From the NCBI RefSeq assembly GCF_963676685.1, contig NC_092351.1, forward strand, positions 36,208,001 to 36,272,000: a stretch of DNA of 64,000 nucleotides, read 5' to 3'. The position numbers and the translations under genes are program-made. Shown here piece by piece: positions 1 through 64,000 of the stretch. The DNA is from Mytilus edulis (lineage: Eukaryota). A model generated the notes under the pieces. The model saw only the letters and a program-made list of their open reading frames with translations, searched no databases and was not told the DNA's origin. How positions within the stretch are numbered: position 1 is the stretch's first letter; each line of letters opens with the position of its first letter.

Positions 1-925
1 TGAGATCTGAAAACAACTTTTACTTGTATTTCACTTACATGACTTACCTTATTTAATCATGATATTATTTCACAATTACGATATTTGAAATAATTTCTGG
101 TTTTCTTTCTTATGTTTCATGATTATTTTCTTTTTAAAAGAATGATATTTGCTTGAATATTTCAGGAAATTTTTTCAATCATAATTTTAAAATTATTTTC
201 CAATTTTTTAACAATTAATTAAAAGCTTTTAATTAATTCAAATACACTATTATTATTTCATAGTATTTGTAAAGGTTAAGTTTTTTTCTAATAACTACCG
301 GTATTCAATAAGTTAACTACACAGATAGAATTTTACAACAAGGGACAAAATAGACATATTTACACTTGTATGCAAATTTGTCCGCCATTACATAAAATCA
401 CACAGGTTCCCGTAAACTTTGACATCATAATTCAAAACATTTGGCGTCACAACTAAAAAGTGATTGTTTCTTGACGTCAAAAGGTTATTCGGAGGCAAAA
501 TAAAAATGTACAGCTAAATACCAAAAGTGTAAATATGTTTATATCACAGAGAAATAATTTCCTCCGGATAAAAAAATTACAACAACTACTGTGACATTTT
601 TTCCTCCGAATCAAATTTACCCAGATACAATTTTGCTTTACACCTTAAGCGTCCCAGAAAAAAAATAACCTCGCCAGACTTAGCCGTAGGCTTCCCAGAA
701 AGAAAAAAAAATTGCCTTGCCAGACGTCAACTAGTAAATAACATAAATGAAAAAATACACTACACAAATCTCTCTTACAATGCAATGATGCACAATACAA
801 ATCCTTGGTGTGACCAAAATGATTTCTATTACATGGCCGAAACAACCTATGACAAATCTACCAAGGCCGAACCGGCTCCATTTATGACCGAAACCTCTTG
901 TAAGTTTCTGCCCAAGTTAAATTAC

Positions 926-1063
926 CGTTGCATTCACTGTTGCGTTACTTTGTTTACATTTCAAAATGTCTTTAATTGTATTTCTAATTAATCTGTACTG
1001 AGTAAATGAGAACGATCTAGAAAGAAAGGATCTTTTAAGACCTCGAAGTGCAAATGTTGACAT
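926..1063 (-). CDS. Probable first coding exon of a divergently transcribed gene encoding a mitochondrially targeted protein; gene continues off the left edge
   Basis: ATG at 1063 opens MSTFALRGLKRSFLSRSFSFTQYRLIRNTIKDILKCKQSNATVNAT (R/S/L/F-rich, almost no acidic residues, presequence-like). It ends at a phase-0 GTAATT donor (925). A minus-strand acceptor-like TTTTCAG lies at 7-13. Confidence 0.5.
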
Positions 1064-1381
1064 TTTTTATTTTTGTATGGAGGCAGACATCTTGTAGATC
1101 CGAAATGAATATCCGAATTCACATATCAAATAAGTACAAAATTTACTTTTTCTCTATCTAGATACAAACAATAATTGAAATCGAATAGTTTTATCAAATG
1201 AATTAATTTTTGAAACATATTTTAAACAAATAAAATTAAATATTACCCAATCAAAATCAACCAATTTCACAATTTCCTCCTATCTGTCATGTGAGTGCCT
1301 AAGGTCAAGGATTTCTACAAATAAAACCGAAAAAGCGACAGATCTGTATATAGTTTCAAAAAAGTAACAAACCCATTAAAT
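1064..1381. promoter_or_regulatory. Probable bidirectional promoter / 5' UTR region between the divergent gene and LAMTOR1
   Basis: 318 bp between two divergent ATGs (1063 on -, 1382 on +). Positional inference only. Confidence 0.4.
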
Positions 1382-4300
1382 ATGGGATGCTGCTTTAGCA
1401 GCGAAGATGATAAAGACACACTGGTGAACATTCCATCTGTTTTTAACTTTTAATAGAACCAAACTGAAGCATTTATAAATGTGTAGACCCTCCCCCTCTT
1501 GATCTGTTTACAGTTTTCTTTACTAAATTTCGCTCATGTCAATACTATTTATCAATCACTGTTTAAAAGGTCTGGGATATATTTAACATGGTAGCTATTC
1601 AAGTTTTGCATAGCACACAAAACTGATAAACCTTATTTAAACCTCAGATTGCTGCCAGTCGTTTTTCAAGGTTGCATTTCGTGTGCCAGAAAATATGACA
1701 GCTTGGTGTCTGTGACTTCAGATGGCCAACAATGATGTCATTCGATATGTGACAACACGCCATGATGGCTGTTACATTCGGGACACATTGAAGAAAAATA
1801 TAACATTGTTTAATCTTTGGTCTTTTATTTGAAAAAGATACAGCAATGATAAGAAGCTTGCATTCATGTAAGTTAAAACATGGGCAGATGTGTCCCTCCG
1901 GCACAGTCTGTGTGGACACATGTTTTAAAAGGGTTAAAAGTTGGTAAAAGCTAATTCGAGCTTATCATGCTTATTATCTTCTAATCATTTCCTCATTGGT
2001 TTTTGACGGAAGCAAGTTACATGTAACTCGTACCAACGGAAACTCGTACCATGTTAACTCGTACCAAAAAAGTTAACTCGTACCAACTTAAAGTCGTACC
2101 ACTTGGAAGTCGTACCATTAAAAAAAATGTTTTGTGGTGTTTTTTCTTTCTAAAATTAATAAAAAAAAATGTTGAATTACTGTAATTTTATACTGGATTT
2201 TAATGAAAACTTGGACAAAAATACGTTTTTTTTTAATATGAGGCAGGCATAACCTGTGAATGGGGACGAAGTCTGTATGTATTATTTTTTTTTTTACCTC
2301 AAACATGTTAATAAAGGAAACGGAAATACCGTAACCGGTTCCCGATTTGGTCTGTGGTTAGGGATTTAGCTGTGACGTTGTTTAAGTTATGACGTCATAT
2401 TCAATGTAAACAAAAGAAACGCTTCCATCAGGTAACGTTTTTTTCAAATCAAACAATTATTAAAAATGAAATTGTATTGAGTTCCAATCTTATATTTTAC
2501 TAGACTGATACATATAATTTTCTTTTCAAAGTCTCATGCAAACAAGACAGATTTCTGCGCAAATGCGGATAAAACCGGAACAGGAACTAGATCTGAAAAA
2601 AAAAGTTAACGATTTTGAGTTCATTAGTAGAATGAAAAAGTCGGGAAATTTTCCCGATTTTTTTTTTTTATTATTGATTTTTCTACCGTAATTGGGGACT
2701 CCGTCCCCATATTAAGATACTAATATAAATTGTCTTAATTACCTTAATACCCTGCTAATTAATATACGATATTCCTTTGATTGTGTGATCAAATTATGGT
2801 GACTTGAGTAACTCCGGTATCACTCAGATTACAATTCTACCTTGACAGGTAAGTTTGTATTTAGCCTATAAAATACTTATTTAGCCTTGAGAATTGAAAG
2901 GTCAGTTTATCCCATTCATACAATAGAAGTTTACCTATAAGGGTCAGAATGGGGTTTACAGAATAGAGAACACATGTAATAGCAACAAAAAATAGAGAAT
3001 AGAGAAAATGAACAACAAAATAAGGAATAGAGAATAATTTAATGCATGCAAAAGTTTAAAGAATAACTAGGCAAAATAAAAAGGTAACTTAGGTAACTGT
3101 AATGCAATACTGATAAAATAATGATCAATGTACAGAATTGATAAATAATCTTGTAACAGAAAGACTAAATAGTAAAATCATTTTCATGAGAATTTTACAG
3201 AATGAGAGTTATTTTTAAGGCTATTAAAAGAAAAATGCCCTAAAAATTTAAAGAATACAGATATTAAAATAACCCATGCAGGTCCTCAAGTCATTTACAT
3301 TGTCAAAATATAGGACACTCTAGTAAAACTGGTTTTAAACTAGACATCTAGTCAAACTGTTTTGGTATAACTGACTGTTTCTTGCCCTAGATGTCTATTT
3401 CACAGTGACCTTATGTGTTTGTGCTAAGAGTACATTGTACTGTCATATTTATTGATTTTCTGTTGGGACATGACCTACATTGTTAACATGCAAAACAGTG
3501 GCTTGAGATTTCAACTGATATTAGTATAATAAATTAATATTTGGAATGTTATATCGTGGTTGATGGTTTTTTTTTAGGACCAAGATGTTTTCTTCATTCT
3601 TGTTCACATTATGATTATTTTAACCTTCAATGCACATTTAAAGATAGAAAAAATTTCAGCTCTCATTGAAAATATTTTGCAACTAAATAATAATCTGTCA
3701 GATTTGGTGTAAACAAAAAACAAGACAGTGTAATATATAACCTGCAAGCATAGTCTATTTCTATAAAGTCAAGCAGATAGTTTTTTTTATATATATCTGA
3801 AAAAAAATCTACCAGTTTTTTTTATATCTGAAAAAAAACTACCATGTAAAGAAATATGCAATTAAAAGGCTGAAATAACCCCAAAAATTCAACATTAACA
3901 GATTTTTAACCGGATTTTTGTGACAAAAATGTTGGTTATTGATTTGGGGATGTACGGCGGGCGGGCGAGCGGGCGGCAATCAAATGTTGTCCGTGCATTA
4001 ACTCATGAACCGTTCAACCAAAGTTTTTAAAATTTTAATATGTTATTACTGACAACTAAATGAAGGTCAAGTTCAATAATGGCGATTTTGACTTTTACCG
4101 TTCAGGAGTTATGGTTCTTGAAAGATGGAAAAATGTTTTTTCCAGTCGTGTCAGTGTATTTATGCATGAACTGTTCTACCAAAGCTTCCCAAATTTTAAT
4201 ATGTTGTTACTGATGACAAAATGGAGTTCAAGTTCAATAATGACGATTTTGACTTTTACCGTTCAGGAGTTATGGTTCTTGAAAGATTGAAAAATGGAGT

Positions 4301-7300
4301 TTCCAGCCGTGTCCGTGTATTTACACATGAACTGTTCTACCAAAGCTTCCCAAATTTTAATATGATATTACTGATGACAAAATGGAGGTCAAGTTCAATA
4401 ATGACGATTTTGACTTTTACCGTTCAGGAGTTATGGTTCTTGAAAGATTGCAAAATGGTGTTTCCAGTCGTGTTCGTGCATTTTCTCATGAACCATTCAA
4501 CCAAAGCTTTTGAAATTTTTATATGTTGTTGCTGATGACAAAATAGAGGTCAAGTTCAATAATGACGATTTTGACTTTTACCGTTCAGGAGTTATGGTTC
4601 TTGAAAGATCGTAAAATGGCGTTTCCATTCACTTTATTGCATTTACTCATGACCCATTCAATCTAAGCTTTTCAAATTTTAATATGTTGATACTGATGAC
4701 AAAATGGAGGTCAAATTTGATATTGACGATTTTCAGTTTCACCATTCATCAGTAATGGTTCTTGTGATATTGCCAGGACACAAATAAATGTTAATAAATC
4801 CGGTTTGCTGTCGTTGTGACAGCCTCTTGTTAACAATTAAATCAAGATGCACCAAGTTTTAAATATTGGTCAGAATATAGGGTTCTTTTGTACTTTAACA
4901 ATATCACAATAACAATAAAGTGACCTTAATTTTGGACAAGGTAAATGGCATGAAGCCAAATTTATCAACTTCTATTGTATGAATGGGATAAACTGACCTT
5001 TCAATTCTCAAGGCTAAATAAGTATTTTATAGGCTAAATACAAACTTACCTGTCAAGGTAGAATTGTAATCTGAGTGATACCGGTGTTACTCAAGTCACC
5101 ATAATACATTCCTTTGATTGTGTGATTATTGGTTGATTATTAACTAATCAACTTGTTTAATCATATTATTACATTTTGGGGCGATATCTTTTTGTGCCAA
5201 AAAGTAACTCATTTGCGCCACAACTTAATTGCGTCAATACTTCTTTTGCGCCACCTACTTTTCAAAACTATAGGTATCAAATCTGCCAAGTTATTGTCTA
5301 TATCTAATACACATGGAACATTAGTTACAGACTGGTCATTTTACTTTCAAAATACATTTTACAGAGGTATTGAGAAAAATAACAGTATATATTCATAGTT
5401 AAACACCAATCAAATGCATTTAAATAAGTTGGTACGAGTTAGCAGTGGTACGAGTTTACATTGGTACGAGTTATTTTTTAGTGGTACGAGTTAACGTTGG
5501 TACAAGTTTACGTTGGTACGGGTTAACTATAATTCGTTTTGACATGCTATTACATGTATTAAGAATGCAATAATTTGTGATGTCACAATTTCCCTTGAAA
5601 AAGGATGCACAATACGAATTCATATGTCATATGAAAACATATGATCTGACCATTTATTATGTCCATATTTGTATACTATGCACACTCTCATTAATAAACA
5701 GAGTTCGAGAAAAGTTTTGTTGACCAATCTGTCATGAGACTGTCAAAGCAAGATTATTTGTCAGTCCTACAAATTCTGTAAATTTTATACTAAAAGAAAA
5801 TTAAATTATTAATAACATATTTCATCGACAATATAACCTTATTATTATTAAATTATATTAGTAATATTTTTCACAGCCACTGGCAAATGAACAATGAACA
5901 TGATGAAGGACCCGTTCTGTTGTTCTGATTGTTCTTATTTACCGTCATCTTCACTTTCCATTTCATCATCTGAATCACTTTCTCGGTTATAATATATTTT
6001 TTGTTTTCATCGAAGGGTTCAATCGCTGATTGTTTGCCAGGGATTGCTCCTTTAACAAATTTAGAAGGCCATGTAGATCGCCACATTTGTTTGTTTATAA
6101 TAATTTGTAAACCAGTAACAGAAATTAGTAATGGTTACATCTGATGACAGATGTAAACATGTACTGGAAATAGTTGCGGTACAAATAATAAAATAACAAT
6201 GCTGCCTCTCTCTTGAGCATCAAAGATTGTGATTAAGAGCATGAAGAGCAAAGACTTGGTGGGCTAAGTCAGAAAAATACAGATTGGTTCGTTGAAAATC
6301 ATGTTCGCTCACATTTTTATTATGTAGTCAGGATTTCTTTTGTGGATTATCTTGACGAAATGGATAAGGAATATTGTCATGATGATCAAAGACCAAGTCA
6401 TTCGTCACAAAGACTATGAAAGGCAGGCCTGGGGCCATTACATTGCAATGTAATGCATTACATTACAATTACTTTGTGATTCTTCCATTACAATTACAAT
6501 TACAATTACATTTTTTCTGACATGTAATGCATTACATTACAATTACTTTGCCTGTGTAATGCATTACATTACACATTACTTTTTCAATATAAAAACAAAA
6601 TGCATTTCAAAAACTGAGGTATGTGTACATATGTATACAGTGTTAGGGACATAGACTTCAAATACTGGTTAATTAATATGTCCATTGCACTTTATCATCA
6701 TAAGTGGTTTAAATGTGATGCCATTAAGAGAACAGCGATAAGTTCTGTACACCTTTCCGGCAATACTTAAAAGCCTTTCTACAGGAGCTTATGTGTGGGA
6801 AATGGCTAAATACTTGATAGCTGTATTAACCAAAGTAGAAAGGCACACTGAATTTGACTTCCATTATTCCAGTGCATTGATTGAAATTTCTTCACATGGC
6901 TCAGACAAGTAGATGTCAACATCATGTACTGCACCTTACCTGTGTCTATACCCTTTGATTGAGTAGTAGGAGGCATGAAACTGAAAAAGTCACTTTTAAG
7001 TTTCTTAGGTGGTGGTAAAAAATAAATAAATTATCATATAATTTGGTTATTAACATTGATCACTTAATCATTAAGACATCATTAAGGATTTCAAAGGTAT
7101 ATAACAAATGTGTCATTAAAGGATTATCTTGTGAAATGCCTAAGGGTTCTGTGAGGACAAACATAAGTTGAGAAGATTTGATTGCAATAAAAACATTTTG
7201 ATATTAATTAGGTGAAATAACAACACAGACAGGACCCAAACCACAGTCTGGTTTAAAAATGTTGTTTGATATATTCAATATTTCATTGAAATACATGTAA

Positions 7301-10300
7301 GGTGTGTATAGAATTATGTAATTTTCATCTTCATATTTTTTTCATTGATCTATATAGTTTTGTTTGATAATTTTTTTTATAAGATTTTTCAAAGACCACC
7401 TAACACCAAAATGTTCCCATATCATATTAAACAAATATCAGAAACCAAGATCAAAGACTTGATATTTTTTACAATTTTATATTTCTTACCTTAATGTGTG
7501 TTTTAAAGATTGATGTAATTTATTTGCAGTAATTAACTGTGACAAAAAATTTTATTCCATACTTTCTTTTGTTTTTGTTAATATTTTATTTTTATTATAC
7601 AATATTTTTCAGTTTTACCAATTTGTAATGAAAAGTAATGTACTGTAATGGAGGCATTACATCAATTTTTAACTAAAGTAATCATTACATTACATGTAAT
7701 TGTAATGCAGAAAATGTGCATTACAAATTACTTTGCATTACATCCAAAAAAAGTAATATTACAATGCATTACAATTACAAATTACCATTACCCCAGGCCT
7801 GATGAAAGGCAGAATTAAGATTCCAAACAGTTATCAAACTAGTCAGAAACTGTTTAAAATAATTATCAGTATTTTTTCATTAAAAATCTTCATTGTTTTT
7901 TATCTTGCAACATTGTACAAAGCTTGCTACATTTTGTACTTGCATTTTACTGTCTACCAAACACAGAACAATAAAACAAAATTAGCTTTGTTAATACCAA
8001 TTAAAAGTAATCTTCAATAAATCACAATAAATAATTATTAAACTAATCACCATGATCACAAAAAATATTTCATTTATAAAATTCACAAATTTTATTTTTG
8101 AAAATATAGTTATTTTGATATATACATGTACATCTAGAAAACATTTTTTAATTCAACCAGTATTTTAATAAGAAAACGTTGTGAACAGACCCAAGGGTTT
8201 TCCTGCTGAATACGTTCAAATATAAAATCAAGCAGAATAAAACTACAAAATACAGAAGGCAATATTAATCATGTTAATTGACAAGGGAGTCTCATTGGGG
8301 ATTCTGATCCTGGATCCCGCTTATTGTTTTGTCAGATTCCATGTATCCTGCTTACACTATAATGACTATGTACATTCTGTAACCTATTCTCATATTTTTG
8401 TAAGCCAGTTCCTGTGTCCCAATAGACTTCATTTTACGTTTTCACAGCACAACAATTTGACTTTCACATGTTACGCTTACAAAAAATTCTGCAATCCCAT
8501 GTCACGCATAGACCTCAATGAGACCAAATGAAAAGAACTTATGAGGCATTGCTGAAAAAAACAAGCATGTAAGAATGTTACTTTGAATGTTTTAGGAATG
8601 ATGTCTTGCTAAATGACAAAAGGAATAAATGGTGACAATCTTGATAGCATTAAATGTAAACAATGTATTACAAAGTATTTATTTCTTGAAAACTGCAGAT
8701 TGACAGTTTCATCTTTCATTTAAGATATTAGAACATATGTTTGACATGTATAGTTTGTAATGTGGATACTTTTTTTTCAGACTAATGAACCTGATGAAAC
8801 AACTAGACTTATAAACCCTGTACAAAATCATTCTCCAAGATCTGTGTAAGTAAAATGCATGATTGATAAACTTTTAAAGGTACATTTTGTAATCATATAT
8901 AGCTTGCATTATCACACATCATTTTTAGGAGGCACTAGTAGTCTAGTACCATGATTACATGTATTATATATGTTTGAGATTTATCTTACACCATGTACAC
9001 GTAACATGTACACATGATGTAATTGACAGTGCTTAGCAATAGTTTCCTGGTGTAAGTTCACTTTTACAAGTACAAAAATGTATAACATTCAAACTGCTAC
9101 AAGATGTGGTTGGAATATCTTTACAATACAGCAAACCAACAACCAATAAAATAAAATAAAATCTATCAATTTACCGGTATGCAATTAGTAAAAAAACATC
9201 ATCATATTTTGCGCATTTATTGGAGAAATATGTATATGACATGCCCTATATCATTAAACTTGACAAAAGCAAATTTGACTGGGTTTTTGTTAATTTAAGA
9301 TTTACCTTGAACTTGAAGCTTTGAACATGTTAACATTGGAGTGACTGATTATCATGATTATTGGTATAATTTGTCAGTTTTAGTTGTTGCTGTTGTTATG
9401 GTATCAAAACAGAAGAACCAAAACCAGTATTTACAGAACCGCCCCAGCCCTATAATCCTCCTCCTATTATACAAACACTACCTAGGTAAAGTTTGGTATG
9501 GCATGATCAATCTAAAGCAAAATATGAAAAATGGCTTTTACCATGAAATATCTACATGATCTATGAACAGTTTGTTGCTTCACTTGTACAGTTGTCTTTA
9601 GATAGCTTTGACCTTTAACCATCATGAACAGTTTGTGGCTTCAAAGTGGACTTGAAATATAACTTCAACAAACCCTACTTGCATGATTAAATAAGTAACT
9701 GCAAATGAAACTATGAATGTAGTAATGCCTCCTTCTTATACATTTATATATGTATTGACCATGACTGCTGAAGGATGATGTTGTGGGCTATACATTCACA
9801 TGGATTCATTTATAATCTGGTTGGTTAGTTTTGATTTCATAAAATATTAAACAATGACTTCATTGGACTTGTTTTGGGGAAAATTTCAGTGAATTCTTAA
9901 ATTTCTAACCTGACAAATGCATGATGTGATCCTTCAGTTTTTGATATCATAAACATTTGAAGGGTCCAATCATTTGGGTCTTGAAAAATATCAATAAATC
10001 ATTTTAATTAAATTTGAATTTAAATTTAACTTGATGCTGATTTTGACAATCAGACAAACTAGGCCTACTTTCAGTATGTTTGAATTTTGAAATGATAATT
10101 TTCAAATATTCTCAGTGATGATTTTTGCAACAATGTGCAAGGTAAATTCAACATCCTTCAATAAAAACCAAAAACATAATGATAATTCAAACATTTCTAG
10201 AAAATTAGTGTTCACCTTGTACAAATATGCTGTACGAGAATTTCAGGGTGCTTTTATCTTTAATAATAATCATGATACAGTTTGTACTAGTGAAAATGTA

Positions 10301-13300
10301 TTTATACAGTGCATTCATAACCTGTACACCATAGCAATTTAACAAAACTCCTGTCTTTCATCATGGTGATTTTAAAACATTTTTAGCTTGCAGAAAGATT
10401 TTTGAATCCTCATCTTTCATTTTTGTCCTTGCTTGTACAATTTTCATAATACAATATATTACTGTCTAAAAAGTGAATGCTTCGATTAATTTCTCCAATA
10501 TATTCAATTCTTGTCATATTTCTTAGTGATAAACTTTATGAAAACCATGGCTCTCAGTCAGTTCTGTATTCTTTTCCTTAAAAAATAGGATAAAGTAAAG
10601 AGTAAACTATCTTTTATGCATTATTTTATAGTATTTCTTTTCACTAATAATCTGACCATAATCATGATAATGAAACTGTGTTTTGAAATGTATTATATAA
10701 TTACAAAAAATATTCATTACAGATAAAGGTACATGTAGATGATTTACAATCTTTTTATGTATGCATGTATGTGTACAATGTTTTTGGTACTGAAGAAAAA
10801 AGAATTCAATTAGATTAATTCTAACTTAAAAATAACACAAATACTTTTGTCAGGTATTTGTACAATGGATGTTAATATCTATACGGCAGATTTTTTTTTA
10901 ACCTAAAACGATTTAAATCCAATGTTATGTTAATGTTTTGTACAGTGGTCCAAGCAGTGAGCCAGCAATAGTAAGTCATCCTAAAGGAGATGAACATTCA
11001 GCGTTAGAAAGAATTTTACAGAAAACGGCAAGGTTGGTTCATTATTACTGATGTGTTTTGCAAAGTGTAAACTAACATTTTATAAAGTGGTAGGTTCAAA
11101 ATGTACATTTTTGAAAATATTTTTATACATCCCAGCAAAAAAATTATGGGGTTTACAGACATCATCTTGTCAGACCATCTGCTTATCTGGGTGCATTATA
11201 AGTGCCAAACTATTCTTAACTTAAGAAAAAAATGAAACTTTATACAGCTGTAGAACACTACGGGAGGATGTGCAAAAGGGAATTTAATCCTGGTTCAAAT
11301 GTTAGAGGGGAGATAATCCAAATATTGCAATATGTGGTACAGTTTCTTGTAAGATCCAATTCTCCTAAATAGCTTGACAGATATTGAATTAACTTTACAC
11401 AGTTGTTAAATAACAACCTTATGATGTACCTGAAGGAATATAACCCCTAATAGTATTAGTTTACATTCGACATGTAAAAGGGGAGATAATCAAGTTTACT
11501 TGCTTCAATTTAGCATTCCGGTAAGCAGTAAGTCTAGCAAGCAGAACTTATTTTAAACAGCTTCATGGATATTGATGAAACTTTATACAGCTGAAAAAAA
11601 CTCCATTGGGATGTGCAGAATTGTATTACAGATTTTCCTTAGAAGTACTCTGATGAGTATATTGCTTGGCAAGGCAATTTTTAGGAGTTTCCTTAAACAA
11701 TTCTAACAGGGGGTTATGACTGTGTATGGCCATATTACCAAAATAAAAAAAGGGTCTTTAAAGTTTGTTTTTTTCTCAAATTTGCATAAAGTATAGCTAA
11801 TAATGTGTTTTAAGCATGTAAACACTGACATAAAAATTGAAAACATGTTGCGCCAAAAATCTTTTATCATCTGCTTTTAGAATATATCTCATTGCTATAG
11901 AATTAACTTATCCAACACAGACAATTCTTTCTTTTTCAGGGATGTGATAGATGTTACAAATGAAAGTAACTTAGTAGAACAAACAGAATATCAAGAGAGA
12001 ACTAGACAGTATAGGTAATTTTAATTAACACACCTCTGGGTAAAACATATAAAAATCATATATCATTGCATGTAGGGAATCAGTACCTCATTGTAAATAT
12101 TCTCCATTATGGTACTAATGCCTTTATCAAACTTTCTCTCATAAACAGTATCCTAAAAGAGGGACGAAAGATACCAGAGGGACAGTCAAACTCATAAATC
12201 AACAATAAACTGACAACGCCATTGCTAAAAATGAAAAGGACAAACAGACAAACAATAGTACACATAACACAACATAGGACTCATTGGTACTCAGCTGTTA
12301 CAACATTTTACAATGTAGTTAGACATTAAGTGAGCAACAATTAACATGATTAATCAATCTAAGCTAGTAATATTTGAAAACATGCTGAACAATGGATGAA
12401 AACTAGACACACACATGGAAATTTAAGTATTTAAGAAAGGATAATAAAAAGCTGCTTATAAGGCTTAGTGTTCCTTGTTAAATATTGGGAACAAGATTGT
12501 ATGAAAACATCTTCTTTTTATGTGTTTATGTCCAATATGTCCTTGTACATGTCATATGAAAGATTGGCTTACACAATTAGGGATCAAATGTTTTACTCAG
12601 CAGTGTTCTCTTTAGGCTGTTTTAGTGCTGCAGTATTTAATGCTATATGCTGCTATAGCATATCAGCACTGTGGTAATTGGATTAAGAGCAGTGGTATCC
12701 AAACACAAAACAGTGCTATTTCATTAACAATTTTCAAATTTAAATCTCATTTACCTGTAGAGTTTCAATCACATAATTGCATGTTTTGTATGAATGTCAA
12801 ATAAATGTACATGTATTCACAAAAAATCTTTATAACTTTATTTTGTTTTCTTTTCAGCAACAGAGTTAACATGGTGGTTGGTGGCAGTAGTCGGTTAAAA
12901 CAGAAACCAAATCTACCTAATTGTGTTACTGCTCCACAGTCAGTGCTAGCCAGTAAACCTATTTCATTACATGATATTCAGTTGGTAAGTAGTTAAGAAT
13001 TTAGTCTTACACCAGTGCTTATTATAGACCTCCCAAAACTCACCAACGAATTGTTAAAAGAATGGTCAGACAAACTGCATTGATTCCTATGGCCTGTAAA
13101 AAATCCATCTGACTAAAAAGTTTAGGGTAAATCTGTAACTGGCATGGGTTGAGTTCAATATCGTAGCAGCTACGTAGCGGCTCAATATCTATGTAGCAAC
13201 TAGTCTATAGCTACACGTTCAATAGTCAAAATCTACGTAGCACTACGTAGCAGCTACAATATTGAACACGGCCCTGGTAAACAGAAAAAAGTACTAATGT

Positions 13301-14508
13301 TCCAATAAAAAGGATAAGAATTACACTTCATCTGCTAATAAGTACATACTGGGCAGTGATAAACACAAAATTCATTGATTTTAAAAATACTGTTTGTAAT
13401 AATTTAATAGAAATGGAATATAATTTCTAAGTTAGTATTATACAATCAAATGGACATCATTTATTTATATGTCTTTAAATTGAGATGTAAAGTATGCATC
13501 AATATGATATCAATATGTATATCTTTCAGTCATAAACAGTCTGTGTAAAGATCCTTGATATTGTTTAAACAACAGTCAAACCTGTGTATAAAGGTTATCC
13601 TTGCGACCATAGAACTAACTTATAAAAAGTAAAATCACAAAAATACTGAACTCCAAGGAAGGAAAGTCCCTAATCAAATGGCAAAATCAAAAGCTTAAAC
13701 TCATCAAACGAATAGATAACAACTGTCATATTACTGACTTGGTACAGGCTTTTTCTCATGTAGAAAATGGTGGATTGAACATGGTTTTATAGCTAGTTAA
13801 ACCTCTCAGTTGTATGACAGTCACATCAAATTCCATTATATTGACAATGATGTGTGAACAAAACAAACAGACATAATAGGTAAAAATGTCAAAAATATAG
13901 GTACAGCAGTCATCATTGTGTTATCATCTTAATCACTTTAAAAACAAACAAATGTAACAAAGAAGCACAAAAAGGCATACATCATATTTAACAACCTTAC
14001 TTTATACGATATTATTTATATATGTAAAACCACGCTTAAAGGATTGAAATATTTTAAGTACTGTACCACAGTCTTTATTATAAATGGTGATCTTTGAGTT
14101 GAGAATGCATAGGTATATCTATAGTCATGAAAGTGAGACTAACAGAAGATGATCTGTCATGACAAATTTTTGCCTTATATTGGTAACTTTTATAGCAGGT
14201 TTGACTCTATCTTGATTTTGAAAAAGAACCATGCACACAGAACTTTCTGTTTTAGAAATAATACATCATGATTTTATACAAAGTAAGAACATTGGTATGA
14301 TGGTCTTTTGCAGAGATCAAAATGAGTTTTAGTAGAACAACAAATTGTTGTTCACCCAGACTGAATAATTATCAGCTGACAGCATCTTATCCAATGAAAT
14401 TATTTCTATTTATAGATAACTAATGCAACAGAGAAAGCATCTAGATGCATAAAAGAGATTAAGGTTCAGCATAAAGAGAATTTAGTCGTACCGTTTGGTG
14501 TTCCATGA
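1382..14508 (+). CDS. LAMTOR1: Ragulator complex protein LAMTOR1 (p18), multi-exon
   Basis: Exons 1382-1423 (MGCCFSSEDDKDTL), 8781-8845 (TNEPDETTRLINP...), 10946-11032 (...GDEHSALERILQKTAR), 11940-12014 (DVIDVTNESNLVEQTEYQERTRQYS), 12858-12984 (...APQSVLASKPISLHDIQL), 14416-14508 (...IKVQHKENLVVPFGVP*). All introns are GT-AG with matching phases; 162 aa. The MGCC myristoylation/palmitoylation start, dileucine-like ETTRLI and C-terminal LVVPFGVP match LAMTOR1. Confidence 0.96.
2793..5105. repeat. 139-bp near-perfect inverted repeat pair (2793-2931 / 4967-5105) flanked by a 19-bp direct repeat
   Basis: The arms are reverse complements with one mismatch seen. ATTCCTTTGATTGTGTGAT occurs at 2771-2789 and 5108-5126. 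Confidence 0.85.
3903..4831 (+). mobile_element. Helentron-associated (HINE/pearl-like) non-autonomous element with an internal 161-bp tandem array
   Basis: Subterminal inverted repeat AACCGGATTT / AAATCCGGTT, (GGCG)n microsatellite near the 5' end, about 4.8 copies of a 161-bp unit (same register at 4060, 4221, 4382, 4543, ~4704), 3' hairpin GCTGTC-GTTGT-GACAGC, T-rich insertion site. Confidence 0.8.
6424..7801 (-). mobile_element. Internally deleted hAT DNA transposon
   Basis: TIR CAGGCCTGGGG / CCCCAGGCCTG, perfect 8-bp TSD ATGAAAGG (6416-6423, 7802-7809), subterminal ATTAC/GTAAT repeats. Confidence 0.92.
6669..6923 (-). pseudogene. hAT transposase C-terminal dimerisation domain remnant
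   Basis: DVDIYLSEP...LE*WK...KYLAISHT*APVERLLSIAGKVYRTYRCSL...MIKCN with two in-frame stops. Matches the hAT YL.IP.TS...ER.FS.AG motif. Confidence 0.88.
9378..9485 (+). CDS. LAMTOR1: Putative frame-preserving cassette exon of LAMTOR1, (FS)CCCCYGIKTEEPKPVFTEPPQPYNPPPIIQTLPS
   Basis: Two in-phase acceptors (CAG 9375-77, TAG 9381-83) and donor AG|GTAAAG at 9486. Length 108 or 102 nt, phase 2-2 like the flanking exons, no stop codon. Confidence 0.6.
11120..11710 (+). mobile_element. Degenerate HINE-like element in a LAMTOR1 intron
   Basis: TTTTTATAC start and diverged internal repeat units sharing AACTTTATACAG and GGGGAGATAATC. Confidence 0.4.
12154..12277 (+). repeat. Interspersed repeat (TAAAAGAGGGACGAAAGATACCAGAGGG family)
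   Basis: Near-identical copy at 33576-33770. Related fragments at ~34855-35030 and, reversed, ~59630-59780. Confidence 0.8.
13149..13277. mobile_element. Short palindromic MITE-like element
   Basis: GTTCAATATCGTAGCAGCTACGTAG ... CTACGTAGCAGCTACAATATTGAAC inverted termini. Confidence 0.55.
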
Positions 14509-17210
14509 TAGTCATTTGTTATATTAGGATTTATTGTTAAATATTCATTACTGCACATATGTACATATATGTATTTATGTATATAAATGTATGAGAGAGT
14601 GTATAAAATGCGAGATAGATTTACAGTTAGAGAGAAGAATTTTTGTGTGTTTGTATGATTTAAAGGTCGGAGTTCATCATGTTTATTGAGTAAAAATATA
14701 ATGATCGAAAATGTTTATTTTGTTCCATAGTCACTATTGTTTATGCGCATTTAATAAATGGAATTAGAATTAATTTATTTATTGTACAAGAAATCAGGGT
14801 ACAATTTTAATTCACAATTTTTTACAATGGAAAAACAAACAAAAATCTAGTAACAAATAAACATATATACTTTAGGACCTAGGTATTTTGTGTTCCAAAT
14901 ATGAAATTTCATGGTTTATTCTGTCGAAGTTCTTCTGGGCCAGACCAAATTTTTCAAAATATCAAATAATTTTTTTTCTATAAATCGCATTTTTATCTAG
15001 CAAGATTGGTTCTCATTGGACTACATGAAATTGTATGAGATCCTTAATATTGTGTTCTAGTAATGTTCATGCATGGTGAGCAATATCAAGACAGGACGAA
15101 AACAAATCTTGCTCATATGTTATAAAATATGTTTTCTTTCAATATTTGACAACGTCAATGCAAGATTTTATGATTGCAAAATAAATGTTTACTAGGTCCA
15201 TTAGATCGAATGAGTGCATTTATATGTTTACATCATTCTTTTTTTACATACTACTATCGTTACTTGCCTTGATTTAGAACTTTTACCTATTTTCGTTTTG
15301 TGAAACATGTATTGAAATGTCTAAAGAGTAAAAGTTCTTTTAGAAGAAATATTGTTTATGCATACAACTTGCCTTTTAGTTACTGCATGTCATTAAAATG
15401 CCTTACTTTGGATACATATAATTTCATGGATGTCAAATTTTGTAAATTGAAGAAAAATGTATTTATTTTGAACATTTAAATTTGCAGTTCACTTATGCCA
15501 ACAAATTTGGTACCCCACTAATATATATAAATTAACCCACTGTAATTAATTTCAATGCTGTATTTCACAGCTCCTTCAATTTCAATCTTTGATTGAGAGG
15601 TGAAAGGTCAATTACAACTAACTTTAATCCTAAGATGTTCTATCAATGGTATTTTAATAATCTTTTATCAATTACCTTGGGTATATGGCGTTAAAATGGC
15701 AGGCTACTCTAGATTTTTTGCCATCATTTGTAAACCTTTTTGGTTGCTATTAGTTGTTTGGATACTGTCTCCAATTATATTTTCTATTTACTTTTATTCA
15801 TTTGATAACATTGCATTGGTTAAAGGTATGATGAACCAAATATATAATTCTAAACATTTAAAGGTGTATGTTAAAAGGTTATTTACAAAATATATATATT
15901 TTTTCTTAATTAGCTTATGCCTCATATATACAAATGAAAGTAAATGATGTTGGAACTAGTTTATTAGAATGTATTGTCATACACATAAGGAATGGTAGCT
16001 CTAATATTAACCAGAATGTAATTGTTAAATAACCTTTTGGCCAAACATATGCATGTTCACTTTATGAAGCACTTTAGATACTTGGTGCATATAAATAAAT
16101 GCTGCTTGTATGTGCAATTAATTATATATTTTTTTTATATATTGAAATGATAAATATACCGATTCTGTGTCCTTACTTTGCTAACAAGGATCTGACAAAC
16201 ACTTCTTTCTTTTTGAAGACCTTTTGGGTCATCTTGATTTGTCCTAATGCTACATGACTGCAAAAATTTGAAAGGTGAAATTTTATTGGCTAATAAATAT
16301 TTACTGGAACTGAAAGTAAAATGGGGTTTGTCAAATCTTTGTTAGCAAAATGATGACACATGATCTGTAGTTTTATTATCATATTGTTTTTATATCTGCC
16401 TATTATGTTATAGAAAATGTATAATGATGGATACTGTATTTATGATTGAGATACATTAAAATGAGTTAATTCCTTAGATTTTAAATTTCCTGATTCAAAG
16501 GCCAAACCAGTTTTCAAGGATTTAGTTGTGTATTTTTTGTTGTCTATGATTCTGTTTTTTCTTAAAGATGAGATTTATGTGGGGATATTTTGGAGATTTA
16601 TTCTGAATCTTCAAAATTCCCTGCTTACCAATAAGGGAGAAGTGAAAATGTATTTAATATTAATATAACCTTTTCTCAAAAGCTGAAAGAATGAGTTGGT
16701 GATGGTTCCTACAATTCAAATGCATAGCTATCATTTTTTTGACAGGTTCCTATCCAAAAGCATTTACTTTATTTTTAAGTAAGAAAAATAGTAGAGTATA
16801 CATCCCATGCTTAAGACTATATAACTTTCTCGATAATTTCCTTATTTCATTTGTTTTCTAGTTATAGCACACACTATTAATAACAAAATGAAACTACAAC
16901 AAAAAGAGATAGAGATTATTTTCATTAAATTTAGAATTAAAATGAACATTCCATTACTTGGATATAAGAATTGTGAAGCCAACTTGTTGATTGTAACTTA
17001 TTTTAGGATAAGATATAGATGTGAAATAATAACTAAAAGTAAATTGTAGATATTACCAGAATGTTGCCATTTACATGTGCAATATTTTGTGTGATTAATT
17101 GTTTTATGTTTTATGTCTACATCATAATCTGTGCTTAAAATGTAATGTTGGAAGGTGGACATTTTTCACAAACATTATTATGAATAAAGACTTTTTATCA
17201 AATTTTGTGA
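14509..17210 (+). other. Probable long LAMTOR1 3' UTR
   Basis: Repeat-poor, T-rich stretch after the stop codon, with AATAAA at 17183-17188 followed by T-rich sequence. Earlier AATAAA sites also exist, so the end is uncertain. Confidence 0.4.
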
Positions 17211-17311
17211 TTTTCTCTCTTACATTATATTCAACAAATGTTGACAACTCCCTTAGACACATACACTAACTACACGTATATACACAACCCATTGCTTGAT
17301 ATAAGAAAAGC

Positions 17312-19256
17312 CAAGCATTTAATCTAACATTAATAGATATGATGTTTACCTTATAGCAGAAACGGTTTTTAATGTTACAAAATCCAACTCTATTATGAGA
17401 ACAATTGCTGAAAAGAGAAATGTGAAAAAATTGAGGTACATTTGTGACATATATATTTCTAGAAAGATTTGCTTAACTATTAATATGTGAAATACAATTT
17501 TACGAGTCATTTGATTAAAATTGTATGGAAACATTTCTAAATTTGGTGAGTGATTTGAGATATTTTCTAAGTGTCAGAATTATAATCATTACACTGGTTT
17601 TTAGGTAAAGATTTCATGAAATGCAATCAAAACCTTATGGGACTGACTTGATATCTAAATGTTCCAAGGCTGATCACTACCTTTTTTGATATACAAAATA
17701 TAGTGCATTGATCATAACACTTTATACATACTATCCATTAACATTTCACAAAATTTATCGATGTAATAAATGCTCCATTATTCAAGGCACAAAATGATGT
17801 TTCACTTGTCAAGAAAATTGCAAAACTTTTGCAAGGTGCAGGAATCTAATATCTTTTCTAAAAATATGAATTATGTCATTGTTAACCTCATCTTTAAAAT
17901 TGGAATTATCTTCCTTTGTCTAGAATAGCTGTTAAATGAGTAACAACCAATGCAATATTTAATTTTACTTCCCACTGATAAAGTGAAGCGATCTTTACCG
18001 TTCAGTGTCGTTTGATTAACATCATGGGACAGATCCAGTCATTTTTAAAGGGTGTTTTTTTTCGAACACAGGATAAAAGGGCTCCAACTGTGTCCCTATT
18101 CAAAAGCATTGATCATAAAAAGGGGAGGTTCCAACTTTGTCCAATCCCTGGATCCTCCACTGAGTACAATAAGAACGATACAGACTCTTTCAGAATGAGA
18201 AGTTCAGAATGAGAAGTCAAGAAAAGACAAAATACCATATTTTAAAAGTTAAAAAGAGCATATACATTTTGCAAAATATTTATATCTGTTTGATGAACCA
18301 CAGATGCAACGCAATGTCTCAGTTCGAAGACTGAACTCATATTTCCAAGCTGTATTCCATATGCTAGCAACTGCAACAAAACTCACCGAAAAGCTAAAAT
18401 ACGACAAAAATGGGTATGTCAACATCCACTCATAGCAATGTCTTAATGTCATTTAATAGATTACTTCGGTACTGGCATGAACATACTGATTTTTTGTGTT
18501 ATTAAAATTTGCTGTTACAAAATATTATAAATTATTATAAATAAAGGAATGTATCTCCCTCATGCAAAGCTCTGATTCCTTTCACAGATTTGGCTATACT
18601 TTTTGGACCTTTTGGATTATAGCTCTTCATCTTTTATATAAGCTTTGGATTTCAAATATTTTGGCCACGAGCATCACTGAAGAGACATGTATTGTCGAAA
18701 TGCGCATCATCTGGTGCAAGAAAATTGGTACCGTTAATTTTATTACAGTTGCAACAACAACAACAAGGTTTGAATGAATCATTAGTTTGTTAAAAATTTA
18801 TAACAAAACCAGATTAGAACAGATTGTCAGAATGTTTTAATTTTCTAACACAACCAGGCGAATGGCTAAACATACTATCAGCATAACGCAATGATCCTTT
18901 TGTGGTTTCCCTGATAGTTTTAACCTTTCAGGTTGTGATTGATGGATACATGCTGATGTCAGCATTTATTATGCAGCACGTATGCACGATCAGTAAAACA
19001 TTAGAAAGAAGTTTACTTAAACGACTTACTTTTATCCCTTCAAAATGTCCACTAAGTAGGTATAGCTTAGTTGATACAACTTTGCACTAGGAATACTATT
19101 TTCAATATACCTTGTTACAATGGGTTGACTACTGTCGTCAGCACAAATACCTTTTTTATGTGTTCTTTTGTGTTTGTTATAACAATTATTGATTCTTTGG
19201 AAACAGTAGGTAAATACGTTTTTCCCGAACCACCAATTGGTATTTTTTATATTTAA
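17312..19256 (+). pseudogene. Decayed paralogue of the peptidase-2/multipass-TM exon (23352-25174)
   Basis: Colinear blocks: LRYICDI (17432); SFD*NCMETFLNLVSDLRYF vs SSDESCMAFFVNLLAALRYF; AAAAATGGGTA..CATCCACT (~18406); SLIVLTFQVVIDGYMLMSAFIMQ vs SLIVLTYEAVKDDSVLMSAFIMQ; SLETVGKYVF..PIGIF vs SLRKVDEYLF..PISLF. Contains stops, frameshifts and a repeat insertion at ~18465-18745. Confidence 0.88.
18465..18745 (-). repeat. Interspersed repeat inserted in the pseudogene
   Basis: GTACTGGCATGAA...GAAATGCGCATC...GGTACCGTTAAT. Related copies at ~25805-26250 (opposite strand) and ~37580-37750. Confidence 0.7.
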
Positions 19257-20760
19257 GTTTAAAACAAAAATGACTTGAAGTGACACTAACAGTCAAATTC
19301 ATGTTCACCGATTTAACTCAAATCTCATATTTAATTTATAGCCATATAAAGCATTTGTTTTCAAAGTCTAAAATAAAGAGTTAACAGGGTATGGACCCGA
19401 TAATATGTAGCTTCGTGTCGTGTGTATTGTAGTCTTGACGTCTTTTAATGAACTATCGAGTTGACCTCCGAAGACCTTCGATGGTCATATAAGCGATATT
19501 AAAATTATATGTTAATCATCGTGTTTACCTGTATAAGAATAACTTTGTATGTGGATCGAATCAGTCAATCAAATGACTTACCACTGTTCATTCACAAAAA
19601 CTAAAAAAAAAAAAATGTACAGATATTGCATATTCTCATAATGAAATTAGCCTAACATATTATTAACAAAATGTATTTTATCTGAATTAAATGATTGAAG
19701 TTTATGTTTCTTGTATTGCCATAACAATAATACCCAATTGCATCTTAAGTTTAAAAGACAGGCGTAGATTTAATCCTGGTATCTATGATGAGGCTATGTA
19801 CATATCTATGATATAAATACTTTCACCATAACTGGATACTATGTGAATTACTTTTGTGAAGCTGCTCTGAATTTGCGCCTTGCTATTCTGTATAACAAGT
19901 CATTCATTGATTTATTTCTTCTTGAATAGAATATTAAATATATATAGTCTTTTTCACTGTCGAATAGTTCATACTTTTCACCTACAAGAGAAATTTCGCT
20001 GACGTGTTGACAGATGTATATTACTCTAGTAGACCTATATGTAAAGTGTGTAAATGAACTTATCATAAATACCAAGATAATTATTTGTACACCAGACTTG
20101 TGTTCCTTATACAAAAATGATCAGCGACGCTCGAATCAAAAAAGTTTTTCAAAAAAAGTTAAAAAATGAAGACAAAATAATGTACAGAGTTAAACCATAT
20201 TGGACCACCATTCTGAAATTTTCGCTAAATACAGCTACGGTAGTATTTTTAAATGGCAGAAAACCTTATTAATTATAGTTAAAAATTTGATGTGTAATTG
20301 TGACCATATCAATGACAATTCATGTCAACATAACAATACATAGAAACTTCATCTGCAATCTAGCGGATATGGCATCATTTATAAGATTCAACGTCTTAGT
20401 GGGCATCTTTACTTTTTTTTGATAACTCCAGTGACTGCCAGTAACTTGTGAGGAAAATGTTACCAATAAACGAAATATAAGTTGTAGATCCATAATCGAA
20501 CAGTTACCTGAATAACTGAAGCTGTGCAATGAGATACGTTCTCTCTCGTACACCTCTCAGGTCAAACAAGTTTAAAAATGAAAACTAAAAGTAAAATGAT
20601 AAAACTACACTCCTACACCATGTACATCTATAGGTACTTAGGCCGTATACTTCTTGCTTATGAAATGGTAGAAAAGATGTGACAACATAAATGAAAAAGT
20701 CATTTCACTACAACACAGAGTTAAAGAGCCTGATTTAGTCAAGGATCTTATTGCAATAAA

Positions 20761-21328
20761 GGAGTAGGTCCGGTAAGGACCGATTTTGACCTCAAATATC
20801 AGGTTCATCTGACGAAAAATTTTGACCACTTTTTAATCACTTAAGTGTTTATATATTTTATTTGAATCAATTAGTTTATGTGAAAGATTTTAACTGATTT
20901 TGTCATTGAAAAAGATCCGATTCAAGCTCAAATATGAAAAATCTACCAAATATGCATAAAAATGTCACTTTTCAGATGGTCTTTACCAAAAATGAAAGTG
21001 GCCGCATCCGTGTTCATCCTCAAACTTTATATATGTTATGTATTATCATAAAATACAACCTATATTTCAATATTAAGGATGAACACGAATGCGACCACTT
21101 TCGTTTTACACGAAAACCAGCTAAAATTTAACTAAAATGCTGGAATTGTGAAGATTTCAGTAATTTAGCATGACTTAATGGTGCTAGTACCCGATATATG
21201 TACATTGTATTGTCAAAGACAGCCCATATGTATGTAGCAGAAGCATTCTACTGCCCAATAAATAACTAAAAGTTTACATTTTAACAATTTTGTAAAACTG
21301 CTATATTTTGGGGCCAAAAAGGGGTCCT
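20761..21328. mobile_element. MITE-like DNA element with a truncated right end
   Basis: Left end GGAGTAGGTCCGGTAAGGACCGATTTTGACCTCAAATAT is partly complementary to right end ATATTTTGGGGCCAAAAAGGGGTCC. Internal inverted GTGGCCGCATCCGTGTTCATCCT / AGGATGAACACGAATGCGACCAC. Confidence 0.6.
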
Positions 21329-21596
21329 AACAAGTATTGATTATAATAACTCAAAATATGATATGTATTTTTATCATATACATTTATAATAATAATAATA
21401 ATCTTATAAGCTAAAAAAAAAAGGAACAAAAATAACAATAAAAGACAGGAAAATCATTGTACTTCCCGCCCTCAAAAGTAATAATAGAGAAAAAGCAAAC
21501 CATTGATATCACAGTCCAGCGTGTTGGTGCATGCATCAAACAATTTATTTATAGAACACAGTCATTTGTATCTACATTTTCATTGGAAAATAAACC

Positions 21597-24500
21597 ATGG
21601 ATCAGGTAAATAACACTGAACATATTATAACATGTATTACTTGAATAATAAGACATAGCAGACAAAATATATTGATACTTCGAACATTTTAGAATATCGA
21701 TCATTATAATTTATTGTGATTTTAGCATGTTCATATAATGTTGTAAATATACAAGGGAAAATATGTTGATATTATGTACATCGATGACGCTGACATTACT
21801 GTAACAGTTGTGGTATATGCAATTATTGTTACAATATTATTAAATGATACAATGTCAAAGTATCAAAATTTGATTTTTTGGTTAAAAATAACTTAATTCA
21901 AAATATTCAAAGCCCTATAATCCAAACTATACAGTAGTTTTGGTTGATCGAGTTAAGTTTTAAAGTGAAATTTTGTATTGTAAACCTGACATTTGATACG
22001 TAAATATATATCATATAACCGTGTCGATATAATAATATGTGAATAAAATGAAACAGTATGTAGTGAGTAAACACAAAAACATCATGCATTACGTCTCTGA
22101 GATATTTCACTAATAAAAATTCAACAACATGAAAATGCATTTGTTAAAATATTTCTAGATAACTCAAACGACGGAAACAGTCAACAGCCTGACCAGTACA
22201 CCTAAAGCATGTCCTGATAATATCGCAAAGTTTTGGAAAAATACCACCGGAGACCTGCAGGCACTAGGTATGCATCTAGATGACCCCATTACAGTAACTT
22301 TTGGAATAAAAAAATTTCCGGTAATTGACACACAAATATCAAACCCTGTACAAGCAGCGGCCAATAATTTAGGTGGCGGTCACCATGCAGTGATTTTAAA
22401 ACTGGAAGATAAAGACAAGTGCGCTTTTAAACTTGAACTTATAGTTGACGAAGACGTATGTTCTGTTAAAAAGAACTTCAAATGTCTGAATGAGGAATGT
22501 AACTTTCAAACCTTCTTTTTTTCAAAACTGGCCAACCATCATTTTTTGGAACACGTCGGTCCAGAAGGAGAAAATATTCATTACGAGTGTTGTGGTCATG
22601 CATTTCGAAATTTTCAGTCTTACTGTCAGCATCAATATACAAATCATTCAACTAAAGGTGAAATACAATTAAAATTTGATCACATTCGGGAAAATAATTT
22701 TGAGAATTTTCTAGATCATGTTCAATATTTTGGAGCATACAAGAAAAGCACAACTTTAAGACAGGTGATGCAGTGTGCAGTTGACATTATTTTAAACTTT
22801 GGAAGATATTGGGTCTACTGTTGGAACTGTCAGGATTTTGCAACTTGGTTTCTTGTCCAAGTTGGAGTTCCTCTGAGAAATGTAGATCCTACATTAGCAG
22901 ACAAACTTACAGGATCTGGTACAAAAATTAATGCAAGGTCAATACAGCAAAGTAAGGAATCGTATTTATACAAAACACACAATGAACTTGAGATGCATGA
23001 TTTAACAGACTGGAAAGGAGGTACTATTTGCGGTGAAAGCGGATGTAAATTTTTACCACCCATGTCACTGGAAGCATTAATACGGCATACAAAGGTTGCA
23101 CACAATGACGACACTATATCAGGTTTGCAAGCCGTATAATACCATTTATTCTAGAACTATCAAGATAACAAAATTAAAATATATTCAATTAGAACTAAGT
23201 TTTTTTTTTTTAGAAATAATGATACATTCTGTTGCAACGTTATTCTTTTATAAAATAGATCTGTAGAATTTCTTTTATTGTGCAAACATGAATAAAAATC
23301 CGCTAAATTGAATATAATTAAAAATACGCCACATTGTACAAAATGTTTCAGGTTCATCAATGGATGATATGTTCGATGATTTCCTGTACACTGTGTCTGG
23401 GTGTCATATGGACATTAATTTAGATGTTAAATTAAAAAGAAAATATTCTCTCTATCAGCTCCGTGGTACGGATATATGCTCCCATACGTCGATTGTATTT
23501 AGTCCATGGACTTCAAGCATTGAATCTAACATTCACAAATACGATTTTTATCACACAGCGGAAATGGTAATAGATGGTACAAAACGCAAACCTCTGGTGA
23601 GACCAATAACTGAAGAACGCCATGTAGAAAACTTGAGGTACATTTGTGATATAGATATTTCGACGGAAGAACTCTTAGACTATATGAATGTGATTTACAA
23701 AATAACATTTAAATATTCATCAGATGAAAGTTGTATGGCATTTTTTGTGAACTTATTGGCTGCTTTGAGATACTTTCGTGAAAGGAAAATTGTAGTTTCA
23801 TCAGTTAACGAGGGTCTTTTGGCAGAATATGAAAATTACAGAAGACTGACAGACATTAAAAAACGACGAAATGCTTTATTAAAAATAATTGAATTTTTCT
23901 CACTGAATCAAGAGTTTCAAGGGGAGATACAAGTTTGGAAATCTTCCTTTATTTACGATTTTCCGAAATGCAGCACAAAAACGTCGTCCGAAAAGTTAAA
24001 AGTATATGCAAATGCTATAAAACATTTAACTGCAACAAAATTTAATGAAATGCAAAGATCAGGTAGAGAAAAATGGGTAAGTCTTCATCCACTGATATCA
24101 ATGTTTTTGATGTCATTCAATACGATAGGAGAGTTGTTTTTGCCAATGTATTTCGTTTTCACTGTACTTCTTATACTAAGCTTTGGATTACCGTTGCTAC
24201 CAAAAAAGGATATGAATGGATTAAAATTATGTTTACAGTATATAAGGCAACCTCACGAATGGCTAAACATACCTGCAATAGTACGTAATCTTATGTTTAT
24301 AATATCACTAATAGTTCTAACATACGAAGCTGTAAAAGATGACTCAGTGCTAATGTCAGCTTTCATTATGCAGTACTTATGGATAATTTGCATTACATTA
24401 GAAGAAGATATATATAAACGAGTTCTCACTTTCCATGAAATGACCCTTAAAAACGTCCCTAAGCGTATAGTTCAGTTGATACACCTTGGCATAAGGAACA

Positions 24501-25174
24501 ACCTTTTCAGATTCCCTGTTGCTGTTGTCTTAGTCATACCCTTATCATCTTGTCCGTATGTTATTTGCTGTCTTATTATTTTGATAATAATAATTTGTTC
24601 TTTAAGAAAAGTTGATGAATACCTTTTCACTGGGGGACTCCCAATTAGTCTTTTTACATGTCAATATGTAAGAATAATAAATCATTGCATTGTATTCCTA
24701 TATATGTTGGCAATCGCCAGCATTGGTATTCAAGGAGTCATTCGTATACCGGTTTTTCAAGTCTCAAATTATCACTGTTTTGCTATTTATATATACACAA
24801 GTTTATCATGGTATAGACCACAGAAAGATAACTTAATCATCTGTAGAAATATGGCCACTACCTATAATACTGCTGTTGAAAGAGATATCATAAAATCACA
24901 TGAAAAGGAATTGCTTAGTTCATGGTTATCAATTTTTCACTCATCAGTATTATTTTCAATGCTCACGCTCCATGCGATTTGTTTAGTACCAGTTATATGT
25001 GTATGCATTTTTGATGTACATATTTGTTTATGTATCACATTTATTACCCTTTATTTGCATTGTCTCTTGCTTTATTTCACTATTGACCTTCGATATGTTA
25101 TCAAAGAGCTTTTCAGTGGTCCGTTAGAAAAGTACATACTTCTCAATGAAACAGATAAAACTAAAATTCCCTAA
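21597..25174 (+). CDS. Uncharacterised ~931-aa protein: two tandem permuted papain-like (PPPDE/LRAT-like) domains, 3 C2H2 zinc fingers, multipass membrane region
   Basis: Model: exon 21597-21605 (ATG GAT CAG|GTAAAT), exon 22159-23122 (TTCTAG acceptor, open frame upstream of the 22270 ATG, phase-1 donor TCAG|GTTTGC), exon 23352-25174 (TTTCAG acceptor, phase 1, in frame with the 604-aa ORF). Total 2796 nt with no internal stop. Confidence 0.7.
22159..23139 (+). CDS. Permuted papain-like peptidase domain with C2H2 zinc fingers (exon 2; the 289-aa ORF extended upstream)
   Basis: GGHHAVIL (His 22381-86)...KLELIV (Glu 22435)...YWVYCWNCQDFATWFL (Cys 22828). Fingers: CLNEECNF..LANHHFLEH, CCGHAF..YCQHQYTNH, CGESGC..LIRHTKVAH. 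Confidence 0.85.
   Translation: MTQTTETVNSLTSTPKACPDNIAKFWKNTTGDLQALGMHLDDPITVTFGIKKFPVIDTQISNPVQAAANNLGGGHHAVILKLEDKDKCAFKLELIVDEDVCSVKKNFKCLNEECNFQTFFFSKLANHHFLEHVGPEGENIHYECCGHAFRNFQSYCQHQYTNHSTKGEIQLKFDHIRENNFENFLDHVQYFGAYKKSTTLRQVMQCAVDIILNFGRYWVYCWNCQDFATWFLVQVGVPLRNVDPTLADKLTGSGTKINARSIQQSKESYLYKTHNELEMHDLTDWKGGTICGESGCKFLPPMSLEALIRHTKVAHNDDTISGLQAV
23352..25174 (+). CDS. Second divergent permuted papain-like domain plus roughly 8-10 predicted TM helices (exon 3; the 604-aa ORF)
   Basis: ICSHTSIVF (His 23483)...HTAEMV (Glu 23561)...LRYICD...FKYSSDESCMAFFVNLL (Cys 23732), then long hydrophobic segments from about residue 243 to 575. A 1.8-kb open frame in AT-rich DNA. Confidence 0.85.
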
Positions 25175-28100
25175 CCCAGTGTATTGAAAAATCTTATTCC
25201 AGAAATTGAAATTGCAAGCAAGAAAATTTTTTATAAAGTTAATGGATGATGCAAGTTTAATAGTACGAATATGAATGAATAGCAAAGTCAGACCCTGAAA
25301 ATGATGAATTTTCATTCCATTTTGTTAAAATTTCTGTAACAACAGCCAAAAGTTTTCTATAAAAGATTCAATACTATTTTTATGATATTAGCATAACAAA
25401 TCTCATTAAATTACATTCGAACTATCTATTTAAAACATGTATGTATTTATCCTGTAAGGTGTATTTATACGATGTGAATGAAGCAGTTTTCAGAAAGAAA
25501 ACAAAATCAAGAATGACTGGATTGCTCAACACGTATTGTGAGTTTATATAATAAAGTATTAATCATTACGTGTTTTTTTATGAATGGTACATAATTTTGT
25601 GTAACACACATTTTTGCTAACTACTCGACATACAGTGATGCAAGACCTATATATATGTATAAACTTATGCACTGCTGAAGCCCGTGCAATTTCCCCGACA
25701 ATATTGAGCATAAACCTGAACGTGAGGCGTAAGCTACGATCTTAATAACCTTGACCCTTTTTTGAACTAGTTTTCAAGTATTGAAAGGATTGAGTAGACT
25801 AACATTAACGGTACTCATATTAATGCACCAGATGCGCATTTCAACACTTAATACCTCTTCCGTGATGCTCAAGAACCAAGTTCTTTTAAAAATCAAAGAA
25901 ATCGTAGATCAAAAAAAGAAGCTGTGGTATGATTGCTAATGAGAAAACTCTCCACAAGAGACCAAATGACAAAGAAATTAACAAGTGAAGGTCACTGAGC
26001 AAAGCACATACCGCGTAGTCAGCTACAAAAGGCCCCGAAATGACAAATGTAAACGCACATTACCAAAAAAGACAAAAATGTAAAGCCAAAGTCGGAAAAG
26101 AAATCAGAGCTTTGCATTAGGATGATATGTTCCTTCACTTTAAATAACTTCTAATCATATGTAACAGCAAATTTTAATATCAGAAAATCCGTATTTTCAT
26201 GCCAGTACCAAAGTACTGCCTCCTGTGCTGGTGATACCCTCGGGGACTAACATCAGAATACGTTTGTTATCAATAATATTTGTATATTAAATATGCGAAT
26301 CAAGCACAGCTATATATGTGCCATTTAATATTTCAGTGGCTCTCATATTTGATTTTTTAAGTTACCAAAAAAAACAAACATGTAGAGATAAACCATGATC
26401 TGCATTACCTTTTGAAACACCTGTGATCATCGCAGGTTTTTGTTGGGGTTCGTGTTGTTCATCATCTAGTTTTCTATGTTTATTGTTGATGGTCTTTTCG
26501 TATTTTTCTTTTTGTTGTTCATTGGATTGTCAGATTTTTTCGACTGATGAGTGTGAATGATTCTTTGGTATATTCTGCATCTCTTTCAGATGTCAGATAA
26601 CAACAAAGTAAATGATAAAACACTAGAAAAAGGCTAAAGTAGTTTACCAATGTTTTTATTGAAACCTTCAACCAGAAAAATAAATCTAGGTCACACACTG
26701 ACTGAGGGAATTGCATTACCTATAAAAGTACGAGACCATTTCCGTTGACAGGGTTAGTGTCTCCTCTTTTGTATGCACCCCACCATGCTTATACACACTC
26801 AGTAAAAATGACACAATCACGAATAGGACACAGCCAGCAAAATTACAAATCAGAAAGATACTGCGCTTGTGAGTTGATATGTGGTCGGAAACCGGAAAAT
26901 TTTTGAAGTGTCCATCTCCTCGTGGTGTGACGTTTTGTATCAGCATCACTTACACATGCTACGTGACAATTAAGTCTAAGTAGGGTAAACATGAAACAGA
27001 AGCGTATCAATTGAAATACATATACGCTATACGATAGTGCTGATGGAATGTCACTGTTGAAAAAATGAAAATAATTTATTAACAATAATATCGAACAATT
27101 CAAGAAACGGCAAGTCAATAAAACATTAAAGATTTAAAACACCGGACTACAACAGCCAACTGAACAGCTGAGACAAAATAAAATCCTTCATAAATGACCA
27201 TATTCTGGTTTTATTGCAGCTCAACTATTATATGTATTTATTTAACTTACATGTAAATACCATTGCAATACACATGTACTTATGTAATCTGGCACTATTC
27301 ATCTTTCAAATTATTACTGTCTTATATGAATAATTATAAAGATAAACTTGGCTAATATATAATTAATCCATAATTTCTTAAAAAAAACCAAACGTAAACT
27401 AGAAACATATAGAAATTGATAACAGTTTATAGGATAAGGCAATAGTAATATACCGCTGTTTAATAGTCATAGATAGAGTTAACTGAAACTAATTCGAGTC
27501 ACAAACCAAAAGTGAGAAATTACATTAACTATAAATCTTCTCAATTTCGAATGAGCTTTGTTGTTCAGATAATCTTGTTCTTTTTAACAATATAATTTCA
27601 CTAAAATAATGACATTAATGTTTATCCGATGTTTTATTATAATTTTGTAAACAAATACCAATATCCTGTTTATCTGCCTGAAGATTCCCTGAAATTCGGG
27701 TACTTATAAAACGCGGACCTTCATTGAGACATAATAAAATATGACACTAAAAAGAAAACATGCGTCAAAATCATATTAGTCGTAGATTATAGTTTGAAGT
27801 GTTTTGGCCTATGTGAGATTACTGAAATAGGGACAATTGAGTGAATAGATATCATAATCATAAATATATCAAAAAGAGAAATAAAAAACTTTGCATAATG
27901 TATCTCAAATCAAATCGGCAAGTAGTGGCGATCAAAGAATAACTTCTGTTTGTTGAAATATCAATCTACAAGACTTCACATCTATGCTGTTGATCAATTG
28001 ATTGATTGATTGTTGGTTGGTTGACGTCCAGTGTGTTGTTGATCAATAAGTCAAACATGTTGGCGGTGTCATGTTCGATGTATCAATGCGGATCAAGAAA

Positions 28101-29020
28101 AGTATTGCTTTTTCTTTCTTTAAGTTTTCAATTGACCTTATAAATGCTTCCGTAAAAACCACTCTGTATAATAACTGCGTCCAAAATGTCTTGAAATATT
28201 GCATATACATAAATTGAACAAAATTCTAACAGTCATGTTTAAGTTGTAAAACACACAGTTTCAACAAAGACAACATGGCATGTTCTATATCGGGACGAAT
28301 AAAAAAAAAAGATATGCCATCAACATACATTCTACAAATGACAAAAATATAGGATATGACATTATATATATTCTTCGCATAAAACTTATAAAGACTAAGT
28401 GTTGTTTTCAATTTTTTGTAGCAATTGATCTATATTGCTGCTGGTATTTCCAACGTACTTTCAAGTCATTTACATACAGCTAGGTAAAGAATAGCGTTGC
28501 ATGACGATAATGTTTTGAGCAATGTCAATGACATCGTCATACATGTCAGTAATTATAAACAAGAATGTATCTTCCGTTCAAATAAATAAATCAGAAAATT
28601 GATAATAACCTCTGAATATTTCAATTCCAATCGTTTTCAAATATTAGTCAGACAGTTAAATTTTTCCAACTCTATTAAGCAAACGACAAAATTGAAGGGC
28701 ACAACTACTAAATATGTTTGCTTCATTACTTGCATTTCAAAAGACAGCTGGGCTTACAGAAATCTATTTTTACCGCTACGTTACATTTTCATGGAAAATC
28801 CATAGATGTATTTGTTTGAACATTTATTAAAACGTATAAATAGCTAATGATATAAATAAACTCGTCATAGATACGAGGATTGAAAATTTGTATATGCGCC
28901 AGACGCGCTTCGTCTATAAAAGACTCGTACATATTGTTATGGTACAATGTTTTAGTAATAAAACTATAACGTTCATAGACAGTATATCCTTTTTTATTAA
29001 TTATTAATATCATACAAACG

Positions 29021-31096
29021 TATTAAAAGTCTTAATTATTAAATCCTTTGTACTGTCCGTCATTGGATACGAAATTGAAATGAGAGGTATCCCGGATATA
29101 TACGAAAAACAAATAAATATTATTATATGGTCCTTTATATGGGATGGGAAAACAAACCAAGTCGCTAGAACAGTGTGCTGTTTACCGAAAGAAAAAGGGG
29201 GGATAGGAATGATAAACTTAAGGGACTTTATTAAATCAAAACAAGTGAAAAGTATGTACAGTATTGTCAACTCAAAAACACAAAAATGGAATGCAATAGG
29301 AAAATACTGGTTAACGTCACTAGACGAAAAATATGATACAGACTATTTTATATGTTCTTGTTCGGACACTACATGTTTTAAGCAAATACAAATGTCCAAA
29401 TATTATAAAGAACTTTTAATTTCCTGGACTGACTTACAGAAAATCCAAAAATCGGTCACGAAAGAGGACCTTTTAGAAGAAAATATTTTCGGCAATTGTA
29501 AATTGAAGTTCAAGGGACATGCATTATATTATGCAAATTTTGCCTCCAGTGGAATAAAAAAAATTAAAGATATATGGGACTTAAACAATAAATCCTTTAA
29601 AACATCCCTTGATATTTTTAACAGTCTTAAAGATAAAAGGAATTGGATTGCACAATATAGCCGCATTAAATCTTCGTTAACACCTCAACAAATTGACGTT
29701 TTAAAAACAGACTCTAGTATACATAGTAATTCTGATGGACCTATAAAATTAATAAATTCTTGTCAATTTATAAAAAATGGAGTTGTCGTTGATGCCAAAA
29801 AATTATGCCTTAAAAATATTAGATACTTTTATGAGAATAAAACAGCTCCAATTAGTCAGTTGAAGTGGAATTTACATTTTGGGAATGAACTACCATGGGA
29901 TTACATTTGGGAAACTTTGAATAAGAATTTAGCTAACAGGAAAATTAAACAATTTCAATGGAAGTTACTACATAATATAATTTACACTGAAGAAAAGTTA
30001 CAAAAAATGAATCGCTCAAACGGGAAGTGTCACTTTTGCAATGAAAAAGAATCACTATTTCATCTTTTTATTTATTGTAAACTGGTGGAAGACGTTTGGC
30101 GGGAAATTTTTGAGAAAATAAGGGAATTTTGTTACAAATTAAATATCCAAAAATTACAAAAATCGGAAACAAGTATAATTTTTGGGGTCATTAATGCAGA
30201 TGCATCTTATACCCAAATTTTAGATACGGTGCTTTTAATCACGAAATGGGTTATCTGGAAAACTAGAAATATCGCAAAATATCAAAAGAAAGGGATAAGT
30301 AAATTGGTGATTTTAAATATGATAAAACATGAAATGCAATTTCTGCTCAAATATTTTAAACCGAATACGAAAATCGAAGCCTTTTCTACTATGTGTGACA
30401 TTTTTTGTATATAAATATATATTTTGCATGGTCAGGTCAGTTCAATGACCTCTTTGATACTGATTGAATAATAATATGTACACTGCTCGCAACTCCCTAC
30501 ATGTAATTTCTGTTGTGTATATATTCATGTATATCATCTAATTGTAACAAGACATGTTGTATCAACAGGTTCATATTATAAACAAATATTTACTCACCAT
30601 ATCTTTGATATTAATCCTTATTGGGAATCAAAATCATTAATCCATTTTTTTTATGAATGAACTACACATCCCTTTAACAAATCGCACGTGGTAAATGATT
30701 ACTCGACCAGAAATTTAATGTAATCGAAATTAACATAGCAAAAGACTTGATGTACGATAAAATTGAAACTGCTTAATAAATACAGGTAGCCTTTGTGAGA
30801 AATAAATGAAGATAAAAAACAAACTTTATTCAAATAATTATATATGGTGAGATGTATAGATATATAGATCGATATTGATTGCAGGTACATGTACATTTGT
30901 ACAAGGATAGATAATATTTATAAAGGTTGATGTTAATAATTTATAGTGGGAGTTTTTTTCTCATTTGCTTTTCCCCGACAAATGAGACTGTAAAAAATGG
31001 GGCCCCTTTAGTTGCTTCCCTGGGCAACTGAGGGTTGATGTAACAGGTGATTGTTAATAAAATATGTTTAATATTAAAAAAAAAAAAAAAAAAAAA
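29021..31096 (+). mobile_element. 5'-truncated L1/Tx1-clade non-LTR retrotransposon
   Basis: TSD AATATCATACAAACG (29006-29020 and 31097-31111), poly(A) tail at ~31076-31098, ~660-bp 3' UTR, ORF2 C-terminus open up to the truncation point. Confidence 0.93.
29080..30414 (+). CDS. LINE ORF2 C-terminal part (post-RT region plus zf-RVT zinc knuckle)
   Basis: FIWDGK...LPKEKGGIGMINL, FQWKLLHNII, CHFCNEKESLFHLFIYC, IWKTRN: standard L1/Tx1 ORF2 C-terminal motifs. Confidence 0.92.
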   Translation: MRGIPDIYEKQINIIIWSFIWDGKTNQVARTVCCLPKEKGGIGMINLRDFIKSKQVKSMYSIVNSKTQKWNAIGKYWLTSLDEKYDTDYFICSCSDTTCFKQIQMSKYYKELLISWTDLQKIQKSVTKEDLLEENIFGNCKLKFKGHALYYANFASSGIKKIKDIWDLNNKSFKTSLDIFNSLKDKRNWIAQYSRIKSSLTPQQIDVLKTDSSIHSNSDGPIKLINSCQFIKNGVVVDAKKLCLKNIRYFYENKTAPISQLKWNLHFGNELPWDYIWETLNKNLANRKIKQFQWKLLHNIIYTEEKLQKMNRSNGKCHFCNEKESLFHLFIYCKLVEDVWREIFEKIREFCYKLNIQKLQKSETSIIFGVINADASYTQILDTVLLITKWVIWKTRNIAKYQKKGISKLVILNMIKHEMQFLLKYFKPNTKIEAFSTMCDIFCI

Positions 31097-33039
31097 AATA
31101 TCATACAAACGACAAATGAATACCTTTAAAGAGAAGTCTATATTTTACTATCTTTTCACTTTTTAAGGAAGAAAACATATTATTAGTAAGGGAATTTATT
31201 ACGTTGGTCAACAAACAATTATACATATGGTTGACCATAGCCATTATAATTGTTAAATAAAGGTATATATAAAAAAATATCTGTCAAGTTTTCAGCATCT
31301 TATTTACGTTGATGAAAAAAACTAACATTCCGCGCAATATTAAATGCATATATTTGCATAAATCACTATATGTGTTTATTAAAATCAATGCAGCTATTGT
31401 AAATTTTATATAGATGAACATATAAAATCATTGTGTGCCTATATTTTTGAGATTATTCAAGAGGAAAATAAACGATTAAGAAATATTATACAACCAATAT
31501 TTCAAACATAGACATAATTGCAAAGTCTGTTTATTCTACATATAATTTTGCATCTACAAAACAGCATACACATGTATGCAGATAACGTTCATTTATTTCC
31601 GATCGTATTGAGATAGCATTTAAATGATATAAATAATGACTCAACAACAAAACCCTTTCATCTGACTTTGTCATATTTTTATCGTTGGGGAAGTGTGGTT
31701 TTACATGGTGAAAGTTATGTAGGTCAATACAGATTTGCGGAAGTAAGACATATATATGGTAAGAACGAATAGATTAAGACAACATTAGAATATACTCTAT
31801 TGATATCTCACCCTAAACCATATATTATGATTATTTTGGTGAAAACAACCCAAACTGAAAAACAAGGATGTTATATATATATATATATATACCTGTTTTA
31901 TCAATGTAGGTCATATATAATCATATAAATCAATTTTGATGGATTTGGATTTTCCTGCATGTTCATCCGTATTTTTGTTTACATTTTTACCTATTATGTC
32001 TATTTGTTTTTTTTCACACATCGTTGTCAATATAGAGGAATGTCATGCAAGTGAGAGTGAGAGGTTTAGCTCGCTATAACACCAATTTTAATTCGTCATT
32101 TTCAACATAAGAAAATTCCTGTACTATGTCAGGAATATGGCTTTATCATTTATTATCTTTTGATATTTCCATTTGACTACCGACTTTCCGTTCTGAATAT
32201 TTCTCGGAGCTCGGAATTTCTGTTATTTCACCTTGTAGTGCCAAATATTTAGACAAATTTTATCAGTATGTTTTAAAAGAAGAGACGTAGGAGTTCTAGA
32301 ACCAAATTATGAACACTATCACAATTCCCTTGACAGTTAATTACGGTTCAAGCACAATCACATCCACGTGTTAAGGGAATTTTCGGTTTGAATTTTCCTC
32401 GGAGTTCAGTATTTTTGTGATTTTACTTTTTTCTGTCTAAGGGAAGGTCAACTGTACATAAATATGAATATTCTACTTCCCTATTGACAGAAACAATTAC
32501 ATGTTGGTGCGAGTCGTCGATGGTGATGAATCTCATTGTATATTCATAATTGCTCTTCTATCGTGAAGTATATTGTAATAAAACAGACTGATAATCTGTC
32601 AAAATGTGAAGTAAATTCAACTGTATTGGTAGGTTTTGTTTGCACATTTTTTATAAGCCATGTAATGTTTGCCACAGCAATCATTCGCAATCACTTTTGT
32701 TTTAGTTGAAACCTTATTCCTAATATAAAATCATTACACAATTTAGCATCTACAAAGTTTCAATATGGATGTAAATCTATGTTTATAGTTGCAAGTACTG
32801 ATAGTTTGCCAGTATAGAAAACTTAAACCGTTAGTATTGATATAAACCCAACTACTGACTCATAAACTTTACAAAAAGGCATTACAACATTTTTTTGCAG
32901 TTTCTAAGTTATTGGTATAATAACCCAGTCGGTCCTAGTTAACACATACTTTAACGCTTACTTCTAGTGTTTAATATCATTTAAAAAAAACAGAAACATT
33001 TCAGGTTGTGCCCATGTCATTCAATGAAAAGAGTTAAAT

Positions 33040-36000
33040 ATGAATATCTCGAAACCCACCAAGTTCCAGCACAACATACATGCAACCTTCGACCCACATA
33101 TTGGAGATGTTGTTCTTTGTAAATCTAAATCCATAATGACAGATGTAAAAGAAATGAATATATCGGGACCAACTGAGTTCAAACACAATATCCATGCAAA
33201 GTGTGACCCAAGAACTGGGAAGGTTGTTATGTTTTCACCGACAGTAGAATCATCGTAAGTAATCTATAGTGGTTAAATTGTTCATTGATATACTGTTACA
33301 GCAGATTCCATTGAGTGTGTAGCGAAAGGTAAGATCTTTGGTTAGCTCGCTTGTTAGCTGAGCCGTGAAGTCATTATAAGGTCAGGTATACTACCCTCCT
33401 TTCGAAGTATCATAGTCCAACAGACAGATCGATGGGTTTTCTGTTGGACTAGTCTATTCTTAAAGTAGGGTAGTTTACCTGAACTAACAATGACTTCACG
33501 GTTCAGCTAACAAGCAAGCTATCCAAAGATATTACCTTTGGCTACACACTCAATGGAATCCACTGTAAACTCGTCTAAAAGAGGGACGAAAGATACCAGA
33601 GGGAAAGTCAAACTCATAAATTGAAAATAAACTGACAACGCCATGGCTAAATATTAAAAGGACAAACAGACAAACAACAGTACACATGACACAACATAGA
33701 AACCTAAAGAAGAAACAACACGAACCCCACCAAAAACTAAGGGTGATCTAAGGTGCTCTGGAAGGTTTAGCATTTTTTTTTAAGTGTTTAAGTAAAATGA
33801 TATTTTCAAAACTGACATAAACGTAGCATGCAGATTTCAGTGTGCAGATTCCTCGTTTAAATGTGTTTTAAAAAACTGTTCAGTACCAACCCAAAATATA
33901 TTGCTGTATAGTTTTAAACACTTATGGTCCTACATCCTCATATTTCAATTTAATGATTGCACTTTTTGAGCTAAAAATTGTGTCTTTTTTGTTTTTGTTA
34001 TTTGTTGGGTACTTTATAGTACCAATTTGATACATCAAGTCCCTTTCATCTTATTTTAATCGTTTGATCTTAAGTTTTGTTTTAATACCACTGGTATATG
34101 TAAAAAGTGTAGAACTCCAGACATACTTAATCCTGCCACATTCTTCTTGTCTGTCAAAACAAACAAAAGACTATCATTACACGAACAACCGAAAGACACA
34201 ACTAATACAATGATTCGAATTAATCCTATTTAATACGTTTAGGTATAACCTGACATATCACATGTCCAAAATGGTGTAGGTTTCAACCAGTTTTACCTGC
34301 AAAAGACCCTCTTCTGTTTATCTTGACCTTTGTCGTAACACCCATATAATTAAAACTAGCACGTACAAGATACCAACACGATGACCAATAACAGTAACAA
34401 TTGGAAGCTAGTGTAAATAGGAAAGTTGTAGGTTGAACACTGTCGCTGTGGGCATTTTGTATGCAACGTCCCCAACAGGTTTTGATGACGTATAAAATAT
34501 TGATATGCGGTGCACGTATGTACATGCTGTAAGCATGGAATACTGTATATATGGAAACCTTAAATAATGTTGCTTTTGCTATTATCATAACACCTCTTTT
34601 TAAGGAAAAACCAGGATGACGAAAGTTATGACTGCAACAATTGCAATGAACTGTATTACCAGTGGAAGAGGGATCAAGTCAAAATCAAGTACCTTTTATT
34701 AAGATTATATAAATTGTATCGTCAACTTTCTGTTTGATCTAGAATATAACTTATTGTACGCAATATAGACATTTTAATAGCATCAAACTATTGCGTGTAC
34801 GTCACAATTATAGAGGGTTAGGATACATTTTTTTTAATTTAAAACAAACTAACTATGTCATGGTTAAAAAAGACAAACGATAAAAAGACAAACAACAGTA
34901 CACAAAAACAACATAGAACAAAATACTAAAGACTGAGCAGCATATATCCTGCACAAATAACTGTGGGGTGATATCAGATACCCCGAAAGGGTGCGCTGCT
35001 CCATATGCATCATCCGTCTTATTACTCCTATTAAATAAACTCCACATAGATACAAGGATTAAATTTTATATTTGAGCTAGACGCGCGTTAAAGTTATATA
35101 AAGTGTGCCTGTTTCATACAATAGGGATTGGTAAATGTCTCATATATTATTATATTAGTAAAACATCTCCAAATTTATAAACCCTCGGTTTTGTAAATTT
35201 TCTTACCCTGAAACCTGACCGTATAAGAAAATTTGTATTAGAGACAAATGACAAAGGAAAGACAAGACTGTTACCATTAAAAACAAAACATGCAGTGAAA
35301 AATCTAAAAGAATGAAGAACAGCACTTCAAACTTGATCAATAACAAAACAGATCCACCTCAACAACGTGTTGATCATGTAAAATCTGATATTTAATGAAA
35401 TCTGCAAATTTCTAGAGTAGTACATAATTTCTCTATTTTTTGTACGTACAGAAAAAAAACTCATCATAGATACCAGGATTGAAATTTTGTATTTGCGTCA
35501 GACGAAAGACAAAGGACTCACCAGTGACGCTCGAATCAAGACAAAGTTAGAAAGGCCAAATAAAGTGTGAAGTTAAAAAGCATTAATTGTTTGTCAAATA
35601 CAGCAAAGGTAAATAAAGGCAACAGTAGTATACCGCTGTTCAAAACTCATAAATCCATGGACAAAAAACAAAATCGGGATAACAAACTAAAACCGAGGGA
35701 AACGCATTAAATATAAGAGGAGAACAACGACATAACACTAAAATGTAACACACATAGACAAAATCCCACGAGAATAACAAATATAACATATATATATATA
35801 ACATCAAAACCAAATACATGAATTTGGGATAGACAAGTACCGTGACACGTCTTATCGCAATGTGAATTTACACTAAAAAAAAGAGAAAACAAACGACACA
35901 ACGTTATAATGTAATACACACAGAAACGAACTATAATATAACAATGACCATATTCCTGACTTGGTACAGGGCATTTTTAAAGGGAAAAATGGTGGGTTGA

Positions 36001-39000
36001 ACCTGGTTTTGTGGCATGCCAAACCTCGCACTTTTATGGCCATGTGAAATATAACATCAAAATGACAACACAGGACTACAATATAAATAAATTGGAGAAC
36101 ACAATTGACAAAGAATCACACGAACAACAGCCAACAAAAGGCAACAAGTTAAAAATTTTAATACGCCAGAAGTGTATTTTGTCCACACAAGACCTATATG
36201 TGACGCACAGATACAAAAGTTTGAAAGCCGAAACGAGTACAAAGTTGAACAGCATCGAGGACCAAAAGATCTAAAAGGTTGTGCCAAAAACGGCAAGGGT
36301 TTTCTGTTAAGTTACCAGAAAATCCCTATAATTTAGAGTAATTTATACTTTTGCAAACAGTAAATTTAATAAAATGAATATACAAAAGATGTACATGATA
36401 AAGCTGAAGTATTAACTAATTACAGGAAACAACTGAAATACATTTACATAACCAGACATTTGAAACACAAAAGTAGACACATCCGAATACGTTTAAACCT
36501 CTACGCCAAGTGACGTCCTATTTGAAACTGAAAAATGACGAAAAGATGACGTCATTTGAATTAGTAAAACAGAGCATCAAAAAATGAAAAATGACGTCAC
36601 ATAAGAATGAATAAGATAGAATTAGGATTAATTTAAGATTATATATTTGAACTAAATGCTGATATTGCATTTAATAACAAAGCACATTTTAATTCTTATT
36701 AATATAAAACTGAGGTAGCAATTAACTATATTATAAAACTATGCCAGGTTTGTTATGAATCTAACTTCAAACGTAAAATATCGTACTGATTACTTTGAAC
36801 GAAATCAAATCTGATAAATGAAGGCGGTGATTAATTTTCTTTACCATAACACATAAATATAAAAGAAAAGACGTCAACACATTTGACAAAATCCGATGAG
36901 AATTACAAATATAACATTAAACATTTAAACTAAATACATGAATTTGGGATGGATAAGTACCGTACCACGTCTTATAGTAATGCAAGTTCACACTCGGCAA
37001 AACAGTCACAATCGGGAATAAGTCACGTTTGGTAATTAAAAGATTAGACGACATTATGACAAAACACAATCTACCATGTGGTAAAAATGTCCTTAGCTAG
37101 TTTGGTCAACGAAACATCGTATGGATCCATCAAATCGTGATGGTGTCCATAAACTATTCCTGAAAAGCCTTAGTATTCCAAAAATAAAAGTTTTGTAAAC
37201 AGTTAACTTATAATCATGACCATATTAATGATAATTCGTTTCAACACAGAAGTGCAATTTTTTTAAAGCTGTATCGATTTTATGTAATTCATATTTTCTG
37301 GCAGAGAATTGCAAGAAGAAAATCATTTTATGCTGGCAATGGCTGCTCGATTATGCTTATGTGCAAGTAATACAGACGGATGCAGTGCATATGATAACGA
37401 ACTTGGGTATTCATCCTATGGAAACGTGAAAATGAGAGAATTTACAGAAAGTATGAATTTCATTGCACAGGCACTAATAACTATGGGAAATGAGCAGTAA
37501 GTATACGATTAACTCAGACCCCAAAAATATCATGCCAAAAGTTACTGATTTCTTCAGGTTTGGAAAATGTGTGCAACATGCAAGACTAAATGCAAAGCTA
37601 TGATGTCCGGATTTGGCTTTACTTTAGGTCCTTTTTCGTTTGATCAACTCTACATTTGTATAAGTTCTGATTTTTCAGATATTACGAGCATCACTAAAGA
37701 CACATTATTTGTCGAAATGCGCATATGGTGTAGCAAAGTGGATACCGTTAAGGTTAAACTGTATCTTGCCATACGGTTTGTAAATCTGGAATTACTGTAA
37801 TTTAAACTAATAAGCCTACCTTTTAATTTTCAAAAAAAATCAAAAAAATCGCGACATCTGTGCTAAAACAGTTAACACGCTTTCAATTTCAGTAGTTATG
37901 AAGTAAATTTACTATATTTACATGTAATTTTTAAAGGCGGTGGTGTGACAAAACGATGCGTGAAGAAATAGAAGAATTAAAGAACGAAATATCAACGCTT
38001 CAGAAACAATTAAAAGAATCTCGTCTTAGTAAAATTAAAGAAATTAAAGCTACAATTGTCCAGGCACAGTACCAATTTCATTCCGCAAAACAAGATTTTG
38101 AACTAAGGTTAGTATCGTTAAAAACATTTTGTAGTCATAACTTCGTTAAATACATAAATTGAAATGTGTTCAAAAAGTAAACACTTGTTTTGGAGAATAT
38201 GTTGAATAAAATCATTTAATCATTTGATAACGTCATTAAATTATGATGCCATTGAAAAAATGTAGTTTTTATTTACGTTTCAGTAAACACAGACTAGTTT
38301 TATAAATATCTAGAAATAACTAGTGTAGAGCACAATGGTAACACAGACTGATTTTATGTGAGCAAGTCGATACACACTAAATGCACATCCTGTATAAATA
38401 TCTGTTTATGCGGGGCTTGTGTTCTATACTTTCTTGGTCTCTGTGGGTACACTTGTTATATGTAAGAACTATTCCACTGAAAACCTTAGATTGAGCAATT
38501 CGAACCCCAAACTCAAGCTTTGAGTGAACGAATGTTTCACCTTATGTGTTGCTCATTGACGTACAAATCCGGTATAATGAATCAATACATTTGGTTGTTA
38601 CAATCGATGATCAGAGAACAGGATTGTTGTTACAACTGGAACATATCCGTGATCATCTGTGACACAGGCATAATCTTACGGTCAGGCAACGAATGAAAAC
38701 ATCAGTTAGATTAGATTTTTAGATTTTAACAGCCGTCCTTATTCTGTCGACACACCCCAGTCTCTCACTTTTGAAATTCATCAGTTTTTATTCGGTTTTT
38801 CTAACTTGATTGGTTTTTATCTTGATCATGGATTTATGAGATTTGAACACTGGTCAACTACTTGTGTCTCTCCATAGCTCTGTTTGATGGATAGTTTTGT
38901 CTACACACAAATGATTAAAATTTGAACATAAAGTTCAGTTCATATGTAACTACTGCAAATGTATAAAACAGTAAGTTTGTTTTACAATATTGACTCAAGG

Positions 39001-40929
39001 TGGTACCTAACACTACAGGGAGATAACTCTGTAAAGTCAGCTAAACGTTTTGATTACGTTGTGTTGTAAAAGGAATATTAAGCTTCTCAATGATCAAAAT
39101 TGGTGTTTGTCAAATTGCTATATAACCAGTGTAATTTTTCTGACAAAACTGTTGGTTCAAATTTTCTTAATTTTTTATATTTTTGTTAAAGTGTCAAAGT
39201 AAATACTGTGACAAAATTATATGAAAATTAAATGAGCCAAATTAATTTTAGTGAAAGTGTTGGGTACTACCTTAATTGAGAATTCTTAAATCTAAACGAA
39301 AACTTTACATTTTTTTTTGTCAGGAAAATGACAGTTTGATAAGTGACTTTCGGTTTTGAATTTTCCATGGAGTTTGGTAATTTTGTCAATTTACTTTTGT
39401 ACAATAAGTCATATTTGAATATTCTATTAAAGAGTTGAGAGAACAGAAAAGGAATTATACATGCTGAAATCACATCTCATAGATCTTCAGGCTGAGAACG
39501 AAAGTCTGCGGCAGAAAATGAGGAATGCAAAACTTCTTTTTACAGAATGGCACTCCACAAGCTCAAGGTACACACACGTTATATTTTGTTTTAGTTCGCA
39601 TTGGTAAGCCAATGTATGACCATTTGTTTTTCTGAAGGTAAATATGCCATATGACATGCATCCCTTTTCTGCCGTTCCTAATGTTCTATATGATAAAATT
39701 CGGATCAATATCATGTTTGAAACTGATGTCACATTATAGTGATTGCTATTGCAATGAAGCCCAGATTATAACGACACGCTCTGTAGGTGAATCATAAATA
39801 CCATGCTTTACTTTATGTAATTCCGAATTTAAGTTTGAAATTTTACCTTGACAAGTTCTAATCGAAAAAATTCTACAATACATTTATTCGGAGATATACT
39901 TAGTCTGAATAAGAAACAGTAGTCGAATACAAACTGATAAAACCATGAACAAACAAAGTAGTAAGAAAAAAGCCAACAGTTTTAAAAAAACACTTTGAAG
40001 AAGACTGAAGACTGAGAAACATGAACCATCGAAACTTGGAGTGTTCAATACTTTAAACTGAATAAAAGGACAAATACAAGTGTCATTTCATTAAGTTGAA
40101 AACCGTTTATCGAAATGGTTAACTGTTTGTATACTCTTAAACAAGAGATATTTATACAGATTTATAAGTACCAATATATGTAATTTTTATGAATTTTTCA
40201 GGGTATCTTCTGCCTTGAATCAAGACATGTCTGTTTTTGAGTTGAAGAAAGAAAATGAGCTACTGAAAAAAGATCTGCAACAGATTGATAGTGACAGAAA
40301 CCGTTTGAAAGAAGAAGTAACGACAACCGTGCATCAGCTGTTGAGGACAAGTAATAGCTCTCCAAGGTTAAATTACAGTTATACATACTATATAAAAATA
40401 ATACTAGCGTTACACTTGAATATGATAAATAAAACGTAGAAACTATTAATTCTATCAAATTTTTGTGCATGGAAAACTGTGTGCATACTTGACTTCGTTT
40501 GCTTCTAGTTTATTTTAATCAGATAAAATCTCAAGCTTTTCACTGTTGTGAAAACAAATATTCAAACTTGCATTGGGTATCAACGTTTTTTCTTCTTCTA
40601 AACCATTTACCAAAAACATATTAATTTTAAAGTGTTTTGAAATTTAGGCCTACAGTTGGAGACAATTATGATTCAGAGGACAATGACAGCAATGGAAATT
40701 TAGATTGCAGGAATCAGAACACGTACGTAATATGTATGAGCTATAATACAAATAACAATATGTACATAGAATACAAATCAACATAACTTCAAATCAGAAA
40801 CAAATGTAATGAAAACTAGTTATTTATGTGTGAACTTGCAAATGGGTAAAGGGAATTATATGTGTTTTTTGTTTGTTTATTTCTAGATACATTCGTAGGC
40901 ACTATCTGTTTTCAATAATCCTCAAATAA
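33040..40929 (+). CDS. Tandem-CRIB (PBD) plus coiled-coil protein, ~331 aa, no kinase domain seen
   Basis: Exons 33040-33254 (ISKPTKFQHNIHATFDPHIG; ISGPTEFKHNIHAKCDPRTG), 37305-37496, 37937-38107, 39433-39567, 40202-40366, 40648-40722, 40887-40929. All introns are GT-AG, phase 2, with an open frame. Heptad-rich exons (MREEIEELKNEISTLQKQLKE; LKKENELLKKDLQQI). The last exon is uncertain. Confidence 0.78.
33296..33568. mobile_element. Long-hairpin MITE (Tc1/mariner-like TA-CAG...CTG-TA ends)
   Basis: About 125-bp imperfect arms, TTACAGCAGATTCCATTGAGTGTGTAGC / GCTACACACTCAATGGAATCCACTGTAA, around a short loop. Confidence 0.8.
35612..37155 (+). repeat. Long composite interspersed repeat in intron 1 of the CRIB gene
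   Basis: Starts AATAAAGGCAACAGTAGTATACCGCTGTT (cf. 27435), has an internal duplication AAATACATGAATTTGGGAT..CAAGTACCGT (35812 and 36932), and shares segments with 13720-13900. Confidence 0.6.
38999..39271. mobile_element. MITE with TTAA-type target site
   Basis: TIR GGTGGTACCTAACACT / AGTGTTGGGTACTACC, flanked by TCAA and TTAA. Confidence 0.7.
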
Positions 40930-41620
40930 ACAAACAATTGAGATTTCCAAAGAAGAAAAATTACTGAATAAATCCAAGAAAGCGTAAAAAGATGTATCTA
41001 AAAAAATAATAGAGTTACAGAGACAAAAGTTGTACAAATAAACGTTATTAAAAACTAAGACATTGGTTTTACGTTGATAATATTACTTAAACAACACCAA
41101 TAAAGAGTAAAATAGCAAGACTACAGAACTCCAAAGGAAATGGTAAAACAAGTGCTCAAACATGATAGAAAATAAAACCAAAGACATCTACCTCATAAAT
41201 CATCGACCCATCTCAAAGTTAAAATTGCGTTAAAATTCATCATACATGTAGTTTTCATGCATATCATTAAGTACCTTGTCAGGAATATGACAGTTGACAT
41301 CCATTCGTTTGATGTGTTTGAGCTTTTAATTTTGCCATTTGATTAAGGAATTCCGTTTTGAATTTTCCTCGGTGTTCAGTATTTTTGTGATTTTACATTT
41401 TAGTACATCAGACGCGCATTTTTTAAAACGTGATATTCATCAGTTGCGGTTGATTAACATCCGAAAAATATGCCATATATCATTTGTGTAAATCGGTGAT
41501 CATAATAATATATGTTGTCTGGCTTTAAATTTTACACTGAAATCATGCGGTGACATATGTTTATATATTTACCACTGGAATATATTGCTAATGATATACT
41601 TTGCATAGTTTCAGGATTAA

Positions 41621-42026
41621 GGATGTACTTAGGTGAGGTTTTGGAATTTGTGACAAATATTCGGACTCCTTTGTGTTTTTTTCCATACAATACAATGTAA
41701 AATATTTTGCCCCATAACACCCATTTATTTTTTCATATAAGACTAAATAGCCCATGAAAAGGCAATTACCAAAATTTTAGAAGATTCTTAATTTTCGTTC
41801 TTTTGTTTTGAGACCTTATAATACCAATGGTTATGCAAATATAAGGTAAAAGTCCGAGTCAGCCTTTTCCCGCCATATTTTAAATCCCAAATATCTCGAA
41901 AAGGAGGTCCATGACCTATCAATATTTTTTGCTTATTTTTATCCTTAATTGATGCTCTACCAGATAATGTATCAATTTTAACTTCTTAATTAATTAATTT
42001 TTACCTAACCTCGCCTAAGTACATCC
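41621..42026. mobile_element. TTAA-TSD MITE (Kolobok/piggyBac-type target)
   Basis: TTAA|GGATGTACTTAGGTGAGGTT ... AACCTCGCCTAAGTACATCC|TTAA. Confidence 0.85.
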
Positions 42027-45000
42027 TTAAAAAAATACTTCATCAATGGTTTATTAGTTTGATGATGTTTATGATTATATTAGAGTGAATTACTAGTCTG
42101 TCACGTGTGAGTGATACTAAATCATATGATATCAACATATTTTACAAGAGTCACACTGGTGTCCCATTTTGAGCAAAATGAGTTTTTCTCTACGGACATT
42201 ACTCTTTGGTTTTGGTGGTTTTCATGTTGCTTCGTTTTTGGGTTGTGTTTTGTATACCGTTTACTTGGCATTGTCAGTTCGTTTTCGTCTATTTGATTGA
42301 TCCTTTGGTATTGTTCGCCTCTCTGTTATTATGTGTTGATGCATTAGTGAATAAAAATTGAACTGAAGCTGTCTTTTCTTTTTATCTGTAAAGTTCTTTA
42401 AAGAATGAACATCAAAATATTTTAAAAGTCATGTTCAGTCATTCAGGGGATTGTCAGATTATTTAACTACGACAAATTCATTATCATTTGGACTTGCAGT
42501 CTTTCAACATATGTTAGGTCTTTGTTTAGATGTTTTAGTAGCTGTTGTTCAACTGTAACGTGCAACTACATACAGAATTGTTTGAAGAGCTAGTTTTGGA
42601 TTGACTACGGGTCAAATGTACTAAGTTTACAGCATGCAAATATCTTCAGAAATAACTTATATTCTTAATCAAACTGGATAGGTTCCTACTTTTCAGATGA
42701 TGTCAAAATGACAGGATAAGTCCGAAATTTCCCCATTTTAATTCTATCATCACATGACTTCTACATGAACTTTTAATATACTTCTCAAATTAAAATACAG
42801 AGGCTCGCCACAAAACTCTATTCAGTAAAGTTGAATGTACAGTGATAGTTTTGGATCTTTAGTCTCGATGTTTTTTAATTATGTTAATAGTATTAAGCTG
42901 CATAAAATTTCGTCTCTTGCACACTGCAATTAGCAATAAAAGCTTTATATTTCAGCACATCTTCTGGAAAACAAGTAAGCTATACCATAACAGCAAGCGC
43001 AGTAAATTTTATCGACAAATCAAGTGTGAAATATGATCATAGAGGAGGGGAGATAAGCGAAACAATTATTTGAAACGAAGACTTACAAAATGATAAAAAA
43101 TGAATAGCATATTTCTTTATTGCATATAGTTTTACAGTAGTGTTGTAAATACTCGATTGTAAAAAATGTATTGTATATAAAAATTTGAAACTGACATTTA
43201 TATCATTCATATTTGCATATAGTGAATAATGTGCCATTTGTATATAAAATATTCGTAGTAAAACATATTGTTCTTGTGTATTGTTGATTATCAAATCTAA
43301 TTAAAGGTCAGGATGAATATATATTGGGGTGCCTAAAGAAATAGTGCTGGTTTTGTGTTTTTAAAAAGTTTTTATAAAATAGATAGCACATAACGAAGTG
43401 ACAATTAAAAACTATTGGATATTTTTCTTCTAAATTCTTTATTGCAAAACAAACAAAAAACAATTTTGGTCAATGCAATACAAGCACAAAACAAAACTTA
43501 ACAAAAAAAGATAAATAGATATTGAAAACGACAATTCATGTAAATTATAATTATTCACAGCGAAACTGTTTGACATACAACTGATATTTCCCTGGCAACA
43601 CAATATTAGTTACATAGTATGCTAGTGACTTTACGATATATACGGGGGTCAGTAAATTCCATCTCCGCTGAGAGCGAAAATATAATGCAAATACGTAATA
43701 TTTGGCAAAGGATAAAACTGTGTATTGCAACCTCAATAGATAAACAGGAGTATACCAAGATGGGTACTTACAAGTCGGGTTGATTGTTCAGAATGTCTTA
43801 CCAGAGTATGCTTGTGACATATACAATATATACGGGGTGAGTCAATTCCATATGCGTTGAGAGCAAACAACAAAATATAATGCAGATATGTGATCTGTCC
43901 CAATATGTAGCCAATGTAAAAAAAACAAACACACAGAATATGCACAGTAAAACTAAGTGTAAAAGAAGTCCGAGTCCGATGTCTTAATAGGTTAAAAAAA
44001 GAAACTAAACAAAATGACAATGATACTTAAATTAACAAAGGACTACTAGCAGTTACTGACATGCTAGCTCCAGACATCAATTACACTGATTGAAAGATTA
44101 TGTCTTCATCATATGAATATCAAGCACAATCCATCCCGTTAGGAGTTTAGTATCATACCATCATAAAATATATGAGAAGATCATAACCCGTATCATGCCA
44201 ACAACTGGTTTTAGAATACTGTATGTGCAGCCCTGTAGCTGTCGTTTGGTGCATTGTATCATAGAAGTAAAATGAAAGTCAATATAATACGTCCATCGTT
44301 GTATCGGTCGGTAAATATATCATAAACGTATAATTCGTCGCATATTTCTTATCCCAGGTATAGATTACCTTAGCCGTATTTGGCACAACTTTTTGGAAAT
44401 TTGGATCCTCAACGCTCTTCAACTTTGTACTTGTTTGGCTTTATAATTATTTTGATATGAGCGTCACTGATGAGTCTTATGTAGACTAAACGCGCGTCTG
44501 GCGTACTAAATTTTAATCCTGGTACTTTTGATAACTATTTATTCATATCAAGATCTACTAAAGCATAACCGTTAATGCAAACAGTTAATTAATCTCAATC
44601 AGAAAGTAGTGCCAAACTTATAATAGCCAAAGACCTAGTTCATATTACAGATCAATTAACGAACAACAAGTATAAAATACAGCAACCAACCACGTTAGTT
44701 TTAGTACCAAAACTGCAATACTGTTTGTTTTTCACTTTGCACTTAATATACTATTTTCTATGTGTGTAACTAGTGAGGCAAGCAAAGCAGTGTAGTCATC
44801 CACGTGTTTTTGTTCTATGTACTTATATGCAGCTGATGAGTTCAGGCTTTTATAGGTCGTTTTGATGTTGTACTGTTTCACAACTGTCACAGGTTAGGGG
44901 ATGGTTGGATGATATGTATGTATGTGACTGTCCGAAGTCATGAGCCTGTAATTCAGTGGTTGTCGTTTGTTGCTGTGTTACATAGTTGTTTTTCGTTCAT

Positions 45001-45982
45001 TTCTTTTGAACATTAATTAGGACGTTCGTTTTCTCGTTTGAATCGTTTGACATTTGTAATTTCGGTGACCTATATCTGTAAATTTTTGTGTCATTTGGTT
45101 TCATGTGGAGAGTTGTCTCATTGACAATCATACCACAGCTTCTTTTGAATATTGAGTAAGTGGTATAAAAATCAAACATTGAGTATTATGTGAAAATAAA
45201 AATGATTTAATCCGAATCCTGTACTCAAGCACCTATTCAATCAACGAAAGTACTGACTTACAGGTTACTGACAGACAGGCACGTTAATAATGCGGCGGAG
45301 TTAAACATGTTACTGAAGTAAAAGAAGCTGCGTGTAACGTAATATTATAAACCGTCAACTTTCAAAGCACCTATCTTCGTTTAACATCACTGTATGGGTC
45401 ATTTGAATCAACCTTGTGTTTGAAAAAAGTACTAGGTGATTACAAAAATAAATATCCAAAGTTTATTAATTGGGTCAAAACTGCGGAATCAACACACAAA
45501 AATTAATACAGAAAATTTGTGAATATTTACCAAGATGTAAATAAACACAGCAAATGTATGTACTTAAAAAGTTTTCTGATTGAGTTTCATTGAGTGCATG
45601 TTTCCCCTATCACAAAACAATGTTATATGTACAATGCATGCTTTATTTTATTCAAAATGTTTAAATATAAATCACGCAAACCTTTCGTATATCATTACCA
45701 ACAATTTATGAAAATATTATTTCTATCACTATACTATTTTAAATGAATGAATGGATCACAATAAAGATGCAATTGTGTGTCGAATTATTTTTCAATGTTC
45801 TGTAATTAAAACATATTTAAAAACGCAATCCATATACAATGGTTCAATATATTTTGATTATTCAAAAGACACAACACAGTGACCTAAAGTTGATTACTTC
45901 TCTGAGTCATTTGGATAGTTGTTTCATTCGCAATCACTCCACATCTCCTTATTTGTATCTGTATCTAAAAAAATACATGTAG

Positions 45983-47135
45983 AATGGAACTAAACTCTAC
46001 AGGAAACTTCAAGCGGATTATAAAAGAATCTGGATATCATTCTAGACTCCGATTGTCATTGTGTATTTTTGAAAATGTGCCACCTAGACTAGAAAAATGT
46101 CGGACCGATACAAACTTCCTACCAAAAATAAGTAGAGAGAACACCAGGACTCCAAGAAGAAGGTAAATGAATTATCCCATATTTCTATTAAAGCACATTA
46201 CAATTCAATTTACCAATATTTAGTTGGTTTTTGTTTGTTTGTTCGTGTTTGTTTTTAGTTTTAAAAGACATTTTATTGTTTTTTTCCCTCATGACAATAG
46301 TGAATAAAGTGATATATAATTGTGCCTTGGATAAAAGGAATAATTTGTACAAGAATGACAATGTTGATTACTCAAGTGTGTGGTATTCCTTTCCAATGAA
46401 TCTACATGAATGTATCAAGGGTTTTCAAATAGGGAGGGACCCATCATCAACTGATTAGGAATAGCAAAAAAGGAACATAGACAAAATATTTCCGTCTGCA
46501 AATTTGAGGGTGGAGTCGGGCCATCCTTGGCTCTGGATCTGCCCTAATGTTTTGCTACATTTATAAAGATATGATTGAGCGCTGATTGGACCCACCTTCA
46601 AAATAGGTATGAGAATCCAAACGGTGACCTCACATATTGCCAGCGGTGAACAAAATTGCACTAATACTTTTTGGAAAATAAATAAACAAATGAAGTGGGT
46701 TTTTTTTATACATTTTTGTCACATGTTTTGTGTAAATGATAACATTAATGAAATGGTTTACCATTCTAGTTTCGATAGATTTTATATATGCTGATGTGGA
46801 TTGTAGTGCTTTAAGTTGCAGGACGCCATTATATGGATTTGTCAAGGCTATTGATAATTACTAAATTTATAATTTTAAGCATTTTGCGAATGGTCTATCC
46901 TCTTAAAAGACTAACCGGAAACAATTGGTGATACGACAAATCTTTTTATTGAAATTTTCTGTTAATTTGTAGTTCATCGTTGAATATCAATATGTTAGAG
47001 TCATGTATATATACGTTTATTTTCAGAAGGAAATCAGAAAATGATTTACGAAGATCTAAAAGTTACAAAACCAGATCGAGATTCCTTACAACATTGTTTC
47101 CGGAAGAAAACGTTAATGAGGTGCCAGCTATGCAG
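45983..47135 (+). CDS. Two probable internal exons of an uncharacterised basic protein (possible continuation of the CRIB gene)
   Basis: 45983-46162 (TAG..AG|GTAAAT, phase 2-2, MELNSTGNFKRII...RTPRRR) and 47027-47135 (TTTTCAG..CAG|GTACTT, RKSENDLRRSKSYKTRSRF...) join in frame. Confidence 0.5.
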
Positions 47136-48780
47136 GTACTTGTAAAATCCTACAAATCTATTTTACTATTATACTCTGCCATCATTTAAATAGACGACTC
47201 GATTCATCATTTAATTTTTTTTTCAGAGTGTGTAGAATGTTTCCTTCATAATCAATATGAACCTTGCTAACGACATTATAAGAACCCGCCGTTTATACTC
47301 ATCCCAATTCAAGCATATTTTTTTTTCATTGTATATTTGTAATCATAGAAATTTTCATCGATCTCCTATTTTCTTTAGATAATTCTTTCGATGTGAGCCT
47401 AAAGACGTGGTCAATATTTTTTTGGCATCATTGAAACCCCTTAGGCGATCCCTAGATGGCCTCTGGTTTTCTGTCTCATTGAAGTTTACGCTACATTTTA
47501 ATTTATTCATATTCGATTTTAGAACACAGAGAATAATATATAACTAAAACTTTCATACATGGTAAACACACAGCAATAATGAGAACGGATGTACATGTCA
47601 TGTATAATTTTATCATGAATTATAAATTAAGCAATGCAAAATGATATCTATAAATGATGATATTATATCTTGATGTGACAGTAAATTGAAGTTTTATGTC
47701 TTCAGGGATTAATTCATATTACACTTACAAAATATGCACTATACATTATGTTATAAGTTGAATCTAATGATGTTCAACTAATTTTACTCTGAAAAAATAT
47801 GATAAATATGAGGCTACTAGAAAGCAACCAATAACGTCACTAATATCAAATATACATCTCGTGGTCAACATGTAAGATCTTTAACAATACATAAATGTCT
47901 AAACAATAAATGTCATGAAGTTTTGAAACTTTGACATAAATACAGGAAAACATTGATGCCTATATGAAAAAATAAAACAAACAATATTTTCTTCTACGAA
48001 TGACATGCATGACATCATCGGGATTCGCACGGTCAGGTGAAGGCTTACCAATTAAATACATAACAGAAATTGAAGCCAAATAGGTCAAAATGGAAAATTT
48101 TACCTTTAAAACTTGTCATTTGTTTATTGAAAATTGCATTGGGTTCTTATGTAAATGTAATTATCTTTCGTGAGTTAAAAAAAGGAAGAAAGAAAATAAA
48201 GAATAGGGAAGACAAAAGTCAAGAAGGATTGGCAAGCTATTTAATTAATAAGTCAACTCATAAAGGTAGTTCTTGTTAGAATAAACTTCAAATAACTGAA
48301 TGAAATATCGATGATTTATTATTAGTAGTTTATTAATATAAACAAGAAGTTACTATATTATTGTTTTATCACCAATAAACTGTAAGGAAAACCATACAAT
48401 TATATTTTATTGCATGTTTTATAGATTGAATATATTGCCTAAGCACAAGGTACACTACAACTTAACAACCTAACCAGATATTGTCGTAATATTACAAACT
48501 ATAGATTTGACTTTACAATAAGTCAATTACGGTTAATCAATCTCCCCATCTGATGTTTTAATTGACAAAATTGATTAAATCTATAAAAATAAATAGACGG
48601 ATGCATATCTAAAAGACAGTCTTTTTGAAGTTAACGTAATAGAATTGAAACCGGTGCTACTGAATCTTTCAATATTTATCTTATGCACGCATATATACAT
48701 AGGCCAGGTAATATCGGTCATGTTTTAATTTTAAGTTCTTCGTTGTTCCATGGTTTCAAGTCTCGCACGTTAATTCATAA

Positions 48781-49110
48781 GAACGTAAAAGGACTCGAAC
48801 TCCCCCGGCAGTCCAAGCTCCGATCCGCATAAAGGAAAATAGTTCAAGGAACGGAAACGATCACTGTACGGACTATCATTTTGGGGTTCGATTTCAATGC
48901 AGGAAAATGAATAAAAAGTTCATCCGGAGTAAAACGTCTTCCTACATTAAGTATGCGGACAATTTAGAAAAACTTAAAAGCCGACGAAATATCTACACTT
49001 CACATAGATCTACGTCTTATGGATTGGGTAGGAAGAGAAATAGTGGACGTCTATTATCAATTCGTTCTGAGGGTGATGTTGAAAAAGAAAAGGCGGGAGT
49101 TCTCTTTGAG
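48781..49110 (+). CDS. Probable exon, R/K/S-rich, product unknown
   Basis: 110-codon open frame (ERKRTRTPP...SEGDVEKEKAGVLFE) ending at GAG|GTAATA. The 5' boundary is unclear. Confidence 0.4.
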
Positions 49111-49324
49111 GTAATATTTTAATTACAAATTTCATTGGTTTGACATTTTGAATGCTGGTATGTGTATGATTGGTGTATATGAACCTTGATTTTCGTTTTC
49201 AGTGTTTATACCTTTGATTGAGTGTTTTGTTTAATTGATTATTCAGTGTTTATAACGTCCAGTGGAAAATATGTCTTGCATAAACGACAAGAACAGAACA
49301 GTAGGTATTTTATTTTGTACATCA

Positions 49325-49930
49325 ATTAATACAATTGGGAATGGAAATTGGGAATTTTCAAAGAGAAACAACCCGACCAATGAGCAGAAAACCACCGAAG
49401 GCCACAAATGGCTCTTCAATACAATGAAAGAATCCCGCACCCGCGGGAGGCGTGCTTCAGCTGGCCCTTAAACAATAATATGTATCAGTTGGGTGACAAT
49501 GGACGTCATTCTAAACTCTGAAATATATAAAATAAACTAGAATTAAAATTTATAAAAGACCAACAAAGACCAGGGGCTCCTGACTTGGGACGGGTTAAAC
49601 ATATTTTGGAGATCTCAACCCTCCCCTATATCTCTACTCAATGTAGAAAATAAAAAAAAAACACAGCAATACGCACAGTAAAACTCACTTTAAAAGAAGT
49701 TCGAATCCGATGTCAGAATATGTAACAAAAGAAACTAAACAAAATGAATATGATTCATATATTAGCAAAGGACTACTAGCAGTTACTGAAATGTTAGCTC
49801 CAGACCACCATCAACTGATTGAAAGATTTTATCTTCATCATATGAATATCAAGTACAATTCCCCCGTTAGGGGTTAAGTATCATATCAACATAAAATATA
49901 TGATAAGAACATAACCCGTAACATGCTATC
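49325..49930 (+). repeat. Abundant interspersed repeat (..GGAAATGGGGAATGTGTCAAAGAGACAACAACCCGACC.. family)
   Basis: Related copies at 53355-53546 (+), 54872-55313 (-), 43905-44220 (+), 60530-60958 (-). Confidence 0.85.
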
Positions 49931-52539
49931 AGCCTTTTATATAAAAAAAAAATTCAATGTACGGTATAGTTTCCCACTTAACTTTTTGTAATAATATAGA
50001 ACTTTGTTTTAGTAATCTCATTTTATTTTCCGTAAACTAAATATTTATTAGTTTATTCCAAATACGTTTTCAAAACAGGCAATCGATTTTCCGCATTTAT
50101 GGTATGACAAAATTGTGGTCACAGCTTTTCCAGACGATTGACGGTTATATAATTTAATAGTAGCTAATGCATTTTCCATGTTGTAATGATTTTAAGTTGC
50201 ATAAAACAAATGTTGGACTTAATAGATTCTAACAAATAAGTGGTCATTATTATTTTCGTGACAGGCAGACAGATTAACCAGCAGGTATTATAGTATATAG
50301 ATACATTGTTATAAAACAAAACAATCCGTTAAAGTCTTGGCTACAAGATTTTTATTATAACAAATTTTGAGGAAAAAAAGATTTAGAAAAACAGATAAGG
50401 TTGCGTGCTAATGCAAATTTTACTGAAGCAATCCCATGCGATATATAGAGTATTTATATAGGATGTTACATCATGCATGCAAAATTACCATACTATACCT
50501 GCACTAATCTGATTAAAGTTCAGATATATCGGAACTCGCGTGGTCTCATAAGTGCATCACGAAATCCGAAATCTATATGCTTATCATAATTAATGGAAAT
50601 CCTACAATAATACCTCATTCAAAGCAACAGTGTACAGGCTAGCATGCTCATTAAAGTAAACTGTAATCCCCAAATGACTTAGTATTCCATATTGCATGTA
50701 AGTTACCACTACTCAAGCCGAAAAATCCTACAACTGTTCACTAAATATAATCTTATAGTTCTGTGAGAAACAGACAAAAAGACATCTAAATATTGAGTTA
50801 AATCTTCCTAAATAACGAGAGGCTACGACTGATCATATACTAAACATGTATATTACATTTCTACTTTAATTCACCTTATCGTAAGAAATTAGTATGGTTA
50901 CAATTTCTTACAAAATCATTTTCCCGTATAGATTATTTATGTTCTTCGAGATAATTTAATTATTTGAATAACCATCATTCGAGCGCCACTGATGAGTCTT
51001 TTGTAATCGAAACGCGCGTCTGTCGTAAATTATATACAAAATATAATCCTAGTATCTATGATGAGTTTATTCATAATTGTCAGTTTAGATTTTTATTGGC
51101 ATCATAACTATAAAATTAAACAATTTCAATTTATTAAAATATGGCATTTTTTCGCAAAAATATAGACATAAACATCAACGACGGTTCTAGGTTCTGCATG
51201 GTTTCGCCTAGCTTATTGGTTCCTTACGCTATTAAGATTTATTGTTTTTAAGAACCATCTCTTCGACAGATATGATGTGAAACTTTCAACCAAGTCATCC
51301 TTTACACTAGATGTAGAAGTATTCCAAGTTTCAAGCTTTTCCCCTCCCCCTCTACCCACACCCACCAAGTGGATATAATTTTATCTGGCAACGAAATAAG
51401 CAATCATTACTTTAGATTCCTGATAATTTTATTATATATTACAACCGAAAATAGCTATGCACTATATTAGAACTTAGTCAAACTCTATCTGAATGTGTAC
51501 CTATCTCACTTAGTACAACATAATTGTGCAAGATGTCATAGACTGTATCGACCTAACCAATGGACCGGGGGGGGGGGGGGTACTAAAAGGCACATATTTG
51601 ATTTTAAACATTATCCATGTCGATAGACAGTTTTAAACTTTTAATATAACGGAATATTATTATAAAACTGATGGAGTGTGGTCTTGTTGGCATTAATAAC
51701 ACATATTATTACTTTCATATTAACAGATATATCCACACGTACGTTACAATTCTTTATATTTCCTTTTTTTACCCCTGAAAAATTCCGATGATCAGGAATT
51801 TAAAACAGTATACATAAGACGTAACGAACTGGATGATTAGTTAAGTGTAAAATAAAAGAGATGTGGTATGATTGCCATTCCGACAACTATCCACCAATGT
51901 TCAAATGAAATGAATGTAAGCAATTTTAGGCAACTGTACTCATTTGCACAATGCACTAATAAGTTAATGCGTGTCTCTAGTACGTTCAATTGCATGATAT
52001 GACTTCTCATAGAATATGTAAAATGACGGATTTCAAAGTTCTTAAAAAGACGACAGATTGAAATAGAAAGCCGCAGTGAACTAAAAAGAAACGTAGCTAG
52101 AACTGAAAAAGAAAATTATCAAATATTTAAACGCAGGAAAATCTTTCAGCAAGAAAAAACAGGCATGATTCAGTCAAAATTGTTTTATTCGCTCTTCTAC
52201 GATAGTCTACTGATTTTAAATAGTTCTGGATTCTTACATATACTGCCCATTTCAATTCGTCGCTACTTAGATTGCATAACATTTTATAAGTGATGTTCTT
52301 CTCATTAGTGCTAGTATCACATCAACATGTTGGTTGCCTTAGCAAGCTTTCCATGGTAACTTTTGACCAAAATGCTTTCTAAAAAGAGGTTTTTTTTCTT
52401 TGTTTCAAATCATGGTGTAGGAAACAAGATTATGTATTTTTCTGTTCAATTGCTAACATATATAGTTTAAAAAGTCAAAACCAAATAAACATGACATATT
52501 CATGTTTCGAATAAATGTCAGAATAAATGTCGGAATAAG

Positions 52540-52765
52540 GGACGACATCAAAAGATCAATGTAAGATAAAAAAAACTTAATTCAAATAGTTTGGGGGTGG
52601 GGAGGTTGAACGGCTGCAAGATTTGGTTATCCGACATTGATTTTTACATATATCCATATGGGTCAATCAATTTTTCCCAAATTAAGTTAAGAGGGGGGGT
52701 GGGGGGGTCAGTGAAAATACTATGTGAATTAAGTTTTTTATCCTTCATTGAACTTTTGATGTCGG
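52540..52765. mobile_element. Palindromic MITE
   Basis: CGACATCAAAAGATCAATGTAAGATAAAAAAAACTTAATTCA ... TGAATTAAGTTTTTTATCCTTCATTGAACTTTTGATGTCG. Confidence 0.7.
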
Positions 52766-53139
52766 AATAAATTAGCCAAAAATCGCATTTGATACGTATA
52801 AACATACGATGTTAGTTTGAGTATTTAAGCTATCAACTATTTCAATGCGATCACTCGGAAATACAATTTGAAACATTACTAGTAATTTTCAAAATAACCT
52901 CACTGCTTAACAACATGACTGATATTCCGATAAGTAGGTGCAGCTTCGTTTTATTTTGAATAAATGATTATCTAGGTATCATTTTGGACATGAAGGAAAA
53001 GGAATTTTCATTTTTATGAGTATTCTAAGATTGTCTTTCTGAATATAAAGCCGCATCAATATTCAGTTCTTGTTTTTTCTTTCTTTATGTATTTAAGACT
53101 ATGATTACTAGCTGGTATCATTTGTTCTAGTAAAATGAA

Positions 53140-54868
53140 TGTGTTGTCGTTGTTATATAGCGTTTGTTTGACATTCCTGGTAAATAAACTGTGTGGCGAA
53201 AGTATGATTGTTTTTAATTTTCATACGTCGTACTGTATTGATATCGTTGTTACTAAAGTGACAGATCATAGCGTAGCTCTAGACGTGCTAGATGTACGTA
53301 AACAAACATCATTGAATGTGTACTTCTAGCTAATATGTCAAAAATTACATTTAGTAAAATTGAGAATGGAAATGGGGAATGTGTCAAAGAGACAACAACC
53401 CGACCAAATAAAAAACAACAGCAGAGGCCGGGTCACCAACAGGTCTTCAATGTAGCGAGAAATTCCCGCACCCGGAGGCGTCCCTCAGCTGGCCCCTAAA
53501 CAAATATATACTAGTCCAGTGATAATGAACGCCATACTAATTTCCTATATGATCCTGAAAGTGACCATTTAAAAATGTATATGTCTTTGAGCAACCTACT
53601 CAACTATGATCTAACCTTTTTACGTCATGTTTAAAAAAAATTATTTTTATCATTGGGTATAATTTTGTCTGACTTCCTTTTGTATAAATATGGAGGTACC
53701 AAAAAAATCTGTTGTAATGGGAAAAAGCAGAAAATATGATACTGGAACACCATTTTGAAAAACAGAATAGCTTTTTAGTGCCTCTTTAATGACACCAATA
53801 TCTAAATGTAGCAATGACATTTATATTGGATATTGACACAATGATAGTAATTACTGATTCTAAAGTAGTCGTTTTCTGTTGAATTATCTTAATGAAATAA
53901 ACGAAGTATTGGCTTAACCAAAATGAAGATAAACAAACGGCAAATAAATAATTACGATCATAATAAAAGTTATAAAGCGTATTACCTTTGATTGTAGAGA
54001 ATAGCTCGGTACAAAATAGAAATTATTGGGTATGTGAAGTGTAAAATTACATATGGGGAGCGGGGGGCATACACATGAGGTGCGGATTGATCAACACAAA
54101 TAAATAATTAATTTAATAACTAATTTAGTTTTAAACAAGTTTCAGGTCCTATTTGTCATTATTATAATGAAAGTGAGGTACTAGAAGTTTCCCTTAACAA
54201 CAATAGAAAGACACTCAGTATGGTGTTGAGCTTTAGTAGAATTTAAAAAAATCATGACGTATGTTTTCTAACCCTATTTGATACTATTCATATTTAGATA
54301 CTTTTATACGATAGGGTATTAATTTGACCATCTTTTTTCTTTGCCATTACCTATAAAATATTGTTTCATATCCATGATTGTTGTACAATATATCGACATA
54401 GGTCCCTCTTTAAACCTAAAACACACACACACGTTATTATACTGTTCCTTTGGTTAATATTCTTTTATACTTTTATAATATACAAATCCCAAATGCCTGT
54501 TAATCTTGTCTGTAAGTCTGTCTAACTAAGAAACAAAAACATGTTCAATCTTTTGAAAATAATTACTTTCATATGGGTTTGAAAATTCTTTACGATTTTA
54601 CCAGATTAGGTTTACATAATACGATACATACATTATCTTGCTTATATAATCAAACAAATATTGGAATTTAAAAAGTTGAAGTGTTATACTGTCCAACTAG
54701 TATCACTTATATACCTTAACTTGTATTTTTGTGTGTACATGTCCCATTGACACATGCAATCCATCTCCGTAGAGCAGAAAAGGAGGGGTATTGTCCATAT
54801 CTAGTTTAGACTAGTAAAACGGGATGTATAGTTTGCCATTGCTATACAACTTTTATTTCTCATCACTG
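53140..54868 (-). pseudogene. Highly decayed paralogue of the peptidase-2/TM exon (partial copy)
   Basis: Minus-strand fragments FCSTEM, KLRYISD, CVSYYVNLI, VVKGNF*YLTFIIM are colinear with FYHTAEM, NLRYICD, CMAFFVNLL, AVKDDSVLMSAFIM. Also a diverged tandem duplicate of 55310-56819. Confidence 0.6.
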
Positions 54869-54871
54869 GTA

Positions 54872-55313
54872 TATTATTGTCATTTTGTTTATTTTCTTTG
54901 GTTACATCTTCTGACATCAGACTCGGACTTCTCTTGAACTGAATTTTAATGTGCATATTGTTATGCGTTTACTTTTCTACATTGGCTAGAGGTATAGGGG
55001 GAGGGTTGAGATCTCACAAACATGTTTAACTCCGCTGCATTTTTGCGCCTGTCCCAAGTCAGGAGCCTCTGGCCTTTGTTAGTCTTGTATTATTTTAATT
55101 TTAGTTTCTTGTGTACAATTTGGAAATTAGTATGGCGTTCATTATCACTGAACTAGTATATATTTGTTTAGGGGCCAGCTGAAGGACGCCTCCGGGTGCG
55201 GGAATTTCTCGCTACATTGAAGACCTGTTGGTGACCTTCTGCTGTTGTTTTTTTCTATGGTCGGGTTGTTGTCTCTTTGGCACATTCCCCATTTCCATTC
55301 TCAATTTTATATA
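54872..55313 (-). repeat. Interspersed repeat separating the two tandem pseudogene copies
   Basis: Its distal part is the reverse complement of 53355-53546. Same family as 49325-49930. Confidence 0.85.
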
Positions 55314-57830
55314 AAATATGTGGCGAAAGTATATTTTTTTACATTTTTATACGTTCGTACTGTTTTGCTGTAGATGGTTCTCAAGTTCCAGATTTTAGCG
55401 GAAGTTTATTTTACGCAAACAAACATCATCGTGTGGTTCTTGCTTATGTATCAAAAATTACATTGTGATCCAAAGGTCCTACAGTTGGCATTTAAACAAA
55501 TAATTTGCCCACTATTCAATTCATGAAAACGTTATGATCTAACCTTTTTCGGTCATTTTTTTTTTAAATTTTTCATGAATTTAATTATTAGATTATTGTT
55601 ATGTCTGACTTTCAATTTGTATAAATGTTTATATGTACCAAAACAATCTTTTAGTATGAATAAGAAAAAAACGGGAAATTTATACTGAGACTCCATTTTG
55701 AACAACATAATAACTTTTCCGTGACCTTTTTCATAACACTCATATCTAATAAGCAATTACAAATATATTGGTTATCAACATAATAAAAGTAATTACTGAT
55801 TATGAAGCAGTCGTTTTCTGGTAAATTATCTTCAATAAAATAAACGCAGTGTTTGTTTAAACCAAATTGAGATAAACAAACGGCAAATAAATAATTAAGA
55901 TAAAAAATTGATGAAGCATATTACATTTGAATGTTAAGAATAGCTAGGCACAAAGCAGAAACAATTTGTTATGTGAGAGAAAACATTCGCATTTGGGGAA
56001 TAGTTGAAGTTAAATGCGATGCGGATTGGTCAACACAAACAAAAATTATATAAGAGGTATTATCTTTCAGAACTTCTAAAATAATTCAGTTTTGACCGGT
56101 GTCAGATTCAATTTGTCAGAAATATAAGACAAAGTGAGGTACTAGAATTTTCCTTAACAACAGTAGAAAGAAAATCAGTATCTGAGCAATATGAATTTTA
56201 TTTGTCTGTTAGATTTTGAGCCTTGAAAGTAGAATTAAAAAATTTACCATGACGTGTGTTTTCTGATCCTACTTAATTCTATTTCCAATTAGATACTTTC
56301 ATACGATGAAATATTAATTTGATCATTTTGATTCATTGCCATTACTTAAAGATTGTTTTATATCCATGAACGTTGTAAAATAGATCGATATAGGTTCCCT
56401 TAAAACATAAAACACACACACACACACACGCTGATATATTCCTTTGGTTAATATTCTTTTTATTCTTTTATGATATATACATATCTTTTAATCTTGCTTG
56501 TTTATCTGGCAGACACAAAGCAAAAATATTTTTCATCTTTTAAGAATGCTTATTTTCATAAGGGGTTGTAAATTTTTAATAATGTGGAAATAAGATTGTA
56601 TTGAGGCAGTTATTTGATTCGTCTACAATTACATAATGTCTTCGTTTTCAATTACGCAGATTATCTTGCTTATATAATCAACCAAACATTGGAAATTTAA
56701 AAGTTCTAGTGTTGTATACTGTCTCAATATCATCTGTTATCTGTCGAAGGTTTTATTATTGCGCATACCGTCAGTTAAATTTTGAGTGAGTCTCATTGAA
56801 ACATGCAATCCATCTCCGTTTATTTATACGTTCCTTTAATTTTGTTATGAACTCGTTTTGGATATAAAATATCGTCTATAGAGAAGTGTAGGCACAGATT
56901 GCAACTATTACAATGCATGTTGGCATGTCCGGTGCAGATATTGCAGTTGGATTGACATGGCGAAAATGCAACAAACATGTTGGAAATAATCTTACATAAC
57001 ATTTATTTAATCATGTGCAAACAACCTGACAGTTCTATACAGAAATGGTTAAATAGAGGAAGCAGTCTAATTGTTAAATTGGTCATATAAAAATATAACA
57101 GCGTAAAACTAATGACAATATCGACAAAGTTTTCTTATAAATCTTAATTTTAGTATGCTTAGTTTAATTTTATTCTTAACTGATCGTCGTTTTACCCCTT
57201 TTCACACGGTTTTCTTAATAATCAATTCGTTGCTAACTGGCTTTTAAAATTAAGTGATGCAATGGTTACTGCCAACGAAGCAATATATATCTACACTGCG
57301 GGTGCATTGGGTATTTATTATTGTTTTTAAGGTCCTGAAGCTCTCTTTGCCCAATTATCTTTCTTCTTTTTTATTTTTATCGTAAACTGAAGTTTTCTTT
57401 GTTGTAGTTAATTTCGCTCTTTTTTACACGTCCAAATGTGTTCGTATTTCGTTGTTTGATCGTATTATTTAAAAAAAAGGAACATGTTTCATGTTTCATG
57501 TGCACACATTTAGTCATTTCTGATAAACGATATAGTTTTCGTTGGTATAAATTTGTCTTTTTGGGGTCTTGGAGTTATTATATGGTTACATAGTCATCAA
57601 CTAATATGAGGCAATTGTATCCGAGACCAGTTGCATTATTATAGTGTTGAAATGTCCAATACAAAGCGAGCCATCGCTATTATAATTTGACTCAGTGCAT
57701 ACTTATGAAACAATTTTAAGAACTTTTTGAAAAATCTGAGCTAGCCTACAAAATAAGCAATGTTTATGTTTACATCAGGCGCACTGGTGATTCAATTGAT
57801 ATCGTTTCAAGCATCATATTTTCCATGTAT
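55310..57830 (-). pseudogene. Highly decayed near full-length paralogue covering both large exons of the 21597-25174 gene
   Basis: In order on the minus strand: TSAPDVNINIAYF (vs TSTPKACPDNIAKF), GHFNTIIMQL (vs GHHAVILKL), LILVDDYV (vs LELIVDEDV), SVDIYCFVGS..NFKSQLAT (vs AVDIILNFGR..NCQDFAT), NMFVAFSPCQSNC (vs DMFDDFLYTVSGC), ICAYTSL (vs ICSHTSI), TEM, TTLELLNF (vs STEELLDY). Confidence 0.6.
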
Positions 57831-59270
57831 GCAATGAAATGTAAATATGTATATAAATTTCAAATTAGACGTTATGAATTGAATTATCAAGTAAAAATAA
57901 ATTGATATCAAATTATTGAATGTTCTGTAATAAACATCTTTTCAAATTCAATGAATGCTAAACATATTAAGCGATCTGAAAAACAAACAAGCGTATATGA
58001 CGAAAAAACTTGAGAGGAAACTATTTAAGGAAAGCGTTTTGAAATATTTTTCATTGCATTAGTTTACATAGAAATATAAACTTTTGTTATCATACATTAA
58101 AACTTTGTATAAATTTGCTTGAGACATCTGTTGGGACTATTTTAAGAGGTTGTCTCAATTACAGTATGCACTATTTAATAATAAAAAGTAATGACATAGC
58201 CAACATTTGTTCTCAACTTGTTTACTAAAATTACAAAGATGTTTTAGCCTATAATTTATTGTATAAACCATTCCATTTGTATAAAAGCATACAAGATATG
58301 CTTTATCATTAAGTGAGAATTCACAATGTAAAATTATCAATTAGCTATAAATGACAATAATAATGTTTAAAAGTGCCATTTATCGATATAATATACGTTT
58401 ATGTGCATATAAAATGGTAATAAATCGAATTCAAACGGAAAATAAATCACCTTTAACATCAAAAGATTAGTATACCCGTCCGTGAAACGGTAAGTCAGTG
58501 TTAAGTAGCCGTAATTAACCCGTTGATACAAACCTGTGTTTACAATAACCCTTGCTGAAATTTAATGTCGATTTATTACGAACCAGATAACATTGGATAA
58601 AGGATTGGGATTTATGAAAATAAAATTTCAATTAAAAATTATAAATCTTTAAAGTATACTTTCAATATGTCAAGATTTTGACAATACGCATTTTTGTAAA
58701 CAATAATAGTGAGATAAAATATGGTTGTGATATTTCGGATGAAATTTAGTGCTTTAGTTCGAGTTATCGTTTTCCGTACATAACTGACATTCACCTCGCC
58801 TTTTGTGATAATTTACCACTCTGCTATCTCTCTAGTTAAATAACACAATGGTAATAACAGAATACGCAATAAATTAGATTTCCATAGATACGGAAACGGG
58901 ACTTCATTAAATTCTTGTCGATTGCAAGTTTTGATTATTAATTTCATTAAAGAGGCAAAGTGATTTTATTGACAGAAATTAATAATTGCAGCATACATCT
59001 GGCCATTTAGATTTATCTTAATCAAGATTACCAATGCAAAGCAAATTATTGCTTATTGAATTTTCGTTAAAGGAAAATCATGACTGGATAACAGCAAGAT
59101 TCTACGACTTACCTGTGAACTGACAATCAAACCATCTCTTTTAAGACTTTGGATAAGACAAATCGAATTATTCCTGTAATTTGACGGATTAAATGTTCTG
59201 TAACTGTATACAATTTCATTGTAAGATTGTTCAAGTAAATAATTGATGAGGTATAAACGCACATATAAGA

Positions 59271-62200
59271 ATGAACAGAAATCATCATAAATATGAGACC
59301 AGGGAAACCTACTATAACCGTGTGCCACTACGAAAACATGCATCTGTAATGTCTAAACTAGAAGTGGATTCTATCTCACTGAAACCATCGGTGACTGACA
59401 TAACTTGTAGGGAGGTTAAAAGTGGTCGAAGTATAAAAGGGAACAAAAAGGGAATTTTACCAAGTCTTAAAAGTTCAGGTCTGATTATAAATAGCAGAGA
59501 TGATCCATATACGTCGAATAGATTAGCAAAATGGAACAGTGTATACAAACGTGTAATGGTGGTTAATAGATTACCAAAACCAACCAAAAGGACAACAAAG
59601 AGAATATCATCAGGAAGAGTAAGTCTTTAATTTGATTCTCGTCCTTTTTCGAGTTTTATAGACTGTGGTTTTTCTTGTCGTAGCTTTTTTTTTTGTCGTG
59701 GTATTGTCATTTTGTCTTCGCCTTGTGAGTTGGAATATTTGTTTGGTATCTCCCGCATCTCTTCGAATCTGGTATCTACCGTCTCTCTTTGACATCGGTA
59801 TCTTATTTGTTACTGTTTGTCATGTATTTCCTAGGTAATTATTTCGTTGGCATGGAAATCATTTATATGTTCGGAATCAATGATCAGATTTTCTTTTTAG
59901 AACAATGAAAGCATGTATACGGTGTGAGCCAAGATTCCGTGTTGAAGACCATAGGTTTACTTATATAAATTGTGACTTGGATGGAGAGTTGTCTCATTGG
60001 CACTCATAGCACATCTTCCCATATCTATGTAGTTAAATCCTTAAATACTCTAACGTACTTTAGTCTTGTCTGTTATATAGTTTTTGCTCCATCTTTCGTT
60101 AATTTGTCGATGAGGGAAAACTAAATATGTTTTCAATGATGAAAACGTCGTGGTTGAACGGAGATATTTTGTTGTTATGTGTTCAAAGACAGGATGCAAA
60201 AGGACTCTACGAGGCATAAACACGGTAAATCTTCATGATAAAAAATATGACTTTGTATATAGTTTTCAATATACTATCGCAAATTCCCATGATCTTGAAA
60301 CATTTAGTTTATATTGAGTTTCAAATTTCTTTTCGTTTGTCTATTATTGATGGCCATCGGTAGCTCCCTCGTTGACCTAATCTTTACTAAAACATATGAC
60401 TATATTTACATATGTTCGGCGGAGTTGTGTGCTGGTGTTCTGTGTTGAAAATTTTGAAAATATATCATATGCATTTTTTGTTACTCCAGTTATTATATAT
60501 CTTAATAGGATGGTATGATAATAAACCCCAATCAGAGAGTTTGTGCTTGATATATATATGATGAAGACATAATCTTTCAATCAGTTAAATTGAGGTCTAG
60601 AGCTGGCATGTCAGTAACTGCTAGTAGACCTTTGTTAATATCATTGTTATTTTGTTTAGTTTCTTTTGTTACCTGTTCTGACATCGGATTATGCCTGTTT
60701 TTAAACTAAGTTTTACTGTGCGTTTTGCTGTTGTGTTGTGTTTTTTTTTTTGGTAAATTGGTTAGAGGTATAGGAGAAGGGTTGAGATCTCGAAAACATG
60801 TTTAACCCCATCGCATTTTTTAACGCATGTTCCATGTCAGGCGCCACTGGCCTTTGTTAGTCATTTGTGCTTATAAAATTTAGTTCATTTATATATTTCG
60901 GAGTTTAGTATGACGTCCATTATCACTGAACTAGTACACATTTTTGTTAAGGGGCCAGTGAATTAATTCATTATAATCTTGAAAAATCAGCAAAAATTCA
61001 ATGCAAAACGAACGCTCAGATACCTGTTCATATAATAGACAATGTTTGGTCTACTTTTGTTTCTTTTCTTCACAAAAGAAGGAATAAAAAAGTGACATTA
61101 TAAAATATGTGGGTATGGGTGTTATTTATACGACGTTACCAGAAAACATGCAAATAACATCTAAATTCGTTACTTTACATCAATTCTTGTAGGAGATAAA
61201 GAATTTTTGCTCTAAATAACTTTTTGAGATTTTTTTATCATGAATTGGCATGCAACGATGTACTAAAAATTATGTAAACGTGCATGATACATGCAGTCTA
61301 CATCCTTAGATCTTCCAATCAATTTCCCATGTTATAACTGACGTTAGGTAAGAACATAAAAAGAGTCTATTAAAACTGACATCACTCGTCACCAGCTATC
61401 AGTAGATTCAGCGGGAGATACATTATAGGGAGACATCATATAGTCATTATTATCACAATAAATCGAGTCATACCTTACACTACATCTTCCTATGTCTACT
61501 TTAGAAATGATGCTGAAATTACATGAACACTTATAAGACCCGAAGTATCACATAGACAATAGTGCTCTTAACGTGTTTTTATGTTGTCAAACGTTTTAAT
61601 TTTTGCATTTCCAAACTTTTTGTCACTAAGTACCTGACGAAACGAGTTATGTGCCTATAACATCATATTATTGGTTTTGTAACTTAAATTAAAAAATTTG
61701 AGATAATGTGGTACAATTTCCTATGAACATATGTATAAAATCAATGGAACAATTAAGGAATAAACACGAGTGTGCAAAGAATTTATTTTAACATTCTTAA
61801 ATATACATTCGTGTGCATAAAACAACAAGCATTAAAAGGACTTTTGACTCAACAGTTATTACTAAAATAAACCGTCAGAAATTGAGTAACTATAAAAAAT
61901 GAGATGTGGTATGATTGCCAATGAGACAACTGTCCACAAGAGACCAAACTGACACAGACATTAACAACTATAGGTCACCGTACGGCCTTCAACAATGAGC
62001 AAAGCCAATATCGCATAGTCAGCTATGAAAGGCCCCGATATGATAATGTAAAACAATTCAAACGAGAAAACTAATGGCCTTATTATATATAAAAAAAATG
62101 ATCGAAAAACAAATATGTTACACATAAACAAACGACAACCACTGAATTACAGGCTCCTGACTTGGGACAGGCACATACATAAATAATGTGGCGGGGTTAA

Positions 62201-63459
62201 ACATGTTAGCGGGATCCCAGCCCTCAAACATGTTAGCGGGATCCCAACCATCCCCCAAACCTGGGACAGTGGTATAACAGTACAACATAAGAACGAACTA
62301 TAAATATCAGTTGAAAAAGGCTTAACTGATCAGATGGACAAAAATACAAGTGGACGTGGCCGGGTACTTGTTCATCCCGACAACAAAAAGACAATAGGAA
62401 CAGATCTGAGAGTAATCGCAGTTATCTGACAGCTAGTTTTTTTTTACGCTGAAAAAGGGAGTGGGGCTGTTGTAAGTGTCAGTGATAAGGGTTAATCAAA
62501 ATACATGGAGGGAAAGTAAACGATTAATTTGTTCTTTTGCTAAAATAACTGCATCCCCTTGTTTTATATTCACAAGATAGATAAGCATATAAATACAAAA
62601 GTGTCTGGTAAGTTCGGCGTGATATATTCGAGATAGGAACTCAGAAAAAAGTGCTATATAGCTTCTAACATGCTGCCTTTTTTGGTCCTCAATGGATTTC
62701 TTGATTCAAGTTACAATGGTTTTCCTTTTTCGCTACGTGGTATAAAAACTTGGATAACTTTGAAGACCTTATGTTGAGATTTTATTACTTTCGAAGCAAA
62801 CTTTTCATACAGACTAGATTATTTTAACTGGATATCGAAAGCAAGTAAATGTTCACGAAATCATTTGATAGTGACATGAACAACAATGTCATTTTAATCC
62901 ATGATTACCTTTGTTTATTAAATAAACCTGCCTTGTAGTGCAATTGTATAAGTTATAGCACGACCAGGGATTATCCTAGTATCAACATTTTAATCAAAAA
63001 TTCAAAATATTAATATTCAAATTAAATGTTCTTTTTAGAAATTTTTAGAATGACACACAAAGAGGTTTACCTCTCTTTGATCTCATTAAACAAACAAATG
63101 TCACATTGTTGTCAAGTTATGTATCTTTAATAAGGATGTGTGACATTTATTTATCAAACTTGCAATACACAATAACCCATCGACGTGAGTGACAGGGTTG
63201 TACCACGTATACGGCCTTTTGTTCAATGTATCATCGCGTCGAACAATTGATTTGAAAAGGATTAGAGGGTTATATCATTACTCATCAATTCAAATGGAAA
63301 CATTTAATGATAAATTGATAAATTTACACTTTTCTGAATATCTTGATTATTTATAAAATGAAGGTGATACCATTGAAAGCTGTATTCGATGCCTTTGTTA
63401 TTCCCTCACATAATTACAAAATGGATGCTGAATTGGAAAGTTCTGGTCATAATTGGGAG
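59271..63459 (+). CDS. 5' exons of an uncharacterised gene running off the right edge
   Basis: 59271-59618 (116 codons, basic, ends AGA|GTAAGT, phase 0) and candidate exon 63364-63459 (VIPLKAVFDAFVIPSHNYKMDAELESSGHNWE, GAG|GTACGC, phase 0). Confidence 0.5.
61897..62436 (+). repeat. Interspersed repeat (GAGATGTGGTATGATTGCCAATGAGACAAC family)
   Basis: Related copies at ~44830-45148 (-), ~25915-26055, ~51855-51935 and ~59905-60025 (-). Internal duplication AAACATGTTAGCGGGATCCCA. Confidence 0.85.
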
Positions 63460-64000
63460 GTACGCATTTGTTATTTTACTTTTCTAAAGCGTAAATAGAT
63501 AACTTTAATCGCGATATTCAATATAAACTTATAAAATATGAATCGTTCTTAGTGTAATTTTCATTTTGCAAATCAAATCATTGTATCAAAACTGAACGTA
63601 TGATATCCCTAAGAAATTGCAGACATTTTATTTTGGCTGTTCTGTTAAGAATCGTTTTTGATTCAGAATATTGAGGTACCTTTTGGCAAAGGCAATTTTT
63701 CATAGAATAGGATTTTGTCGTATCTTCTATATACTATTTTTTGATAATAATCTCTTCTTTTTTTTCTAAAGTGTCAATTCTGAAATGTTTTTGTGAGATT
63801 TTGTATCCGCTTATTGTACAATTGGCAAGAAAACAATTCAGATAGTAAGGTGTCTATTCTAAGTTTACCAATAGCAATACACAAAGAACATTGAGAACAA
63901 CAAAATTCAATCTCAGATCCTAACTGCAATTCACACACAATATTAACAATCCAGTTTTATACAGAAATTTATATACTTGTGTAAAAGTATGCTGTCGTCT

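What the first reader, a model, noticed from the sequence alone, without database searches (positions are those of the whole stretch)
21597..25174. Candidate new membrane-anchored tandem thiol hydrolase: two permuted papain-like domains + C2H2 fingers + multipass TM
Seen: the two large ORFs join through a 229-bp phase-1 GT-AG intron (23123-23351) and start from a 9-nt MDQ exon, giving ~931 aa. Domain 1 has H-H-A-V...E...Y-x5-N-C-Q-D-F. Domain 2 repeats the layout: H-T-S-I-V...E...Y-x5-C-x2-F, and the decayed paralogue has N-C at this position. Established: His-before-Cys order with an NCxxF motif defines circularly permuted NlpC/P60 enzymes (PPPDE/DeSI deSUMOylases and deubiquitinases, LRAT/PLAAT acyltransferases). 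Inference: I know no described protein combining two such domains with zinc fingers and an ~8-10-helix membrane module. It could be a sensor-protease/lipase-membrane effector. Large exons and rapid paralogue turnover would fit an immune or stress function.
Basis: partly seen in the sequence, partly recalled or inferred. Interest (0 to 1): 0.88.

Follow-up and report, generated by a model that had tools for sequence, protein, structure and literature searches.

The report
Membrane-anchored LRAT-like thiol enzyme gene
This is a real, spliced and expressed mussel gene for a 931-residue membrane protein whose first domain is a rearranged papain-type (LRAT/PPPDE-like) cysteine enzyme interrupted by zinc fingers; the family is uncharacterised, but it is a new variant of a known enzyme superfamily rather than a new kind of protein.

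Summary
The gene model is confirmed. Transcript contigs join 21605|22159 and 23122|23352 at GT..AG introns. GenBank already holds the same 931-aa architecture as an unnamed "hypothetical" Mytilus protein. The window is Mytilus edulis.

- **Zinc fingers.** Two C2H2-type fingers sit in the beta3-beta4 loop, the loop that sets substrate choice in LRAT. A third finger follows.
- **Domain 2** keeps His369, Glu395 and Cys452 in the same order of secondary structure, with the Cys at a helix N-terminus. Its fold could not be tested alone and its sequence links are not significant, so "tandem" is plausible but unproven.
- **Membrane module.** Eight to ten helices follow, with no known family.

The genome holds over 80 LRAT-domain hits, several tandem or fused to multipass membrane regions, so those two traits are not unique here. 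The immune role is unsupported. The likeliest function is cytosol-facing lipid acyl transfer or hydrolysis.

The parts
21597..21605 (+). Exon 1 coding part (Met-Asp-Gln); transcript contig starts at or before 21561
   Evidence: Sequence. Spliced contig X3 record 15 covers 21561-21603 joined to 22157-22530, GT..AG with cut +2. P0001 and P0041 start with MDQ.
21606..22158 (+). Intron 1 (553 bp, GT..AG, phase 0)
   Evidence: Joint 'skips 553' in X3, with zero depth across it in X1 and X3.
22159..23122 (+). Exon 2: cytosolic N-terminal region, holding domain 1 with two inserted zinc fingers plus a third finger
   Evidence: Open frame. 100% match to M. edulis isoform P0041. Single copy in the genome.
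22285..22896 (+). Domain 1: circularly permuted NlpC/P60 (LRAT/PPPDE-like) core, exon-2 residues ~43-246
22381..22383 (+). Candidate catalytic His (exon-2 residue 75; His78 of the full protein)
   Evidence: Invariant in 7 of 7 homologues. Lies at the start of strand 77-82 in the model. Aligns to the HHA(I/V) His of LRAT domains.
22435..22437 (+). Conserved Glu (exon-2 residue 93; Glu96), candidate third polar residue
   Evidence: Invariant and in strand 89-96. An acidic third residue is known in permuted members such as BcPPNE, whose triad is Cys154/His49/Glu64 (PMC3142127).
22483..22554 (+). Zinc finger 1 (C-x4-C-x12-H-x4-H), inserted in the beta3-beta4 loop
22588..22647 (+). Zinc finger 2, variant with adjacent Cys-Cys (CC-x12-H-x4-H)
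   Evidence: C144, C145, C156, H158 and H163 are invariant. The model shows a hairpin at 142-149 and a helix at 152-162.
22825..22839 (+). N-C-Q-D-F motif with the candidate nucleophile Cys (codon 22828-22830; Cys227 of the full protein)
   Evidence: All five residues are invariant. The Cys sits at the N-terminus of helix 224-234. It aligns to NCEHF of LRAT domains.
23029..23103 (+). Zinc finger 3 (C-x4-C-x13-H-x4-H here; C-x2-C in pearl oyster)
   Evidence: C291, H310 and H315 are invariant. Helix 304-314 in the model.
23123..23351 (+). Intron 2 (229 bp, GT..AG, phase 1), partly retained in transcripts
   Evidence: Joint 'skips 229' in X2 and X3. Intron-spanning contigs occur at lower depth (X1 records 1-2, X2 record 12, X3 record 17). 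The annotated intron-retaining isoform P0041 ends ...TISGLQAV.
23352..25174 (+). Exon 3: domain 2, a helical linker and the multipass membrane module, with the stop codon
   Evidence: Open frame. 98% identical to P0001. Transcript contigs cover it fully and run on past 25339.
23411..23788 (+). Domain 2: His...Glu...Cys alpha/beta domain (exon-3 residues ~20-145), possibly a second divergent permuted NlpC/P60 domain. His codon 23483, Glu codon 23561, Cys codon 23732
   Evidence: H44, S46, P51 and E70 are invariant in 18 of 18; C127 in 16 of 18, the two exceptions being truncated fragments. The model has strands 28-37, 45-51, 69-73, 80-83 and 95-103, then helices 104-121 and 127-142 with the Cys at the helix start. 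hhalign to domain 1 is collinear but only P 0.03-0.07.
24071..25093 (+). Multipass membrane module, about 8-10 helices (exon-3 residues ~240-580)
   Evidence: Hydropathy segments at 256-285, 303-350, 385-425, 439-470 and 527-579. AF2 helices. P246, E325, Q340, W343, R386 and H474 are conserved across bivalve homologues. No Pfam or PDB sequence match.
17314..19247 (+). Decayed tandem paralogue: fragments of domain 2 and the membrane module with stops and frame breaks
   Evidence: tblastn fragments are 50-63% identical to P0002 and 41-55% to P0001. In-frame stops are present and N-C is kept at the Cys motif.

Best explanation
A functional three-exon Mytilus edulis gene encodes a 931-residue polytopic membrane protein. 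The roughly 560-residue N-terminal part has no signal peptide and carries zinc fingers, so it should face the cytosol.

Its first domain is a circularly permuted NlpC/P60 thiol enzyme of the LRAT/PPPDE/YiiX type. Cys227, at a helix N-terminus in an invariant N-C-Q-D-F motif, would be activated by His78, with Glu96 as a likely orienting residue. It would form an acyl-thioester intermediate that is then hydrolysed or passed to an acceptor.

Two C2H2-type fingers fill the beta3-beta4 loop. In LRAT this loop decides the acyl acceptor, so here the fingers are inferred to shape substrate or partner choice. A third finger links to a second His369/Glu395/Cys452 domain that probably repeats the fold. 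Eight to ten helices hold both domains at a membrane.

Permuted NlpC/P60 enzymes are mostly lipid-directed, and this one is welded to a large membrane module. The most likely activity is therefore phospholipid acyl transfer or phospholipase A-type hydrolysis at the cytosolic leaflet.

Shown: the gene model, expression, purifying selection, the fold of domain 1, and conservation of the candidate catalytic residues. Inferred: topology, chemistry, the lipid substrate, and the fold of domain 2.
For: Gene model and expression:
- Splice joints lie at the predicted sites.
- An independent 931-aa annotation, P0001, has the same architecture.
- Differences among Mytilus transcripts are 18 synonymous to 19 non-synonymous against 79% non-synonymous expected.

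Fold of domain 1:
- AF2 model with pTM 0.60.
- The permuted nature of these chains is stated in PMC10318531, PMC3142127, PMC12994826, and in the abstract of PMC9012467 for CLN5.

Sequence links of domain 1:
- Pfam LRAT E 0.008-0.011 in 4 of 7 members.
- With the finger insert removed, hhalign to Mytilus LRAT domains gives P 7e-5, probability 63%, 106 columns, His to His and NC to NC.

Conservation and membrane context:
- H, E and NCQDF are invariant between Mytilus, Pinctada, an unnamed ENA organism and Limulus at 33-41% identity.
- No hydrophobic N-terminus, and 8-10 C-terminal helices.
- The finger insert lies in the same beta3-beta4 loop as the LRAT-specific sequence needed for acyl transfer to retinol (PMC5133064).
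- Permuted members are described as lipid-specific (PMC12994826).
Against: - The model is of middling confidence (mean pLDDT 62), and the loop just before the Cys (residues 215-222) is below 50.
- The Pfam LRAT score of 16.5 bits is under the 24.3-bit cut-off.
- The best structural match is a deSUMOylase, not a lipid enzyme.
- The second His of the PLAAT Cys-His-His triad is replaced by Val or Ile.
- His-Cys proximity could not be measured.
- Domain 2 has no significant link to any family.
- The membrane module has no recognisable family, so its role as an anchor rather than an active part is assumed.
- No biochemical data exist.
Confidence: 0.6

Rival explanations
1. It is a membrane-tethered isopeptidase. 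Domain 1, and perhaps domain 2, would work like DeSI/PPPDE enzymes and remove ubiquitin, SUMO or a similar modifier from proteins at a membrane, with the zinc fingers recognising the modifier or the substrate.
Against: Pfam PPPDE (PF05903) gives no hit to this protein, whereas LRAT does. The profile comparison favours LRAT-type domains of the same genome. DeSI-1, TseH and CLN5 are within about 1 Z unit of each other, so the fold search does not separate the subfamilies. Fusion to a large membrane module suits a lipid substrate better.
Confidence: 0.17
2. There is a single catalytic domain only. Domain 2 would be an unrelated alpha/beta domain whose conserved His, Glu and Cys serve another role, such as metal binding, regulation or contact with the membrane module. 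The protein would then not be a 'tandem' thiol enzyme. This rival concerns architecture and is compatible with the chemistry proposed for domain 1.
For: No Pfam, PDB-sequence or Atlas link for domain 2. hhalign to LRAT profiles and to domain 1 gives P 0.03-0.3. Mytilus copies lack the Asn before the Cys (S/T-C). Fold searches on the whole exon-3 model were swamped by helical matches.
Against: The order and placement match domain 1 element by element: His at the start of the second strand, Glu in the third strand, and Cys at the N-terminus of the second helix after a long helix. The hhalign alignment is collinear and pairs His with His and Cys with Cys. Non-Mytilus members read N-C-V-E/A-F. Second, degenerate LRAT-like domains are common in this genome.
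Confidence: 0.4
3. It is a pseudoenzyme or scaffold. The papain-like domains would no longer catalyse anything, and the protein would act through its zinc fingers and membrane module, for example as a receptor, channel subunit or regulator, as in the catalytically inactive LRAT-domain proteins of vertebrates.
Against: His78, Cys227 and the whole NCQDF motif are invariant across phyla, as are His369 and Cys452. Dead domains usually lose exactly these residues. LRAT mutagenesis suggests the third residue may not be essential (PMC3142127).
Confidence: 0.1

Closest known systems
LRAT / PLAAT (HRASLS) family, Pfam PF04970
   Same: Permuted order: the His strand first and N-C-x-x-F at a helix start last. 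An HHA(V/I) box resembles the LRAT-type domains of the same genome. Both are membrane attached. The extra sequence sits in the beta3-beta4 loop, where LRAT has its specificity insert.
   Different: The score is below the Pfam cut-off. The second His of the Cys-His-His triad is Val or Ile. The loop insert is two zinc fingers of about 60 residues in place of a hairpin. There are 8-10 membrane helices in place of one C-terminal anchor, plus a second His/Glu/Cys domain and a third finger.
PPPDE / DeSI (peptidase C97; DeSI-1, PDB 2wp7)
   Different: No PF05903 sequence hit. DeSI proteins are small and soluble, and have no fingers or membrane helices.
YaeF/YiiX-like permuted enzymes and TseH (PDB 3kw0, 2if6, 6v98)
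   Different: These are bacterial, soluble or secreted, single-domain proteins with no detectable sequence similarity.
CLN5 (PDB 6r99)
   Different: By my recollection it is a lysosomal lumenal glycoprotein with a different surrounding architecture (not checked here). There is no sequence similarity.
Multi-LRAT-domain and LRAT-plus-multipass-membrane open frames of the same Mytilus genome (e.g. L005, L006, L007, L012-L014)
   Same: Large single exons. Two or more LRAT-like domains in one protein, or an LRAT domain followed by several membrane helices.
   Different: Those domains pass the Pfam cut-off, their second domains have lost the Cys (NDSSHF), and they lack zinc fingers. There is no alignable similarity to domain 2 or to the membrane module here. 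They too are uncharacterised.
TMEM222
   Same: PMC10318531 lists it among human NlpC/P60-like (cluster II) proteins, as a transmembrane protein of unknown function.
   Different: Not compared by sequence or structure here. By my recollection it has only a few helices, no zinc fingers and a single domain.

Membership tests
Circularly permuted NlpC/P60 superfamily (domain 1) | Papain-like alpha+beta fold with the Cys helix after the His-bearing sheet | tested here: met
   [not shown]
Circularly permuted NlpC/P60 superfamily (domain 1) | Conserved His, polar third residue and Cys, in that order | tested here: met
   H75, E93 and C224 (exon-2 numbering) are invariant in 7 of 7 sequences from three or more lineages.
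Circularly permuted NlpC/P60 superfamily (domain 1) | His and Cys side chains adjacent in space | not testable with these tools
   Model coordinates are not exposed to scripts. Only secondary-structure placement could be read.
LRAT family, Pfam PF04970 (domain 1) | Score at or above the curated cut-off of 24.3 bits | tested here: not met
   16.5 bits, E 0.011. The best E among family members is 0.0083. The locus is not among the 82 genome hits to PF04970.
LRAT family, Pfam PF04970 (domain 1) | H-box and NCEHF-type motif alignable over the whole domain | tested here: met
   hhalign with the finger insert removed gives 106 columns, P 7e-5, probability 63%, His to His and NC to NC.
PLAAT/HRASLS subfamily | Cys-His-His triad (second His about 12 residues after the first) | tested here: not met
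   The position aligned to the LELVH His is Val or Ile in all members.
PPPDE / peptidase C97, Pfam PF05903 | Profile match | tested here: not met
   No PF05903 hit at E up to 10 for any of 7 members. There is structural similarity only.
Permuted NlpC/P60 (domain 2) | Fold match to a known member | tested here: inconclusive
   Only the 606-residue model could be searched, and helical matches filled the lists. The order of secondary structure fits.
Permuted NlpC/P60 (domain 2) | Significant profile similarity to domain 1 or to LRAT domains | tested here: not met
   P 0.03-0.3, although the alignment is collinear.
Permuted NlpC/P60 (domain 2) | Conserved His...polar...Cys | tested here: met
   H44 and E70 in 18 of 18. 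C127 in 16 of 18, the two exceptions being truncated fragments.
Classical C2H2 zinc finger | C-x2-4-C-x12-H-x3-5-H with a beta-hairpin plus helix | tested here: met
   [not shown]

The most novel reading that the evidence does not exclude
The family is a previously unrecognised two-headed thiol acyl-enzyme built into its own polytopic membrane machine. Two active permuted NlpC/P60 domains, one gated by zinc fingers in the specificity loop, would work together with a new 8-10-helix module carrying a conserved intramembrane Glu and His. Acyl transfer would then be coupled to lipid handling or transport across or within the membrane. The family would be old (molluscs and chelicerates) but lost in most animals.
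Probability: 0.2. Interest if true: 0.7.

Novelty: new variant of a known kind. Interest (0 to 1): 0.42.

Why it matters
Permuted NlpC/P60 enzymes (LRAT, PLAATs, DeSI, CLN5, bacterial toxins) perform important lipid and protein-modifier chemistry. Which activity a given member has is largely decided by what is attached to the core.

This family shows an unusual solution. Zinc fingers are inserted into the loop that sets acceptor specificity in LRAT. A probable second catalytic head is present. The whole is fused to a large membrane domain of no known family.

The family is conserved between bivalves and a horseshoe crab, yet carries no name, Pfam domain or publication. It also points to a large, unexplored expansion of LRAT-type genes in mussels. 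The practical value is modest until an activity is measured. It adds a defined, testable family rather than overturning anything.

Tried and rejected
- **Foldseek on both models.** Searches against PDB and against BFVD gave nothing with E below 0.1.
- **Sequence searches of PDB.** Phmmer and profile searches gave nothing meaningful for either exon.
- **ESM Atlas.** No usable hit for exon 2. For exon-3 residues 1-180 the scores were 0.79, at chance level.
- **Representative-library profile search.** The A1 profile kept only 418 positions, mostly domain 2, so domain 1 was poorly covered. It still found the distant members P0009-P0014.
- **Viral origin.** Two scans of viral contigs found no relative.
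- **Further copies in the genome.** Only the gene itself and the decayed neighbour were found. The same search with alignment A5 failed on the server.
- **Raw RNA run X22.** It laid no reads, so it is no test.
- **Secondary structure in hhalign.** Adding it did not make the domain 1 to domain 2 comparison significant.
- The joined spliced protein was never typed or searched as such. The exons were searched by reference, and the database protein P0001 served as the full-length proxy.
Full report
**What the window is.** The sequence is AT-rich (about 31% G+C). The product of exon 2 plus the retained-intron tail is identical to a RefSeq Mytilus edulis protein, P0041, "uncharacterized protein isoform X3". 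The window is G000:C8:36208001-36272000 of a 1.37-Gb assembly.

**Check of the observation.**
- The sequence shows ATG GAT CAG | GT at 21597-21607 and AG | ATA ACT at 22157-22164.
- Exon 2 ends ...TCA G | GT at 23122/23123, and AG | GT TCA TCA ATG follows at 23350-23362.
- The two long open frames are 22159-23122 (continuing to a stop at 23139 if unspliced) and 23352-25174.
- Transcript-like contigs from several studies were laid on 21400-25400. One contig of X3 joins 21603 to 22157 ("skips 553, GT..AG, cut +2"), i.e. 21605|22159. Contigs of X2 and X3 join 23118 to 23348 ("skips 229, GT..AG, cut +4"), i.e. 23122|23352.
- Depth is zero over intron 1 in X1 and X3. Depth over intron 2 is lower than over the exons (2.3-6.8 against 7-30).
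- The runs are only guessed to be RNA, but spliced GT..AG joints at exactly the predicted sites are hard to explain otherwise.
- The raw RNA run X22 laid nothing and is no test.
- The joined product is 931 aa. GenBank holds a 931-aa "hypothetical predicted protein" of M. galloprovincialis (P0001) that is 98% identical over exon 3 and has the same junctions.
- I did not type or search the joined model. Exons were searched by reference and P0001 served as the full-length proxy.
- Among 37 listed differences between the window and the Mytilus transcripts, 18 are synonymous and 19 are not. About 79% of random changes would be non-synonymous. That is roughly four standard deviations of purifying selection by simple arithmetic, although 13 differences were not listed.

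**Family and distribution.**
- The gene is single-copy in this genome apart from a broken neighbour.
- Close relatives occur in M. galloprovincialis, M. coruscus (three models on one contig), M. californianus and Logan assemblies. They include a second paralogue lineage at about 61% identity.
- The broken copy at 17314-19247 is nearer to that second lineage (50-63% against 41-55%). It has stops and frame breaks and still reads N-C at the domain-2 Cys.
- A profile search of 1.84 billion representatives and two word-indexed searches found only a handful of distant members. These are a full-length 868-aa protein of the pearl oyster Pinctada imbricata (26% identity overall), several unnamed ENA/NCBI proteins with domain 2 plus the membrane part, an ENA domain-1 protein on the same contig as one of these, and a 340-aa domain-1 isoform of Limulus polyphemus.
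- Domain 1 of Mytilus is 39-41% identical to the ENA and Limulus proteins and 33% to Pinctada.
- None of these proteins has a name or a Pfam domain.
- Two scans of viral contigs found no relative.

**Domain 1.**
- Pfam gives only a sub-threshold LRAT hit (E 0.011, 16.5 bits against a 24.3-bit cut-off). It recurs in 4 of 7 family members.
- The AF2 model built on a 7-sequence alignment is of middling quality (pLDDT 62, pTM 0.60). It shows strands at 43-51, 77-82 and 89-96, then two beta-beta-alpha units at 106-164. Next come strands 169-176 and 196-199, helix 200-216 and helix 224-234.
- His75 precedes the second strand, Glu93 lies in the third, and Cys224 opens the last helix.
- Foldseek found nothing significant.
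- The Foldseek-independent VIA-align scan of 48,161 PDB representatives gave a coherent answer:
- Published classifications list these chains as the circularly permuted branch of NlpC/P60 (PMC10318531; PMC3142127; TseH in PMC12994826). CLN5 is described as having a region homologous to the N1pC/P60 catalytic domain (PMC9012467 abstract).
- At sequence level, with the finger insert removed, the family profile aligns over 106 columns to a profile of LRAT domains taken from this same genome (P 7e-5, probability 63%). HHAV pairs with HHAI and NCQDF with NCEHF.
- His, Glu and all five NCQDF residues are invariant in every homologue.
- The second His of the PLAAT Cys-His-His triad is Val or Ile here. 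A Cys/His/Glu triad is documented in BcPPNE, and the third residue may be dispensable in LRAT.

**Zinc fingers.**
- Finger 1 (C109-x4-C114-x12-H127-x4-H132) and finger 3 (C291...H310-x4-H315) have classical spacing.
- Finger 2 has adjacent Cys144-Cys145, then F-x2-F and H158-x4-H163.
- All ligands are invariant.
- Fingers 1 and 2 lie between strands 89-96 and 169-176, that is, in the beta3-beta4 loop. In LRAT the family-specific sequence in that loop is indispensable for acyl transfer to retinol (PMC5133064). That the fingers shape substrate or partner choice is an inference.

**Domain 2.**
- Exon-3 residues ~20-145 hold His44, Ser46, Pro51 and Glu70, which are invariant in 18 of 18 sequences. 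Cys127 is present in 16 of 18, and the two exceptions are truncated fragments. Non-Mytilus members read N-C-V-E/A-F.
- The model (pLDDT 50-80 in this region) has strands 28-37, 45-51, 69-73, 80-83 and 95-103, then helices 104-121 and 127-142.
- This is the same order as domain 1, with His, Glu and Cys on the corresponding elements.
- hhalign pairs His with His and Cys with Cys, but at P 0.03-0.07 even with secondary structure added. Comparisons with LRAT profiles give P 0.03-0.3.
- Pfam, PDB sequences and the ESM Atlas gave nothing.
Its fold searches were filled by helical matches.
- I put the chance that domain 2 is a second permuted NlpC/P60 domain at about 0.55-0.6.

**Membrane module.**
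- Hydropathy and the model agree on about 8-10 helices between exon-3 residues ~240 and 580.
- Residues conserved across bivalve homologues include Pro246, Glu325 (invariant, within a helix), Gln340, Trp343, Arg386 and His474.
- Exon 2 has no hydrophobic segment. With three zinc fingers, the N-terminal half is most simply cytosolic. This is inferred.

**Context in the genome.**
- PF04970 finds 82 matches in this genome, many in large single open frames.
- Of ten open frames fetched, five carry two scored LRAT stretches. One 1,398-aa frame has a chain of LRAT-like repeats.
- Four frames have an LRAT domain followed by several hydrophobic helices.
- Their second domains have typically replaced the Cys (NDSSHF).
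- Tandem LRAT-type domains and LRAT-plus-multipass fusions are therefore common in mussels, though undescribed. The only four papers in the library that mention both LRAT and Mytilus are on unrelated topics.
- What is particular to this family is the combination. It has fingers inside the catalytic domain, a Cys-retaining second domain, and its own membrane module. None of these aligns to the other LRAT genes.

**Mechanism and rivals.**
- The best-supported reading is a cytosol-facing, membrane-anchored thiol acyl-enzyme. Cys227 (full-length numbering), activated by His78, forms a thioester that is hydrolysed or transferred.
- I favour a lipid substrate. Sequence affinity is to LRAT-type domains, the permuted branch is described as lipid-directed, and the enzyme is fused to a large membrane domain.
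- A pseudoenzyme is unlikely given the invariant His and Cys.
- An immune or stress role was not tested by anything here.

**Verdict.** This is an unnamed family and a new architectural variant within the permuted NlpC/P60 superfamily. It is of moderate interest until an activity is measured.

Noticed in passing
window 23123-23351 (intron 2) and 23123-23139: Intron 2 is retained in part of the transcripts, at contig depths 2.3-6.8 against 7-30 on the exons. Read-through ends after five codons and gives a soluble 329-aa protein with domain 1 and three fingers. That protein is annotated as isoform X3 in M. edulis. Limulus also has an annotated domain-1-only isoform of 340 aa. A soluble form may be a regular product.
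   Followed up: partly
G000, e.g. C1:86520731-86571602, C8:17242887-17366999, C10:13716500-13722500 (L005-L014): There is a large expansion of LRAT-domain genes in the mussel genome, with 82 PF04970 matches. Many are single large exons with two or more LRAT-like domains, including a 1,398-aa frame with a chain of them. Others have an LRAT domain followed by multipass membrane regions. Second domains usually read NDSSHF in place of NCEHF.
   Followed up: partly
window 29080-30414 (+): A 444-aa open frame has a zf-RVT domain (E 1.3e-9). It is the tail of a non-LTR retrotransposon reverse transcriptase, about 4 kb downstream of the gene.
   Followed up: partly
P0044 (Limulus) and P0043 (unnamed ENA organism) against P0009 (Pinctada): Domain 1 of the mussel protein is more similar to the horseshoe-crab and ENA proteins (39-41%) than to the pearl-oyster one (33%). 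The family was found in very few animals. The cause could be a patchy ancient gene, unequal rates or transfer, and this was not resolved.
   Followed up: no
[not shown]
   Followed up: no
M. coruscus proteins P0003, P0004, P0007 (one 181,818-bp contig): Three gene models of this family lie on one contig in M. coruscus, representing at least two paralogue lineages. In the M. edulis window, the second lineage survives only as the broken copy at 17314-19247. This points to gain and loss of tandem copies among mussel species.
   Followed up: partly
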